From: a virus
Lineage: Duplodnaviria; Heunggongvirae; Uroviricota; Caudoviricetes
DNA length: 64,000 bases
Strand: one strand, 5' to 3'
IMG/VR virus record: IMGVR_UViG_3300009709_000002
Location: 1 to 64,000 of that record
Each line of letters opens with the position of its first letter. Position 1 is the stretch's first letter. A model generated the notes under the pieces. It did no database searches. It saw nothing but the letters and a program-made list of their open reading frames with translations, and was not told the origin of the DNA. A program made the position numbers and the translations under genes. This document shows positions 1 through 64,000 of the stretch, one piece after another.

Positions 1-244
1 AGCTGAAACCGGAGCCGTAGGCGCCCATGCCAGGAGCCGAAACGTTTGCTACGGTTTGGTGCGTGTCCGACGGTGATGCGGCGCTGTTGAACGTGATGTT
101 CTGAGCGTTGCCGGCGTTTTGCGCGGCGGATGATGCACCAGAGGTGATCGTATTGCTTGCGGAGCTACCAGCGGTCGGGACAGATTGTGCGTGAGCTGCT
201 ACTGCCATGCTGAGAACTGTCAAACCTGCGATAAAGCGTTTCAT
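1..244 (-). CDS. secreted low-complexity protein (partial, runs off window)
   Basis: Manual translation MKRFIAGLTVLSMAVAAHAQSVPTAGSSASNTITSG...QNAGNAQNITFNS; signal peptide; SD AGGAG upstream; not in ORF track. Confidence 0.8.
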   Translation of the reverse strand, partial: MKRFIAGLTVLSMAVAAHAQSVPTAGSSASNTITSGASSAAQNAGNAQNITFNSAASPSDTHQTVANVSAPGMGAYGSGFS

Positions 245-266
245 GTTTTCTCCTGATCATCTGATG

Positions 267-295
267 ATGCGGCGGGCTGATTCAGCCCGCCGCAT
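267..295. terminator. perfect 14-bp inverted repeat (hairpin) between two secreted-protein genes
   Basis: ATGCGGCGGGCTGA-T-TCAGCCCGCCGCAT; no clear U-tract. Confidence 0.5.
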
Positions 296-342
296 ACCAT
301 GCCTACCACATCATCTGTGGTACCGGTCCGGCGATGCTTGAA

Positions 343-852
343 TTACCAGCCTTGGAAGCCCTTGGTTTGTTGCGCGTAGCTGTCGTAGCCGGCGATGGCG
401 AACTGGCCGCCGACCGCTTGGTACGTTGCGTTGCTGTACGCGCTGGCCGACACGTTGGTGCCGAAGCCGCCCGAGGTCGAGCCGTACGTGCCGTTTGCCG
501 TGGCCGACGGGTTGTACGATTGGCCGGCGGTGCCGTACGAGTTGGCGGTCGAGGTCGAGCCGGTGTTGGTGTACGACGTGCTGCCCGTCGGTGCGAACGT
601 ATTGCCGGCGGTCGCGAAGTTGTTGCTCGTCGCGGTCGTCGTTTCGTACGAGCTACCGTAGCCGTTCACCAGCGTCGATGCTTGCGAACCGCCGGTGGTC
701 GAGACGCCGGTGTACGAAGTGCCGCCACCCGTGTAGACTTGAGCCGAACCGCCGGCGCCGAAGCCAGCTTGTTGAGCGGACGAGGAGCTACCAGCGAATG
801 CCGAAGCCGAGAACAGACCAGCCAGCGCGAGTGCAAGTGCGATTTTCTTCAT
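343..852 (-). CDS. secreted Ser/Thr/Gly-rich protein
   Basis: Signal peptide MKKIALALALAGLFSASAFA; low-complexity body; SD GGAG. Confidence 0.85.
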   Translation of the reverse strand: MKKIALALALAGLFSASAFAGSSSSAQQAGFGAGGSAQVYTGGGTSYTGVSTTGGSQASTLVNGYGSSYETTTATSNNFATAGNTFAPTGSTSYTNTGSTSTANSYGTAGQSYNPSATANGTYGSTSGGFGTNVSASAYSNATYQAVGGQFAIAGYDSYAQQTKGFQGW

Positions 853-980
853 GGTGAATCTCCAAATGGTTGAATTAGCGCGATGAGTTTGAATCGAAAT
901 GTACTCGCGCGATACATCTCGGGAAAACTAACTTTTTTGTCCTTCCTACCGAGTGTTTCTGTTTCAGTAGGATTAAGATT

Positions 981-1010
981 ATTATAACTAACTTCTTACT
1001 TCATGTAAAC
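981..1010 (-). promoter_or_regulatory. early-type promoter GTTTAC-N18-TATAAT
   Basis: T4-like early consensus. Same geometry recurs at 2919-2948, 3076-3105, 5426-5455, 9195-9224, 9676-9705, 10040-10069, 14679-14708, 22497-22526, 24815-24844, 30205-30234, 41186-41215, 44404-44433, 45828-45857, 53934-53963, 55976-56005. Confidence 0.85.
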
Positions 1011-1203
1011 CGTCTTTCCAACTTTTTAGCAACTTTTTAACCATTTTTAAAGTGTTTTGCCGTAGATGAACTTCTCATTCTAAAGCAACCTACTTTGAAC
1101 ATGATCAAGCTACCATAGATGTATAGTAATACAGCTCACGTCAAAAGTATACACATTGACCACTTTGGTGTATCTTTTTTGAAACAAATGGAGGCTAGAA
1201 CGT

Positions 1204-1230
1204 CAAAAGCTAGGAATTTCCTAGCTTTTG
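1204..1230. terminator. bidirectional intrinsic terminator
   Basis: CAAAAGCTAGGAATTTCCTAGCTTTTG. Confidence 0.75.
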
Positions 1231-1251
1231 AATGAACTTTGTGGGACTTTC

Positions 1252-1671
1252 TTAGATGGTAGAGACTATGAAGCACATGTCTTCATTGATCTTTTTGGAC
1301 TGCTCGAGGGCAGCTTTGATTGAAGCGAGGGTAGAAGTCTTAGGAGAGGAGTGTTCGGTTAGCTCAATAGTAGCATACTTGCTACCGTTTCTAACCGCCG
1401 CGAAGATGAGAGTAGAATTGACGCTGTCTTCATCAATTACTTGGATGAAACCTTGATCACCATGTTTGGTGAAGGCCTTGATCGCTTCCGTAACCTCAGT
1501 CACGGTGCTGGCGCTAATGTCATTTTGTAGCTCTTCGAGCTGCTCGGTCAGATCAGCATTTACTAATTGACCAAGTGAAAGCATTACCGCGTTAGACTCA
1601 TGCAATGCGATGCCGACTTTAGCGGCAAAGAATCTTGCAACTAGTTGCTGCTTAATTTCATGAAGCTTCAT
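1252..1671 (-). CDS. hypothetical late protein
   Basis: 139-aa ORF with ATAAATA box upstream at 1700-1706. Confidence 0.7.
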   Translation of the reverse strand: MKLHEIKQQLVARFFAAKVGIALHESNAVMLSLGQLVNADLTEQLEELQNDISASTVTEVTEAIKAFTKHGDQGFIQVIDEDSVNSTLIFAAVRNGSKYATIELTEHSSPKTSTLASIKAALEQSKKINEDMCFIVSTI

Positions 1672-1699
1672 TCGTGGTCCGGTTTAGAAATTGTAACTT

Positions 1700-1706
1700 T
1701 ATTTAT
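1700..1706 (-). promoter_or_regulatory. T4-type late promoter (ATAAATA)
   Basis: Motif recurs just upstream of genes at 4295, 6599, 6932, 7321, 10099, 11912, 12293, 19513, 20396, 22464, 46637 (minus) and 33938, 60736, 62430 (plus). Confidence 0.75.
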
Positions 1707-2082
1707 CTAACCGATAGTGGAAGACCGAGCTGGAGAAAAAAGATGGGCTGAGACTCGGGGATCGAAATCAATCCTATCTCAGCCCTAACATAATGAAAGC
1801 ACAAAGGGTATGTTTTGCGCTCTCATCACACGCACAGAAAATCTTTACTTTGGTGCAAGACCCCCGCGATGTAGTAACACTTCTCGCTGATGCTACCCCC
1901 GTAAAACCTTTAGCGCCAGATGGCGAATTTGAAGATATCTGGTGCTTCTTTTGCACATCTTATGAAATACTTCCAGTAAGTTCAATATATTACAAATCAA
2001 ATTAGATAGACACTACTGTTACAATTTTCTTGTTCACAAATGGAATTTGATTCAACCTTGAATCATTTTAGACTCTTCAACA

Positions 2083-2112
2083 TCAAAGGCGATGAATATT
2101 CATCGCCTTTGA
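2083..2112 (-). terminator. intrinsic terminator
   Basis: TCAAAGGCGATGAATATTCATCGCCTTTGA just downstream of the HD gene. Confidence 0.7.
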
Positions 2113-2127
2113 TTGAGTAGCTAATTC

Positions 2128-2892
2128 TTACTGGCCTGCGTCCGCCGGGCTACGTTTCAGCTGGTCGGCAAGCATCTTCAACGTTTCAACCTCTTGCATA
2201 AGCCGAGCGATCTCATCGTCTCTGACGGTCAGCATTGATTGAAGGTGATTGCGCTCTGTCTCGACGCGATTGTGAGATCTTATAAGCGCGATTTGATCCT
2301 TCAAATGATGACGAATGTTCATGTACAAGCCGTGCTGCTCTGGAAAATTGCTGTCAGCTCTCTCCAACATCGGCAAGAAATCATTCTCACCTTCATCAAG
2401 GTAGCTTAGCTGCTTTTGCAGGCCGAACACACCTACCATTGAGTTGAAGTTTTCATAGCGGTCAATACCTTTCGTCGCCGAAGCACGGTGATCTTCGCTA
2501 AGAGCTAAGAAAAAGCTCGTCTTGTCTTTGAACTCACCACGGAACTTCTTGGTAGTGAGCCAGATCGAGTGGCTTCGTTCAGCGCCGAACTTGTTGACCA
2601 GCTCTTCGATCGACACACCGTAGTCTTCAGGCGTATCGTGGAGCAAGGCGGTGATGATAGCACCTTCTTGATCAATTAGATCAGCGTAGTCGGAGAGATT
2701 TAAAGCGATTCTGACCTGATGGTGAAATTCTGGAGTGCTACCATCTTTTCTGAACTGGAGAACATCACCAGCTTCATTCCGACGAAAGTGATACTTTTCT
2801 GACAAATTCATGGCACGAAGAGCATCATAAAATCTTCGGCCTTGAAGGAAATTGTTTAGCGCGATGCGCTGTTTCTTGAAGGTTGTGGTCAT
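2128..2892 (-). CDS. SpoT/Mesh1-like HD hydrolase (small alarmone hydrolase-like) with C-terminal coiled coil
   Basis: QFRKDGSTPEFHH, ALLHDTPED, K..DR..N motifs. Confidence 0.8.
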   Translation of the reverse strand: MTTTFKKQRIALNNFLQGRRFYDALRAMNLSEKYHFRRNEAGDVLQFRKDGSTPEFHHQVRIALNLSDYADLIDQEGAIITALLHDTPEDYGVSIEELVNKFGAERSHSIWLTTKKFRGEFKDKTSFFLALSEDHRASATKGIDRYENFNSMVGVFGLQKQLSYLDEGENDFLPMLERADSNFPEQHGLYMNIRHHLKDQIALIRSHNRVETERNHLQSMLTVRDDEIARLMQEVETLKMLADQLKRSPADAGQ

Positions 2893-2948
2893 GTTATTCT
2901 CACTAATTCGATGATTTTATTCTAACATCATGAAGCTAGAAAGTAAAC

Positions 2949-3069
2949 AAAAAAGAGGAGACGCCGTATGGGTACGACGTCTCCTTCAACGGGGGTTCTC
3001 AATCATGAGACCAACATGATTGAATCAGCGAGCGGTACTTCCGAGGGCCGTATATACCGCTAACCGATA
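2949..3069 (-). ncRNA. candidate ~120-nt small RNA
   Basis: Early promoter at 3076-3105, three hairpins, then U-tract terminator; no ORF. Confidence 0.55.
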
Positions 3070-3122
3070 AAGAAGATTATATCAAAGAAGTGTTCGGTAG
3101 TAAACACTTCTTTTCATATCTT

Positions 3123-3800
3123 TTAGGTTGCCGAAGCATCACCCGTGTGGAACGAGAACGACTTTGCACCGGAGCGGTAGGCAGTAGAAGCCAATGTGAC
3201 GTTTTCGAAACCGTTGGCGACACCAGCTGCGTTAGCAGTGAACGAGACAGAGTTCGCCGTCTTGATGTTCAACCCACGGGCAACTGACTGGACGTCGATG
3301 TTGGCACCGATGAAGATGGTTTCCCAGCCGAGGTTCGCTTCAACATCCTTGATCAACGCTGCAACCGAGCTACGTGTGTATTCAACGCTGGCGTTCTCTG
3401 CGCCGTCGGTCATGATAGCAACGATCGTCTTGACATCAGGAGAAGAAGTTGCACGGTTCTCGGTGATAACTCGTCCGATAGCATCGTTCATCGCGGTGTA
3501 GCCGCGGGGCACGAAGTCATCTTGAGTAAGGGTCTTAACCTTCTGGAGATCGACGCCTGAGAACACCGTTTCAACCTTGTCATCAAAGATGATGAGCGAG
3601 ACTTCTGCTTCACCTTCGAGCTTCTGCTGCTCGGCAATAAACTTATTGAAGCCACCAACTGCTGCTTCACGGAGGGTATTCATCGAACCAGAACGGTCGA
3701 GAATGAAGAAAATGCGTGATTTTGAAGGTACTGCCGACTCGGTTACAACCGTCGTAGTTGTGGTGGTCGTCGTAACGACCTTCTTTGCTTTCTTTGTCAT
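3123..3800 (-). CDS. vWA domain protein
   Basis: MIDAS motif DRSGSM; T in GYTAMNDA; D in MTDGAEN. Confidence 0.9.
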   Translation of the reverse strand: MTKKAKKVVTTTTTTTTVVTESAVPSKSRIFFILDRSGSMNTLREAAVGGFNKFIAEQQKLEGEAEVSLIIFDDKVETVFSGVDLQKVKTLTQDDFVPRGYTAMNDAIGRVITENRATSSPDVKTIVAIMTDGAENASVEYTRSSVAALIKDVEANLGWETIFIGANIDVQSVARGLNIKTANSVSFTANAAGVANGFENVTLASTAYRSGAKSFSFHTGDASAT

Positions 3801-3890
3801 GTGAGTATAGCTCTACAGAATTGCCAGACTAGCTTTCGCATACTGGTCTAGCATAAGTCCGTGCTATGCTAGGTTCCTACTAACATCTCT

Positions 3891-3925
3891 ATTTTAATCT
3901 TTCTGAAGATGCTTGGATATTTTTA
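3891..3925 (-). promoter_or_regulatory. second-class (middle-like) promoter AAAATAT(C/A)(C/A)-N18-TAnnAT
   Basis: Repeated at 33235-33269, 38897-38931, 47199-47233, 48196-48230, 52233-52266 with identical spacing. Confidence 0.7.
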
Positions 3926-4264
3926 GTCATCATTCAACAACTCCATCGCGACCTTTCCTAGCATCAGCTTGAGTCGAAGCATGAATTCTGGACGTTCAGT
4001 TGGCCCGTAGATGTCGAGGATAGCCTCTTCCATCTTTGAGATGATCGTCTTAATGCGCCATTCCGCATTCAGTGCTTCTCGACAAAAATCTTCCCAGTCG
4101 AGAACTAGGTCCTGCTCCTTCAACGTTTCGAGCAGCATTTCCATCGGGATTCCAGCTTCATTCACCAGCTTGAATCCACCTTTGATGACTCGTTTACCAT
4201 CAACGGTCATTCCGCTTAGCTTTACACCAAGCCTCTCTCGTTTTCTTTGCGAACGGCTCCCAAT
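3923..4264 (-). CDS. small protein resembling a helical segment of alanyl-tRNA synthetase; probable ATT start
   Basis: GGFKLVNEAGIPMEMLLE..KEQDLVLDWEDF resembles AlaRS AFKLYDTYGFPLDLT...VDxEGF; SD GGAGGA 6 nt before in-frame ATT at 4264; ATG at 4210 lacks a good SD. Confidence 0.6.
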   Translation of the reverse strand: MGSRSQRKRERLGVKLSGMTVDGKRVIKGGFKLVNEAGIPMEMLLETLKEQDLVLDWEDFCREALNAEWRIKTIISKMEEAILDIYGPTERPEFMLRLKLMLGKVAMELLNDD

Positions 4265-4347
4265 TGGGGTTCCTCCATATAGTGCATGAACGAGTATTTA
4301 TGTAGACAACAAAGGAGCTTTTCAGCTCCTCTGATGCAATAATGGGT

Positions 4348-4758
4348 GTACTAGAGATAAAGTCGGTTAGTGCCTCTACTGGTACTCAAATCAACCAAGA
4401 CGAGAGTAGAGCTGATGCAGCTTTCGCCACACCTAACTCCCAGTACCAACGCTAGATTTGTCGCGGCTGGCTTACGGCTCATAATAACGGATATGGCACC
4501 CGGATACCTAACCTTAGGTGACGCGGTCTGATAGTTAGTCTAGTCAGAAAGACTCATCCTGAATCCCCAGGTGAAGAGGTTGTGCCATCGTACTGCAGAG
4601 ATGCATCCCAGAGCTTACCTTTCGGGTTATCTCCAAGCTACATCAATTCGACGGTATATTGTGCTCCACAACGAGCCTCTCAGCGAGGGTAATATTGCTG
4701 AGACGTTTAGCTCTTAGAGTAGTCATTTTGAAGTATCACTCCCCTACGCAGCTAGTAC
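4348..4758 (-). ncRNA. large structured ncRNA candidate A (~410 nt)
   Basis: ORF-free; ends pair (GTACTAG/CTAGTAC); internal GAAA-capped hairpins; followed by terminator at 4311-4330. Confidence 0.6.
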
Positions 4759-4801
4759 GGTTGGAAACAGCCCCAATCAAGGAACTGCTTCCAATTTATT
4801 A

Positions 4802-4942
4802 AACCTGAGTTAAAGTCGAAAAGAGACTGATGTTGAAGTCTGCTGTCCTACCACTAGACGAAACCACAATCGTGGTTGCCGGAATCGAACCGACGTGTGC
4901 AGATTGGAGTTAACGAAGGAACTCTCTTCTACGCAACAGGTT
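4802..4942 (-). ncRNA. YrlA-type Y RNA (circularly permuted tRNA-like domain)
   Basis: Order T-arm (GTCGG-TTCGATT-CCGGC), loop-closed acceptor stem (AACCAC-GATT-GTGGTT), D-arm (AGTGGT loop); long basal stem AACCTG/CAGGTT with GTAGAAGAGAG/CTCTTTTCGAC. Confidence 0.75.
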
Positions 4943-5017
4943 TGGTAGCGGGAGACGGTTACGCTCCGCCCTGCTCTGGCTTATGAGGCCAGTGATGAAC
5001 TACTCCTCTATCCCGCA
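4943..5017 (-). tRNA. tRNA-Met(CAT), initiator-like, atypical T-loop
   Basis: 1:72 mismatch; CTGGC-CTCATAA-GCCAG; T-loop AGCGTAA; encoded CCA. Confidence 0.8.
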
Positions 5018-5031
5018 AACCTTCACAACTA

Positions 5032-5382
5032 CTATTCTGTAACTTCGGTGAGCTGGTTGCGTTCCTTGTAATAGCTCCACACGTATTCACCGTCTGAGCT
5101 ATATCCTGAAGGACCTTTCAACTGATAGATTCGACCAGACTTTGTCTTGCCGACCATCTTAGCTTCATCGAACTCTACGATCTGAGTCGAAACTCGACCA
5201 TTTCTGCCACCAGCTTCCGTTCCAACAAAGTATTCACCTTTGTCGGTCTTCTTAATCGTCCAATCATAAATGACGACAGAAGGCTGTTCTTCAATACTAG
5301 CTGCTGACCAGATAGAATTTCTGACCAAATGCAGAATCATCTGCTCAGCACTTGGCGAAATATTGTCTTGCTCTTCACTCAT
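5032..5382 (-). CDS. hypothetical protein
   Basis: 116-aa ORF with GRVST..TKSGRIYQLKG motif; early promoter upstream. Confidence 0.8.
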   Translation of the reverse strand: MSEEQDNISPSAEQMILHLVRNSIWSAASIEEQPSVVIYDWTIKKTDKGEYFVGTEAGGRNGRVSTQIVEFDEAKMVGKTKSGRIYQLKGPSGYSSDGEYVWSYYKERNQLTEVTE

Positions 5383-5461
5383 AATGGCTTGGTGTTCTTA
5401 TCGGTTGTGTTTAACCGATATGTGAATTATATCCAAGCTTGTTTTGAAAGTAAATTACTTT

Positions 5462-5809
5462 TCAATCGTTCTGGTCAACAACAAACAGTGCATCACCTCG
5501 AGACAGACCCATCTTCTTAAAGAGAGCAACAAGCTTTTCACTATCAAGCCTATTGGTGTCAACTCCATATGCTCCAAGAATTGCTGTCAGAACCTTGATG
5601 GCATCGTCATGAGACTCTTCTGGATTTGATAGTGTGCTGAATAAAACGTCACCAATTACGTTTTCATCCTCAACGGCTGCCAAGAGAGTATGAAGACCCT
5701 TCATAAATTTTCGAATGATCTCGCCTTGACGAGCACCATTCTCTTCCATCTCATCGTCTTCATCATTCTCGACGATCGTCTTACGTTCTAATACATCTAT
5801 GAGGTTCAT
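5462..5809 (-). CDS. acidic late protein, paralogue of 5806-6156
   Basis: Shared N-terminus (M.LID.L.R..IVE-acidic) and C-terminus (FK.MGL.RGDALFV.DQ). Confidence 0.8.
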   Translation of the reverse strand: MNLIDVLERKTIVENDEDDEMEENGARQGEIIRKFMKGLHTLLAAVEDENVIGDVLFSTLSNPEESHDDAIKVLTAILGAYGVDTNRLDSEKLVALFKKMGLSRGDALFVVDQND

Positions 5810-6156
5810 GATTGGTCCAATACAAAGAGAGCATCGCCACGAGTTAGACCCATAGCTTTGAAGAATTTGATGAAAGCTTCCTGTTCGGCGTCTTCATGAT
5901 CATAGTCAAATACTTTCGCTACACCATTGATGATGGCATCAGCTACTTGATTTACATCACCACCGCCACCACCGAATAACCAGTGATGAACATCCTCTTC
6001 ATCGAGCTTGATCTTACCTTTGCCCCACTTATTGAGAGCAGCCATCATCTTTTCACAAATTTCATCGCTGCGCTGCATATTGGCATCAAAATCGTCGTCA
6101 TCATCGTCATCGGTTTCAACGATAAGCTCTCGATCTAGTATGTCGATAAGATCCAT
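5806..6156 (-). CDS. acidic late protein, paralogue of 5462-5809
   Basis: As above; ATGA overlap with the next gene. Confidence 0.8.
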   Translation of the reverse strand: MDLIDILDRELIVETDDDDDDDFDANMQRSDEICEKMMAALNKWGKGKIKLDEEDVHHWLFGGGGGDVNQVADAIINGVAKVFDYDHEDAEQEAFIKFFKAMGLTRGDALFVLDQS

Positions 6157-6158
6157 GC

Positions 6159-6572
6159 TTACTCCGCGGCGAGGTCGCGCTCGTAAACTTGAACAGCTTT
6201 CTTCGTGCCAGCTAGCTTTACGTTGTAGAACGTGTCACGTGAACGCTTGCAGTAGCCATGATCTTCAACAGTTCCGCACTTACCGATGTGGGCTGCATAG
6301 TTTTCATCGGCGCCTGTCGAGATGCGAACTTTGTCGCCCTTACAGAACTTCTGCATCGTAGCTGTAGTTGGTGGAACAAGCTTTCCATCTTGACCAGCAA
6401 CCTTGAACTTAGCTTCCTTCTCAGCAGCTGCATCAGCTTGCTTCTTCGTAGGTTCCTTCTTTTGCGGAGGATTCTTTGTCGGAGGTGTATCCTTAGCCGA
6501 AGGATTTTTGCCCGGTTTCGTCTTAGCGAGGGCGTCTTTTTCTACTTTTAGCAGTTCTAGAATGAGGTCCAT
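6159..6572 (-). CDS. Lys/Pro-rich late protein with C-terminal KOW/SH3-like domain
   Basis: FCKGDKVRI...GKCGTV...YNVKL; late box at 6599. Confidence 0.7.
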   Translation of the reverse strand: MDLILELLKVEKDALAKTKPGKNPSAKDTPPTKNPPQKKEPTKKQADAAAEKEAKFKVAGQDGKLVPPTTATMQKFCKGDKVRISTGADENYAAHIGKCGTVEDHGYCKRSRDTFYNVKLAGTKKAVQVYERDLAAE

Positions 6573-6623
6573 ATGGAATCCTTAAGTTGAGATGTGCTTA
6601 TTTATTGTGTGGCAACGAGGATT

Positions 6624-6908
6624 TTACTCTTCGCTACCAGCTTCTTTGTGCAGCATCTTCTTTGCTTTTTCAAGCGTCATTCTACGATCACCAGAAAGCT
6701 TCGTACCCGCGCGATTGATGTAGAAGTTCAGAGCAGACATAGCGCCTTTGAGGTCGCTGTGTTCCTTCTTAAGCCACTCAACAATCTCAGCAGCTGAACC
6801 ATCAGCAAACAGATCTTTGGGTGAGTGCTTCTTCGTCTTTACATCGGCAGACCAATGCTTCTTCTTGCCTTCGTCTTTCTTTTCAGAGAGAATGTCAATG
6901 AGTTTCAT
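6624..6908 (-). CDS. DUF3175-like protein
   Basis: WS..V and AMSALNFYINRAGTKL...LEKAK motifs; late box at 6932. Confidence 0.7.
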   Translation of the reverse strand: MKLIDILSEKKDEGKKKHWSADVKTKKHSPKDLFADGSAAEIVEWLKKEHSDLKGAMSALNFYINRAGTKLSGDRRMTLEKAKKMLHKEAGSEE

Positions 6909-6945
6909 ACGTCATCCTTATTAAGATGAAGTATTTATCTCACCT

Positions 6946-7188
6946 TCATTTGATAGCGGCTTCAAGCTGTGCCAATTCTTCTTCAGTGATGTCAGGAATG
7001 GCAATTTTGACCTCTTTCTTGAAGATGCTGATCATTTCTTCAACAAAGCTAATGCCGTGATTTGCTTGAGCATCTTGTGCAACTTCCAGGTTCCACTTAA
7101 TAGAGAGCGGAACTCCATCAAATGAAAGCTCACAAACTGGATTGTACGTCTGCGGATCGATACCTTGCTTGACTGTGAATTTGCGCAT
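6946..7188 (-). CDS. small protein with a major-capsid (gp23)-like segment
   Basis: KWNLEVAQDAQANHGISFVEEMISIFKKEV resembles gp23 ..ELAQDLRAVHGMDADAELSGILATEI. Confidence 0.55.
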   Translation of the reverse strand: MRKFTVKQGIDPQTYNPVCELSFDGVPLSIKWNLEVAQDAQANHGISFVEEMISIFKKEVKIAIPDITEEELAQLEAAIK

Positions 7189-7206
7189 ATAAATTTGAAT
7201 GTAACA

Positions 7207-7230
7207 ACGGCTCTCGTAATTGAGAGCCGT
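7207..7230 (-). terminator. hairpin after tRNA-Gly
   Basis: ACGGCTCTCGTAATTGAGAGCCGT. Confidence 0.6.
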
Positions 7231-7232
7231 GT

Positions 7233-7308
<76 letters not shown>

Positions 7309-7346
7309 ATTGCATACTACTATTTATAAGAGAAATTCAATGATCC

Positions 7347-7825
7347 ACTAGGTTCGATGAATCTGCTGCAAGATGCTTTTCACTTTCTTGTCGGTTGGTC
7401 ACACTACCTAACCTATCATGTCGACGTGAAGAAATCTACTAAGAATCTCTCGACTTACGCTTAATCTCTCCGTTCTCTACAGGTCAACTTAGAGTGGCTC
7501 TAGCGTGGTCCATGGTCTTCAAACCACTTATCCTACCTTCGCGGATGCACCAGAGGTTGACATCATGTTGAACGACTCCCAGAGCTGCATATGTAGGCCG
7601 ATATTGGCTGAATCGATAGATAGCCTACCAGTTCTACATACCTGGATTTCATTGAAAGTCCGTCTAACTAGCACGTTCGTCGAGGGCGAAAAGCTTGCTC
7701 GTTGTAGCTAGTTAGGCGGTGTGACTTTTAGCGTTGATGACGCCTACTCTTTGAGGCCTCAGGAAGTATGCTCGCATCCACGAGGGAAGTAGGACGCATA
7801 CAACGGAGGATTCACTACCCCTAGT
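7347..7825 (-). ncRNA. large structured ncRNA candidate B (~480 nt)
   Basis: Ends pair (ACTAGG..GTGAATC / GATTCAT..CCTAGT); long internal helix CCGCCTAACTAGC/GCTAGTTAGACGG; no credible ORF. Confidence 0.6.
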
Positions 7826-7853
7826 CAGTATCACCTGACACGCTTGTTAGACA

Positions 7854-7877
7854 ACAAAGTCTCCGAAGAGACTTTGT
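7854..7877 (-). terminator. TTCG-capped hairpin/terminator
   Basis: ACAAAGTCTCCGAAGAGACTTTGT. Confidence 0.7.
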
Positions 7878-7882
7878 AATGA

Positions 7883-7956
7883 TGGTTGCGGCCGAGGGTA
7901 ACGCTCCCTCTCCCATCGCGGATTATGAGCCCGGAGTCAGCCTATCTGAAGCCGCT
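7883..7956 (-). tRNA. second tRNA-Met(CAT), atypical
   Basis: CGGG-CTCATAA-TCCG; T-arm GAGGG-AGCGTTA-CCCTC; 1:72 mismatch; short D-arm; CCA. Confidence 0.65.
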
Positions 7957-8031
7957 GGTGGACTAACTGTTGGTGAGCGCAGTTTCTACTACCCTGTCGG
8001 ATAGTCGCAATTACTACTATGCTATAGTCCA
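7956..8031 (-). ncRNA. tRNA-like RNA without a usable anticodon loop
   Basis: TGGACTA/TAGTCCA-CCA; anticodon arm zipped to 7 bp with GACA loop; non-canonical T-loop. Confidence 0.55.
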
Positions 8032-8042
8032 TTGTAAAACTT

Positions 8043-8121
8043 TGGAGCGGGAAGAGGGAATCGAACCCTGCGATCATCAGCTTGGAAGGCTGCGGCGCGC
8101 CCTTTGCGCCAGTCATCCCGC
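8043..8121 (-). tRNA. tRNA-Gly(TCC), atypical D-arm
   Basis: CAGC-CTTCCAA-GCTG; TTCGATT T-loop; U73-CCA. Confidence 0.8.
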
Positions 8122-8122
8122 A

Positions 8123-8950
8123 TAGTATAAAGCACTGAGATTACATTGCTTTGCGTAAGTTCTTTCATTAGAGTACGAGTCGATTGCGGTCAACCCTTGC
8201 TAACTTATCCACATAATCCCTTGCGGCGACTATGTAAACCTACATGGCTGCTAGTTTAGAGTGCTAGCGGTTGCACTGTCACATTTAGTTACTCAGCATT
8301 CAACATTCCACCGATCTTGCGGACCGTTCAGGCGGCGAAGCCCTATGTGCAGTCTTATACTAATCTCCGTCAACCTTGCGAGTATCTGGAAAACCACATT
8401 CTGGCGAACCAGTGCGGTATTAAGCCACTTTAACTAAACGTCGGAAACGTCTTTGCATTTAATTGAGGTTTCGAACCATAATCGAATGTAGCATTTAAAT
8501 AATGCTCAACTTCTGCATCGACGAGCGTTTCCAGTTGCTTCATAACCTTTTGGGCTACAAAATACAACTCGCCGAAATGTCTTTCGCTTGCGGCTACTAG
8601 ACTTGTTTTCGATATCGCAGGGTCCGTTTCCGAATGATCCAACGACCTCTTAACATGCGAACTGCCCTTGTTTGCGAGACTCGGACTAATTTCGCTACCC
8701 CTCGGTATACCTGCCCGTTAAGTAGTATGACTGGAGATTCGGCACTACCCGTTAATTCTTCCTTGACGCTAGTTCCCGGCAAGCCGGCTAGTACACCAAA
8801 GTTTTTTCCAATCCTCAACTTCACAGTTAGAACCACCATGTAGTGATCCTAAATACCTCGGCTTGTTTGGATGGCCTATTGCTAGGTGCGAACTTGCTTA
8901 GGGTCCGCTTTCACGTAGTTGCCTACGCTTATCTTAAGGATACCAAACTA
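8123..8950 (-). ncRNA. giant structured ncRNA candidate C (~830 nt; GOLLD-like in size and context)
   Basis: Lies between tRNAs; many GCAA/GAAA/TTCG-capped hairpins; 3' domain closed by TAGTATAA/TTATACTA (8123-8362). Confidence 0.65.
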
Positions 8951-8953
8951 TCC

Positions 8954-9028
8954 AGGTGGGTGAGGGTGGATTTGAACCACCAACCTCTGCCATCGAGTAG
9001 CAGCGCTCTAACACTGAGCTACACACCC
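8954..9028 (-). pseudogene. tRNA with scrambled anticodon loop (nominal Arg TCG)
   Basis: Intact D and T arms; loop ACTCGAT lacks U33; ends ACCT rather than ACCA. Confidence 0.6.
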
Positions 9029-9059
9029 AAATACTACTTTACAACACCGACTTGCCAAG

Positions 9060-9136
<77 letters not shown>

Positions 9137-9246
9137 AACTATAAAACTGGGAACTACTAAATTCAAATTTTCCTTGCGGTTAACTTGAAAAGATATTTTA
9201 TCACCGTTTGCTGCATAAGTAAATATCTTTTCAAACTATTTTTCGA

Positions 9247-9328
9247 CGGATTAGTGAGGAATCGAACCCCTACACGAAACTAAACCGGCCGGCGATTCGC
9301 AATGTTGACCATTACACTAGCTAATCCG
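9247..9328 (-). ncRNA. tRNA-like RNA with expanded anticodon loop, no CCA
   Basis: CGGATTAG/CTAATCCG stem; D-loop AATGGT; GGTTCGATTCC T-arm; ~15-17-nt anticodon loop. Confidence 0.55.
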
Positions 9329-9404
9329 TGGTGGAGAAGAACGGGATCGAACCGATGACCTTCTGCTTGCAAAGCAGTTGCTCTCCCAGCTGAGCTACAT
9401 CCCC
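9329..9404 (-). tRNA. tRNA-Ala(TGC)
   Basis: Cloverleaf, G3:U70, CCA. Confidence 0.95.
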
Positions 9405-9412
9405 ATTAAAAT

Positions 9413-9514
9413 GCTCTAGCAAAGAACCTAGGAATTTGCTTTGAGTCTACGGAAGTCTGCGATGAACAATCCGTCACCCTCTGTATTAAATCACCGAGCT
9501 AAACGCTACAGAGC
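9413..9514 (-). ncRNA. candidate ~100-nt structured RNA between the tRNA-Ala genes
   Basis: Ends pair (GCTCT..TAGC/GCTAGAGC); no ORF. Confidence 0.35.
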
Positions 9515-9576
9515 GGTTTCAAGTATCTTTGCATCGATGTGAGTTAAAGCCTAAGGATCGCATCGAGTAAATCAAG

Positions 9577-9651
9577 TGGTGGACCGTATCGGGTTCGAAC
9601 CGATGACGCCTGCGTGCAAGGCAAGAATTTTCCCAATTAAACTAACAGCCC
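9577..9651 (-). tRNA. tRNA-Ala(TGC), second divergent copy
   Basis: CTTGC-CTTGCAC-GCAGG; G3:U70; CCA. Confidence 0.9.
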
Positions 9652-9723
9652 AGTTCTTTGTAAGACAGAATGATAATCTTAAACCATCTATCTACAAAAG
9701 TAAAATACTTTTCAACAATTTCT

Positions 9724-9848
9724 TGGTGGACCTAACCGGAATCGAACCGGCCACCCGCGATGCTACTTCATCAGCTCAATCCGTGCACAGATCGAAAAGA
9801 ATCCATTTCGCACAAAGTCCGCTGCTCTACCGTCTGAGCTATAGGCCC
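9724..9848 (-). tRNA. tRNA body with ~50-nt structured insertion in the anticodon loop
   Basis: Intact acceptor, D and T arms plus CCA; total length 125 nt. Confidence 0.7.
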
Positions 9849-9854
9849 AAAAAC

Positions 9855-10010
9855 TTATGCTTTGATGTAAGCGTAGACAACATCTGCTGTTACACCAACG
9901 ATGAATCCGAATGATACTGCATCGCCGTTCAAACCTAACGCTGATCCGATTGACGAACCGATGACGACAACACCAATTAACGCTAAAATTGCTTTTGTAG
10001 ATTTATGCAT
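9855..10010 (-). CDS. small membrane protein (51 aa)
   Basis: Manual translation MHKSTKAILALIGVVVIGSSIG...; SD AGGA; promoter at 10040-10069. Confidence 0.65.
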   Translation of the reverse strand: MHKSTKAILALIGVVVIGSSIGSALGLNGDAVSFGFIVGVTADVVYAYIKA

Positions 10011-10132
10011 AATCTTCCTTGTTGCATCTAGTAAGGAAGATTATAACCACCTGCAAGCATATTGTGAAATACTTTTCACAATATTTTGCAGGTGGATCTA
10101 TTTATAAGAGTGATGGAAAAACCATCAAGATC

Positions 10133-11881
<1,749 letters not shown>

Positions 11882-11953
11882 GAATTGAGCCCCAAGTGAT
11901 GGTTGCTAGACTATTTATCCATCAACCTGTAACACTTAGGCTCGTGAAACAAC

Positions 11954-11976
11954 AAGAGGAGCCAGAAGCTCCTCTT
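11954..11976 (-). terminator. intrinsic terminator
   Basis: AAGAGGAGCCAGAAGCTCCTCTT. Confidence 0.7.
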
Positions 11977-12003
11977 TAACATGCAAATATGTAACGCGAT
12001 GTT

Positions 12004-12270
12004 TTACCAGCGGCGACCGTAGTACGAGCGACCATAGTAAGGGTGATAGTAAGGGTGGTAGCCCCAACCATACGACGGCGCGATCACAATTGTCGGTTGC
12101 GGTTGGACGTAAACTGGTGCCGGCTGGCCGTAGTAAGGTGTCTGCTGTTGGACGTACACCGGAGGTGGTGCCACGTAAACAGGTGCAGGAATTCCTACGC
12201 CGATGATAATACGAGCCGATGCTGCTGCCGAAAATGCTAATAGTGCGAGTGCTGCGAGAAACTTTTTCAT
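12004..12270 (-). CDS. secreted Pro/Tyr-rich peptide (PXPV-repeat-like)
   Basis: Signal peptide followed by IGVGIPAPVYVAPPPVYV. Confidence 0.8.
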   Translation of the reverse strand: MKKFLAALALLAFSAAASARIIIGVGIPAPVYVAPPPVYVQQQTPYYGQPAPVYVQPQPTIVIAPSYGWGYHPYYHPYYGRSYYGRRW

Positions 12271-12295
12271 CTGGTATCTCCTTTAGAGCATGTAT

Positions 12296-13039
12296 TTATG
12301 CTGCTAGTTTGGTCAATATGGCACCCGCTGGACCAGTAAGCTTGATCGAAGCGAAGTGCGGGTGGTCAGTGTTTCGCTTATTGACGGAGATAACCTTAGC
12401 ACCGCAATACGCTGCACGTTCAGCTAAGCCTGCAACAGGTTGTACCTGATTCGAAGTTCCGATGAGTAGAATGACCTTGCTCTTCATCAAGTAAGATTGA
12501 GCTTCAGTAAATTCAACCCAGTTTAGCTGCTCGCCAAACCAAACAACATTTGGTCGAGCGATGGCACCGCAGCTTGGACAGCGTGGCACATTATCTTTTG
12601 ACACGTATTTGACGTGATCAACATCACCTTCCCAGCCACAATCATCAAGACAGCGAGCAGTCTTGATGTCACCGTGAAAGTGCATCACATCTTTCGATCC
12701 TGCGCGCTCATGAAGATCATCGATGTTCTGCGTGAAGATTCGAACTTTCTTTGTTTCAGCCAGCTTGGTCAGCGAAACGTGAGCCATATTCGGAGCAGCT
12801 GCTCGCATCGCGACTCGCCGATCGGCATACCAACCCCAGACGAGCTCAGGATCTTCCTTGAAGCCGTTCATCGATGCAAAGTGCTCTGGGTCGTACTTAT
12901 GCCATAACCCATCATCTTTGTCTCGGAACGTCTGGATTCCGCTTTCCGCTGAAATACCAGCTCCAGTTAGAACTCCGACTTCCTTGACGGTGCCGAGCAG
13001 CACCTTAGCTGCGTAAGTTCCTGCGAATTCTTCATCCAT
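12296..13039 (-). CDS. Sir2/CobB-family NAD-dependent deacylase
   Basis: GAGISAESGIQTFR, TQNIDDLHERAG, HG, Zn-finger cysteines, RPNVVWFGE, GTS; start reassigned to ATG 13039 (SD GGAG). Confidence 0.93.
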   Translation of the reverse strand: MDEEFAGTYAAKVLLGTVKEVGVLTGAGISAESGIQTFRDKDDGLWHKYDPEHFASMNGFKEDPELVWGWYADRRVAMRAAAPNMAHVSLTKLAETKKVRIFTQNIDDLHERAGSKDVMHFHGDIKTARCLDDCGWEGDVDHVKYVSKDNVPRCPSCGAIARPNVVWFGEQLNWVEFTEAQSYLMKSKVILLIGTSNQVQPVAGLAERAAYCGAKVISVNKRNTDHPHFASIKLTGPAGAILTKLAA

Positions 13040-13079
13040 TAGGCTTGGTCTCCTTTCAGCGAAAATGAAATTGTCAAAC

Positions 13080-13415
13080 TCACTCTGCATCAGCAGGGCT
13101 GTTCGGATAAGGCAGACCACGCAGAGTACGTGCGAAGTCATCACAGTACTTTACGAGGTATGCATGATACTCATTCAACAGCGGCTGCCAATGATTGAGC
13201 TTGTCCTTGACGCGGAAGGTCGAACGAAGAATGCCGACGATCGACTGTTTCGATGCATTTTCCACGTCGATTCGTGACAGAAAATCATTGATCCAGTTCA
13301 AGCCAGCCTTGGAGCCTTCCGCGAATTGACCTTCAATCGTGGTGAAGATTTCTTCGAGCAGCTCTTGGTTAGCGAAGGTCGAGTTAACTTTGATTGCAAG
13401 TTGGCGTGGTGTCAT
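13080..13415 (-). CDS. hypothetical protein
   Basis: 111-aa ORF in operon. Confidence 0.7.
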   Translation of the reverse strand: MTPRQLAIKVNSTFANQELLEEIFTTIEGQFAEGSKAGLNWINDFLSRIDVENASKQSIVGILRSTFRVKDKLNHWQPLLNEYHAYLVKYCDDFARTLRGLPYPNSPADAE

Positions 13416-13989
13416 TTGAGATGAGAAAGTTGTTGGCTACAATCCAAGCGTGTCGATTTGCGTGAGCGTCGACCAGAGCGTTGTGCTGTTTGCCGGTTGC
13501 TTGTTCAAAATACTTACGACGTGAAGTTTGATAGTGAAACATCGTAGTGGCCGAAACATAATTCGTCCCTTCCGCTGCTGTACCACTGAGAATTGCATTT
13601 GTGTCAATGACACTTCCACGTAATCTAAGATCACGGAGAAGATAGTGAGGCTGAGGTGCGAGATTCTTTGGAAGATCTTCAAACAGCAAACCTTTGAAGA
13701 GCTCCCAGTCTGTGTGATAGTCGATGGAAATTTCCATCGCTTCATATGGAAGATTGACAAGCCACGTCCATAACGCGACAGAAGCTTTCATGAAAGTCAT
13801 GCCATACTTTTCATGGTTCAGTAATGGCACGATGTTTTCTTTGACGAAATCAGACTGAATTCTTGTGTCATAGTCGGTGATTTCGACATAGAACTCATGC
13901 TTTCCATCTTCAGTGACTGCACCGAATGAGATAAGTTGAGACCCGATGAAATCGGTGAACTCGGTGTCAATGAAGATCTTCTGCATCAT
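13384..13989 (-). CDS. DEDDh 3'-5' exonuclease
   Basis: FIDTEFT ... DW ... HNALVDA. Confidence 0.85.
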   Translation of the reverse strand: MMQKIFIDTEFTDFIGSQLISFGAVTEDGKHEFYVEITDYDTRIQSDFVKENIVPLLNHEKYGMTFMKASVALWTWLVNLPYEAMEISIDYHTDWELFKGLLFEDLPKNLAPQPHYLLRDLRLRGSVIDTNAILSGTAAEGTNYVSATTMFHYQTSRRKYFEQATGKQHNALVDAHANRHAWIVANNFLISNDTTPTCNQS

Positions 13990-14158
13990 TTTCTGCTTTC
14001 TTACGTGATTTGTATACTTCTATCGCCAGATCAGCCATGAAGATTAGGCATACTAGCAAAGTGGTGCATACGAGGATGAGGCCAATTAAAAATCCCATCT
14101 CCAGCATGGAGTGATCATCGCATGGACTAAGCTTTGCACAATACAGATATTCGTTCAT
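13967..14158 (-). CDS. small membrane protein
   Basis: One hydrophobic segment. Confidence 0.55.
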   Translation of the reverse strand: MNEYLYCAKLSPCDDHSMLEMGFLIGLILVCTTLLVCLIFMADLAIEVYKSRKKAENDAEDLH

Positions 14159-14213
14159 GATGATCTAATAAATCTGGGAAGCTACATTTAGCTTCCCAGT
14201 ACAACTAGCCAGC

Positions 14214-14624
14214 TTAATAGTGGCTGCGCCGCGTGGTAGTCGTTGTGGTGCGGACCGTGCCGATGCCGCTCGGATGCGGAGCAATCGTGGTGACGCGAGT
14301 CGTGACGGTGTGAGTCGGAGCGTAGTACGGATGATAAACCGGGGCGTACGACGGGTGATGGATGATGACGAGCGACGGTTGAGCGGCGACGATGACAGGC
14401 TGCACAGGCGGCACAGGCGGCTGAACATAAACCTGCTGCGGTTGCTGAACCACAACCGGCGGAGCTTGTTCGACGACTTGCGGAGCTTGTTGAACTTGCT
14501 GAACCGGAGCTTGCGCGACGACTTGCTGTTGAGGTTGAATGACTTGAGCCTGTTGCGGATCGCTATGATTGCACGCAGTGAGCATGAGTGCCAACAGACC
14601 GGAAATTACGAGAGTACGCTTCAT
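14214..14624 (-). CDS. Pro/Gln-rich lipoprotein
   Basis: Lipobox LTAC; early promoter at 14679-14708. Confidence 0.8.
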   Translation of the reverse strand: MKRTLVISGLLALMLTACNHSDPQQAQVIQPQQQVVAQAPVQQVQQAPQVVEQAPPVVVQQPQQVYVQPPVPPVQPVIVAAQPSLVIIHHPSYAPVYHPYYAPTHTVTTRVTTIAPHPSGIGTVRTTTTTTRRSHY

Positions 14625-14736
14625 TTGGTCTCCAGAGGAGTGGTTAATGGCGAATGCCGCCGGGTACTAAGAAAGTTAATTCTAACATAGGACATCATAA
14701 ATGTAAAGTACTTTTCACCAATTTGAATGCAACAAC

Positions 14737-14758
14737 GGCTAGGAAATTTCCTAGCCGC
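14737..14758 (-). terminator. hairpin terminator
   Basis: CGGCTAGGAAATTTCCTAGCCG. Confidence 0.65.
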
Positions 14759-14780
14759 CATTCTGTTACGAAAGAATTAC

Positions 14781-16664
14781 TTAGTCTTTGAAGTAAGTGA
14801 AGTTCTTTGGAATTTGCTTCATCAGCTTGCAGCACTGAATGAAGGTTTCATGCCTATCAAACACTACAAACAATTGAGTCGTGGCGTGTTTGTAAAGCTC
14901 CAAGAACACTTCAAAGTTACTACCGTGGAAAATATCTCCATCCAAGAACATACAAATGTTGAACTTCTTCTTCATCAGCTCTTTAATGTCAGATGACAGC
15001 GGTTCATTGAAGTTTGTACCAGCACCAAAGTGATCTGTGAACAATGACTTCAAACTGCCCTTTTCCATCATGGTCTTTTCACCGATCTTGTCAACCTTAC
15101 CATACGTGCCGCTCTTCGCATTACACAGATACTTCACGTGCGTATTGCTGAATTTGAACAGCCAGAACGTTGGTGACATATCCTTCGACCCACGCTTAAG
15201 CAGGTTATCGATGTTAGCGTAGATCTTCGCTACCACATCACTCATAGAGCCAGAGGAGTCAACGACGAAACCAATCTTCAGGTCTGAGTCTTTGAGAATT
15301 TCACCAGGCTTAACTGATGCAGCGCCAGCTTGCTTAGCGATGTCGATCGATGTGATACTACGACGATTCGGCTTTTGGTATGTCTCATAAGAATCTGTCG
15401 CGGTGGACGTGATCATCTTACGAAGCAGAGCTTCCCAGCCGAGCGATGGACGAACTTTAGAGTAATCGAACTTCGTGCCTTCTGGATTATGCGTATCAGT
15501 TGATCGACCACCTTCACCAGGATTACCATGGCCTTGGCTGATCTTCTTGTTAGCGGTGTCTTCAGGCTTATCTACATCCTTCTTACCTTCACCTTGCTTG
15601 TCATTGATCTTCTTGTTGTGTTCCTCAATGTCAGCTTCAGTGTGCTCTGGTTCACCATCGCCATCACCATCTTCACCAGGTTCACCGTCAGCATTGCCTT
15701 TCTTCTTTTCATCACTTGGATCACCTTCACCTGGCTCAGGTTGGTCATCACCAGCTACATCGTGATCATCGGCATCTGCGTCTAGAGCGTCTTCAACCTT
15801 CTCTTGTTCATCAGGCTTCAGCTTTTCAAACTCTTTCTTTACCAGCTCATACATTTCTTTGTATGAATTTTGACGGTCCAGGTTGACGTGGTCATTGAAC
15901 AGGCCCATAGGCAGCTGCTCCATACCGCTCTTCACCAGGTTGTAGTTTGTACGGAAGTCGCCAACCCAGTTGATGATCTTACCGCTAGCTTTCAAAATCT
16001 TTTGATAGTGAAAGTCAGCGTACGTGAAGTGCATGAATTCGTGAACGATCAAGAATTCAATGTAAGCGTAGTCATCCGGAATGTTACCACCATTGCTCTT
16101 CCACTTCTTACCCTTCGGCTTGATACCTTTCAAATGTGCAAAGTCGATCAGCGACTGCATGAAAGGTTTGTAGAAGATGAATGTTGCGTCAGCGGTCGCC
16201 GCAGCTGTCTTAACACTCGCGTACTTCTTGTTTTCTTTCTCGTCCGTAGACGGGATCATTACAATCTTTGGCTCGTACTTGTGCTTGTGGTCAATGAAGT
16301 TACGCAGCGGGAAAAATTGGTCATGCTCGGCTTTGATCCATCCTTCTAACTTCTTGAAGACTGGGAAGCTGAACTTTGACGCACCTTCCACCGGCGGCTT
16401 ATGTTCTTCCATCAAATGGAACACCGTGCTCTCTACGATATTGTTCTGAATCGTATCGTAGAGAATAGGCGCCTTAGCAGCAATCGGAGCAAACTCATTG
16501 ATCTTGTGATGAATTTGGGCGAGAATCTCACCCTCATTCTTACCAAGAGCTTGTGCAAGAAGATGAACTGCCTTCTTGATGTGTGCGTCATCGATCTTCG
16601 TCTTGGAGAAGGGAACTTCTCCAAGCTTGAATTTCCGATTTTCGAAAGCTTCGGTTAATTGCAT
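14781..16664 (-). CDS. HExxH metallopeptidase-like + vWA protein (DUF2201-type MoxR partner)
   Basis: TAAAT, HEFMH, N...D motifs; acidic linker; VDSSGSM MIDAS; GAGTNF. Confidence 0.85.
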   Translation of the reverse strand: MQLTEAFENRKFKLGEVPFSKTKIDDAHIKKAVHLLAQALGKNEGEILAQIHHKINEFAPIAAKAPILYDTIQNNIVESTVFHLMEEHKPPVEGASKFSFPVFKKLEGWIKAEHDQFFPLRNFIDHKHKYEPKIVMIPSTDEKENKKYASVKTAAATADATFIFYKPFMQSLIDFAHLKGIKPKGKKWKSNGGNIPDDYAYIEFLIVHEFMHFTYADFHYQKILKASGKIINWVGDFRTNYNLVKSGMEQLPMGLFNDHVNLDRQNSYKEMYELVKKEFEKLKPDEQEKVEDALDADADDHDVAGDDQPEPGEGDPSDEKKKGNADGEPGEDGDGDGEPEHTEADIEEHNKKINDKQGEGKKDVDKPEDTANKKISQGHGNPGEGGRSTDTHNPEGTKFDYSKVRPSLGWEALLRKMITSTATDSYETYQKPNRRSITSIDIAKQAGAASVKPGEILKDSDLKIGFVVDSSGSMSDVVAKIYANIDNLLKRGSKDMSPTFWLFKFSNTHVKYLCNAKSGTYGKVDKIGEKTMMEKGSLKSLFTDHFGAGTNFNEPLSSDIKELMKKKFNICMFLDGDIFHGSNFEVFLELYKHATTQLFVVFDRHETFIQCCKLMKQIPKNFTYFKD

Positions 16665-16667
16665 TGA

Positions 16668-19238
16668 TTAGCTCGTAAGGTGTGACTTCAGGTACTTAGA
16701 GATACGAGCATTGAAAGTCAAGATACCTTCTTCGTATTCGTCATCCTTGTGCATCTTCACCAGCTGTGACAGAACAGACTGGATACTCTTCTTGATGAGC
16801 TCCTTCGATTCATTCGACAGCTCCAGCAGCTTGATAGCGTGGATCATGTTGCGAATGAAGTTTTCCATCGTTGACACTTCTTCATCAACAAAGTGCTCTT
16901 GGTCATCCGTCAGTTCACGCTTCTTATACTGATGCTTGAAGATCTTCTCTTCAGCTTCAAAACGCTTTTCAACCTGCGAAAGCAAGAATTCCGTGAGGTC
17001 TTCCTTAAACTTGTGCGGATCGTTGTTGCGCATGTAGTTCATGAACTGTGGTTCGTCAGCCAAATTCTTCGATTGGTCATCGAAATACTTCTTGAGAACA
17101 TCACCAAGTTGTTCCGTCTTTGCCTTCGTGTAGAAGATACCTTCACCGAAGTTCACAGCATCGCTGTGCATGATCCAGTTCTTGACATCGCCAAGGAATT
17201 CAGGAGAATCAGCGCCTTGCTTCTTCAGCACGAACGACATCGTCGACTTGAACGAATCAAATACGACTTCCTTCAGATCATGATCAAGCTTTGTCATGTC
17301 TTCCTGAGTGTAGTTCGACGGATCGAGCTTTTTGAGCTTACGTTTCAGCGTCATCTGGAAGTGCTCAGCCGAGTTTGAGAACCAGTCTGAGTATTCACGT
17401 GGCGACATGTATATGTCTTGGTTACCAATGTCCAAGTAGAACTGACGAGTCTTTGGATCGCCTGACTTGTTCTTGAACTTGTCAGCAAAAGCAACGACGA
17501 AGTTGTAAAGTGATTCCTTGATCTTATCGTCAACGCCCTTGATCTTCGGCATCAGCTTGTCTTTAATGTACGTCTTCGTGTTCGCCCATGAAGCTTTGGC
17601 GTCGATAACGTCCACAACGTCGGACATGTGCTGTGTCAGCGGAATAGCACCATGGTCCTTCGGGTTGATAGCGCCAATGACGATCGAACCTTCTGGGAGC
17701 TTGTAGTTGCTACCACCAAATTTCTTTTCCAGGATAACCTGACGAAGTGCATTGAACACGTTCGGCTTAACACGATTGAATTCGTCGAAGAAAATCAGGT
17801 ACTTCCATTCTTTCTTCTTGTACTCAGCCGCGCCCATCGCCTTACCCTTTTCAGTCGTAAGGTAGTGCTTGTCAGCTTCCTCTGCATCCTTCATGATTTC
17901 AAGGTACAGCTTTGGTTCCGAGAAATCGGTCTCGATGTTGTCGCCCTTACCTTTGCCCTTCTTTGACAGCGGAATACCAGTGACATCTTCAGCATCCAAC
18001 TTCGAGCACTCGATGTAGATATAGCGAAGGTCAAGGTCAGTTGCTACACGAGCAGCTTCCGAAGTCTTACCAATACCTGGCATTCCTGAAACAATTGGCA
18101 CGTAAGTACGAGTGCCACCCAGCTTCATCTTCTGCTGAATCTGGTGCTCAAGAGTCGTGCGCCATTCTGTGTCATCATGCGTGTCATCAGCCGTTTGACG
18201 GAAGTCAGACGTTTCTTCAATCAGCTCCTCAACCGCCTTCAGCACCTTGTTGTACAGTGATGAGTGTGCGCCAGTCAGATAATTCTTGAAGTTCAGCTTG
18301 ACGTTGGTCATCAGACCTTTAGCGTCCTTCTGATCCTTTGGAGGAATCGAAGCGTTGATGTACGTGATCAGCTGTTCCCAGCGACGTGGCGAAGTACGAA
18401 CTTCAGCGTCGACGTCATTGTTGTTCAAGTGCTCTTCATCAAGCATCTTGTGGAACTTTTCGATAACTTCCTTCTTGATCGGGTTCTTGTTGTAGCGCTT
18501 GTCGTTGCTGTACTTATTGACGAGCCACGAGAACCAGTCTTCCTTGTTAGGAGTACCGAACTCAATTTCCTTGAAGTCATTGTTCAGCGAAATGTCGGTG
18601 TCAACACCTTCGTCGTTCAAGTTCGAAGCGTAGATGACGTAGCAGTTCTCTGGAATGTCATGGTGACCGAGCTTGCCGTTCAGGATACCACGAAGCATAT
18701 TACGAATACGAGTCGATGACTGACGGAAGTATTCATCCAGGAACAGAATCGTGTCGAAGTGCTCACGAACCTGCTTGAAATCGTCTGGGATTTCTTTCTC
18801 AGAACCGTCGAATTCTTCGAAGATCGAGATCAGGTCTTTTGGACCATTGTAGATCGTCTTCAGATACTGATCATCCGGCAGCTTCTTCAATCCCTTAATC
18901 TTCGAGAACAGATTCGAGTCAGCGAGGACGATCTTGTAGTCGGAGTCATCAAGGTGCTCAACTTCACGCTTTTCTGTGTTGTTGGCAGGATTGAAAACGA
19001 TGAACGGGATGTTGATGATGTGTTCTTCGGTGATGTGCGGAGCTTCAATCGTGATCTGCTCGAAGCCCATAAGCGTCGAAAAGAACTTGATGAAAGATGT
19101 CTTACCAACACCAGGATCACCTGAAAGGAGAATACCGGCTTGGCCTGTACCATCCTTCTTAGTGCGCATATTTGCGAGGATCTGAGTAATGATCTTTACT
19201 CGTTGATCAAATGATGCGCTTTGTGCGTTAAATTCCAT
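16668..19238 (-). CDS. MoxR-like ATPase with two tandem AAA+ modules
   Basis: GDPGVGKT/LFLDE/SPRRW and GMPGIGKT/IFFDEFNR/SPRE. Confidence 0.88.
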   Translation of the reverse strand: MEFNAQSASFDQRVKIITQILANMRTKKDGTGQAGILLSGDPGVGKTSFIKFFSTLMGFEQITIEAPHITEEHIINIPFIVFNPANNTEKREVEHLDDSDYKIVLADSNLFSKIKGLKKLPDDQYLKTIYNGPKDLISIFEEFDGSEKEIPDDFKQVREHFDTILFLDEYFRQSSTRIRNMLRGILNGKLGHHDIPENCYVIYASNLNDEGVDTDISLNNDFKEIEFGTPNKEDWFSWLVNKYSNDKRYNKNPIKKEVIEKFHKMLDEEHLNNNDVDAEVRTSPRRWEQLITYINASIPPKDQKDAKGLMTNVKLNFKNYLTGAHSSLYNKVLKAVEELIEETSDFRQTADDTHDDTEWRTTLEHQIQQKMKLGGTRTYVPIVSGMPGIGKTSEAARVATDLDLRYIYIECSKLDAEDVTGIPLSKKGKGKGDNIETDFSEPKLYLEIMKDAEEADKHYLTTEKGKAMGAAEYKKKEWKYLIFFDEFNRVKPNVFNALRQVILEKKFGGSNYKLPEGSIVIGAINPKDHGAIPLTQHMSDVVDVIDAKASWANTKTYIKDKLMPKIKGVDDKIKESLYNFVVAFADKFKNKSGDPKTRQFYLDIGNQDIYMSPREYSDWFSNSAEHFQMTLKRKLKKLDPSNYTQEDMTKLDHDLKEVVFDSFKSTMSFVLKKQGADSPEFLGDVKNWIMHSDAVNFGEGIFYTKAKTEQLGDVLKKYFDDQSKNLADEPQFMNYMRNNDPHKFKEDLTEFLLSQVEKRFEAEEKIFKHQYKKRELTDDQEHFVDEEVSTMENFIRNMIHAIKLLELSNESKELIKKSIQSVLSQLVKMHKDDEYEEGILTFNARISKYLKSHLTS

Positions 19239-19278
19239 TAGAGTAGTCCCTATTCTTAATTAGATTATATCACAGAGC

Positions 19279-19476
19279 TTAGCCCCAGGACATCATCTTT
19301 TTATAAAGTGATGGATTGGTCTTTTCAATGTGATCGGCTACTGCACAATGTTGTTCACAGTTTGGATCTTCTGGATCGATGTGCGGCATTGCGAGGTGGC
19401 GCATCGGATCGAGATTTTCTACTTTCGTCTTGGCTTCGAGGATGTTTTCCTTTCCAGCGGCTTGAGCGAGTTTCAT
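19279..19476 (-). CDS. small late protein
   Basis: TATAAATA at 19513; SD AAGGA. Confidence 0.65.
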   Translation of the reverse strand: MKLAQAAGKENILEAKTKVENLDPMRHLAMPHIDPEDPNCEQHCAVADHIEKTNPSLYKKMMSWG

Positions 19477-19543
19477 GATTGCGGTCCTTAGAGACAGGTT
19501 TTCTATGGAGGTTATTTATAGTGATGAAAAGCTACCGTCCAGT

Positions 19544-20368
19544 TTAGAAACTTGCAAATTCGTCAAGACCGGCATCAATTAGAGCTGATTGAGCATCTAC
19601 AACATCTCCGCTATCCCAAAACTCTTTCAGAATTTCCATAGCTTTTTTCATCTTAGTATTATTGTATGAATGGTTAAGACGGACATCAGAATAGTCAATA
19701 CCAAGCTTCAGCAAACCTAGAATGTTAGATGAAATATCAGTGGCTTCACCAAGCTTAATGAACTCTATACCCTTCACGTTCTTGATACCTTTGAAAGACT
19801 TCAACAGCGGAGTTTCCGTGATTGTGAGAGGACCATTGAATGATTGTGGCATTCCTTCAAGTGACCGAAGGCTGCTCATGTAGGACAAATCCATCGATCT
19901 GACTTCATTGACGGTTGATCCGCCAAATGAACGAAGACGCTCACATTTGAACAAACTGAATCGTTCAACTTTTTCAGGCAAACCTTGAAGTGAAGTAACC
20001 CCAACTGATTCCAGGTAGACATCTGGTGGAGATACATTCTTGCCTTGACTAATGTTCTCACAGCCTTTCAAGTCATGCAAATTTGGACACTCTTCAATAC
20101 GCAGCACCGTCATGCCTGTCGGCATCTTGAAGCTATCGAATGATGAAATTGGTGAATCAAGAACTGAAAACTCACCACCATTGATCTCAAGATCATACGG
20201 CACCGATGTGACATTATGCTTCAACGCAATTTCCTTGTGCCCACCAGTGCGAACCAGGCGACCATCATGAATGTAGAATTGAATTTGTCTACCGCTATGA
20301 GTGTTCTTTTCCCACCACGTCTTGGCTTTTTCTAGTTCTTCTTGGGAGAGAGCTTCTTTGAGTTTCAT
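19544..20368 (-). CDS. leucine-rich-repeat-like late protein
   Basis: Repeats L.SL.G.P (LHDLKGC, SLQGLP, SLEGMP, LKSFKGI); late box at 20396. Confidence 0.75.
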   Translation of the reverse strand: MKLKEALSQEELEKAKTWWEKNTHSGRQIQFYIHDGRLVRTGGHKEIALKHNVTSVPYDLEINGGEFSVLDSPISSFDSFKMPTGMTVLRIEECPNLHDLKGCENISQGKNVSPPDVYLESVGVTSLQGLPEKVERFSLFKCERLRSFGGSTVNEVRSMDLSYMSSLRSLEGMPQSFNGPLTITETPLLKSFKGIKNVKGIEFIKLGEATDISSNILGLLKLGIDYSDVRLNHSYNNTKMKKAMEILKEFWDSGDVVDAQSALIDAGLDEFASF

Positions 20369-20433
20369 AAGATGTCACAAAAGGTTGGAATGAGATATTT
20401 ATCGGCCATATCTCACCCAACCTTTTAAGTGAC

Positions 20434-21012
20434 TTATGCAGTCACGAGTTCAAACTTCTTACCAGCCTTATCGTGCCGCTTCCACTTAATCTTGAAAGAA
20501 TCGGAATTGATTCCTCCAAACATCTCAGCGTTAGCGTGCAGTTCACATAACGTAGTTAGCCAAAGTGTAAATCCGAGCGGGTGAGTAAAGTATGGTTCCA
20601 GTTCTTCACCACGAAGAGTATGAAACGTCATATCCAAGCGAATCAGCTCAGCAGCGAGGAAGTTGTTGCTGTGCTGGAGAAACTGCCTGTATGAAGCTTC
20701 AGCGTGACCAGGAAAATGTTGCCGTCCATCTTCATCCACCGTGCGGCAGATGTGCTTACCACAGTCATGGTAGATTTGATAGAGCCTGATCGTTTCTTCA
20801 TTCGGAAGAGTGTGCTTAAAGTTCTCCCAAAGTTCTTGAATGTAGCTCGGCAATCTCCATTCAGAAGTCAGTGGGCTGCGATATTCAAGATGGTCAAAGA
20901 GCTCCATCCACTTTTCATGCACAGCTTGACCATGTTGGAGCATGTTCATATTCTCGAACTGGAAACATTCTTTCATCGGTTGTTCGAGCTTGTCAAAGTT
21001 TACCTACGTCAT
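20434..21012 (-). CDS. HD-domain phosphohydrolase with in-frame TAG at codon 3
   Basis: QHG..V, YHDCGK, HF.GHA motifs; SD AGGAG-7nt-ATG ACG TAG in frame with ATG 20976. Confidence 0.8.
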
Positions 21013-21013
21013 T

Positions 21014-21529
21014 TTAAATCTCCTTTAAAGCGGTTAATTGTTTACGAAGGTCCGAGTACTCTAGTAACATCCTGTACCCATCTCCTTTACTCCAAGTCAC
21101 CGAACTTGGAAGTCGGTAACGATCTTCAGCAATACAACGCATACATGAAGCTGGAACTGCTGTACAATCTCCGGCGTGCATCTCAGAGTTTTCAATCTCA
21201 GGTCTAAGATGCTTGGTGAAGTAATCACCATCTGTCTCAAACCACTCTACATCATCAGGCCTGTCCATCATTTTCTCGATGCGAATAATCACCTCGAGAG
21301 AATCCTTCTTCAACTGCTCAAAGTCTTTATTTGACGTGATAAGCGGCTTATAATCAGGATCATTGAGTGTCTTAACTAGGTCTATCAAATCGAGAAAATC
21401 ATACTCTAATTCCTCCCAGACCGTGCGCATATGAGCTAGTTTATGATCTTTCTCATTCAATTCTGGAGCTTTTGGCCCTAGAATGGCACGAAGCTCTGTC
21501 ATTCTAGCTTCAATTTCTTCTTTCGTCAT
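21014..21529 (-). CDS. hypothetical protein (H.GDCT..P.SC.RC motif)
   Basis: Start reassigned to MTKEEIE (SD GGAG). Confidence 0.75.
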   Translation of the reverse strand: MTKEEIEARMTELRAILGPKAPELNEKDHKLAHMRTVWEELEYDFLDLIDLVKTLNDPDYKPLITSNKDFEQLKKDSLEVIIRIEKMMDRPDDVEWFETDGDYFTKHLRPEIENSEMHAGDCTAVPASCMRCIAEDRYRLPSSVTWSKGDGYRMLLEYSDLRKQLTALKEI

Positions 21530-21530
21530 C

Positions 21531-22055
21531 TTAGGCTCCGTATTTCTTTTGAAGATCTTTAAGAAGTTCACGATCTTTCGCCTCCTGTTCTGCTTGAGCT
21601 TTACGAGCCAGAGCTTGCGCCCGAAGTCTGCCCAACTCCTTATCTTTCTCTGCTTCTTTCGTGAAAATCTCTTTAAGCTGTTCATTCGTCATGTTAAGCC
21701 ATGACAGATGGAAGAAGTTTTTGTAGTCCTTGTTGTCGTAGTACTCTGAACCGTGATCACAGCCAAGAGCATATTCGCCTTGGAGCAGCAAGTATTCACC
21801 ATCAATACCGTCGTACGTGAGCTCTGTGAACGTGAGCCAGTTGCGGTAGTTGTTGTACCAACCAAACTTACCCTCGATCTTCAAGCCGTGTTCATGCTGA
21901 ATACGAGTGCGCATCTTTGAGATTTCATTGATGCGATGTTCGATACCAGACTTGAAGTCTGCAGCAGCTTCAGTGATCTGAGCGTGGAGCTGGAGCTGCT
22001 CAGCTGAAAACTGGTCTGAGTTAAGAGCTTCTTGGATTTGTTCGAATGCGTTCAT
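21531..22055 (-). CDS. hypothetical protein
   Basis: Start reassigned to MNAFEQI (SD AGGAG). Confidence 0.75.
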   Translation of the reverse strand: MNAFEQIQEALNSDQFSAEQLQLHAQITEAAADFKSGIEHRINEISKMRTRIQHEHGLKIEGKFGWYNNYRNWLTFTELTYDGIDGEYLLLQGEYALGCDHGSEYYDNKDYKNFFHLSWLNMTNEQLKEIFTKEAEKDKELGRLRAQALARKAQAEQEAKDRELLKDLQKKYGA

Positions 22056-22066
22056 GGTAGTTCTCC

Positions 22067-22441
22067 TTAGGCGGCTTGAGCGATTTGCTCGTAGGGGTTT
22101 CTCCAAAGGCGGTATTTCCGCAAATGGATACGCTGTTCATCGAGGATTGGAAGTGTGGCAAACGCCGTGTAGCTAGGCTCGTAACCAAGGTGTGAATCCG
22201 GTTCATAAAAGATCTCGGACACAATGCCTTTTTCCTGAAGAGCTGCACGAGCTTTCAGAAGCTGAGCTTCACTTTTTACTTGAAGGATAATGATCGATGG
22301 CGTCTGCATGTATTGTCTGGATTGCCCAGCCAGCAGCCCTGCCTGAAGAGAACCGTGATTCGATTGTGCGAGTTGTTGGGCCAAGGGAAGGTCCGTCCGC
22401 ACGAACACGTAGCAGTAAGTTTTGTCGTGAATCTACAACAT
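22067..22441 (-). CDS. PTH2-like peptidyl-tRNA hydrolase with in-frame TAG at codon 3
   Basis: YVFVRTDL..AQQLAQSNH, IILQVKSEAQL, FYEPD, TAFAT.P; SD AGGAG-7nt-ATG TTG TAG in frame. Confidence 0.8.
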
Positions 22442-22527
22442 GATTAAGCTCCTTTAAAGTTTGTATTTATCGATCAAATTTATCAACCGATAAGACATTA
22501 TAAACCATCTTATGGTAAAAGTAAACA

Positions 22528-22553
22528 ACAAAGGCGACCGAAGCCGCCTTTGT
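22528..22553 (-). terminator. intrinsic terminator
   Basis: ACAAAGGCGACCGAAGCCGCCTTTGT. Confidence 0.7.
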
Positions 22554-22568
22554 TTCAAACCTTGAAGC

Positions 22569-23411
22569 TTAGATCTTCACATCGTGCGAACCGAAGGCGA
22601 GCTTCGATACAGCATCCAGGAAGCCGCGCGAGATCCAGAAAACGCGATCGCAGATAGTGCGGATGACACGAGCCAGGAGCAGGTGGAGAACCGTGATCGG
22701 CCATTCCAGCGCCGTTGCTGTGAGCATCGTCTTGCAGTGAATCGCTTTCGGCGGCAGCATAGCGTGAAGGATAGCATCCATGCGAGCCAGACCCTTGTCA
22801 GCATCCTTCACTGCGTTGGCCATCAGGCTCGAACGATCGGAGCTGGTGATCGAGGTCATCGCGTCGGCGATCTTGGCGCTGCCGTAGATGGTGCGCGAGT
22901 TATCAGCGATAGCCTTGATCTGGATGTACTTCTTCACATGGTCTTGCGACAGGCCGTACTTGGCGAGATTGCCGACTTCGATGTTCTCGTTGTTCGGATC
23001 GTCTTCCGTCGGAGTACCGAGCTTGGCGATGATCGACTCAGCGAAGGCATCCCAGTTGGTTTTCACCGAAGCGATGACTGCATCTTGGTAGCGATCTTTC
23101 ACGTGCCAGCTGTAGAACACCCAGTTCACGAAGGATACGACCAACCCAGCGACGGCGTAGTAGGCGAGCAGTTGAATCGTGCCGAGGACGACGCCGTGAG
23201 AGTGAATTGCAGCGCTGATGTAATCGCGACCGACGAGTCCGGCCAAGATCAGAGTCGGTACGAAGGCAGCGGTTGCTCCACCGTACGAGTGGTCATCGAA
23301 CAGGTTGACTGCGATGATGAGTAGGATGACCATGATGACGAGGGCGGCCCATCCGAAAAATGCGAATCCGGAGATGAACGCGAGCCCTGCTCCAAACAGT
23401 TCTGCTATCAT
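22569..23411 (-). CDS. multi-pass membrane protein
   Basis: Several hydrophobic segments. Confidence 0.8.
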   Translation of the reverse strand: MIAELFGAGLAFISGFAFFGWAALVIMVILLIIAVNLFDDHSYGGATAAFVPTLILAGLVGRDYISAAIHSHGVVLGTIQLLAYYAVAGLVVSFVNWVFYSWHVKDRYQDAVIASVKTNWDAFAESIIAKLGTPTEDDPNNENIEVGNLAKYGLSQDHVKKYIQIKAIADNSRTIYGSAKIADAMTSITSSDRSSLMANAVKDADKGLARMDAILHAMLPPKAIHCKTMLTATALEWPITVLHLLLARVIRTICDRVFWISRGFLDAVSKLAFGSHDVKI

Positions 23412-23469
23412 TGTTAACTTCCTTTTACTAGGTGAGAGAGATTGGGCGCTAGCATCAGCACCCGGATGG

Positions 23470-24402
23470 TTACTGCTTGTGGGCGTTTGCCTTGATTGCG
23501 GCGAGGGCAGCCGGGTGGATCGGCCACTTGACTTGCTCGATGCTCAGCGGATCAACCTGCTTCCACTTGGGATGGCCGGTCATTTCCAGGTCAGGCTCCT
23601 TCTTCACGATGCACGTGACGAGCTGAGAGATTTCCTTCGCCATGACAGGGTTTTTGTAGTCATATGTGGCGAGGATCGATTTGACAGCGTAGGTCTGCAC
23701 CGGCGTGGTTTGCCAAGCGTAGATGCCTTCTGGCACCGAGGCGCGGATGTAGAAGTCATCCAGTGCCGGATTGCTGAGAGAGATCATCTTCACGACGCCC
23801 TTGGCGCTGGCACCGAGATCGGCAAGCAGCTTCACCGGTGTACCGGCGACGACGATCATCGCGTCATATTGACCACTGACGAGACCAACCACGGACTGAG
23901 CCGGAGCTTGCTCGATCGAAGTCCAGCGAATACCGGTTTTCGACTGAATGATGTTGGCCGAGACCCAGTTGCCGGAGCCTTGCTGTCCGATGACGACCTT
24001 CTTGCCAGCCAGGTCGGCAAGCTTGTTGATGCCGGAACGCGTGTTGACGACGACGTTGATTTCTTCGTTGTACAACGGGAAGACCTGCTTGATCTTCGAC
24101 ATGCTCGTCGGATCATTCAGGTTCTTGTAGATCAGCGCATCTTGTTGCACGATGCCGTACTGCACCTTCGGATCGGAGAAGATGCGATCGAGGTTGCTGA
24201 GTGAACCAGCCGACTCGTACACACTGATGTTGATCATCGGGCATTCACGCTTGATGTCTTGCGCCATCGCGTAGTACGTTGCCGTGGATGAGCCGGTGCT
24301 GATTCCAACATCAGCTTTCGCTGCCGACGCAACGCTTCCCAAAAACGAGCCGAGCATCGCTGCGGCTCCGATCACTACTACACGACGAATATTCATTCGC
24401 AT
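23470..24402 (-). CDS. TAXI-family TRAP solute-binding protein
   Basis: STGSSTATYY, SAGSLSNL, VQQDAL, PLYNEEI, DLAGKKVVIGQQGSG, P.HPAA. Confidence 0.9.
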   Translation of the reverse strand: MRMNIRRVVVIGAAAMLGSFLGSVASAAKADVGISTGSSTATYYAMAQDIKRECPMINISVYESAGSLSNLDRIFSDPKVQYGIVQQDALIYKNLNDPTSMSKIKQVFPLYNEEINVVVNTRSGINKLADLAGKKVVIGQQGSGNWVSANIIQSKTGIRWTSIEQAPAQSVVGLVSGQYDAMIVVAGTPVKLLADLGASAKGVVKMISLSNPALDDFYIRASVPEGIYAWQTTPVQTYAVKSILATYDYKNPVMAKEISQLVTCIVKKEPDLEMTGHPKWKQVDPLSIEQVKWPIHPAALAAIKANAHKQ

Positions 24403-24439
24403 TTCACACTCCCTAAAGGATTCGGAAAGATAGGCCGAG

Positions 24440-24766
24440 TTACATCTTGCCCATGGATTTCATCTTGTCGATGGCGCTGTCGCCGTCGGACGGTGCAGCT
24501 TGCTGGATTTGCGGTTGCTGCGACGCCTGGTATTGCGGAACAGCTTCTTGCTGCGGCTGCTGGACGACAGGTGGTGATACAGGCTGGATGTTTGCCGGTG
24601 GCGGTACTTGCGACGGCTGTTCCTGCGGTGTGATGTCGACCTGCGGAGCATCTTGCGTCGGGTGCTTCAACTTATAGTTGTCATACCCGTAGTTCGCTCC
24701 GTATCCCACTACACCTACGACTGCTGCGATCAGCAGTAACTTAGGAAGCGTTTTGATTCTTGCCAT
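24440..24766 (-). CDS. membrane-anchored Gln/Pro-rich protein
   Basis: N-terminus MARIKTLPKLLLIA similar to that of the SBP-OmpA protein. Confidence 0.75.
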   Translation of the reverse strand: MARIKTLPKLLLIAAVVGVVGYGANYGYDNYKLKHPTQDAPQVDITPQEQPSQVPPPANIQPVSPPVVQQPQQEAVPQYQASQQPQIQQAAPSDGDSAIDKMKSMGKM

Positions 24767-24850
24767 TGCAGTCTCCTACAAAAGTATTAAAGAGAAATTC
24801 TTGACGACAGATACATTATAAACTATCGTCAATATCCGGTAAACACATTC

Positions 24851-25663
24851 TTAAAGAGTTTTGAACAAATTGAGGAGCTCTTTCATCAAAGGATTGTAGT
24901 TTGGTTGGTGACGAACGTCATCATGCCAAGCCAAATCCATGTCGATCAAGTTGTACATCGCCTTGATCGTCGCACCTTTGGAGTTACCTTGCTCATCACG
25001 ATCACGGCCAAGAACCCAGATGCTGTCAGCGATAGCGATCGCCGAGCCGATGTCGTGAGTTGTCAGAATGATGGTATTGAGCTCATCAGCAGTCGAAACT
25101 TCATGAATAAGAGTGCTCACCTCATCCTTAGCGATGATGTCCAAGCCTGAAAATGGTTCATCCATCAGCAAGAAGTGAGTGCTACACAAAAGCTGTTGCA
25201 TGATCGCTACACGTTGCCGTTGACCACCTGACAGTTCACCTGGATAATTGTTCTGCTTTTCAAGCATCCCAAAACGCTCAAGCATCTTCAATGCTTCTTG
25301 TTTCGGATCTTTCAAATCATGACCTGCCAACTTCAAGTTGCTGATGATAGTGCGATGGTTCAACAGCGGGTAGTGTTGTTGAACAACACCAACTTGACCA
25401 GCTTGAACTTCCTTCTCTGTTCCATTCAGCTTAACTATTCCAGCTGTAGGCTTTTGCAACCCAGCGATGCACCGGAAAAGCTGGGTCTTCCCGATACCTG
25501 ATGGACCGAGAAGCGCCACCACCTGGCCCTGCATCATGTTTGGGCGAACGATATTGTCGATCTTAAGGTTGATGTTGTTCAAGATCGGACGATCATACTC
25601 AACATTCAGATTTTCAACCGTTAGGAGCCGCTCGGCCAGCTTGTATTCAAATGTAGATGACAT
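24851..25663 (-). CDS. ABC transporter ATPase (TauB/SsuB-like)
   Basis: GPSGIGKT, LSGGQRQR, LLMDEPFSGLD, TH. Confidence 0.93.
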   Translation of the reverse strand: MSSTFEYKLAERLLTVENLNVEYDRPILNNINLKIDNIVRPNMMQGQVVALLGPSGIGKTQLFRCIAGLQKPTAGIVKLNGTEKEVQAGQVGVVQQHYPLLNHRTIISNLKLAGHDLKDPKQEALKMLERFGMLEKQNNYPGELSGGQRQRVAIMQQLLCSTHFLLMDEPFSGLDIIAKDEVSTLIHEVSTADELNTIILTTHDIGSAIAIADSIWVLGRDRDEQGNSKGATIKAMYNLIDMDLAWHDDVRHQPNYNPLMKELLNLFKTL

Positions 25664-25674
25664 GATTAGCTCCT

Positions 25675-26457
25675 TTACTTTTTAGCTACTTCAGCGTACG
25701 GGCACAACAGCTTCTTCAAATATTGCAAAAAGATATCCTGCAAGATGCCGTACGTAAGAATTGTTACCTGAATTGCGAAGATATTGCTGAGAATCAGGTG
25801 ACGGTCTTGGTTTAGCAGCATGGCGCCGATACCGCCTTGCGACCTGGTCAAGCCTTCAACCATTGACAGTAGTGTCCAACCCATCGCAGCATTTTGACGA
25901 ATCGCATCGAGTACCTTGTCGATCCGACCTAGTATCACGATCTCCCAAGTTACTCGCCAGCCCTTGAGCTTGAGGGTTCGTGCGTAGTCGATCTCAGCTT
26001 GCTTAATGGTATCATTTTCGCCAAGCAGTGACGTGACCAAGAAGACCGTCATGCCGAACACGAGTAGGCCAATTTTTAACTCAGTGGCTCCGTTTGTCCA
26101 GATCGTGAAGAGATAAGTCAAACCTGCGAAGCCGAGAAAGCGCAAACCTGATACCGCCGAAGCGATTGGCTTGAAGAAATTTGAAGTTGAGGCGTACATC
26201 AAAGTCATCGAGATCGCTGATGAAATTCCGAGCGAGATCAAGATGGTCTTAATGGAGCTGAACAGTTCAGGCAGCAGGCCCGAGTGAAGAGCGAGAACGT
26301 TCCACGCCTTCATCGTTTCGAGCGGAGATGGAATCGTTTTGTTCGGTGACAACCACCAGAAAGCGAGAAAGGCGACGAGCTGAACAATGGCGAGCAACTT
26401 CATCAAGTTGGTGTTCAGCTCTTTGAACGGCAAAAACAAAGCCTTGAGATATTGCAT
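25675..26457 (-). CDS. ABC transporter permease (TauC/SsuC-like)
   Basis: IPSP, EAA-like IDYARTL, W..L..VE, GGIG. Confidence 0.88.
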   Translation of the reverse strand: MQYLKALFLPFKELNTNLMKLLAIVQLVAFLAFWWLSPNKTIPSPLETMKAWNVLALHSGLLPELFSSIKTILISLGISSAISMTLMYASTSNFFKPIASAVSGLRFLGFAGLTYLFTIWTNGATELKIGLLVFGMTVFLVTSLLGENDTIKQAEIDYARTLKLKGWRVTWEIVILGRIDKVLDAIRQNAAMGWTLLSMVEGLTRSQGGIGAMLLNQDRHLILSNIFAIQVTILTYGILQDIFLQYLKKLLCPYAEVAKK

Positions 26458-26588
26458 TGCTTATCCTGAAAATTGGATTGCCGGACTATCTTTGTTAGAT
26501 TAGTCCGGCAATGATATGGTTTTGGATCATGGTACCGAGAGGAGGAGAAGCTACGGCGCGACCCGAAGTTCTCCTCCAACACCTCCGG

Positions 26589-28361
26589 TTAGTTGGAGGT
26601 GTTCAGCAGCAGGATATCCACACGGCGGTTCTGTGCACGACCCGAAGCTGTGCTGTTATCAGCGACCGGATCAGCATCACCGAAGGCACGAGTACGAACA
26701 CGATCCAACGGGAACGAAGACGAGGCGTTAGCCAGAATCCAAGCCTTAACAGCTTCGGCACGAGCCTTGGACAGTTGCAGGTTCGAATCCGGGTTGCCGA
26801 CGTTATCGGTGTAGCCGTTGATCTGGACGGTCAAGCCCGAGACAGCCAACTGGTTGAGCAAGTCATCCAGCTGTTCGGTTGCACCAGCAGCGAAGGTAGC
26901 CTTGCCAGTTTGGAAGCTGATGTTCCAGGACTTCTTGGCGAAGGTTCCGGTCACCGCGGCGGCCGAGCTGTAGATCGGTGCAGCAGGTTGAGCGAGCGTA
27001 GTTGCCTTGCTGAGCAGCGATTGCAGGTACGTGGTGTTGACGACCGACTCATACGGCAGCAATGTCGGGAAGTCATCCGGGTAGAGATCATGATCGATCT
27101 TGCCGAAGACGTTGTAAACACGTTTGTACAGGTTGTCGTTGCCGTTCAGGCCGAACAAGAAGGCATTGTCTGCCAGACCGCTCGTCGTCGAGCCACCGAG
27201 TTGCACAGGTTGACCAGTCTTGTCATTCTCCACCGTACCGAGGTAGTATTTCTTCCAGTACGGACCGGTTTGTTCCTTGTACACCTTGGCCGAGACTTCC
27301 GAGCCGAGGGTCAAAGCCTGATCGTTCTGACGAACTTGTTCACCACCTTCAAGCGCAGCGGCCAGCATGTTCTGGACGTAGCCGGGATTTGCAGCATCCC
27401 ATTGCTTGTTGCCGATGATGATCGCCGGCATCTGGTAGATGTATTCCTTCGTCGACGCGATCGCTACGACGCCGCCCTTTTCCTTAGCAACCTTCACGTC
27501 GCCAGGAGTCCAGGTTGCCGTGCCGTTCACCGTGATGTTACGCTTTTCACTGGTGAGCTTTCCGTTCTGAACGACCGGACGATTTTCGCTGTAGCCTGCG
27601 ATGAGCTTCGCATCGGCATCCGTGAAGGCATCCACGCCGACGAAGTTCATTGCATCCGGATCATACGTCTTGAGGTCCGGGTTAACGCGGATTCCATTGT
27701 CTCCGGCCCACTTCACACAGATGTCCCAGTCACCGTCACGGATGACTGCGGCGATGAGCGAACCCTTCGCTTTCGAAGGATCGACCTTCACTTCCGGCGG
27801 CAGCATGCACTTGTCTTCGCCACGGGAGTAGCCTACCGAGCCGATGACTTCAGCCGATTGACCGAGCTTCTGGAGAGCAGCTTCGACCGATGCAGCGTAT
27901 TGCGGGAAACCATCACCCATGATCGAGACGAAGGCGGCGCCATCGGTCGGATTTGCAGTACCAGCCGCGACTTGCTTGGCGAAGGCGACCTGTTGAGCGA
28001 TCATCTGCGAGTAGTCATCCTGGCGTTCCAGGGTGAGCTTCACGCCGTGCTTGTCCATCAGGCTGCCCGGCGCAGTGGTGACGTCGCCGTTAGCGAACTG
28101 GAGTCCCATGGTTGCGTTCCACGGGAGAACCAGCATCTTCGCGGTGTAAGTTCCAGTAGCTGCGGCGATGTTGACGGCCGAGGTTCCAGTGCCGGCGCCT
28201 TGCGAGGCCGTCGGGAGATCAACAGCGGTCGGGACCGAAGCGGCTTGAATCGGCTTGCTATTGAAGTAGCCGCTATCGTATGCCTTGTTGACGGCGAAGG
28301 CGACGCCTCCGACGATCAACGCGATAACGAGAAGTTTCGGTGCAGTTTTAAGCTTTGCCAT
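26589..28361 (-). CDS. periplasmic binding protein fused to C-terminal OmpA domain
   Basis: GYSRGEDK PBP region; GYTDNVG, LSKARAEAV, NRRVDI. Confidence 0.9.
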   Translation of the reverse strand: MAKLKTAPKLLVIALIVGGVAFAVNKAYDSGYFNSKPIQAASVPTAVDLPTASQGAGTGTSAVNIAAATGTYTAKMLVLPWNATMGLQFANGDVTTAPGSLMDKHGVKLTLERQDDYSQMIAQQVAFAKQVAAGTANPTDGAAFVSIMGDGFPQYAASVEAALQKLGQSAEVIGSVGYSRGEDKCMLPPEVKVDPSKAKGSLIAAVIRDGDWDICVKWAGDNGIRVNPDLKTYDPDAMNFVGVDAFTDADAKLIAGYSENRPVVQNGKLTSEKRNITVNGTATWTPGDVKVAKEKGGVVAIASTKEYIYQMPAIIIGNKQWDAANPGYVQNMLAAALEGGEQVRQNDQALTLGSEVSAKVYKEQTGPYWKKYYLGTVENDKTGQPVQLGGSTTSGLADNAFLFGLNGNDNLYKRVYNVFGKIDHDLYPDDFPTLLPYESVVNTTYLQSLLSKATTLAQPAAPIYSSAAAVTGTFAKKSWNISFQTGKATFAAGATEQLDDLLNQLAVSGLTVQINGYTDNVGNPDSNLQLSKARAEAVKAWILANASSSFPLDRVRTRAFGDADPVADNSTASGRAQNRRVDILLLNTSN

Positions 28362-28376
28362 GATTTGCTTTGGTCC

Positions 28377-29390
28377 TTATTGCTTGTTGAAATACTTGGA
28401 GAAATCGGTCTGCTGAGTGGCGGTGATACCAGGCACATATTCAGCAGTGTGTTGTTCGAGCATGACGCGTTTTTGGTCGCCGAGCATGATCGAGTCAGCC
28501 TTCGACTCCCAGGCCTTGATACGTTCGAGAGCATCCGCTTCATACACGCCATTCGTCAGGTCGAGAGTGTCGATAAACGATTGCGAGCTGTCCATGAAGT
28601 TCTCGATCTCGCCGAGCTTGTTGCCGTAGTCGGCGGCGGTGTATTCCATCGCCTGATTGAAGAGCTCCCGAGCATCGTCATCACCTTTCAGGATAGCACG
28701 AGCTGCTTTCATCGCCGACCAGGAGGCGCGGATTGCGATACGTTCGCTTTCCTTGACTTCCACTTCGCTCTTGATGTCCTCGATCGTGACTTCCGAAGCT
28801 TCCTTGTACTTGTTCAAGGCGCGGTAGTGCAGACGAAGCGTGGACAGAAGGTTGCCGAGAGTCTCGTTGGATTTCTCCAAGCGACCGTTCTTACGGGAGT
28901 TCAATGCGAAGGCACCGACTGCACCTTTCTCATGAGCGACCTTCGCCATGGTGAGCGCTTGCTTGCTTTGCGCATCATTGTCGGCGATCTTGCGTTCGAG
29001 AATCTTGATCTGGCCGTTCAACTTCGAGATGCTATCGGTGATCAGAATGAGTTTCTTCTGAAGATCTTCGATGTATCCCTTCATGATGCCGATCGGATCG
29101 ATTTCCACGAACGTACCGGTGATGGCACGCATCGCCGATTTGAACATGTACTTCGCCAGATTCTGGAACTTGCTGTTGGTTGCGATGTACAAAATCGCCG
29201 CCAAGATGCCGCCCATGATCGCCAAGGTGATGCCTTTGCCCAGGATGTCGATGCCGGTGTTCATCACACCGAGAATCGTATCACCGAACAGCTTGATGAG
29301 GAAGAATGCACCCACACCGATTGCTGCGAGTGTTACCATCCCCGTGGTGCCTTCGGGACGTTCCCAGAAGGACTTTACTTTGTTTTCCAT
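28377..29390 (-). CDS. membrane-anchored coiled-coil (PspA-like) protein
   Basis: Two TM segments then DPIGIM and a long coiled coil. Confidence 0.7.
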   Translation of the reverse strand: MENKVKSFWERPEGTTGMVTLAAIGVGAFFLIKLFGDTILGVMNTGIDILGKGITLAIMGGILAAILYIATNSKFQNLAKYMFKSAMRAITGTFVEIDPIGIMKGYIEDLQKKLILITDSISKLNGQIKILERKIADNDAQSKQALTMAKVAHEKGAVGAFALNSRKNGRLEKSNETLGNLLSTLRLHYRALNKYKEASEVTIEDIKSEVEVKESERIAIRASWSAMKAARAILKGDDDARELFNQAMEYTAADYGNKLGEIENFMDSSQSFIDTLDLTNGVYEADALERIKAWESKADSIMLGDQKRVMLEQHTAEYVPGITATQQTDFSKYFNKQ

Positions 29391-29408
29391 GATTTCCTCT
29401 ACAGATGT

Positions 29409-30137
29409 TTACTTAGCCGCTGGCGCGCCTACAGTTGAGAGCAGCTGCTTCTTTGCAGCGAGCTCGTTCTTGACGAAGTCGACAGAGAGACCGAAGCGGT
29501 TCTCGACCGAGCCAATGTCTGCTTCAGCTGCTTGAGACTGCATAAGCAACTGATTTGTCTCAGTGTCATTCTGAGCTGCTTGCTCTTGAAGACGCTGAAT
29601 TTCTTGCTGACGTTGTTCGATCTGCTGCGCGATCTGCACATTTTGATTGTGCAATTGATCGGCACGCTGCTTCGGTGCATCGACTTCAGTACGACGTCGT
29701 TGATCCGAGACGCCTTTGAACAGAACTCGTTGGCCTTCGACGTCCGCAATGTGCATGTCGATGGAACCGCTGATTTGCTCGAAGGTGCGCGAACCGCTCT
29801 TGAGAACTGAGGCGATCGCGGCACGAAGACGCATCGTTTCATCCGGGATGATGGACTCGAACGTCGCGGCTTGCTCCAGAAAAGCAGAGTAGGCGCTCGG
29901 TTTCTTGGCCACGACATCGCGTAGCTGTGCGATCATGTCCGGATCCGGAGCCATCGAGTTGATGGGCAGCGGAGCGATGTACTGAACTGGTTGACCAGGG
30001 ACAGCAGGTGCTGCCATCGCCTGTTGTTGTGGCTGAGCCGGAGTCTGGGCCGCCGCGGGCTTTTCATCTGTTTCTACTACCAAGCTCGCGATGGAAGACA
30101 GCCAGCTTTTGCCTGCTTTCTTCTCTTGGTTTGACAT
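29409..30137 (-). CDS. coiled-coil protein, first gene of transport operon
   Basis: Start MSNQEKK (SD AGGA); promoter at 30205-30234. Confidence 0.75.
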   Translation of the reverse strand: MSNQEKKAGKSWLSSIASLVVETDEKPAAAQTPAQPQQQAMAAPAVPGQPVQYIAPLPINSMAPDPDMIAQLRDVVAKKPSAYSAFLEQAATFESIIPDETMRLRAAIASVLKSGSRTFEQISGSIDMHIADVEGQRVLFKGVSDQRRRTEVDAPKQRADQLHNQNVQIAQQIEQRQQEIQRLQEQAAQNDTETNQLLMQSQAAEADIGSVENRFGLSVDFVKNELAAKKQLLSTVGAPAAK

Positions 30138-30324
30138 ATTTGTCCTGTGGATAGCCAAATGTTTTTCTGCTTAGCGGACATTTGGTGTAACCGCTATGAA
30201 AGTAATAGTAACATAGGTGGCCAATGATGTAAATCTTTTCTCAAATAAAAGCTAACATTTTTATATGCTTTTTACACAGCAACGGCGCACCTTAGCCACC
30301 GGTGCGCCGCATATTACAAACTAA

Positions 30325-31026
30325 TTAAGCTTCACTTACTTCATAAGCAGCTTTGTAGTCATAGATCATGCACTCACCATTGCGTAGAACTACAATAGAG
30401 TTGTCCTCAAGAAGTTCAGGCTTTACTTGAATGCTATCGAAAGCTTCCTTAGAGGTGCTAGCGAAAACTCCGTTTTCAGAAGCACCAATGTACATGTCAT
30501 CTGACTTGCGAGAAAGAACGATAGTGTTTTTGTCATGGTGGTCGATCGCTGCGATAGAAAAATAGCCACGAAGGTCTTCCATGGTAAGGCTCAAAGCTTC
30601 AACAAGTCCAAGCTCCATGAATTCTGTCGTCATGTACCAGTGCAGCATGCTTGAGATGATTGCACCCGGAACGTCAGCGAGAGATCGAACATCATAACCC
30701 TTCCGCGTGACGAGATCAATCAGCTCTTCCATATTGATCAGCTCGCCTTCAAATCCAATGACGAGTCGATCAAAGCACTTCAATGGTTGAATTGCATACT
30801 TGGTAAAGTGCTCGGTGATTCCAAAGCCTGACGAAGCATCTGCACCAGTCGCATGGTCAAGAGCTTGCAAAGCATTCATCGTTCGTGTAATGCGGATTCC
30901 TTTCGGAATGACCATCGCTACCCCGCTTGAATCTCGTTCTTCTGGCTTCATAGCGTTGAGGCCAGTGACGATGAAATCTAGAGCAGGCTTATTTTCGAGC
31001 ATCGATGCTGCTAGCAATCCACTCAT
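30325..31026 (-). CDS. class II glutamine amidotransferase (GlmS N-domain)-like, catalytically degenerate
   Basis: MSGLL (vs MCGI), DSSGVA, QP, G.LIN, LRGYFSIA, SRK..MYIG; Cys1 replaced by Ser. Confidence 0.7.
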   Translation of the reverse strand: MSGLLAASMLENKPALDFIVTGLNAMKPEERDSSGVAMVIPKGIRITRTMNALQALDHATGADASSGFGITEHFTKYAIQPLKCFDRLVIGFEGELINMEELIDLVTRKGYDVRSLADVPGAIISSMLHWYMTTEFMELGLVEALSLTMEDLRGYFSIAAIDHHDKNTIVLSRKSDDMYIGASENGVFASTSKEAFDSIQVKPELLEDNSIVVLRNGECMIYDYKAAYEVSEA

Positions 31027-31904
31027 ACGGCCACCGGAAACTTAACAAATGGCCCAGATTCATACCCTACAATGTCGAAATCTTCAAGTTTGAAGCCATC
31101 AATGTCGGTAGTTGGGTTCTTTATAATGAGCCTGGTAGGACAATCAATAGGGTCATTGATCATGACCTCTGCTTTCAGCTTTTCAATGTGATTGGCGTAG
31201 ATGTGAGCATCACCATAGTTCACCTTAAGGAAACGCGGTGTTAGGCCAGTGCACTGCGCAAGAAGGTGAGTGAGCAGACCATATTGTGCGATGTTGAACG
31301 GAGCACCAAGGACTGTATCCCAAGAACGTTGGCTCATCATCAAGTCAAGGTGACCATCATTTGAGACGTAGCACTGAAAGTCACGATGACACGGAGGTAA
31401 TCCCATCAGATGAATCTGGCCTGGATTCCAAGCGGTGACGATGTGACGACGGCCTCGAGGATTTGTTTTGATCGCTTCAATCAAATTTTTGATCTGATCA
31501 ATCTTCGGCTCATAGGTAAATGAGTTACCTTGATTGAATGGATAGAAGGGTTCACCTGGTGGAATGTCCCAGATGTTGTTGGTAGCTTTTAAAGGAGCTG
31601 GCCACTTACGCCATTGAACCCCATACACCGGCCCGAGATTTCCGTCTTTGTCTGCCCACTCATCCCAGATGTGACAGTCATACTCATGGAGAAATTTGAT
31701 GTTGGGTTCACCGCGAAGAAACCAAAGCATCTCTACAAAAGCATGCTTCCATAGAGTTTTCTTGATCGTGACGAGTGGAAAGCGCTTACGGAGGTCGAAG
31801 CTGAGATGCCCGCCGAAAATTGAGTAGGCACCGGTGCCTGTTCTCTCATCTCGGAATTCACCGTTGTCGATGATGTTTTGTAGTAGATCTTTATACTGCT
31901 TCAT
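31023..31904 (-). CDS. thyA: thymidylate synthase
   Basis: RTGTG, EMLWFLRG, LGPVYGVQWR, LPPCH, QRSWD..LGAPFN. Confidence 0.96.
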   Translation of the reverse strand: MKQYKDLLQNIIDNGEFRDERTGTGAYSIFGGHLSFDLRKRFPLVTIKKTLWKHAFVEMLWFLRGEPNIKFLHEYDCHIWDEWADKDGNLGPVYGVQWRKWPAPLKATNNIWDIPPGEPFYPFNQGNSFTYEPKIDQIKNLIEAIKTNPRGRRHIVTAWNPGQIHLMGLPPCHRDFQCYVSNDGHLDLMMSQRSWDTVLGAPFNIAQYGLLTHLLAQCTGLTPRFLKVNYGDAHIYANHIEKLKAEVMINDPIDCPTRLIIKNPTTDIDGFKLEDFDIVGYESGPFVKFPVAV

Positions 31905-31908
31905 TGCT

Positions 31909-32244
31909 TTACTTCTTTGTGTAGGTGACGTTGTAAAACTTCATTTGCTTTACTTCATCATAGGTCGTGCTGATTGTTGCGACATACGTTGGAACAGGAT
32001 CTCCCATGCTGATTTCATCAAAGTGATGGCTGATCGCGATGAGTTCCGTCGTTACGCTGTGATTATGAGCTGGTTCGGTTGGAGAAAGAAGATAAGGCAT
32101 CAGTGATCCCTTAAAAGCTAGACTTTGTGGGTCATCGCCAGTGAGATCACCGAACGCTTCATTCGAGATTACAACTCGCCCAAGCCTTATCTTTCCGTAG
32201 TTCTTAAACGGATTGTGGTGGTACAGTGGTATGTTGAACTGCAT
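31909..32244 (-). CDS. hypothetical protein
   Basis: ORF in operon. Confidence 0.65.
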   Translation of the reverse strand: MQFNIPLYHHNPFKNYGKIRLGRVVISNEAFGDLTGDDPQSLAFKGSLMPYLLSPTEPAHNHSVTTELIAISHHFDEISMGDPVPTYVATISTTYDEVKQMKFYNVTYTKK

Positions 32245-32455
32245 TGTTTTTTGAATTGAAGTATCGTCTTACCAAGTATCCACGAGCAAGTGAGATCACC
32301 ATGAACCACAGGCAGATTTCAAGATTGTCTTGGAACTGAACTTTGATGTTGAAGAACGGAAAGATTACCAGCTGGCTGATCAGCCCCGTGAGGAAGCTAA
32401 TCGATACGCCAACTACCGCTTCAACAAAGCTTTGGAGCTTTGTTTGAATGCTCAT
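32204..32455 (-). CDS. small phage membrane protein
   Basis: QTK.QS.VEA...SLARGYLVRRYFN pattern. Confidence 0.75.
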   Translation of the reverse strand: MSIQTKLQSFVEAVVGVSISFLTGLISQLVIFPFFNIKVQFQDNLEICLWFMVISLARGYLVRRYFNSKNNAVQHTTVPPQSV

Positions 32456-32540
32456 GCGATTTTGATGACCCTGTAATATTCGTAAGCTCTTTCACGAGCA
32501 GTTTCGTGCGCCTTAACCAAGGCTTCAAGCATATCAATCA

Positions 32541-33197
32541 TTACGCTGCTACCTTTCCTACCCACTTGGCTAGGATACCTTCGGTGTCAGGAGCTTTCCA
32601 ACCTGCCGGCTTGATAACGTCGAATGTAGATCCACGCTTCGAATCAGAAGCCTTCGTGGCACGTTCTTTCGACATGTTGGCACGCTGAACGTCAGCCCAA
32701 AATTCATCCCAACAATCTTGAGTCAGACCCATCTCAGCTGCGCCGAAGACAGCATTTTGATAGATTGCGACGAGTGAATCTTTTACACCCGCGGTGTTGT
32801 TTGCAGCGTGAGCGCTCTTATAAGCATCGATAGCGCGATGGAACTTTTCCGACAGTTCGGTGTGGAGATCCTTTGACAGGAAAACAGGACCATTGTAGTT
32901 TTCAGTGCGGCCAACAGTGAAAGTATTGTCAACCGGATTTTCAACAGCGAAGTCAAATTCTGCAGGTTGAATACCATGTAGCAGTGCAGCACCACACGTA
33001 ATGTAAACCAAGTCGATAAGCGAATCAATGGCAGTACCGAGATCGCCTTGGTCAAATGAGTCTTCGTATTCCTTGAGCTCTTCATAGAAGAAACCAACAC
33101 GGAACTTAAGGAGATCTGGAGCGAGGAAGGTAAATGCAGGCGGTGTTACGAGACCAAATTTGTCGTGAAAATCACGAACGTCTTTCGAATACGACAT
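32541..33197 (-). CDS. MazG/PRA-PH-like NTP pyrophosphohydrolase
   Basis: V.DFH.KF, EELKE, DSLIDLVY, VQRANMSK, KP.GW.AP. Confidence 0.85.
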   Translation of the reverse strand: MSYSKDVRDFHDKFGLVTPPAFTFLAPDLLKFRVGFFYEELKEYEDSFDQGDLGTAIDSLIDLVYITCGAALLHGIQPAEFDFAVENPVDNTFTVGRTENYNGPVFLSKDLHTELSEKFHRAIDAYKSAHAANNTAGVKDSLVAIYQNAVFGAAEMGLTQDCWDEFWADVQRANMSKERATKASDSKRGSTFDVIKPAGWKAPDTEGILAKWVGKVAA

Positions 33198-33277
33198 ACT
33201 TTGTTATCATCTCCGGATGAGTGTTTATGATGAGATTATATTTCAACTATTACAGGGTGTATATTTTAGCTTGCTAC

Positions 33278-33299
33278 AAAGGAGGCCGAAGCCTCCTTT
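33278..33299 (-). terminator. intrinsic terminator
   Basis: AAAGGAGGCCGAAGCCTCCTTT. Confidence 0.75.
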
Positions 33300-33319
33300 T
33301 CACTCAATTAAATGAGCAA

Positions 33320-33910
33320 TTAGAACTTGATATTGCCGTGCTGGTACACGCCAAAGTACTGGTGCTCAACTGCGATATCAACAGAATCATCGACATCGAG
33401 AATCTTTTCGAACAGGTTGCGAGCATCTGCACCGAATTCAGTTGCGTCCTTGCTGTGGTTCAGCGTCGCACGACGGTGATTGTAAATCACAGCGGTGCTG
33501 ATCCAAGCTTCGAAGTACAGAACAGGAGTTCCGTCAGCTGCAGTGATGTGCTCGAAGTTGCCATCTTCATCGATGTGAACTTGACTGACGATCGCCAGGC
33601 GACCACCGCGCGATCCGCTTACGTCCGAGTAGCCTGCCCACTTGTCGATGGCATCACAGATATCCTTCGCTTCATAGTTCGTGAGGTTCTTTTCACGATC
33701 GATGACCTGGATGATGACGCGATAAAAGTCAGCGTTACCAGTGCTGTTTGCCAGGTCCTTCACACGTTCATTGATGAACGAGCGATCGTTGACGAGGTTC
33801 GAAGCCAGGAACTTCGAAGTACGCGGGTCAAGCTCGATGAATGCCTTAGCGATCGAGAGACCAGAAGCGTGACGGTTTGCTACATTGCCTGGAGTGATGA
33901 TTTCGTACAT
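33320..33910 (-). CDS. hypothetical protein
   Basis: Start MYEIITPG (SD AAGGA). Confidence 0.75.
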   Translation of the reverse strand: MYEIITPGNVANRHASGLSIAKAFIELDPRTSKFLASNLVNDRSFINERVKDLANSTGNADFYRVIIQVIDREKNLTNYEAKDICDAIDKWAGYSDVSGSRGGRLAIVSQVHIDEDGNFEHITAADGTPVLYFEAWISTAVIYNHRRATLNHSKDATEFGADARNLFEKILDVDDSVDIAVEHQYFGVYQHGNIKF

Positions 33911-33962
33911 TTTGATTTCCTTATGAAAAGTGATGGCATAAATATGCCATGGAGGACTTATA

Positions 33963-34655
33963 ATGGTTAATGACAATATTCACTACGTTTACGTCTATCT
34001 AGATCCAAGACGACCGTCGCAATGGAACGTTCTCAATAAGTTTACTTTTGACTATGAACCATTTTATGTAGGTAAGGGCAAAGGATCAAGAATGCTAGTT
34101 CATTTGCGAGACACTTCTGCTACAAGAAAAGTAAACAAAATCAAAGCGATCAAACAATTAAATCTTGAACCAATCATAGTTAAGGTCATAGAACATCTAT
34201 CAGATGATGAATCAAAAGCTATTGAAAAATCTATGATCGCCGATCTTGGCACAATTGAGATTGTGCACAATGTAAAACGTGGGCCACTTACCAACTTAAC
34301 AGAAGGCGGTGAAGGTGGTAAACCAAGTGAAGCTGGAATTCAAAGAATAAGAGAATCTAAACTTGGAAAGTCTCGTACAAATTACAATCCAACAGCAGAA
34401 ACTAGACTTAAACTTGGTGCTGCCCACAAAAACAAACCAAAATCAGATGCTCAAAAGAAGAAAATATCTAATGCTCATCAAAAATTGTGGGATTTAGAGT
34501 TTAATGACGGACGACTACCAATAACAATTAAATCTCTCAAAGCATATTGCATTGAAAACGATCTAATTTACTCCTCTATGAAGGGAACGTTAAAAGGCGG
34601 ATTTCATAGAGGAGTAAGAGCTATCAGAAATTATTCTGAAAATTCAACCAAATAA
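33963..34655 (+). mobile_element. free-standing GIY-YIG (LEM3-like) homing endonuclease with NUMOD3-like motifs
   Basis: YVYVYLDPR..PFYVGKG...R, LTN..GGEG, KPKS...KKKIS; AT-rich; inverted; own late box at 33938. Confidence 0.85.
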
Positions 34656-35947
34656 CGAAGATTTGCTTGCGATGTGCGATACACAATAATTTCATCATTT
34701 AGCACACCAGACTTTCCAGCTTCAGCGAAGCATGAATCGAATCCAGCCTTCTGCCCATTTCCAGTTGAACGAGGATAGTATGGTTTGCCTAGAGCTACAT
34801 CTGCGAGAAACATATAACACACCGTGTCACGTTTGTTAGAGTCCCAATAACCAAAGCTGTAATTGAGTGATTTTGTAGAAGCTGTTGCAAAATATAATCC
34901 GTTGCCAAACAATGCTCCAGCAATTTGCATTGTAGACAATGTTTTAGGAAGCACCAATCCACGTTTCATAATGCTAAGCACATTGAACATACGTGTTCCA
35001 TGCCAAAGCATTTGAATATTACCGACATTCTTTCCGTCTGCTTCAAAAGCAGACGCCATATGTGGAATATCTACTTCATATACTCGCACTGGTTTCAATT
35101 TTGAAGCAACATGCATATCCTTTCGAGTATCATAATACTTCTTAAAGATAGATGCTTCTAGAGCTTTATCTTCTACAACCTTGAGCTTCACTTCAAAAGT
35201 CGATTGAGCTGGCTTACCATCATTCTTCTTAGGCGCCTTAGCAGCATCTACGAGACGTTGGTTGGCGAGATCAACCGATGTTTCAAGCTGATCGAGCAGT
35301 GACGATTGCTTAGCAATGTCTTTGTCGTCAGAGATGAAATAGCGGTGCCATCCACGATTTGAGGGTGTGCGCTGTGGAACGAGGCGAAGATAATCGCCAA
35401 GAGCTTTGACGTAGTCAGGATTGTCGAAGTCACGTTTGATCACGAACTTCGTCATGTCTGCTAGGTGATCTCGAGCTGCATCAACCGCTTCACCGGTGAT
35501 CACACCCATCGCAGTGGAGATGATACCAGTTGAGAGATCGATGTCCATCGCTCCGCCGGTCGATGCGATCAGTTCATGTCGGTTAGCTTCAGCCAGCTTC
35601 TTAACGAGAGTAGACACAACCGGACAGCCTGCGCCGATTTCGGCTTCAGCGATCTTCTTGAGTTGTTCTTTCGAAAGGCTTGAACCAGAGGCAACAGGCG
35701 TTTGCTTTGCAGCAACGATCTGAATTTCTGTGTAGGGAGCGGTTTTGTCGTTCAGCTTCTCACGAATCTTCGTGTTGAGCTTCTTACGATCGAGAGTTTG
35801 TGGCTTCGTGGTGGTTGATGTAACATCGATGCGACCATAAGTGAAGGTCATCGTGTTGTCATCATAGACGGAGTATTCCCAGAACTTGTTGTTGTTTTCA
35901 AGCGGGTTTACTGCGACATACTTCTTATGTTCAATTACGGTTGCCAT
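34631..35947 (-). CDS. PARP-like ADP-ribosyltransferase (WGR-like + regulatory + catalytic domains)
   Basis: NNNKFW..YGRI; LWHGT, GALFGNGLYFA, KSLNY, LNDEIIVY (H-Y-E triad). Confidence 0.9.
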   Translation of the reverse strand: MATVIEHKKYVAVNPLENNNKFWEYSVYDDNTMTFTYGRIDVTSTTTKPQTLDRKKLNTKIREKLNDKTAPYTEIQIVAAKQTPVASGSSLSKEQLKKIAEAEIGAGCPVVSTLVKKLAEANRHELIASTGGAMDIDLSTGIISTAMGVITGEAVDAARDHLADMTKFVIKRDFDNPDYVKALGDYLRLVPQRTPSNRGWHRYFISDDKDIAKQSSLLDQLETSVDLANQRLVDAAKAPKKNDGKPAQSTFEVKLKVVEDKALEASIFKKYYDTRKDMHVASKLKPVRVYEVDIPHMASAFEADGKNVGNIQMLWHGTRMFNVLSIMKRGLVLPKTLSTMQIAGALFGNGLYFATASTKSLNYSFGYWDSNKRDTVCYMFLADVALGKPYYPRSTGNGQKAGFDSCFAEAGKSGVLNDEIIVYRTSQANLRYLVEFSE

Positions 35948-36040
35948 TATGAGAGTTCCAACTAACTTATTAACGAGAGACTACTTAACGATTATGAATG
36001 CATGGAAGAACTGTGTTTTGTTCTTCCATGACTTTATTTA

Positions 36041-36277
36041 TCAAAAGTGATCTGCGACGGCCTGTACACAGGCTCTTTGCTCTATGTCATCGTTATGTAC
36101 CTGAACGATGTGTTCTGCTAAGGTCTGTCCAACGTTAAAAGCTATGGCACCTTGTTGGAGCATGTACTTCCCGGTAAAATCTACCCTCACCTTGAATTCT
36201 TTCTCAGTGAAGATTGATCCATCTTTTGCAACCCATTTTGCATTCTGAAATTTATGCATTTGTCTTTCGTGGTGCAT
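36041..36277 (-). CDS. hypothetical protein
   Basis: ORF coupled to the ligase stop codon. Confidence 0.65.
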   Translation of the reverse strand: MHHERQMHKFQNAKWVAKDGSIFTEKEFKVRVDFTGKYMLQQGAIAFNVGQTLAEHIVQVHNDDIEQRACVQAVADHF

Positions 36278-37419
36278 CAGTCTTCCTCGGCTACTGAGTC
36301 AAGCAGGTTGATATTTTCAAGTGAATAACTGCTAAGCAGATTCTGTTCAAAATACTTCAAGACATCTTGATAAGAATCATAGCTATGATCGGTGTACATT
36401 CGCATAGCGATCTTGAAGTGCGGATGTTCTCTGTATTTGTTTACTGCTTCGATACGAGAAAGATCTTTCACGCTCATAAAGAGCCGATTCATTTCATCAG
36501 CAATCAATCGCAGATCAGTCATAACTTCCCATTCTACCGCGACGATCGGTGCGATATCAAGACCATCACCGACTAGCTTTGCCTTCAAGTCATCGATACT
36601 TTCATCGATCACCATGCGTGCAATGTCTCGAACACGAAGGAACGTCATGGCGTGGTGTCGATCCATGTACCACTTGGTCTTCACCTTTACCATCTCACCG
36701 TTTTCAAACTGAGCTATCCAACCTTCAAGACCTTCTTCAACTTCAGCACGAGCCAATAGCTCATCGATCGTGCAAAGCTTTATTTCATCTACAAGATCAA
36801 TTCCATAAGCCATCGACAGCTGAGCCAACTCAGTTGGATTGCTGTACACGCCTGTCGTGTTGTCACGAACATGCAGCAGCTTCAACTGATCTTCAGGATA
36901 TGACACTACGATTCGAGCTTTTGGTGAGGTCCACTCGAAAATAGCCGTCTTCCCTTCTTTCGCGATGCGTCTTGCAAAACCACGCCAAAGGCAGTTAACA
37001 TCCTTGTTGAGCCAATCGGTCGCAGCTTTCGCTACGTCAGATTCAAAACTCTTCTTCGACTTCAATGCAACTTCGCCATTTAGCCAAACCGTGTGGATCA
37101 TCGAGCCATCGCGCTTATCCATCAAGCGCATGATCTTTCGACCTTTCAAAACGTGAGCAAGCGTATGTTCCTTCTCATTCACATTGTGAAACTTGTGCAG
37201 CGGACGGCCGATAACATTTCCCTCGGCGTCGAAAGTGATACCGCGAGCTTCACGAGCAAACTCGTCGCTGAAAGTATCTGGTCCAGAGATAATGTAGCTG
37301 CAAATGACAGAGCCATTTGGTTGGTTCATAAAGCGAATTTCTTCTTTATGTGCCAACTTTGGTTCAAGGTCTGAGCGATGGTGTATCACTGGAAAAGGTT
37401 GTGCCTTAAGAAATGTCAT
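36277..37419 (-). CDS. rnlA: T4 Rnl1-like RNA ligase
   Basis: EARGITF, RPLHKFHN, KRDGS, FEW, EGW, KVKTKWY. Confidence 0.9.
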   Translation of the reverse strand: MTFLKAQPFPVIHHRSDLEPKLAHKEEIRFMNQPNGSVICSYIISGPDTFSDEFAREARGITFDAEGNVIGRPLHKFHNVNEKEHTLAHVLKGRKIMRLMDKRDGSMIHTVWLNGEVALKSKKSFESDVAKAATDWLNKDVNCLWRGFARRIAKEGKTAIFEWTSPKARIVVSYPEDQLKLLHVRDNTTGVYSNPTELAQLSMAYGIDLVDEIKLCTIDELLARAEVEEGLEGWIAQFENGEMVKVKTKWYMDRHHAMTFLRVRDIARMVIDESIDDLKAKLVGDGLDIAPIVAVEWEVMTDLRLIADEMNRLFMSVKDLSRIEAVNKYREHPHFKIAMRMYTDHSYDSYQDVLKYFEQNLLSSYSLENINLLDSVAEED

Positions 37420-37446
37420 TCTATATCACACTTTGTTGTTGGTATA

Positions 37447-38229
37447 TTATTTTGCTTTTAACGCGTCCAAGAACGATTCAGAGACAATGTTCTTCAATTG
37501 CTGCGCCTTGATTCCCTGTAGGTTAGGAGTCAAGTTACGGTGCGTGAGTTTCTCTACATCTGCAATCGGGTGCACGTATTCAATCGGTTTGTGACCTTTG
37601 ACAGCGTTGGTATTGGTGACAATGAAGGCAATTCCTTCATTTCTCTTCAAGTCGATGTCGACCTTAAAAGTAGCGATCGGAACTGCTACGTGATCTTCAC
37701 CAATAGTCGAAGGTGCACCAGGACAAAAGATCGGGCCTGTGATGACGTAGATATCGCCACGTTCGATCGCTTCGTGTCGAGTGAAGTCTTCAATCTCACG
37801 CCAAACTACTCGGTTATTAGCTGGAGCTTGCGGAACCATGTTCGACAGTAAGAAACTTTCCTGCATTTCGATCGTGTCATCATGGAAATCACCTGCTGGC
37901 GACATGTGACCTTTGTCAAAGCCGCTATGCACAAAATCGGCTGGAGTTGCTCGCTCATTTACAGGAAGCGAGGTGTCAACTTCAAAGGGCTTGCGTGGTT
38001 CAGCGCCAGTGAGGTTAGCTCCAAGCAAATGCTCGGCCGAGTAGAGTGGATCCTTCAAAGCTGGATCATAGTCTACCGTGTAGGCTCGACGGCATAGTTG
38101 GATCGTGTCTGACCCGGCTACTTTGGTTGGATAACCATACGGCAACAGTTGGTCGCATGGGCTAGTAGCGTAGGCCGCTCCAGAAAAGAGGCAAAGCAAT
38201 ACCAGCGCTTTAGAGAGAAATTTGGTCAT
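37447..38229 (-). CDS. secreted DNA/RNA non-specific endonuclease (NucA/EndA family)
   Basis: Signal peptide; DKGHMSPAGD, NMVPQ, N...W...E. Confidence 0.92.
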   Translation of the reverse strand: MTKFLSKALVLLCLFSGAAYATSPCDQLLPYGYPTKVAGSDTIQLCRRAYTVDYDPALKDPLYSAEHLLGANLTGAEPRKPFEVDTSLPVNERATPADFVHSGFDKGHMSPAGDFHDDTIEMQESFLLSNMVPQAPANNRVVWREIEDFTRHEAIERGDIYVITGPIFCPGAPSTIGEDHVAVPIATFKVDIDLKRNEGIAFIVTNTNAVKGHKPIEYVHPIADVEKLTHRNLTPNLQGIKAQQLKNIVSESFLDALKAK

Positions 38230-38233
38230 GTTG

Positions 38234-38824
38234 TTAGTTAGAGAAGATTTGATCGATCTGCTTGAACAGATTTTCTAGGCCTTTGGATTTGTCATTCGTG
38301 ATCTGGATATCAACCCATTGATCGAATGTAATCCCGGCCTCTGACGCGTGGTTGTAACGAGCATCTCGTTCCAAGCCTGGAACTTCAATATAGAGCAAAA
38401 CAGCGTCATCGTAGCTGCGAATCCACTCAGCCTCGTTCTCAAATCGAACGTCAGTGATGATTAGACCACGGCTAGTCGTGACGTACTTCTTAAGCTCTTG
38501 CTCTGCTCGCTTGATCCACACATCATCGCGAAGCATTCCTCGGCCATATTCCGTGCCGAGCAGCTGCATAGCTTTACGTGGAGTGAAGTTCCAAAATGGA
38601 TCGACATGCTCTTTGAGCACTCGGTCTTCCATCTGCTCCATTGTGAAACCGAACATAGCGATACACGCTTCTTTCAAAGGGCGTGCAAAAGCGTATCGGC
38701 CGAAGCGGTCTGGAAACTTTGCTTGAATGTAGGTGGCTACTGTGTCTTTGCCACCGTTGAGAGGACCGTGAATGCCGATCAGGTTGAGACCGTCGACAAA
38801 AGGTTTATTATCGTTTGAACGCAT
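38234..38824 (-). CDS. deoxynucleoside monophosphate kinase (T4 gp1-like)
   Basis: G...GGKDT, FARPLK, PR..MQLLGTE, DVRFENE, HASE. Confidence 0.9.
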   Translation of the reverse strand: MRSNDNKPFVDGLNLIGIHGPLNGGKDTVATYIQAKFPDRFGRYAFARPLKEACIAMFGFTMEQMEDRVLKEHVDPFWNFTPRKAMQLLGTEYGRGMLRDDVWIKRAEQELKKYVTTSRGLIITDVRFENEAEWIRSYDDAVLLYIEVPGLERDARYNHASEAGITFDQWVDIQITNDKSKGLENLFKQIDQIFSN

Positions 38825-38952
38825 GCACTACTCAATTAGCTGCGTTAGGTGAGCAGTGAAGCTCGTCTCCGCTTAGCGGGTATCCTATTGTTTGTAATTC
38901 TAATCCAAGTGTGCGAGCTTGGATATTTTAGCAGCTAATTGAGTGAGAAAAC

Positions 38953-39186
38953 TTAGAAGGTCTTGAGGAAGTTGGAAAACATGAGGAGATCGGCGATAGC
39001 ACCAGTCAGGCAGAGAATGCCGATGGCGACCCAGCCAAAGAAGCGGAGCATTAGCTCATTGACGGTTTTCTCGTCACGGCCCATAAGTGCGTAGGCATCT
39101 GAGCGTGTGAACATCACGATGGTGAGGAGAATGAGAATCAGAACAACTTCGATCGCAGCGGAGATTTGAAATGGAAGAGTGCTCAT
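38953..39186 (-). CDS. small two-TM membrane protein
   Basis: Two hydrophobic segments; start uncertain. Confidence 0.6.
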   Translation of the reverse strand: MSTLPFQISAAIEVVLILILLTIVMFTRSDAYALMGRDEKTVNELMLRFFGWVAIGILCLTGAIADLLMFSNFLKTF

Positions 39187-39279
39187 TTTTATTTGTGTGA
39201 GTGGTCCTGAGAGGCCCTCGTCTAGAAAGATGGTATGGTTACCTTTCAAACTAAACGAGGGTCATGCTTGATCGCTAGC

Positions 39280-39648
39280 TTACTCGCCTTTCTGGAAGTA
39301 GGTAAGCCCGCGGATTTCATCTCCATCCTTCTCAAATTTGCCGAAGTACCACATCTCCGGCCGAGTGAGAAAAACATGCTGCACCATCAGGCCAAAACAC
39401 AGCGCCGATTGGTATTGATCGAACTCGCAAGCGATCTCATAGATAGCCTGGAAGGGAGTGCCTGTCCAGTCATTCCCCGGCATCCAGCTTGACGTGTGGA
39501 TGCGATTCGGCTTCTCATCGATCATGCGGTTGATCTCCGCTTCGATCTTTTCGACGTGATCAGGGCCGAGACGTGTGCACCAACGGACGAAGTCTTTCTC
39601 GAAACGAAGCGAGTGAACTTCTTTCATGCTAGGGAATGCTGTCAACAT
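39280..39648 (-). CDS. hypothetical protein
   Basis: TSSWMPG.DWTGTPFQ motif; SD AGGAG before MLTAF. Confidence 0.7.
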   Translation of the reverse strand: MLTAFPSMKEVHSLRFEKDFVRWCTRLGPDHVEKIEAEINRMIDEKPNRIHTSSWMPGNDWTGTPFQAIYEIACEFDQYQSALCFGLMVQHVFLTRPEMWYFGKFEKDGDEIRGLTYFQKGE

Positions 39649-39790
39649 GCTACTTCTCCTTAACGACGATGCAACACCCAAACAAGGATGAGGAAGATGA
39701 AGGCCAGTATAGCAACTTCACCGACAAACCGGCCGACGGTGAAACCTACTGCTACGAAAAATGATTCGATGAGAAGCATGGTATGCTCGC

Positions 39791-41167
39791 TTAGAACTTG
39801 AGTTCTTTCAGGTCCTTGACGTAGAGGTCTTGGGCCGTGGTGTCTTGGTAGTACTTGAGGGTCTTCCCAGTTTCTTCAATGTTGCCTTGAAGCTTTTCGA
39901 TCTGGTCCTTTGTCAGGTTGTAGATGCGAATGTTGAGAAGCTCCTCGATGCGCTTGAATCCTTCCGAGGCGAGCAGCGCTTCCAGCTCAGCCTTCGTCTT
40001 CTTAGCCACCTTCGACGAGTTCTCGATGTAGTAGCGAATGAAGCGGATTTTTTCGTTGAGAACCTCGAGGTCATTCTCCAGGTCCTTCATCATGGCCAAA
40101 CGGCGATCTTCATACTTCGACAGACGGAAACCGATGAAATGATCGCAGAGCTCTTCAGCTGTCCCGAACTTCTTGATCTTGTTGTTCTCTGTCCAAACCG
40201 TGAAGTTTTCCGACTCACGAGCGATCAGCTTGAACTTCCGCATGATGTCGTTGTCTTCGAGCAGACCAAGATCGCGAGGCACGTCGATCGTCCAGTCCCA
40301 GCCGGTGTCGTCGGAATTGTTCGCGTAGTCCTTGATGACGTTGGCGTCCTCGAGCTCGTTCAGGAATTCCTTGTACTCATCTTGGTACAGGCCGATCGGC
40401 AGCTCGGTAATGCGAATCTTCGTGGAGCTGATTCGTTCGAAGACACCCTTGAACGTGACCTGGCCGGTGGCTGCGCGAGATACTTCGCCCTTAAAGCCAT
40501 TGTACCACGGCACCAGCTTGATGTTGTTTTTCTTGCCTTGCAGCTTGTTGAGGATGTAGGTCTTCAGATCATCCGGCTTGTAACACAGGATTTTCGTTGC
40601 GAAGCCTGTTCCCATCCCAGACGAGCCATTGATGAGGACGTTCGGCAGGATCGGCAGGTAGTACTTCGGCTCGATCTCATCACCATCCGAGATAAGATGC
40701 TCGAGGATGATGTCGTCTTCCTTCGGGAAAATCTTGCGGAAGAGAGGAGACAGTGCCGTGAAAATGTAACGATCGGCGCCAGCGGCCGGAGAGAGGCGCG
40801 ATCCGAACTGACCGATCGGCTTCAGATAGTTGATGTTGTTCGACCCGGTGTAGTTTTGTGCGAGGCCTACGATGGTCCCGGACAGTGAACCTTCACCGTG
40901 GTGATAGTCCGAAACTTCTGCAATGTGGTTTGCGAGCTGGCCGACCTTGATGCCGTTATCCGGATCGATCCCACCCTTCTTCAACGTACCGAAAATGACT
41001 TTCCGTTGCGAGGGTTTGAAACCGTCAACGATCGACGGGATGGCACGGTCACAGGCGTAGATCGAATAATCGCGGACGGGACCGGCGAAGAGGTCACGAA
41101 CACGGATACTGGTCTTTGCCTGGATCTTTTCGGGAGTGTTGTTTGCCATTCGTTTAGATGTTGCCAT
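39791..41167 (-). CDS. gp52: DNA topoisomerase II medium subunit (gp52/GyrA-like)
   Basis: RAIPSIVDGFKPSQRK, YHHGEGS, GQFGSR, catalytic RY. Confidence 0.96.
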   Translation of the reverse strand: MATSKRMANNTPEKIQAKTSIRVRDLFAGPVRDYSIYACDRAIPSIVDGFKPSQRKVIFGTLKKGGIDPDNGIKVGQLANHIAEVSDYHHGEGSLSGTIVGLAQNYTGSNNINYLKPIGQFGSRLSPAAGADRYIFTALSPLFRKIFPKEDDIILEHLISDGDEIEPKYYLPILPNVLINGSSGMGTGFATKILCYKPDDLKTYILNKLQGKKNNIKLVPWYNGFKGEVSRAATGQVTFKGVFERISSTKIRITELPIGLYQDEYKEFLNELEDANVIKDYANNSDDTGWDWTIDVPRDLGLLEDNDIMRKFKLIARESENFTVWTENNKIKKFGTAEELCDHFIGFRLSKYEDRRLAMMKDLENDLEVLNEKIRFIRYYIENSSKVAKKTKAELEALLASEGFKRIEELLNIRIYNLTKDQIEKLQGNIEETGKTLKYYQDTTAQDLYVKDLKELKF

Positions 41168-41191
41168 ATGGTTGTCAGTAAGAATATTATA

Positions 41192-41497
41192 TCACATCTC
41201 AAGCAATTTGTTAACGGCTTTTTGCTGCGAATTGATTGTGTCGAGCTCAATTCTGAGTGCTTTTGACAAAGAAATGAGCTGTCTATTTGAAGAGATTCGG
41301 AGGGCTCCCAGCTTGAGAGCTCGTTCACGACGCTTTGCGTTCATGTCATAGTGCGGCAGCCGCTTATCTTGGAACCACTCTCGTTTCATACCGAGAAGGT
41401 CAGCGAATGCATGGAGCTCATCGATAGAGTCCGCGACCATGTGGCACCAATATTGTCCGCGCCAAGCCCACTTTGCTTCGTCAACATAAACTGCCAT
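41192..41497 (-). CDS. DUF4031 family protein
   Basis: MAVYVD..WRG..WCHMVADS.DELHAFA..G.KR.WFQ...HYD. Confidence 0.85.
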   Translation of the reverse strand: MAVYVDEAKWAWRGQYWCHMVADSIDELHAFADLLGMKREWFQDKRLPHYDMNAKRRERALKLGALRISSNRQLISLSKALRIELDTINSQQKAVNKLLEM

Positions 41498-42186
41498 GAT
41501 TTTCTCCTTTTGTAGATTGTAAACCATCTGGATGATCAGGTAAACATTTTGCCAGTTTTAAGCAAAGCAGACCCATATCTCTCCATACCTGAATCTAGTT
41601 AAAAGATAGATTAAAATATCAAGGGAGAGATTCATGCCGTAGATGCTCCTGCTCTTTCTACATGCATGCAGACTTCGAAGTTCATCGCAAGCCTAGAGGT
41701 ACGACGTTTAGCAGAGACATCCCTGTCATAAGCTTGCGCCGCGATTTATCGTCCCACTGTCACTTCTGACTGTGTAGTAGATTGAATATGGATTAGATTC
41801 GAGAACGTTTATCTGGCCTGCCTCTACAGGACCAATCCCTGGGTCGAAGGGGACGGCGAGTTTTGAATTGCCACCGGACAATCGTTGCTTTTCTTTCTGG
41901 CCTGCACAACGAGACAGCACTGCTTGAGGTGAGAAGTACCTTCTTCTACTGAGAAATGGATTGTATTTCAGGCCAGTGAAAAATGGAATTTAAACCGTTC
42001 GGTCGGATGGGTCGTGTTGGAAGAGAAAAGGAGCCAAGAAAAGACTCCGTGAGGAGGTATAAGCGGTGAGTTGTGAGAGTGCACATGGCTAGTCCTGCTC
42101 AAACTCAGCCAGAAATGGTGACCTTTTGAGCCGCTTCCGGCGGTGAAAAAGAAAGCCGGGCTATGCCGGCTTTAGACAGATGGAGC

Positions 42187-42363
42187 TTAAACCTCAATGA
42201 TGCCGACGATCTTGTACTTATTGACGCCGTAGATTTTGTCGAGCTCAGGCTTCGCTATCTCCGAAACCTTCACCACGTTAACCGCTTTCCAGCGGTGCAC
42301 TTTTGTGCCAGCTTGATTTTCTGCAATGATGCGAAGTTCATACTCACGTTCTTGCTCTGCCAT
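42187..42363 (-). CDS. small hypothetical protein (58 aa)
   Basis: Manual translation MAEQEREYELRIIAEN...; SD GGAG. Confidence 0.65.
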   Translation of the reverse strand: MAEQEREYELRIIAENQAGTKVHRWKAVNVVKVSEIAKPELDKIYGVNKYKIVGIIEV

Positions 42364-42386
42364 GATGCGTCTCCAGTAAATGCAAA

Positions 42387-42410
42387 GGTGGGAGGCTTCG
42401 GCCTCCCACC
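42387..42410 (-). terminator. intrinsic terminator
   Basis: GGTGGGAGGCTTCGGCCTCCCACC followed by T-tract on the minus strand. Confidence 0.75.
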
Positions 42411-42413
42411 GTC

Positions 42414-44369
42414 TTATACTTCGAGGTCGAGCCAGACTTTCCGCTTATTAGCGGCGCCGTCTCCTTTGCCGAACACCAGGTCAATATCATCACGGTCATC
42501 CTGGTCGATGATATCGATGCGGATGATGTGATCATTGATGTTCGTCAGGTACTCACGGAACTCATCGTTTTGCGAGGTTGCGAGACCTTTGTAATACTTC
42601 ATCTTGTACTTGGTGGTCGGATTCTTGGCGAGCCAACCGTCGAACTCATGCTGCTCATAGAAGGCGATTGGCTTTTTGCTACCGTTTGCCCAGACCTTCA
42701 CCAGCGGAGTAATGAAGCGGTGCATAACACCAAGCTCGAACAGCTCCGGCCAGAACTTATGAATATTGCTGATCAGGAGGCCTGTGATGTGGCCTGCACC
42801 GTCATGGTCGGCATCAGTCATGATACCGATTTTCGCATAGCGAAGCTGTTTGATCGAGGTCACCGGCACGCCGATCTTCAGCCCCATCGCTGCCATGAAG
42901 TTCATGAACTCTTGGCCCTGAGCATTTCGCTCTTCCTCGCCGTTCTTCTTTTCCTTCTTGCCGAAGATCTTCACCAGGTCGACCGAGTTGACGTTCAGCG
43001 GTTTACCGCGAAGTGCCAGGAAGCCCATGGTATTTCGATCACAGACAGATTGTCCGGCCTTAGCAGCCGAATCACCTTCGGTCAGGAACAGAATGCACTC
43101 TTCAGGCTTTTTGCCGGCCCAGTTTGCATCTTGCAGCTTGGTAATCTTCTTGACAGACGTGGACTTCAGGTCCTTGTTGGCCTCACGAAGCTTGGCCATC
43201 TCTTCGGCCTTCTTCTTGGCTTCGACCCAGTCGAGAACTCGTTGGATGATCTCGGACTTCAGAACTCGTTGGATGAACTTGTCGCTAGCCGTGTACACCG
43301 AGCGCCATTGCTTCTTATCCGTCATCAAGCGTTCCTTCGTTTGCGAGTCATAACGAGGACGGTCCATCGTTACGTTCACGAAGATGCGCATGTGGTTAAA
43401 GATGTCGGTCGGACGAACATCAACCTTGTGTTTGGTCTTGAAGTGGTCGCGAATTTTATTGGCGATCTCATAGACGACGTCGGCGGTGTGAGTACCACCT
43501 TGCATCGTCTCTGTCGAATTCACGAACGAGATTTGCTGATAGCCTTCATCGCTGTGCGTAACACCGACTTGCCAGTCCGGGCACTCGTCATACTCATACA
43601 CCGGATCATACATCGCGATGTAGTCTTTGAACGAGTTGATCTTGATGCGTTCGCCGTTCAGGAAAACCTTGAGGTGCGGATTACAACCGGCGACGTCATA
43701 CACGCGCTTGACGAGCTTGTCATAGTTGCCATCATCCAGCGTCATCTTAAGGTGCGCGTAGTCCGGCAGCCAGGTGATCTTGGTGAATCCCTTAGTGCCG
43801 CTGGCCGGCAAGATGGTCGGTTCGGAAGCCGTCATCATGTTGTTGGTCCACGTTTGCTTGAACTTGTTCTTGCCGTCGCAAGTTTCGACGGTGAACCTCG
43901 TGGAGAAAATGTTGGTGAGCGACGAACCTTCACCATTTTGACCGGCTCCAGTGTTATCATCCTCGTCTTCATCATCGAAGTTCGAGCCGGAGCGAAGGTA
44001 GCCGAAGATCATCGTCGGCACATATTCGTTTTCCTGCGTGTGCAACACTACCGGGATACCACCGTTATCTTCAACGGAAAGTTCTCCTGATTCCTGGTTG
44101 ATCACCACCTTGATGGTATCCAGGTGCTTACCTTCAGGCCGCTTGGAAAAGTCGACGGAGTTGGTGATAATCTCGTCGAACATCTTCTGGAAACCAGGAA
44201 CCCACGTGAGTTCTACTTGTTCAAACTTACCTTCAACCGGAACGAACGTTTTGCCGGTGAACGGTACGATCGAACCGATGTAGCGACCAGGACGAATCAA
44301 GCAGTGCTCGACGTCGGTCAGCTTTCGATACTTTTGTTCGATCGATTTGTCTTGTTTGGGATTTGTCAT
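42414..44369 (-). CDS. gp39: DNA topoisomerase II large subunit (fused gp39+gp60, GyrB-like)
   Basis: EIITNSVD, GQNGEG, TEGDSA, LRGK, MTDADHDG, YYKGL. Confidence 0.96.
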   Translation of the reverse strand: MTNPKQDKSIEQKYRKLTDVEHCLIRPGRYIGSIVPFTGKTFVPVEGKFEQVELTWVPGFQKMFDEIITNSVDFSKRPEGKHLDTIKVVINQESGELSVEDNGGIPVVLHTQENEYVPTMIFGYLRSGSNFDDEDEDDNTGAGQNGEGSSLTNIFSTRFTVETCDGKNKFKQTWTNNMMTASEPTILPASGTKGFTKITWLPDYAHLKMTLDDGNYDKLVKRVYDVAGCNPHLKVFLNGERIKINSFKDYIAMYDPVYEYDECPDWQVGVTHSDEGYQQISFVNSTETMQGGTHTADVVYEIANKIRDHFKTKHKVDVRPTDIFNHMRIFVNVTMDRPRYDSQTKERLMTDKKQWRSVYTASDKFIQRVLKSEIIQRVLDWVEAKKKAEEMAKLREANKDLKSTSVKKITKLQDANWAGKKPEECILFLTEGDSAAKAGQSVCDRNTMGFLALRGKPLNVNSVDLVKIFGKKEKKNGEEERNAQGQEFMNFMAAMGLKIGVPVTSIKQLRYAKIGIMTDADHDGAGHITGLLISNIHKFWPELFELGVMHRFITPLVKVWANGSKKPIAFYEQHEFDGWLAKNPTTKYKMKYYKGLATSQNDEFREYLTNINDHIIRIDIIDQDDRDDIDLVFGKGDGAANKRKVWLDLEV

Positions 44370-44465
44370 AATTTCTCGGTTGGCTTTATCAACTTACATG
44401 ATAATTTTAACATCATCCGGGAAAAATGTAAACATCAATTTACGGCCATTTTTGAGCATTTTTCG

Positions 44466-45230
44466 TCAAAATGGAATGTCCGTGAATGTTTCTACATGGT
44501 TTGCGATGGCTAGATCGGCTTTTTCCAGACCTTGATACGTCTCGGCCAGACTTGCAGCTCTTTGAAGTTCTTCCGGAGTAGCAATGACTTCATCCGGAGC
44601 ATCCAGCCTGCCCTCATGCTTGAACTCATTGAAGAAATTATTGTTGAGCTCTGTGTTCAGCAGGATGTAATCTGAGCCTGGTGTTGCTCTGCCAGACGCA
44701 TAGAAAAGTCCCTTGAACTTAGAGATCTCCAGCTTATCCATCAGCGTGCTTGGATTGAGCAGATACCACGGCATAAAGAAATTAGCCTTGGCACTCCACT
44801 TTGAGATGATGATCGCATCAAGGTCATCGAGGTGCTCGAGCATGTGCTGGATCTTTTCCAGCTTGCTCCATGAGACTGTCGTGTTGAGCATCTGAAGACA
44901 CTTAAACTCTAGCTTGAATCTTCCGTCAAGCACAGCATCATAGTGGTAGAGACCATTATTTGCTGGGTCATGCATCTCACAGATTCGTACTTCCGCATTG
45001 ATGAGCTTTTGAAGAGCATACTCACTCACCTCACCATAGCGCTGTCGTTCCATACACACAGCAAAGCTATCACCTCGACCACCAGGGCGGCTGTGATTGA
45101 TAGCTGCTAGAATCTTGGTGCGACGATTGATCTCATCCCACTCAGCTTGTGAAAACGTGCTGGTGTCGAGTGTTTTGTTCTTTAGGAGGTCATGAAGAAG
45201 ACTTACCTCTGGACGTTCAGAGAATTTCAT
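44466..45230 (-). CDS. hypothetical protein (possible PD-(D/E)xK fold)
   Basis: G..SE...YD...LEFK pattern. Confidence 0.65.
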   Translation of the reverse strand: MKFSERPEVSLLHDLLKNKTLDTSTFSQAEWDEINRRTKILAAINHSRPGGRGDSFAVCMERQRYGEVSEYALQKLINAEVRICEMHDPANNGLYHYDAVLDGRFKLEFKCLQMLNTTVSWSKLEKIQHMLEHLDDLDAIIISKWSAKANFFMPWYLLNPSTLMDKLEISKFKGLFYASGRATPGSDYILLNTELNNNFFNEFKHEGRLDAPDEVIATPEELQRAASLAETYQGLEKADLAIANHVETFTDIPF

Positions 45231-45275
45231 ATGAAGAAAAGAAAGACCGACGAATGCCGGCCGTGAGGGTGCTGC

Positions 45276-45785
45276 TTACGTTGCGAACTTGCAAGACTTG
45301 ACGGCGTGAATCAGGTCAAAGTAATGATCGCCGACATTGTGGATCGTTTCCTTCAGCTTGGAGTAGCCGCCTTCAGTAGGAATTGCTTCACGGAGAATAT
45401 AGCGAATCATACCACGCTCATCATCCGACCTACGGCAGTCATAAATCCATGGTGGAAGAATGATGCCGATCGCTGTCAGTGCACCGTCGAGCGCTTCTTG
45501 CTCTTCATGAAACTCTGCAAACGGGAATTCATCGCTATGCTTAGCGAACACTTCGAGCATCGAACGCAGGTTTGAGGCGTAGCCACCATCAAGCAAGATC
45601 CATGTTTTGTGGTTGTCAATAAAATCCCAGACGGTATCGCACAGGTGCTTGTTGATCAAATGCTGGTCGCCTAACGCTAGTTTCGGACGACCATACTTGC
45701 GCATGATTTCACCAAGGGCGTGGCCACATTGAATGCCGGTGTGGATACCGCCCATGTACATGTTTTTGATGCCGTAGAATCGCAT
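45276..45785 (-). CDS. second PTH2-fold-like phage protein
   Basis: NMYM..I..GIQ.GHA, HKT.ILLDGG, FHE...L.GALTA. Confidence 0.65.
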   Translation of the reverse strand: MRFYGIKNMYMGGIHTGIQCGHALGEIMRKYGRPKLALGDQHLINKHLCDTVWDFIDNHKTWILLDGGYASNLRSMLEVFAKHSDEFPFAEFHEEQEALDGALTAIGIILPPWIYDCRRSDDERGMIRYILREAIPTEGGYSKLKETIHNVGDHYFDLIHAVKSCKFAT

Positions 45786-45856
45786 TGGAATCCTTTAAGA
45801 TCATGGTATAAGTAACAAGATTAAATCATCTTATCACATAATCAAGTCAATGTAAA

Positions 45857-46633
45857 CTAAGGCTTGAACAAAACTCGTGTTAATCCAGAGGAGATTCGTT
45901 CTATCTCTAGCTTTGTGCGATCCAAGACAGTAAATGCTATCGGTAGATTGGTAGCTTGGTCGAAAAAGAGGTAAGGTTTACTTCCTATTGAGGTTTTGAA
46001 AAGCTCATTGAAGTAAGTATCTTCCGCTTTAGCTACTTGCTCTGGCGCGAGCTGCCTAATGTGGTCAAGAAGATTCTTAGAGACGTGCATCGGATTGTCT
46101 GGCATCTTTAAGAGCTTCTGCTTAGAAAGCTTAATGAGCAGCTTAGTAATCACTTGAACGAAGTTGAAAGATGGCAAAATCTCATCAGTTCCTAGCATGA
46201 AAGATGAATAGCTGTCACCAACTCTTCGAGCTGATTTGACCTCCGCAAAAGGTTCTCCATCTACTAGAATGTCAGTTGAACTGCTTGCTCCACCAAGCTC
46301 TATGTAATCATAGATGAAGTAGACGAGTACCTCGCCTCTTCCAATGCGCTCTCCGAAGAACTTAGATGATCCATGTTCTTCAAAGACTTTGCTGGCGAAC
46401 GCAGGATTATTCGCGATGAAGTTAGTTACTGTAGGGAGAACATTGTCCAAGGAGATGAAGGGACAAGTCCACATTAGCGGTGAAAGGTCGTTCGGCGAGT
46501 ACTTATCTAGGAGGTATTGGCGTGCCTCGCCCTTAGTATATTTCTTCGGCAAGTTAATGATCGCATAAAGATGACGAGCTTTTGGCTCGGTCTCCGATGC
46601 CCTGGGTAGACTTAAGAGTGCCGTTTCCGACAC
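45857..46633 (-). CDS. hypothetical late protein, PD-(D/E)xK-like
   Basis: IGRGE ... DI ... EVK; late box at 46637. Confidence 0.65.
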   Translation of the reverse strand: MSETALLSLPRASETEPKARHLYAIINLPKKYTKGEARQYLLDKYSPNDLSPLMWTCPFISLDNVLPTVTNFIANNPAFASKVFEEHGSSKFFGERIGRGEVLVYFIYDYIELGGASSSTDILVDGEPFAEVKSARRVGDSYSSFMLGTDEILPSFNFVQVITKLLIKLSKQKLLKMPDNPMHVSKNLLDHIRQLAPEQVAKAEDTYFNELFKTSIGSKPYLFFDQATNLPIAFTVLDRTKLEIERISSGLTRVLFKP

Positions 46634-46647
46634 TCTTATTTATGCAA

Positions 46648-47169
46648 TCATTGCACCAGCTCGATGATGTACTTGAAGCCTTCCGCTTTCGACGGTGGCA
46701 TGTAAGAATCCGTCATGCTCTTGATCACATGCTGTGGAATGAACTTTCCAGTAGCAGCTGCTCGGGAAGCAAGACGCTCTTGCAACACCTTGTCAGGTAC
46801 GTCAAACTTGATGGCCACGTTGGTATGGCCAATTGAAGATTTTGACACCAAGCTCTTACGAGACTTCGATGACATGTTCGTGCGATCGATGAAGATGTTC
46901 TTCTGTTCAGCAACCGCTTGATCAATTTCTTCTTGGAAGCGCTTGTTGAATTCCTTCATCGGACACTTATCCCAAGCTTGCGAGTAGGTCATGCCGTTTG
47001 CGGCAGCCCACTCATCAATCATGTTATCTGTGCTGATGACAGTAATGTCGATAGATTCTTTAGCGAGCTTCGTGAAGGTCGACTTACCAGATGCTGGAAG
47101 ACCAACTAAAAGAGCAAAGAATGGACGTAACGTCTGGAGACGTTGAATGACTTGTTGTGCTTGTGGCAT
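46648..47169 (-). CDS. P-loop kinase (AAA_33, polynucleotide-kinase-like)
   Basis: GLPASGKST, STD, DRTN..SR, R...R. Confidence 0.85.
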   Translation of the reverse strand: MPQAQQVIQRLQTLRPFFALLVGLPASGKSTFTKLAKESIDITVISTDNMIDEWAAANGMTYSQAWDKCPMKEFNKRFQEEIDQAVAEQKNIFIDRTNMSSKSRKSLVSKSSIGHTNVAIKFDVPDKVLQERLASRAAATGKFIPQHVIKSMTDSYMPPSKAEGFKYIIELVQ

Positions 47170-47267
47170 GAGAATGCTCCAATGAGAACCATTGGAGCAT
47201 AATATACCACATCACAAAAGAGTGATATTTTAGCTTTTCAACTAAAATCTAAGAGAAACAACACTTG

Positions 47268-47624
47268 CTAGAGCAGCTTGGAAATCCGCTCTAGCCCGCG
47301 ATGATTTACTGCAGATTGCACATACTTCCTGCGGAAGGGATTATTGCGTTGAGGGCGAATAATCTTAACCGACGTAGTGCCATCTGGCAACGTGATGTTA
47401 TGCTGATACTCATCACGCCGTTTTAGCGCTATCGCCGCGTTGCGATAGATGCGCTTCAGCTCTGCTAATTTTGGAAGGAGCGTTTCTCTGCCGTCACGAT
47501 TGATCAGAAATTCGATTCGATCGGCGTCAGCGATAAAGGAAGCTGGGTCCTTGGTGACTTCAGCTAACAGATGAGTTAGCTTTCGTCCAACTATATGCGG
47601 ATTCACTCTGCCTGGCATCGACAT
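47268..47624 (-). CDS. hypothetical protein
   Basis: ORF in operon. Confidence 0.65.
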   Translation of the reverse strand: MSMPGRVNPHIVGRKLTHLLAEVTKDPASFIADADRIEFLINRDGRETLLPKLAELKRIYRNAAIALKRRDEYQHNITLPDGTTSVKIIRPQRNNPFRRKYVQSAVNHRGLERISKLL

Positions 47625-47626
47625 AA

Positions 47627-47899
47627 TTACTCCTTTACTTGGATGAGGGTGACGTCATGGTCATAGTACAGCGTGCAACGACGTTCCTTGTTCTTGGGAG
47701 AGATAACGATACTCTTGATAACTGGCGGTAGTGGATCACCTGACGCAACCCGCACGAAATTGATCTCTACCTTCTTCTCACCATCAAACCAACGCTTAAT
47801 CTCACTGTTCGAAGCTGGTCCAAGTGTTCTACCATCTGTGCTCATGAACCTGCAAACTTGGTGCAGGTCTAAGATATGTTGCAGACAGGTCTTCATCAC
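47627..47899 (-). CDS. hypothetical protein (S4-like SNSEIKRW motif)
   Basis: ORF in operon. Confidence 0.6.
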   Translation of the reverse strand: MMKTCLQHILDLHQVCRFMSTDGRTLGPASNSEIKRWFDGEKKVEINFVRVASGDPLPPVIKSIVISPKNKERRCTLYYDHDVTLIQVKE

Positions 47900-48133
47900 T
47901 TAAACGATAACAATTTCAACTGCGACAGGATCAATTGCGCTGGTGGACAAACGAATTTCTGCAGGAAGATCTCGCTCTTCAAAGAAGCAGCCGTGTGAAG
48001 TTTCTTCACGAACAAGCGTAGTTACAGCTAGGTTACCACGCTCTTCACGGATTTTCTTTGCTTGCTCCAAGAGATTGATCAAACCATCCAGGTCTACTAC
48101 GTTTTCCATAAGACCACCGTCTATTAGAGACAT
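47900..48133 (-). CDS. hypothetical protein
   Basis: ORF downstream of class-II promoter. Confidence 0.6.
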   Translation of the reverse strand: MSLIDGGLMENVVDLDGLINLLEQAKKIREERGNLAVTTLVREETSHGCFFEERDLPAEIRLSTSAIDPVAVEIVIV

Positions 48134-48232
48134 TATAATCTAAACCTAGCAAGCTGTAAACCTGCTAGGTTATCCAAGTGTTTGAATATGAATAGATTAT
48201 ATCACTGCGTCACGGCGTTGGATATTTTAAGT

Positions 48233-48766
48233 CTACAAGCCGTTTCTTTTCTTGTAAGCTCTGATGACTGGAGTATGCACCCACTTCTTGACGATCTTTT
48301 CCCAGCCTTCTTTCCCAACTACGCCATCCACCAGCGATGAAGAGATAATTGACATGTCTGGTCGCGGTGTCACAAAGACTGTTGTAACATTCTTCTGAAT
48401 TTCGCGATTGACGTCGGCCAAGCTCTTCTCATACTCGAAGTCGATCGTATTACGAATGCCACGGAAGAGAATGTGCGCGCCAAGCTGATGTGCTTGATTT
48501 ACAAGCAACAGCGAGTCATCAAGGCTGCGAACTTGGATAGAGCATTCAATCTCATCCTTGTGCCCATATCTGTGCTCAGCGATGCAATCAAGTATGACTC
48601 CGATCCTCGTGCCAACGTCAAAACGAGACTTTTTCGATGAGTTTGATGCCACCATGATGTAGAGCAAGTCTACAATCTTAGCTGCCTGCACCACCACGTC
48701 TACGTGTCCACGAGTCATCAGATCAAATGAGCCTGCTAGCAACCCAACAGTTCGCTTTCTCAGCAT
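48233..48766 (-). CDS. coaD: phosphopantetheine adenylyltransferase
   Basis: GSFD.MTRGH, N..KK..F, RGIRN..DFEYE, NR, ISSSLV; start MLRKR (SD GAGG). Confidence 0.9.
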   Translation of the reverse strand: MLRKRTVGLLAGSFDLMTRGHVDVVVQAAKIVDLLYIMVASNSSKKSRFDVGTRIGVILDCIAEHRYGHKDEIECSIQVRSLDDSLLLVNQAHQLGAHILFRGIRNTIDFEYEKSLADVNREIQKNVTTVFVTPRPDMSIISSSLVDGVVGKEGWEKIVKKWVHTPVIRAYKKRNGL

Positions 48767-49353
48767 TTCCTCAGTTCCTTCAGAATCGGGTCCGTCGTCA
48801 CGTAATCGAAGATTGTTTCTTGTAGCCATTCTGGTTTCTCATAGTTGTTGTAAATGACGAGATCAGCTTTGTCGATCTTCTCATCTTCATGCATCTGAGC
48901 GTGAACGACAGAGTCAAACTTACTTCTAGCCATACCATCTCGAGCAGCAACACGCTTGAAACGTACGTCAAGATCTGCTGTAATGAGTATTGTCAAATCA
49001 AATCGACTTTCCCAATTGTTTTCAAACAACAGTGGAAATTCCACGAAGACTGCGGGAATATCGTCTTCATCGATGAGGATCTTCTCAAGCTGACTAACAA
49101 CTGCCACCGAGAATAAATCTTCAAGCTTGTTACGAATCTGCTTGCTTTCAAAAGCCCAATTGCTTAAAATCGCTCTATCACAGTCGCCAAACTCTCTGAC
49201 CAGCTCGTCCTGAAATTTCTGGTCATGGTACAACTTTCTGACGATCTCGTCGACGCTGAAGAACATCACATTGTCATTCAGCTGCTTCTTCAACATTTCT
49301 ACGGCCATCGATTTTCCTGAACCGATACCGCCTGTGATCGCTATCTTCTTCAT
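48760..49353 (-). CDS. coaE: dephospho-CoA kinase
   Basis: KIAITGGIGSGKS, EFPLLFE, R..ARDG, AQM, KADLVIYN. Confidence 0.9.
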   Translation of the reverse strand: MKKIAITGGIGSGKSMAVEMLKKQLNDNVMFFSVDEIVRKLYHDQKFQDELVREFGDCDRAILSNWAFESKQIRNKLEDLFSVAVVSQLEKILIDEDDIPAVFVEFPLLFENNWESRFDLTILITADLDVRFKRVAARDGMARSKFDSVVHAQMHEDEKIDKADLVIYNNYEKPEWLQETIFDYVTTDPILKELRKC

Positions 49354-49397
49354 TGAAACTCCAAAATGCAAAAGGAGGGTTTCCCCTCCCCAAAACT

Positions 49398-50867
49398 TTA
49401 CAGCCCCAGCTCTTCTGGGATACTTTCACCGAGTGGTACGATTCCATTGAAGCGACGAATCTGCTCCAACGTCAGCGTGTTCGGTACCTTGCCATGATCA
49501 TAGATGGTCCACATCATGTCTTCGAACTCTACATCGAATTCTCCAACTTGCAACGTGCTCCATTCACCTGTGAGACGGCTGCGAACGGTGGTCAGGCGAC
49601 CAGCCTTCGACTTCTTGCCTGGATCAGTGATTGGATCCTTGAAGATCTTGACCCACTCACCGCTGTCAAGCAGGATAGCACTGGACTTCTGTGCAAAGCT
49701 CAGATCATCTCGCTTTGCATTTTGCAGCAGATCGCCGCCGGAGCCGTAGACGATCGTCGATGCAGCGAACTTCTTATCTTCAAGAAGATTCAAGATCTTT
49801 GCGATCATCTCGTAGTTGATGCCGTCACCTTGGATGATACCAACGTGGTTGAGCACCTTGTAGCCCTTCGTGTTGATCGTCGTGCCGAAGTGCTTCTCGA
49901 GCAGATCGAGTAACCAGCTGATGATTTCAACAGGATCACCAGAGTCAGGGCGGAAGACGACCTTCGCACCAGAATCGATGATTCGTTGCTTGAACTTCGT
50001 GCAAAGCAGCTCTGCCTCACGGAAGACGTTGTAGCCGTCGATCACCAGAGACAGAATAGCGCCAGGCTTTGCGTACGCATCGAGAATTGCTTCGATGTAA
50101 GCTTCTTGGTGCTCAGGCCCGTAAGCTGTCTGAATGCTGTGTTCAGTTGCAGGAACGCTGAAGGCAGCCATGCGTTCGAAGTAATAGAAGTTTGCAGCAC
50201 GAACACCAGAGATCGTATCCGACCCACGGAAGAATACACAGTGAGCAGCACCGCCGATCTGACCTTGCTCTTCGCAAGTTACACCGCGACCAGCAAAATC
50301 ATGCAGAGAGAATGACATGATCACATTGAAGAAGGCATCATCGCACGAACGGCGAACTGCTTTAGCGATGATGTCATACTTCTCACGGTCATTGCTGGCG
50401 ATCGTTGTCGGATACCAGACGCCGCGTTGCATCGTCGTTTCGATGTATGAGGCGAGCCAGAACAGGCGCTTATCGGTGCATTCCACCGTCACGATCGCGT
50501 TGCTCGAAGGCATCATCATACCTTCCTTGACACCACGAATCACTACCGGCAGATAGCCATCATACTTCTCGACGATGTAGTCCCAATCCTGGCGATTGAA
50601 CGGAACCATGTGGTTGATAGCAAATTCTTCTGCTTCATCCACATCTGCTTTGGTGATTGGATCGAGCAAGCACTTGCGAACCCACATCTGCATGCCAAAT
50701 GGCACGACGAGCTTACCTTTGCGCCGAGGCTCGATGTAGGCGAACATACCTTGAATTTTCTCTGGGTACACAAGCCAATGCGACAGCTTGTACGAATCCA
50801 CATCGAGTATTAAATTGTAACCAAGGCGGTTCAGTGAAGCTTTTTGAGTTTGAATTTTCTTAAGCAT
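49398..50867 (-). CDS. nadV: nicotinamide phosphoribosyltransferase
   Basis: DSYKLSH, LHDFAGRG, SVPATEHS, RPDSGDP, IIQGDG, KDPITDPGKKSK. Confidence 0.95.
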   Translation of the reverse strand: MLKKIQTQKASLNRLGYNLILDVDSYKLSHWLVYPEKIQGMFAYIEPRRKGKLVVPFGMQMWVRKCLLDPITKADVDEAEEFAINHMVPFNRQDWDYIVEKYDGYLPVVIRGVKEGMMMPSSNAIVTVECTDKRLFWLASYIETTMQRGVWYPTTIASNDREKYDIIAKAVRRSCDDAFFNVIMSFSLHDFAGRGVTCEEQGQIGGAAHCVFFRGSDTISGVRAANFYYFERMAAFSVPATEHSIQTAYGPEHQEAYIEAILDAYAKPGAILSLVIDGYNVFREAELLCTKFKQRIIDSGAKVVFRPDSGDPVEIISWLLDLLEKHFGTTINTKGYKVLNHVGIIQGDGINYEMIAKILNLLEDKKFAASTIVYGSGGDLLQNAKRDDLSFAQKSSAILLDSGEWVKIFKDPITDPGKKSKAGRLTTVRSRLTGEWSTLQVGEFDVEFEDMMWTIYDHGKVPNTLTLEQIRRFNGIVPLGESIPEELGL

Positions 50868-50904
50868 GAAAGTCTCTTTCATAAAGACGAAGCCGTCTAT
50901 CGGC
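50865..50904 (-). promoter_or_regulatory. leader RNA motif, copy 1 (nadV)
   Basis: GCCG-ATAGA-CGGC hairpin, TCTTT linker, then ATGAAAG-AGA-CTTTCAT hairpin covering SD and start. Confidence 0.65.
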
Positions 50905-50959
50905 AACGTTTACTACAAGAGCCGCCTATGTAGATTATAACATAGGCGGCCAGATTTTG

Positions 50960-52180
50960 TTACAGCGATCCACCACCAACCATCGTAGCGATGATATCGA
51001 AGTGGTCCTCGAACAGCTGATCACGCATGTTGGCGATCTTGGACAGCGGAATCCACTCGGCCTTCTCAGCGTCATCCGACCCCTTTACTTCCGGCAGTTC
51101 ACCAGTTTCAGGAAGTTGGAACATGTAAGCTACGGTGATCGTACGACCACGCAGTGAACGTTCTGGCAAGTCAAAGATTTCCTTCTTGACGAAGGAGCCT
51201 TTCAGCGCAGCCGGTGATACTTTGAGTCGAGTTTCTTCTTTGGTCTCACGAAGAGCAGCAGCGAACAGACGTTCATTTTGCTCTAAGAAACCGCCAGGCA
51301 GAGCATACAGCCCCTTGCCAGGTTGACCACGACGCTTCACCATCAGGATCTGGCCTGATTGAATGATGACCGAATCAACGGTGACGAAGATCGGAGCATA
51401 TGGTGCAGCTTCCCAAGCTTTCTTGTAACCTTCAATGAAGCGGAACTCAGCTTGCAACGTTGCGTACGTGTTAAGCAGCTTGAAGCTAACAAGGAAATCC
51501 CAAGTCGACGCTGGCAGGAATGACTTCAACAGAAGCTCATACATGACATCATCGATAGGTTTGCCATTGAAGAACCCACCGAAGTAGATTTCACGAACCA
51601 TAGTTGCGCTGAGCGCTTTGCTGATTCGATCATCATGAACGACGAGGTCTTTGACAAGCTTTGGAAAGTACTTCAGGTAGTACGTTGAATCATCACGATC
51701 AGAGCCTGTGAGGAAGCTCTTGATTTCGATTCCAGACAGCCACGGATCGAGGCAAGGTTGCGTTGCGCTTTCCAGGCACTTGACTTCTTGACTTACGTCA
51801 TACACATGCTGATCAATCCCCTTGATCCAAAGATTGTCATTGTACGGTACGTCGATGCCTTGACGGAAAAACAATTTGCGACTTACTTGCGGGCCAAAAG
51901 TATCAACGGCCCACTCTTGAATCATCTGTGTTCGCTCGTTATATGTGAACGGATTCTTGGTGGTGCGTGGTTGATTTGACGAGCCGACGATGATCAGGGC
52001 ATAGTCATACTTCTCGATCATTCGAGAGATAACGTTTGCGTGACCAAGGTGGAAGGGAGAGAAACGACCAATGTAAATGCCAAGAGAAACTTGACGATCA
52101 CCAGGTTTTTGAGTTGTGAGAGAGCCGATACTACCGGCCGAGGATACATCTGCTGCTGCAGTTTTGAAATTCTGGGACAT
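50960..52180 (-). CDS. nadM: bifunctional NMN adenylyltransferase / ADP-ribose Nudix hydrolase (NatV-like)
   Basis: GRFSPFHLGH, KNPF..ER, SAT.VRE, Nudix box PGGF...A.RETKEET. Confidence 0.95.
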   Translation of the reverse strand: MSQNFKTAAADVSSAGSIGSLTTQKPGDRQVSLGIYIGRFSPFHLGHANVISRMIEKYDYALIIVGSSNQPRTTKNPFTYNERTQMIQEWAVDTFGPQVSRKLFFRQGIDVPYNDNLWIKGIDQHVYDVSQEVKCLESATQPCLDPWLSGIEIKSFLTGSDRDDSTYYLKYFPKLVKDLVVHDDRISKALSATMVREIYFGGFFNGKPIDDVMYELLLKSFLPASTWDFLVSFKLLNTYATLQAEFRFIEGYKKAWEAAPYAPIFVTVDSVIIQSGQILMVKRRGQPGKGLYALPGGFLEQNERLFAAALRETKEETRLKVSPAALKGSFVKKEIFDLPERSLRGRTITVAYMFQLPETGELPEVKGSDDAEKAEWIPLSKIANMRDQLFEDHFDIIATMVGGGSL

Positions 52181-52225
52181 AAGAAGACTCTTCTTAAAGA
52201 ACCGGTAACCGTCTATCGGTTACCG
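52178..52225 (-). promoter_or_regulatory. leader RNA motif, copy 2 (nadM)
   Basis: CGGTAACCG-ATAGA-CGGTTACCG hairpin, TCTTT linker, then TAAGAAG-AGT-CTTCTTA hairpin covering SD and start. Confidence 0.65.
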
Positions 52226-52277
52226 TATGTGAATCATATACCGGCTATTTATCGGTGTATATTTTTCGTTGCTATTT

Positions 52278-53180
52278 TCAAATAGCTTGTGGCATCTCGA
52301 GAAGCAAGCTCTTGGCACCGCCACCAGCTTTCAAGAACTCAGTGAGTCTAACCCGAACAATATTGAGCTCACCAGGCCAAATTTTGTTGAGATATTCTTC
52401 AACATTGACCGAGATGTTGTTCAGCAGGATAGTGTTATCGATGCCAACTGCATTGCAGGCGAGTCGATAAGCGTCTTCCTTAGTTACCCACACCAGAGCT
52501 GTGGAATTTGCAGCTGCAAATTGTTCGATTCTTGAAGCATCTTCTACTGAAAATGCATCCTTGTATGCCATGATGAGCTTACGTCGGAGAGCTAGATCTG
52601 GATGATCGAACTCATGGTAGAAGAAGCACATGTCCAGGTTGAAGAAGTCTGGATTTACGAGACGCAAAGCCAGAATTTTTCGTGCCGAGGCGTCAAGCAC
52701 CTTGTAAACTTCATGTAACCCAGCTTCATTCGTACGCTGCCCATAGCCGATGATCGTGGTCTTACCAGCTTGAATGATATCAGCGTCACCTTCAAAAGCA
52801 ATGTCATTGCGGCGAGGAAGCTCTAACATCGGATAGTCTGGTGCAAGCCGGCGAACAGTCTTCAGGTAGTTTTCTTCTTCTACACCACGCTCTGCTTGAT
52901 GCTTGAAACGAGAGATAATGAAGATTTTCTCATCAGAATCATTCTCGATCGGAAAAAAAGTACCGGCATTTGCTGCAAAAACCATGTCAGGTTGTGACTG
53001 AACTGGTGTCATCAGCTTAGTGGTTGCGCCAGCTTTGTGCAGCTCTTCTCGAAACTGTTGCCACTGCTTGAATGCCAGACCGGTATCGACCAAGCCGATG
53101 TTGTCTGTCATCCAAGGATTGATGTTGTATGTGACGCCAAAGTATTTGGCAGGACACATTAGGAAAATCTTATTCGACAA
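52278..53180 (-). CDS. amidinotransferase/DDAH-family protein, catalytic residues substituted
   Basis: MCP..F.V.Y.INPWM, PDMVFAANAG, FEG; HLD changed to NLD and GG..KC changed to GGGAKS. Confidence 0.8.
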   Translation of the reverse strand: MSNKIFLMCPAKYFGVTYNINPWMTDNIGLVDTGLAFKQWQQFREELHKAGATTKLMTPVQSQPDMVFAANAGTFFPIENDSDEKIFIISRFKHQAERGVEEENYLKTVRRLAPDYPMLELPRRNDIAFEGDADIIQAGKTTIIGYGQRTNEAGLHEVYKVLDASARKILALRLVNPDFFNLDMCFFYHEFDHPDLALRRKLIMAYKDAFSVEDASRIEQFAAANSTALVWVTKEDAYRLACNAVGIDNTILLNNISVNVEEYLNKIWPGELNIVRVRLTEFLKAGGGAKSLLLEMPQAI

Positions 53181-53442
53181 GTTTGTACTCTTCAGTGATG
53201 ATGAACAGGACGGCGCTGTTCGCTAGCAGCTCTTTCGACAAGAAGCTTTCAGCCTTGCCGTCCGATGCTGTTGGTTCTGGCGTATGCAGCACGATCCAAT
53301 CCTTGCTACGAAGCGATACTTGCGTACGATCACGAAGAGATACAGCTTCTTCATATGACGGAATAGGGGCTGAATTCAAGTTGCCTGTGAGTTGGCCAAC
53401 AGGTGTCGCAACAATAGCTTTGAGATGGTAAATTTTAGACAT
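53170..53442 (-). CDS. hypothetical protein
   Basis: ORF in operon. Confidence 0.65.
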   Translation of the reverse strand: MSKIYHLKAIVATPVGQLTGNLNSAPIPSYEEAVSLRDRTQVSLRSKDWIVLHTPEPTASDGKAESFLSKELLANSAVLFIITEEYKLVE

Positions 53443-53446
53443 GTAT

Positions 53447-53902
53447 TTATTTGCCTGCTAGAGGCACCACAGAGATGGAGTTCTTTGGTGAACCATCAAC
53501 GAGCTTGTCGGTGTATGACAGGTAGACAACGACATTGCGCTGTTGGTCAAAGAAGCGGGTGATATGCATCTTCTTGAAGAGCGGAGAACGAGATTGAACA
53601 AATACGTCTTCGCCGTTGACGAAAGACTGAGTAACGCGGGCTTGACCGTTTCCAACTGCACGACATGCGATAGAAGCTTCAGATGGATCTTCAGCTAGAC
53701 CTACTGCTCCGCTGAGTCCGCCGGCTTGAGCATTGCTGAGATAGCAGGTGACGTTAGCGACCTTCGGGTCATCGAACGCTTCAACTACGATCTTGTCGGA
53801 TCCGAAGACGTGAAATGCCGAATTGACAGACCCGATGACTTGCTGGCCAAATGATGCTGCACTGAAAAAGCCTAGCGCTGCAACCAGGAGAAACTTCTTC
53901 AT
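53447..53902 (-). CDS. creA: CreA family periplasmic protein
   Basis: VEAFDDPKV..VTCY...GG..GAVGLAEDPS.ASIACR ... GSPKNSIS. Confidence 0.9.
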   Translation of the reverse strand: MKKFLLVAALGFFSAASFGQQVIGSVNSAFHVFGSDKIVVEAFDDPKVANVTCYLSNAQAGGLSGAVGLAEDPSEASIACRAVGNGQARVTQSFVNGEDVFVQSRSPLFKKMHITRFFDQQRNVVVYLSYTDKLVDGSPKNSISVVPLAGK

Positions 53903-54001
53903 TTTGAATCCTTTGTTGGTTTATGGTGAGGCCATTATAATTCGCCAACGCAGGTGTGTAAAATTAAAGGTGCTTAAAAGCACCTTTAATGAGCAATGAT
54001 C

Positions 54002-54307
54002 TTACAGCTTGTTTATTCGATCGTAGACATCATCTAATCTTTTGTCTACCTGCTCAGTATATTCTTTCATAAGATTCAGCTTCTCTTGGTGCATGGTCGC
54101 AAGTTCCTCAATTGATTTCGACGCATACACACGTGGCAAATCTTCTTTAGTGTCTTCTTTGCCGGTCATGATGTTCAGCTTTTTCTGAACGATGCTCGCA
54201 AGCAAAATGTAAATGATAGTTGGTGTGCTTGATGACAATACAACTGACACGAAAAGCACAGCAAAGAGGCCGATGACAAGCATCGAAAACTTTCCTTTTT
54301 GAGCCAT
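54002..54307 (-). CDS. membrane-anchored hypothetical protein
   Basis: N-terminal TM segment; SD GAGG. Confidence 0.65.
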   Translation of the reverse strand: MAQKGKFSMLVIGLFAVLFVSVVLSSSTPTIIYILLASIVQKKLNIMTGKEDTKEDLPRVYASKSIEELATMHQEKLNLMKEYTEQVDKRLDDVYDRINKL

Positions 54308-54415
54308 AATACACCTCATCAGAGATGAGTAGACAACAAAAGTCCACTCACAAAACGATCTTTATTATACTTCTAGGTTTTCGTTTTGCGGTGGACTTTA
54401 GTCTGTAGAGACTAT

Positions 54416-55033
54416 TTATGCAACGGGATACATTTTATTACATTCATTCAACCAAAATATCGCGAACTCCAACAAACTACCGTGCGATGAATCTGGCTTG
54501 ATGTGGCTGTCCTTGCTTGGGCAATCAAATCGACCATAGTTGATGAACGCGCAGTGAACGCTGACGTCGAGACCTTCAAAATTATCAACAAGATCATCGA
54601 CGAGCGCGGCGGGCTTCAGCTGGTCAATCACTGGAAGTTTCGGATTACTTTCGCCTTTCACTCGCTTTACAGCGTGAACTTCATTGATCGGCAGAGAATG
54701 TAACTGGCAGTTACGATGACGAGCTAACCCGAAGCGGTGATCCATCGAGCTGACGATTGTGAGATTGAACCCGGCGTCTACAAGCAGACCGCAGGCTTCA
54801 ACTACGCCATCAAAGAGCGGCATGGTCGCCCAAACTTCTTCAGTGAAATTCTTGAAGAACCACTCCTTCTGCTCTTCATTCTTCCACTCGATACCGTACG
54901 CAGTGGTTGCATGATACGCGTCTGGGCGAACCATCTCCAGCTTCTCGCCGAACGCGGCTTCCCAAACGATTGGGAACGCTTTGCGATAGTCAAAAATTAC
55001 TCCGTCGCCGTCCAAGGCGATAGTGTTACTCAT
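54416..55033 (-). CDS. HAD-superfamily phosphatase (nucleotidase-like)
   Basis: LDGDGV, VSS, K, VDD. Confidence 0.85.
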   Translation of the reverse strand: MSNTIALDGDGVIFDYRKAFPIVWEAAFGEKLEMVRPDAYHATTAYGIEWKNEEQKEWFFKNFTEEVWATMPLFDGVVEACGLLVDAGFNLTIVSSMDHRFGLARHRNCQLHSLPINEVHAVKRVKGESNPKLPVIDQLKPAALVDDLVDNFEGLDVSVHCAFINYGRFDCPSKDSHIKPDSSHGSLLEFAIFWLNECNKMYPVA

Positions 55034-55046
55034 GGTAGATTCCTCT

Positions 55047-55397
55047 TTAGATTACTGTGCTGTGATTGAAAGGCTTTGACAGGCGAAGCACATTGCCGTC
55101 ACGATAGGTGACTTTATGTTCGCCATGAAGGTTTCTGATCTGGCTCAATGCTTCGGTAAGATTGCTAGTCTTCGTCATCTTGTAGGATGAGAATCCTTCG
55201 AGCAGCACGCAGAGATCTTCATCGCTGATCGAGTACGCTCTATCAGGAACTTCAGGGTAGATCTGCATGACGATCGGTTCGCGAGTTACTTCAACCTTCA
55301 GCCGCTTAGCTGCATCTTCTACCGACACATAAGCGGCGCCGATATTAACGCTCATGATGTGCACGAGGTCCCGTCCATCCATGTGAATTTTGGTCAT
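55047..55397 (-). CDS. hypothetical protein
   Basis: ORF in operon. Confidence 0.65.
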   Translation of the reverse strand: MTKIHMDGRDLVHIMSVNIGAAYVSVEDAAKRLKVEVTREPIVMQIYPEVPDRAYSISDEDLCVLLEGFSSYKMTKTSNLTEALSQIRNLHGEHKVTYRDGNVLRLSKPFNHSTVI

Positions 55398-55879
55398 TTC
55401 ATCACCTTCAAGAATTGTTCTTCTTTAACATCATGGTGAAGCATCGGAAATTGGTTCGTCCAATCATCAAGCACTCCGTAGGTTCCTTTCTTCATCACGT
55501 AACCCATGACAAAGTCTGTTTGCATCGGAATGCCGAAGTAGCTAAACGCTTCAGGATCAAGCACCGTAGGGTCAACAACCGTGCAGTCAGCAGTGATGCA
55601 CCAGGCATGATTGATCGGGATAATGTCGCGGTAGAAATAACCTTCGACGTAGGTGAGCTCAGGGTTTGCCACCGCGAGCAGAATTGCATTCTTGAAGCAT
55701 TCTTTCGGAGTGCGAAATGGAGTGATAAAGCGTTCATCGTACGGCGCTGCTTTGCACTCCATTCCAAGCTTCAGCGTAAATTCTTCTACGCTGTTGTACT
55801 TGAGCTCTGCTCTCATATTTTGATGAGCGAGCAAGCTGGAAATAGCGCCGAGATGTTCTTTGATTGCTTCGATACTCAT
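55394..55879 (-). CDS. transglutaminase/papain-like Cys-His-Asp protein
   Basis: KECF.NA, YVEG, HAW, VDPT. Confidence 0.7.
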   Translation of the reverse strand: MSIEAIKEHLGAISSLLAHQNMRAELKYNSVEEFTLKLGMECKAAPYDERFITPFRTPKECFKNAILLAVANPELTYVEGYFYRDIIPINHAWCITADCTVVDPTVLDPEAFSYFGIPMQTDFVMGYVMKKGTYGVLDDWTNQFPMLHHDVKEEQFLKVMK

Positions 55880-56035
55880 GACAGTGCAACCTCACGGAAG
55901 ATAAAATCACCGACCATCTTGCAGTTACATTTGAAGGTGGACATCTCTACCTCTAAGTGTTCATCCATTAGAGATATTATACATCAAAAGCTCACAAAAG
56001 TAAACACTTTTGTGAGCTCCGTGGGTTAAACTGGC

Positions 56036-56599
56036 TTATTTTGAATAAGCGTTGAGCACTTCTTGAAGGATGTCTTCTTTAGGACGATAACCACCATCCT
56101 TGGCAGCGACGTCGATCAAGATTTTGTTTGTGAACATCGACTTGTCGAAGGCTGCGATAAAGTCAGCCTGTTCTTCTTCTTTCTTAGAAAAGTCGAATGA
56201 CATTCCATCGTCTTGAATGAAGCCGAAGTTAGACGTGGTGAGAAGTACCAGCAGAGATTGCTCACGATAATGTGACGTAGTCTTTGCAAAAAGCTCCTCG
56301 AGGTGGAACACGTAGCTGCCATCATAACCTCTATATCGCGGTGCATACACAACTTCACCGAGATGTGCACGGTTGAGAATTACTCGATCATTTCCATTGA
56401 GAATGTTGAACATCGTATGAAATGACATTTCTTGGTAGTGACGGAGAGGATCCGTGAACCCAGCGTACACATCCAACTTCAGCGGTTTCTGATAGTGGAG
56501 CGTCAAGAAATATCCCAACTTTTGCTGGATTCCATCGATGAGAGAATCCTTACCAAGTCGATCAACACCCTCAATAACGATGTGCTTAATCTGTCCCAT
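56036..56599 (-). CDS. thymidylate-kinase-like dNMP kinase
   Basis: IVIEGVDRLGKDS, NR.HLGE.VY...YR. Confidence 0.85.
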   Translation of the reverse strand: MGQIKHIVIEGVDRLGKDSLIDGIQQKLGYFLTLHYQKPLKLDVYAGFTDPLRHYQEMSFHTMFNILNGNDRVILNRAHLGEVVYAPRYRGYDGSYVFHLEELFAKTTSHYREQSLLVLLTTSNFGFIQDDGMSFDFSKKEEEQADFIAAFDKSMFTNKILIDVAAKDGGYRPKEDILQEVLNAYSK

Positions 56600-56762
56600 T
56601 GATTACCTTCGTGACTTCAGTGATAGAAACGGTGTCACCACCTACAAACACTCGGCCTGCGCTGGTGGTGACAACTGATTTGAACAGCGTCGACAGCAGC
56701 TTAAGCTGAGCGGCCGTAACATCTTCATTCAACTCGATAAAAGATACTTTACGATCGCTCAT
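56586..56762 (-). CDS. small hypothetical protein (58 aa)
   Basis: Manual translation MSDRKVSFIELNE...; fills gap in operon. Confidence 0.55.
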   Translation of the reverse strand: MSDRKVSFIELNEDVTAAQLKLLSTLFKSVVTTSAGRVFVGGDTVSITEVTKVINGTD

Positions 56763-56767
56763 GGTGC

Positions 56768-57097
56768 TTAGCTCAATGCAATTTTGGTGGGAGTCTTGAC
56801 GACCTTAATGCCGCCAGTTTGTTCGAGGTAGCTCGATTCAATTTCTGAACGCGGCATGAACAAAGCTAGGCCATGAAGGTTCATGTTAATCTCTACTTCT
56901 ACGTCTGCGTTCGAGACGATCCACGGCATGAGAGCTGGTGCGAATTGGCCGCTACCAACTTGCTGTACTACGACCTGACGAATTTGCTTCAGGGTGATAG
57001 TGGAGACACCTTGATCGAGGCTGTCATCGAGTTTTTCGACGTGACGGCCGATGATTTCATCGCCATTGGCGAGCTTGATACAGAGAACTTGCGACAT
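56768..57097 (-). CDS. Sm-like fold protein common in T4-like phages
   Basis: KL.NGDEIIG ... LMPW ... Y...TGGI. Confidence 0.7.
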   Translation of the reverse strand: MSQVLCIKLANGDEIIGRHVEKLDDSLDQGVSTITLKQIRQVVVQQVGSGQFAPALMPWIVSNADVEVEINMNLHGLALFMPRSEIESSYLEQTGGIKVVKTPTKIALS

Positions 57098-57100
57098 TGT

Positions 57101-58036
57101 TTATACCGGTGAGAGGAGCCATGACGAGAAGTCATAGTTATTGCTGATTTTCTTTGAACCTTGCATGATCATGTGGGCGAATCGTTCCGAGAAGAAACTG
57201 CCACCAAAGTTCGTTGCTTCATGCGAGTGGATTGCGTGCGGATGAGCTGCAAAGCGAATGTCATTGATCAGGTGCTTTACTTCATCTTCATTCTTGATCT
57301 GAGGACATTCAACATCGATGTACTTGTCATTACCGCTGGCGATAGCTTCAAGAACTTCGAAGTGACGTTCATACACGTGGAATGAATCGGCGACGTGGTG
57401 ATAGTTGCCAAGCTCCAGCTCAGGATAAGTATCCTTCAGTGAAGCGTAAACCATCTCTTGCACGAAGGAGAAGGTCGGTGCATCATTACCCATACCGAAT
57501 ACACCGTCTTGGCTGCGCATGTGAACCGATAGGTTGAGGCGGTCATTGCGAATCCGGAAGTTCATGGAATAAGTGCACGGTACATCCTTGGTGTTGCTAA
57601 GCAGGTGACGACCTTGCAAGATGGCGATCGATGCACGACGAGTATCCTTGTCGCTCTTCAGCGCCTCAACTGCACGATCAAACTGCGAGCCTGCGATCGT
57701 ACCACCAAGTCCATTCTTACCGAAGATGTACTGACCATAGTTGGAATTGATCGTTCCATCACTATTGATCAATGATTCCCACATCTTGGCGTGCTTGGTG
57801 ATCGATGTGTCATGCGCATCGGCATGAAGATACCACAGAAACTCTTCCTTGATGTAAGGGAGCTTCAGCTTACGACTTTCAAAGTTTTGAAATCGCACAT
57901 ACGGCGGAAGCTCATATGTGTAATTTTCAATTTCAATGACTTTTTGACCACGAGGACTGCAGAACTTACCTTTTGCTTTTACATCGCGAAAGATTTGCTC
58001 AAACGCTTCCTTTGATAGTTGTGCAACAGTTGACAT
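57101..58036 (-). CDS. thymidylate-synthase homologue of dCMP hydroxymethylase type
   Basis: E..WY, NSNYG, D.DTRRA, DVPCT, MRSQD..FGMGND, SFHVYERHF. Confidence 0.85.
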   Translation of the reverse strand: MSTVAQLSKEAFEQIFRDVKAKGKFCSPRGQKVIEIENYTYELPPYVRFQNFESRKLKLPYIKEEFLWYLHADAHDTSITKHAKMWESLINSDGTINSNYGQYIFGKNGLGGTIAGSQFDRAVEALKSDKDTRRASIAILQGRHLLSNTKDVPCTYSMNFRIRNDRLNLSVHMRSQDGVFGMGNDAPTFSFVQEMVYASLKDTYPELELGNYHHVADSFHVYERHFEVLEAIASGNDKYIDVECPQIKNEDEVKHLINDIRFAAHPHAIHSHEATNFGGSFFSERFAHMIMQGSKKISNNYDFSSWLLSPV

Positions 58037-58059
58037 TAAGGGAATGCTCCTAAGAACTT

Positions 58060-59133
58060 TTATTCTAATCCAGCTTTATAGAATGTGACATTATTTTTCA
58101 ACCTTTCATCATTTGGCTCAAATTCGAGAGCTTTAAGCCCAGCATCCAAAGCCACCTGCTTCAGGCCAAGATTATGCGCTGCTAGAGCTTTAAGGTCCCA
58201 CGGTTCTGATCCCCAAGCAAATGGTTCACAGATGTATGACGCAGGCCGAATCGTGATGTCGGTTGCCTTGGTAGCTGCAAAATACACACCAACCCAATCT
58301 TTCTGGTGGTAGTAATATCTAGCCAGCTCAACCCAACCTTCACGATCAAATTGTGCCTCTGCTGTAGCTCGTAATGCCCAAGCTACCGCTTCGATGTGAT
58401 CCCCTTTCGTGTTGTAGCACCGAGCAATAAAGCGCATACTCGCGGCCCTTTCCGAGGTCCAGGTAGAGCTTTTGAGCGATAGGTGTCTCTTAAGCTCTTC
58501 GATAGCTTTATCAGGTTGCCCGTAGAACATGTATTCGCGGCCAAGGTAGTGCGAATTGCGGTCATTTTCAGGATCCTCTTTGACAGAAAGTTCAAGCAGC
58601 GGAAGATAAGAACCACGTGACTTCGTGTGGTCTGGAAAGTGCTTCAACGTAAATTTGTCACAGAAGCTTTGAACTTCAGGACGGCCATAGATCGCCAACA
58701 CTTCATGAACAGGATTCACCCAACGATAACCGAAGCGTGAGTGAATCTTGTCATACCAGAATGAAACACCTGGGGTGTCATCTGGATTAACGCTCCACCA
58801 GTACTGGTAGCGAAGCCGAGTTGTGTTAGCTGTCCAAGCCTTCTCAACTTCCGCACGCCACCCTGGTGTAAGCACTTCATCCAAGTCAATACAGACACAA
58901 ATCTCTGTATCAGACGGAACGAAATTTAGAGATGCATTTCGGGCGTCATCAAAACGCCAAGGATCGACCTTGATCTCATGGACGGTAGCTCCTAGTGATC
59001 TAAGCTTGGCTACCGTGCCATCTGTAGAGCCGGTGTCGGCAACGATAACTTCGTCTGCTTCCTTGGCTGAGTTGTAGAAGCGTTCACAGAACGCTTCTTC
59101 ATTTTTGCTGATTGTGTAAAGTACAACTTTCAT
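58060..59133 (-). CDS. GT2 glycosyltransferase with TPR repeats
   Basis: ISKNE, DTGSTDGT, FDDARN, DLDE, PVHE, YLGREY. Confidence 0.9.
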   Translation of the reverse strand: MKVVLYTISKNEEAFCERFYNSAKEADEVIVADTGSTDGTVAKLRSLGATVHEIKVDPWRFDDARNASLNFVPSDTEICVCIDLDEVLTPGWRAEVEKAWTANTTRLRYQYWWSVNPDDTPGVSFWYDKIHSRFGYRWVNPVHEVLAIYGRPEVQSFCDKFTLKHFPDHTKSRGSYLPLLELSVKEDPENDRNSHYLGREYMFYGQPDKAIEELKRHLSLKSSTWTSERAASMRFIARCYNTKGDHIEAVAWALRATAEAQFDREGWVELARYYYHQKDWVGVYFAATKATDITIRPASYICEPFAWGSEPWDLKALAAHNLGLKQVALDAGLKALEFEPNDERLKNNVTFYKAGLE

Positions 59134-60710
59134 AGTTCATTTTCAGATGCGAGGGCTTGGTGCACTCGTTTGTCAAAGTCTTCACCCCAGCAAGCTGGGT
59201 CATATTCATAGCCATACGTTCTATCCTTGATGTGAGAAGCTTCAATCAGGTAGAAATTTGATCTGCTGTGCTGCCCTTGACGAGCAAGGTAATCTGCGAT
59301 GCGAACTTTGTATTCACGGACATGCGGCGCATAGAATGAAGCAGAAGCAAAATGCTCAAGTGCTTTGTCATGCTTTTGTAGAGCTTCATAGATGTAACCG
59401 AGCTGCAAGTTCAAGTATGACTTGTCACTGTCAGGCAGGGCTAGAGCTTTTTGAATCGCTTCTGCTGCCAGCTCTGGTTGTTGGCACTGTTGATATTCAC
59501 CAGCCAGGAATGACCATGACTTCCAAATGTCTGGACGCTCTTTCACCGATTGCTCGAGCAGGGTTTTGTATGAGCTACGAGCTTTATTTAAGTCCGGCTT
59601 CTGGAACATTCGGATCTTGTCATTGAAGTGAACTTGCTCTTCACCATGAGTTTCAAGCTTTTCATGAACTGGAAGAACCCAGCGATATCCAGCACGAGCG
59701 TGAATGCGTTCATGCCAGTGATCTGAGAAGCTCTTTTCATCTTCCGTCCAGAACGTCGAGAAGCGGTGATTCAGCCTGGTAGTGTTTGGAAGACGATGGA
59801 AATACTTTCTAGTTTCCGTGATGAAGTTTTCAGAGAGATACTCATCAACATCGAGCGAGATGCAAACGTCGATTTCAGGCCAAACCAAAGCCAAAGACGT
59901 GTTGCGAGCATCGTCAAATCGCCACGGATCTACGAAGATCTTCTTGGCGACGATATGATCATGATTTTCAACCCAGTTAGAAATTTCTTCCCAGGTACCA
60001 TCAGTAGAGCCAGTGTCACAGATGACAACTTGGTCAGCTTCTACTGCACTACCGAGAAAGCGATTGATGAAGTTGCGTTCATTCTTGCAGATGCCGTAGA
60101 CTGCAACCTTCTTTTCGAGAGCTTTTTCAACATAGGCACGGTGATTCAATGACATGACGAACACACCGATCTCATTGTCTTGAATCCAGGTGACAACATT
60201 CGGCCCAAGGAAGTCAAGAGCTTCTTGGATCGTCCAATTATCCGTGACGTGAACTTCATACGGATTGCCTTCAAACTCACCCTGAGGATAGTAGCCGATG
60301 GGAATGCTCACGAACAAAACGCCTGTCGCTTGCAATGCTCTGTCTATGACGCGAGCTGCTTTATCCTTCTCCATATGCTCGACGATGTCACCGAGAAATG
60401 TGAAGTTAGTGTATTGACTACGTTCGTTGATGAAGTAAGCTTCTGCATCACATACGAATAATTCATCATACTTCTCACGAAGCTTGAATTGTTCAACGTA
60501 CGGTTCCCAGATTTCTACTCCTATGAACTTTCCGTGAATGAGCTTGTTCTTGTAACGATTGAGGTAAGTACCAGAGCCTGCACCGATATCTAACACGGAA
60601 ACTGGACCTGGCGCTACAAAATCATCTTGGAACAATTTGGGTGCGAAGCGCTTCAGCTTGGCGATCGAACGATCAATGAACGCTTTTCCTGAATCTGAGC
60701 TATATGGCAT
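59130..60710 (-). CDS. SAM-dependent methyltransferase + GT2 glycosyltransferase + TPR fusion
   Basis: VLDIGAGSG, GDIVEHM; ICKNE, DTGSTDGT, FDDARN, DVDE, PVHE. Confidence 0.9.
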   Translation of the reverse strand: MPYSSDSGKAFIDRSIAKLKRFAPKLFQDDFVAPGPVSVLDIGAGSGTYLNRYKNKLIHGKFIGVEIWEPYVEQFKLREKYDELFVCDAEAYFINERSQYTNFTFLGDIVEHMEKDKAARVIDRALQATGVLFVSIPIGYYPQGEFEGNPYEVHVTDNWTIQEALDFLGPNVVTWIQDNEIGVFVMSLNHRAYVEKALEKKVAVYGICKNERNFINRFLGSAVEADQVVICDTGSTDGTWEEISNWVENHDHIVAKKIFVDPWRFDDARNTSLALVWPEIDVCISLDVDEYLSENFITETRKYFHRLPNTTRLNHRFSTFWTEDEKSFSDHWHERIHARAGYRWVLPVHEKLETHGEEQVHFNDKIRMFQKPDLNKARSSYKTLLEQSVKERPDIWKSWSFLAGEYQQCQQPELAAEAIQKALALPDSDKSYLNLQLGYIYEALQKHDKALEHFASASFYAPHVREYKVRIADYLARQGQHSRSNFYLIEASHIKDRTYGYEYDPACWGEDFDKRVHQALASENEL

Positions 60711-60818
60711 AAGAATCCCTTACCAAATTTGTGCAATAAATACATGCTAGTGATGAATGATTATATCACCCAACATTTCAATTGAAAATTTTTCATTGAC
60801 ATTCAAAGGATTTAATTT

Positions 60819-61739
60819 ATGGCAAACACCACAATCGTCTATCCTACAGGTCCAACAGGACCGACTGGTGGCGTCGGCCCAACTGGCCCAACTGGGGTCG
60901 GCCTTCGTGGCGTTACAGGCCCACAAGGTGTAAATGGACAAACTGGTCCTACTGGCGTAACCGGGCCAACTGGCTTTGGAGCTACAGGTCCAACGGGCGC
61001 GGTGGGTGCAGTAGGCGCTACTGGTCAAGATGGTCCTACAGGTCCGACTGGCATTCAAGGTCCAACAGGTCCACTTGGTAATGTAGGCATGCAAGGTCCA
61101 ACAGGTCCACAGGGATTGATTGGCGGACCTGGTCCAACTGGACCTACAGGTCCTCGCGGTATCGCAGGTGGTGGTGTTGCTGGTGCAACAGGAGCAACTG
61201 GACCAACAGGTCTTCGTGGTTACGTTGGCCCGACTGGTGCAACAGGCCCAACAGGTGCAGCTTCACAAGTAACAGGACCGACGGGTGCTACAGGCGCTAC
61301 CGGTCCAAGCGTAACTGGTCCAAGCGTAACTGGTCCAACAGGTGCTCCAGGTTCAAATGGTCAGCAAGGTCCAACCGGCCCTGATGGTTTCCAAGGACCT
61401 ACTGGTCCAGCTGGTACTCAAGGTATTGCTGGTTCTACCGGGCCAGGTGGTGCTACGGGCCCTACAGGCTGGACTGGTCCCATCGGCGTAACAGGTCCTA
61501 CTGGTCCTTCTGGCGGTCCTACTGGTCCTCAAGGATCTGCTGGTCCTACAGGTGCATCAGGCGGCCCTACAGGTCCTACTGGCCCAGTTGGCACACCATC
61601 GATCACGATTCTCGGTGCAGATCCAACAACCGCCAACTTAGCAACAAATCAATATGGCGTGTTTCTTAACACGGTAGCTAACACCGTAAAGCTTTGGGCA
61701 AATGCAAACGGTACGATGTATTCGGTTCAACTATCATAA
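60819..61739 (+). CDS. collagen-like (GPT-repeat) virion protein
   Basis: About 250 aa of G-X-Y, mostly GPT/GAT; late box at 60736. Confidence 0.9.
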
Positions 61740-62371
61740 TGTCAATTTACTTAACTCCAGCTCAGGTAACTCAGGTTGCAACGACGGTTAATCAATCAAA
61801 CGTCGCTGCAATCACGTCAGCACTAAATGCGGCGATGGATCAGTTTTCCATCAATACCACAAATACACGTGTGAGATATTTTCTGTCTCAGCTTGCATTT
61901 GAGTCGATGGATTTCAATGTCACAGTTGAAAATTTGAACTATTCAGCGGTGCGTTTGGTGCAAGTTTGGCCATCACGCTTCACAGCTGCTTCAGCTCCCG
62001 CTTATGCCAATAATCCAGTCGCTCTTGGTAATTATGTGTATGCTAATCGCTATGGTAATGGTGACCCCACGACTGGAGATGGGTATAATTTCCGCGGTCG
62101 TGGTTACATCCAGCTCACCTTCCGCGGTAACTACACGAATGCATCAAACGCCATCTACGGTGATACCCGCCTCATCAGCAACCCAGATCAAGTAGCAAAT
62201 GATCCAAATGCTTCAGCGTTGACTAGCGGCTGGTTTTGGCAGGTTAACAACCTGAACACGCTGACAGACCAGTTGAACTTCACCGCTGTAACGACAGCAA
62301 TCAATGGTAGCTCAGTTTCTGTTCCACAGCGTCGTTTGTATCTCGCTCGTGCGAATGTAGCTATTGTTTAA
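61739..62371 (+). CDS. GH19 lysozyme/chitinase-family peptidoglycan hydrolase
   Basis: FLSQ..FES, ENLNYSA, YANRYGNG, GDG..FRGRG.IQLT; start MSIYL overlaps the previous stop. Confidence 0.9.
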   Translation: MSIYLTPAQVTQVATTVNQSNVAAITSALNAAMDQFSINTTNTRVRYFLSQLAFESMDFNVTVENLNYSAVRLVQVWPSRFTAASAPAYANNPVALGNYVYANRYGNGDPTTGDGYNFRGRGYIQLTFRGNYTNASNAIYGDTRLISNPDQVANDPNASALTSGWFWQVNNLNTLTDQLNFTAVTTAINGSSVSVPQRRLYLARANVAIV

Positions 62372-62390
62372 AAGCTAATTCGTGATTGAA

Positions 62391-62424
62391 AAAGGCTAGG
62401 AGGTTTACTCTCTCCTAGCCTTTT
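62391..62424. terminator. bidirectional intrinsic terminator
   Basis: AAAGGCTAGGAG-loop-CTCCTAGCCTTTT. Confidence 0.8.
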
Positions 62425-62468
62425 GTGTCTATAAATATCCGCATTATAATCTTTTTGACGAGACGTCC

Positions 62469-64000
62469 ATGAAGCTTACGTTCAGACAAGGTCTGGTTAG
62501 TGTACCAGCAAACTCATACAACTTCCTACAATATAATTCCTCAAATGGGGCTGTTAACCTGTCGCTGCCAGCTGAAACTACTCTTCAAATGGCCGCTGCT
62601 TATGGCACGGATGATTATCTGCTGCAACAGTCTGCCTCGGTGGTTAACGCTTTCGGACCGCTGACTTGGAATTCATCTTGGGGAACGCGTCCTACAAACC
62701 CAACTTACTACCTGTACTACACGGTTAATAAGTCAACCGGTGCTACAACGACAGGTTTTACGTTTGCAAGCCCAATCGTTTCGATTATTGCACCAACATC
62801 ACCGATCATCGGTCAGTTTTGGTTCTGCCTCAGCAATACGACAATGTACATCTGGGATGGCACATACTGGGAATCAATCATTGCTGTCTTTGTTGGTAGT
62901 GTAATCGGTTCGACGGTTACTCAACAATCCGTAGGATCACAAGTTGGTTTGACATATCCAGGCACGCTATCAAATCAAGTCGACGCTGGTTTTATCATGT
63001 TTGGCGCGGATTTGAATGCTATCCAGAATCCGTCTGGTACAGGCTTCTTAACTTCTGCTTCGCCAATTTACCTCAACGTTGGCGCTTTTACATCGCCAGT
63101 TAAGCTTGAAGCTCTGTCTACCCAAGCTATCGCAAATGAGCCAATTCCAGCTTTCTCATGCGTAACAATGATCAGCGCCAACGTAGTTGGTTTGGCTGAT
63201 GAAGATGATGCTTCACGCCGTGCGATCGGTATCGTCATGGAAGATTTGAATCCAGGCGACACAGCTAATATCATCACTTCTGGCGTAGTATTCAACGCAA
63301 ATTGGAACTGGGACTTCAGCCTAGGTAAAGATCTCTACTGTGGTCCAGATGGTGTTCTTCTTCAAGATGCTCCAGGAAGCTTGGCTGATGGTGGTCAGAA
63401 AATCGGTAGCTTAATCAGCTCAAATTCTATCGTCATTGCAATCGACATCATCGGTAACATCATCGCTTCGGTTGACTTCCAAGGGCCAACTGGACCAGTT
63501 GGCGCTCGTGGAGCGATTGGTCCAACTGGCGCTCAAGGTCAAACCGGGCCGTCAGGTCTAAATGGTTCAACTGGTCCAACTGGCCCTATGGGTCAACTTG
63601 GTCTTTCTGGTTCAACTGGTCCAACTGGCCCGATCGGTTTAGCTGGTCCTACTGGTCTGAGTATCCAAGGTCCTACCGGATCTGCTGGTCCTACCGGATC
63701 TCAAGGCGCAGTTGGTCCTACGGGTGCTACTGGTGTTGGTGCTACAGGCCCTACCGGATCGCAGGGTGTTACAGGCCCTACAGGAGCGACAGGCGTAGCT
63801 GGCACAAGTATCGTTGGGCCAACTGGTGCAACTGGCTCTGTCGGACCTACAGGATCTAGCGGTCCTACAGGTGCGGTTGGTGCAACTGGCCCATCTGTTA
63901 CAGGCCCAACAGGTCTCAGCATCACTGGTCCTACAGGTGCAGTTGGTGCAACAGGTTTGAGCATCACAGGTCCTCAAGGTTTCCAAGGTTCAACAGGTCC
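62469..64000 (+). CDS. virion fibre/decoration protein with collagen-like repeats (partial), paralogue of 10133-11881
   Basis: Manual translation [11 protein letters not shown]...GSQVGL...TSPVKLE...WNW...GPTG repeats; TATAAATA at 62430. Confidence 0.88.

Follow-up and report, generated by a model that had tools for sequence, protein, structure and literature searches.

On the minus strand of the window (the whole stretch of DNA analyzed, 64,000 nucleotides of a 360,227-bp phage genome), a four-gene unit opens with a predicted PTH2-fold gene and closes with a predicted HD-fold gene, and both of these genes carry an in-frame TAG at codon 3. The features of the unit are as follows.

22527 to 22554, minus strand: a terminator-like hairpin (12 pairs) with a T-rich tail that closes the upstream unit.
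22497 to 22525, minus strand: a sigma-70-like promoter, TTTACT-17-TATAAT, matching the consensus at 10 of 12 positions and the likely start of the four-gene unit, inferred from the consensus match only.
22449 to 22459, minus strand: CTTTAAAGGAG, a Shine-Dalgarno (SD) block 7 nucleotides before ATG 22441.
22433 to 22441, minus strand: ATG TTG TAG, the start codon, Leu codon, and in-frame amber codon (TAG 22435 to 22433) of the PTH2-like gene.
22067 to 22432, minus strand: the PTH2-fold protein, 121 codons after the TAG, plus stop.
21531 to 22055, minus strand: a gene of no assigned function (174 amino acids) with a normal SD-ATG start, for which no relatives were found.
21014 to 21529, minus strand: a gene of no assigned function (171 amino acids, with a Cys-rich stretch) with a normal start.
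21020 to 21030, minus strand: the second copy of CTTTAAAGGAG, 7 nucleotides before ATG 21012.
21004 to 21012, minus strand: ATG ACG TAG, the start codon, Thr codon, and in-frame amber codon (TAG 21006 to 21004) of the HD gene.
20434 to 21003, minus strand: the HD-fold protein, 189 codons after the TAG, plus stop.

The observation made in the preliminary description, that two genes of one operon share an SD-ATG-NNG-TAG opening, was confirmed. The 7-nucleotide spacers between the SD block and the start codon are CTTAATC for the PTH2-like gene and ATTTAAA for the HD gene, the TAG is followed by ATT CAC GAC AAA ACT TAC TGC TAC GTG TTC and by GTA AAC TTT GAC AAG CTC GAA CAA CCG ATG, respectively, and both ATG codons are in frame with the downstream domain. 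The 11-mer CTTTAAAGGAG occurs exactly twice in the complete genome, only at these two starts, whereas a given 11-mer is expected about 0.17 times on both strands. The next canonical start codons are GTG 22408 and ATG 20976, and neither is preceded by a GGAG-like motif. In the AF2 model of the PTH2-like protein, the first strand comprises residues 5 to 12 after the TAG (T-Y-C-Y-V-F-V-R), and a start at GTG 22408 (Val9) would cut it, as had been proposed. Similarly, a start at ATG 20976 would remove most of helix 1 (residues 4 to 12, pLDDT about 95) of the HD model. RNA folding around the TAG codons gave z-scores of −1.07 and +0.43 against shuffled sequences and no sign of a structure that would stimulate read-through.

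The genome as a whole uses the standard code, and TAG is a rare stop codon within it. The codon at 5034 to 5032 on the minus strand is a TAG that closes a 116-codon open reading frame (ORF), and 15 of 238 stop-to-stop frames of 200 codons or more end in TAG. ORFs of 100 amino acids or more cover 86.7% of the genome under code 11, and reading TAG as sense adds less coverage than reading TGA or TAA as sense. A genome-wide scan for early stops returned only four SD-ATG-short-TAG openings. The two outside the unit, at 144417 (plus strand) and 325578 (minus strand), have an ATG at or within three codons after the stop, and we take them to be ordinary starts. A codon usage score intended to find internal TAG junctions had little power, as the two TAG-containing genes themselves scored near zero, and we rely instead on ORF coverage and the early-stop scan.

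The predicted PTH2-like protein gave an AF2 model with a pLDDT of 91. The top 10 Foldseek hits to this model were all Pth2 structures (TM 0.67 to 0.78, probability 1.00), with archaeal and human Pth2 proteins (for example, 2zv3, 1wn2, 1xty, and 1q7s) at TM 0.72 to 0.78. The R-x-D-L and Q-x-x-H-A motifs of Pth2 are shared. However, the sequence fell below the curated cutoffs, with PF01981 at an E value of 2.3e-4 and 21.8 bits against a gathering cutoff of 23, and NF003314 at 15.7 bits against 126. Mutagenesis of Sulfolobus Pth2 reportedly places the catalytic Lys in the GK loop. The profile alignment puts a 2-residue gap at the GK loop of 24bt and 2zv3, such that the phage family appears to lack the loop and its Lys, and an invariant Glu-Pro stands in place of the D-A-G motif. 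Invariant Q19 and E77 are candidates to replace the catalytic Lys and Asp. Peptidyl-tRNA hydrolase activity is therefore not assured for this protein.

The HD protein was modeled with a pLDDT of 96, and the H…HD…H…D…H pattern characteristic of HD metal ligands (H79-D80, H100, D124, and H128) is invariant in an alignment of 23 sequences. No Pfam family matched at an E value of 0.01 or better, and no NCBIfam model matched at threshold, the HDIG model TIGR00277 giving an E value of 0.057 and 13.3 bits against 27.6. The protein did match phrog_14850 (E value, 4e-54). By structural alignment (VIA-align), the best match was to residues 248 to 448 of 3wfo_A, a CC-adding tRNA nucleotidyltransferase (Z 13.2), followed by bacterial GlyRS chains 8ie2_H and 7yse_C (Z 10.8 and 9.0), all of these being HD-type domains that bind tRNA acceptor ends, and then by SpoT (8.2) and small alarmone hydrolases (7.6 to 7.3). 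HD-domain structures, also including PhnZ, PPX/GppA, and PgpH, dominate the matches listed down to a Z of about 8, although for helical proteins a Z near 13 is not far above background. Unlike these domains, the phage protein is a free-standing 189-amino-acid polypeptide, and action on tRNA 3′ ends is plausible but inferred from these matches.

To determine whether the early stops are conserved, we compared the unit with those of related phages. Nine cultured large phages with 31 to 63% protein identity to this one keep an in-frame TAG at codon 3 or 4 of the PTH2-like gene, opening with ML*, MT*, MSH*, MTH*, MAH*, or MAQ*, and the stop is always TAG. The Met-Leu-TAG-Ile opening is shared with RsoM2USA and with locus L069 (L numbers denote individual relative loci), with a synonymous TTG/CTG change in the Leu codon. 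Of 50 distinct relatives in IMG/VR, 37 have an early in-frame TAG behind a start codon and one more has TGA, and the stop sits at codon 2 to 9 in nearly all PTH2-like genes. The HD gene often has an early stop as well. A Met-x-TAG or Met-x-x-TAG type of opening, with TAG at codon 3 to 5, occurs in the HD genes of RsoM2USA, XacN1, and 11 IMG/VR loci, and in the Mimas/Eneladus phages the TAG is at codon 47, inside the domain. XacN1 has an HD-PTH2 fusion that opens MK-TAG, and L114 does the same. Complex prediction for the HD and PTH2-like proteins gave no verdict and is not weighed either way, which leaves these natural fusions as the only hint that the two proteins work together. The 171-amino-acid gene of the unit is homologous to RsoM2USA_92, which likewise lies between the PTH2-like and HD genes, and weak matches to it occur at the corresponding module in L093, L114, and L123.

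Broken genes or sequencing errors are effectively ruled out by this conservation, as the same stop lies at the same place in independently sequenced cultured phages and dozens of metagenomic contigs, the rest of each gene is intact and under purifying selection, and both AF2 models are confident. Codons just after the TAG differ synonymously between phages (GAC/GAT, AAA/AAG, ACT/ACA, and TAC/TAT), as does the Leu codon before it, so both sides of the stop are translated. These data also bear on a minigene or upstream-ORF model, in which ATG-NNG-TAG would be a two-codon ORF ending in termination or peptidyl-tRNA drop-off, and the enzymes would be made by reinitiation at or after the stop. The layout resembles that of the lambda bar minigenes (AUG-AUA-stop), a link between minigene drop-off and a Pth-like product is attractive, and in L099 the TAG is followed directly by ATG with no suppressor tRNA within 10 kb. 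However, bar minigenes are stand-alone and act through drop-off of peptidyl-tRNA(Ile), whereas here the frame continues into conserved residues, belonging to strand 1 or helix 1, directly after the stop. Codons after the TAG in the relatives include AAT, AAC, ACC, GTT, and CAC, which are not start codons, and they lie about 16 nucleotides from the SD. RsoM2USA has no canonical in-frame start within the 22 codons read after the TAG, and reinitiation at the codon-47 TAG of the Mimas/Eneladus HD genes would lose the conserved HG motif. We consider this model unlikely, although drop-off is not excluded.

A search of the full genome for a tRNA(CUA), which had been suggested beforehand as a check, found one at 277432 to 277506 on the minus strand, outside the window and about 255 kb from the unit. 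It has a CUA anticodon, a CUCUAAA anticodon loop, and an encoded CCA end and scores 56.4 bits on the Rfam tRNA model, although its anticodon stem has only three Watson-Crick pairs, flanked by G·A and C·A mismatches. It is most similar, but weakly, to the Val, Asn, and Ile tRNAs of this phage, and acceptor stems and discriminator bases differ between phages, so the amino acid identity cannot be called. A BLAST search with the suppressor tRNA of phage ME3 found only tRNA-Trp and tRNA-Gln look-alikes and not the other suppressors, and a pattern scan plus ARAGORN was used instead. All 10 cultured phages checked carry a tRNA(CUA), and in many phages it sits beside the gene on the same strand. Of the 38 IMG/VR loci with an early stop, 33 have the matching suppressor tRNA within 10 kb, compared with 5 of the 12 loci without one (Fisher P = 0.0036), and two more of the stop-bearing contigs have it about 40 kb away. 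In L126, both genes have TGA in place of TAG, and the fetched locus encodes two tRNA(UCA) and no CUA tRNA. The base after the early stop is a purine in 35 of 38 loci, compared with 18 of 35 TAG codons that end long ORFs in this genome (P = 1.5e-4); in Escherichia coli, a 3′ purine reportedly favors amber suppression.

There are exceptions to the co-occurrence. One complete relative (genome G003, locus L079) keeps both TAG codons but has tRNA-Arg(CCG) at the syntenic site, and our pattern scan found no CUA tRNA in that genome. The five loci that lack the early stop but have a suppressor tRNA nearby indicate that the tRNA is not explained by the early stop alone. Loci L108, L112, L116, and L134 have a CUA tRNA upstream of a PTH2-like gene with a long N-terminal extension and no TAG in it, for which we have no explanation. 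In bacterial genomes, only four loci were found, of which three have neither an early stop nor a suppressor tRNA, and one, on a 3-kb contig, has a CUA tRNA beside a gene without the early stop. The loci that keep a suppressor tRNA without the early stop, and G003, leave room for a passive throttle, in which the TAG would only lower expression to the few percent given by near-cognate host tRNAs, both enzymes perhaps being harmful if abundant, and the phage tRNA would serve another purpose. A weak ribosome-binding site would do the same job, yet both genes have strong SD sites, and the stop is TAG in 37 of 38 loci with the one exception changing together with the anticodon. The throttle thus appears improbable.

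The interpretation offered in the preliminary description was only partly supported. It held that the stops are not chance mutations, that the genome is not recoded as a whole, that the products are a PTH2-like hydrolase and an HD protein with possible roles at tRNA ends, and that both need UAG read-through, and these points stand, with the reservation on Pth activity given above. Its main inference, that the phage senses RF1 depletion or inactivation and makes the enzymes only when UAG termination fails, was not supported; a suppressor tRNA had been listed only as one possible trigger. UAG is read by RF1 only, early stop codons and very short nascent peptides terminate poorly, and the phage also meddles with termination through a short RF1-type gene with a conserved in-frame TGA in the same genome, all of which would fit a sensor. 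However, the genome carries its own tRNA(CUA), the tRNA co-occurs with the early stop across phages, and in L126 the stop is TGA, which RF2 reads, paired with tRNA(UCA), so the design follows the anticodon and not RF1. No RF1-targeting gene was identified, and we regard the sensor as unlikely.

We propose, with a probability of roughly 0.7, that the two UAG codons are read by the phage's own amber suppressor tRNA(CUA). In this view, the unit may be transcribed on its own from the promoter-like site, ribosomes would start at the strong SD-ATG sites, and at codon 3 RF1 and the suppressor tRNA would compete. If RF1 wins, only a dipeptide would be released, and if the tRNA wins, the full PTH2-fold or HD-fold protein would be made, such that the amount of both enzymes would follow the ratio of charged tRNA(CUA) to UAG termination activity in the infected cell. 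The analysis establishes the early stops and their conservation, the presence of the tRNA and its co-occurrence with the stops, a single joint switch of stop and anticodon, and the two folds as modeled. That the tRNA is expressed, charged, and reads these codons is inferred from sequence, as are the residue inserted (Gln is a guess from G73 and the CUA anticodon), the catalytic activities, and the purpose. A strong suppressor would also read the phage's own TAG-terminated genes, which speaks against the proposal, as do the mismatches flanking the anticodon stem, the location of the tRNA about 255 kb from the unit, unlike the cassette form in many relatives, and the exceptions to the co-occurrence. 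As to why these two enzymes should be controlled in this way, our preference, held tentatively and as less likely than not even within this reading, is that the pair acts on tRNA 3′ ends and is tied to suppressor activity, either as a feed-forward cleanup of by-products of UAG read-through or as a brake that acts on the suppressor tRNA itself. A bolder version, which we consider unlikely, is a self-referential controller of UAG decoding, in which the enzymes would deacylate or trim the 3′ end of the suppressor tRNA, read-through would make the enzymes that limit read-through, and, together with the UGA-containing RF1-type gene, the phage would run its own set point for stop-codon reading in the infected cell.

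The arrangement can be compared with known recoding systems. In stop-codon-recoded phages (TAG read as Gln, code 15), a phage-encoded tRNA(CUA) is likewise proposed to read in-frame UAG in phage genes inside a standard-code host, with expression of those genes depending on the tRNA (Borges et al., bioRxiv 10.1101/2021.08.26.457843). There, in-frame stops are spread over many genes, mostly late and lysis genes, and coding density collapses under code 11, whereas here the genome is standard code, only these two genes had a strong SD-ATG-short-TAG opening in our scan, and the same two gene families are affected in distant phages. In prfB (RF2) autoregulation, an early in-frame UGA with a +1 frameshift also makes synthesis of a translation-related protein depend on how well that stop is read (Atkins et al. 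2016, PMC5009743). Here there is no frameshift, the PTH2- and HD-fold products are not release factors and do not themselves read the stop, and a dedicated tRNA, not a low release factor level alone, is the likely effector.

We found no description of this design in the literature. Many large standard-code phages carry amber suppressor tRNAs whose purpose is unexplained. The XacN1 study read through 18 amber stops in silico and reported that target genes could not be identified (PMC5852040); annotated genes were extended past their terminal amber stops, an approach that a stop at codon 3 would presumably escape. The RsoM2USA study only guessed at several potential target genes (PMC8504454). 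The present analysis names concrete, conserved targets, a PTH2-like gene and an HD gene with stops at their first codons, and also explains a gap in public records, as no gene is annotated under the PTH2-like match in RsoM2USA, fHe-Yen9-04, or BF, and the annotated gene is truncated in ME3, XbC2, CBB, GAP32, and Arash. If the two early stops work as proposed here, they constitute a natural, gene-specific, tRNA-operated translational switch that could be useful as an orthogonal expression gate, and they offer a handle on how phages manage tRNA damage and termination.

The first 64 kb described here belong to a complete phage genome of 360,227 bp with direct terminal repeats, 46.9% G+C, 51 tRNA genes, and a tmRNA gene. 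Four co-directional genes lie on the minus strand of this region behind a terminator-like hairpin and a promoter-like site, and the first and the fourth of them carry an in-frame TAG at codon 3. The module and its surroundings are as follows.

22554-22527 (-), terminator-like hairpin
22525-22497 (-), promoter-like site, TTTACT-17-TATAAT
22449-22459 (-), CTTTAAAGGAG, 7 nucleotides before the start codon of the first gene
22441 (-), ATG of the first gene, the PTH2-like gene, which reads ATG TTG TAG ATT CAC GAC AAA
21014-21529 (-), gene for a 171-amino-acid protein with a Cys-rich stretch, between the PTH2-like and HD genes
21020-21030 (-), CTTTAAAGGAG, 7 nucleotides before the start codon of the fourth gene
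21012 (-), ATG of the fourth gene, the HD gene, which reads ATG ACG TAG GTA AAC TTT GAC
22569-30000, block next to the module with higher G+C (0.53 to 0.54, against about 0.45)
22569-23411 (-), gene for a 280-amino-acid protein whose N-terminal half is hydrophobic
23470-24402 (-), gene for a TAXI/NMT1-like periplasmic solute-binding protein (PF16868, E value of 6.5e-26)
16668-19238 (-), gene for an 856-amino-acid protein with two P-loop motifs (GDPGVGKTS and GMPGIGKTS), just downstream of the module's neighborhood

The observation made in the preliminary description, that both genes open with the same block and an amber codon at the third position, held in full, and its coordinates, codons, and spacings were all right. 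The 11-mer CTTTAAAGGAG occurs only at these two gated starts in the whole genome, and the two middle genes start normally. The block is not conserved in the phage RsoM2USA, and it could come from a local copy of the start region or be a shared operator. The two proteins encoded in the adjacent G+C-rich block are possibly host-derived auxiliary genes.

A tblastn search with the post-TAG product of the first gene found relatives in 30 phage records, and in several of these no gene was annotated under the match. Reading of those loci showed why, as an in-frame amber codon follows the start.

Table. Opening of the PTH2-like gene in related phages.
Phage: opening
RsoM2USA: Met-Leu-TAG-Ile-Ser-Asp-Lys
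fHe-Yen9-04: Met-Ser-His-TAG
BF: Met-Thr-His-TAG
ME3: Met-Thr-TAG
XbC2: Met-Ala-His-TAG
CBB, GAP32: Met-Ala-Gln-TAG
Arash: Met-Leu-TAG

Every stop in these phages is TAG, and the residues directly after it (D/E-K-T-W/Y-x-Y-x-F-V-R-T-D-L-P) are conserved. Between the phage described here, RsoM2USA, and the locus L069, the codons after the TAG differ synonymously, and the Leu codon before it is either TTG or CTG, so both sides of the stop are read as protein. The stops are not errors, nor is the genome recoded as a whole. Open reading frames of 100 amino acids or more cover 86.7% of the genome, and reading TAG as sense adds less coverage than reading TGA or TAA as sense. TAG ends 15 of 238 long frames. 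A scan for a Shine-Dalgarno sequence, an ATG, one to five codons, and a stop followed by a long open frame found only these two convincing cases.

Relatives of the HD gene lie next to the PTH2-like gene in most of these phages. The RsoM2USA gene opens Met-Lys-Ser-TAG, and XacN1 has a single HD-PTH2 fusion gene that opens Met-Lys-TAG. The Mimas/Eneladus phages have a TAG at codon 47, inside the domain, whereas ME3 and Arash have no stop. The gate at codon 47 bears on an alternative in which the start, the short frame, and the stop would act as a minigene, with re-initiation behind it. Re-initiation at codon 47 would lose the conserved HG motif, so the common principle is a need for amber read-through and not a minigene. 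The non-start codons after the TAG and the conserved residues found there also weaken that alternative, which we consider unlikely. The 171-amino-acid protein encoded between the PTH2-like and HD genes may be a third conserved member of the module. It is 38% identical to RsoM2USA_92, which holds the same position, and weak matches lie at the module in loci L093, L114, and L123.

A tRNA with the anticodon CUA was identified by ARAGORN at 277432-277506 (-), with an encoded CCA end and a CUCUAAA loop. It scores 56.4 bits against the Rfam tRNA model, although its anticodon stem is weak, consisting of three G-C pairs between two mismatches. All ten cultured phages checked carry a tRNA(CUA). In ME3 it lies about 450 bp upstream of the gene, and in Mimas/Eneladus phages it lies about 3 kb downstream.

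To examine the association more widely, a profile search of IMG/VR was carried out, which returned 63 loci, 50 of them distinct. Of these 50, 38 have an early in-frame stop behind a start codon with no start in between, and the stop is TAG in 37 and TGA in 1. The matching suppressor tRNA lies within 10 kb in 33 of the 38 gated loci, against 5 of 12 ungated loci (P = 0.0036), and two more gated contigs have the tRNA about 40 kb away. Locus L126 has TGA in both the PTH2-like and the HD gene, together with two tRNA(UCA), the stop and the anticodon having changed together. The base after the gate is a purine in 35 of 38 loci, compared to 18 of 35 for ordinary terminal TAGs of the genome described here (P = 1.5e-4). 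There were, however, exceptions. One complete Mimas/Eneladus-like genome (G003, locus L079, IMGVR_UViG_3300042923_000569) keeps the TAG in both genes but has a tRNA-Arg(CCG), at locus positions 13905-13980, where its relatives have tRNA(CUA), and a pattern scan of that genome found no CUA tRNA. Several ungated loci still have a suppressor tRNA nearby. In loci L108, L112, L116, and L134, a CUA tRNA lies 160 to 720 bp upstream of a PTH2-like gene that has a long N-terminal extension and no in-frame TAG.

The predicted fold of the post-TAG PTH2-like protein has a pLDDT of 91 and matches archaeal and human Pth2 with TM scores of 0.72 to 0.78. However, the sequence scores below the Pfam cutoff and lacks the GK loop, which in Pth2 holds the catalytic Lys. 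Invariant R12, D14, Q19, Q23, H26, and E77 mark a conserved site. The HD protein is predicted to fold with a pLDDT of 96, and H79-D80, H100, D124, and H128 are invariant. Its best structural match is residues 248 to 448 of chain 3wfo_A (Z score of 13.2), a CC-adding tRNA nucleotidyltransferase. GlyRS chains come next, followed by PhnZ, PPX/GppA, PgpH, SpoT, and small alarmone hydrolases. Both proteins plausibly work on tRNA 3' ends; whereas the gates, their conservation, and the accompanying tRNAs are observed directly in the sequences, this role is inferred from the folds and from the natural fusion.

The simplest account, inferred from sequence alone and to which we assign a probability of about 0.70, is a competition at codon 3 between RF1 and the phage tRNA(CUA). 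In this view, the yield of both enzymes would follow suppressor activity. The interpretation offered in the preliminary description was only partly supported. It had correctly set aside genome-wide recoding, but its main proposal, that the gates sense a loss of RF1, is weakened by the presence of the tRNA and by the switch to TGA with UCA, and it now appears unlikely. A passive throttle is not excluded, although we regard it as improbable. The purpose of the gating could be clean-up coupled to read-through, a brake on the suppressor, or timing.

Iyer et al. noted PTH2 in jumbo phages without mentioning a stop or a suppressor (PMC7824862). The XacN1 authors could not find targets for its two CUA tRNAs (PMC5852040), and the RsoM2USA authors only speculated (PMC8504454). 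Work on recoded phages concerns genome-wide code change, and our literature searches found no paper linking Pth2, a suppressor tRNA, and an in-frame stop.

Another gene with an in-frame stop is present in the same genome, outside the window. A short RF1-type release-factor gene lies at about 344783-345455 (-), corresponding to positions 784-1455 (-) of our locus L135, and scores 77.6 bits against the Pfam RF-1 model. It has no domain 1, has an RVPPTE motif and a GGQ motif, and carries an in-frame TGA at codon 36, at the position of a conserved Trp in RF1. Of 80 IMG/VR relatives, 78 keep that TGA in frame 0 with both sides conserved, and 73 have it at exactly the same position. Two of those contigs also carry the amber-gated PTH2/HD module. 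The genome has no tRNA(UCA). Atkins et al. state that an early same-frame UGA is unknown in sequenced bacterial RF2 genes and that the counterpart with UAG in RF1 genes is also unknown (PMC5009743). No Pth1 gene (PF01195) was found in the genome, but a phage-encoded tmRNA with the tag AASNDSSYALAA is present at 86729-87083 (-). With the RF1-type gene and the PTH2-like gene, the phage carries several termination or rescue parts.
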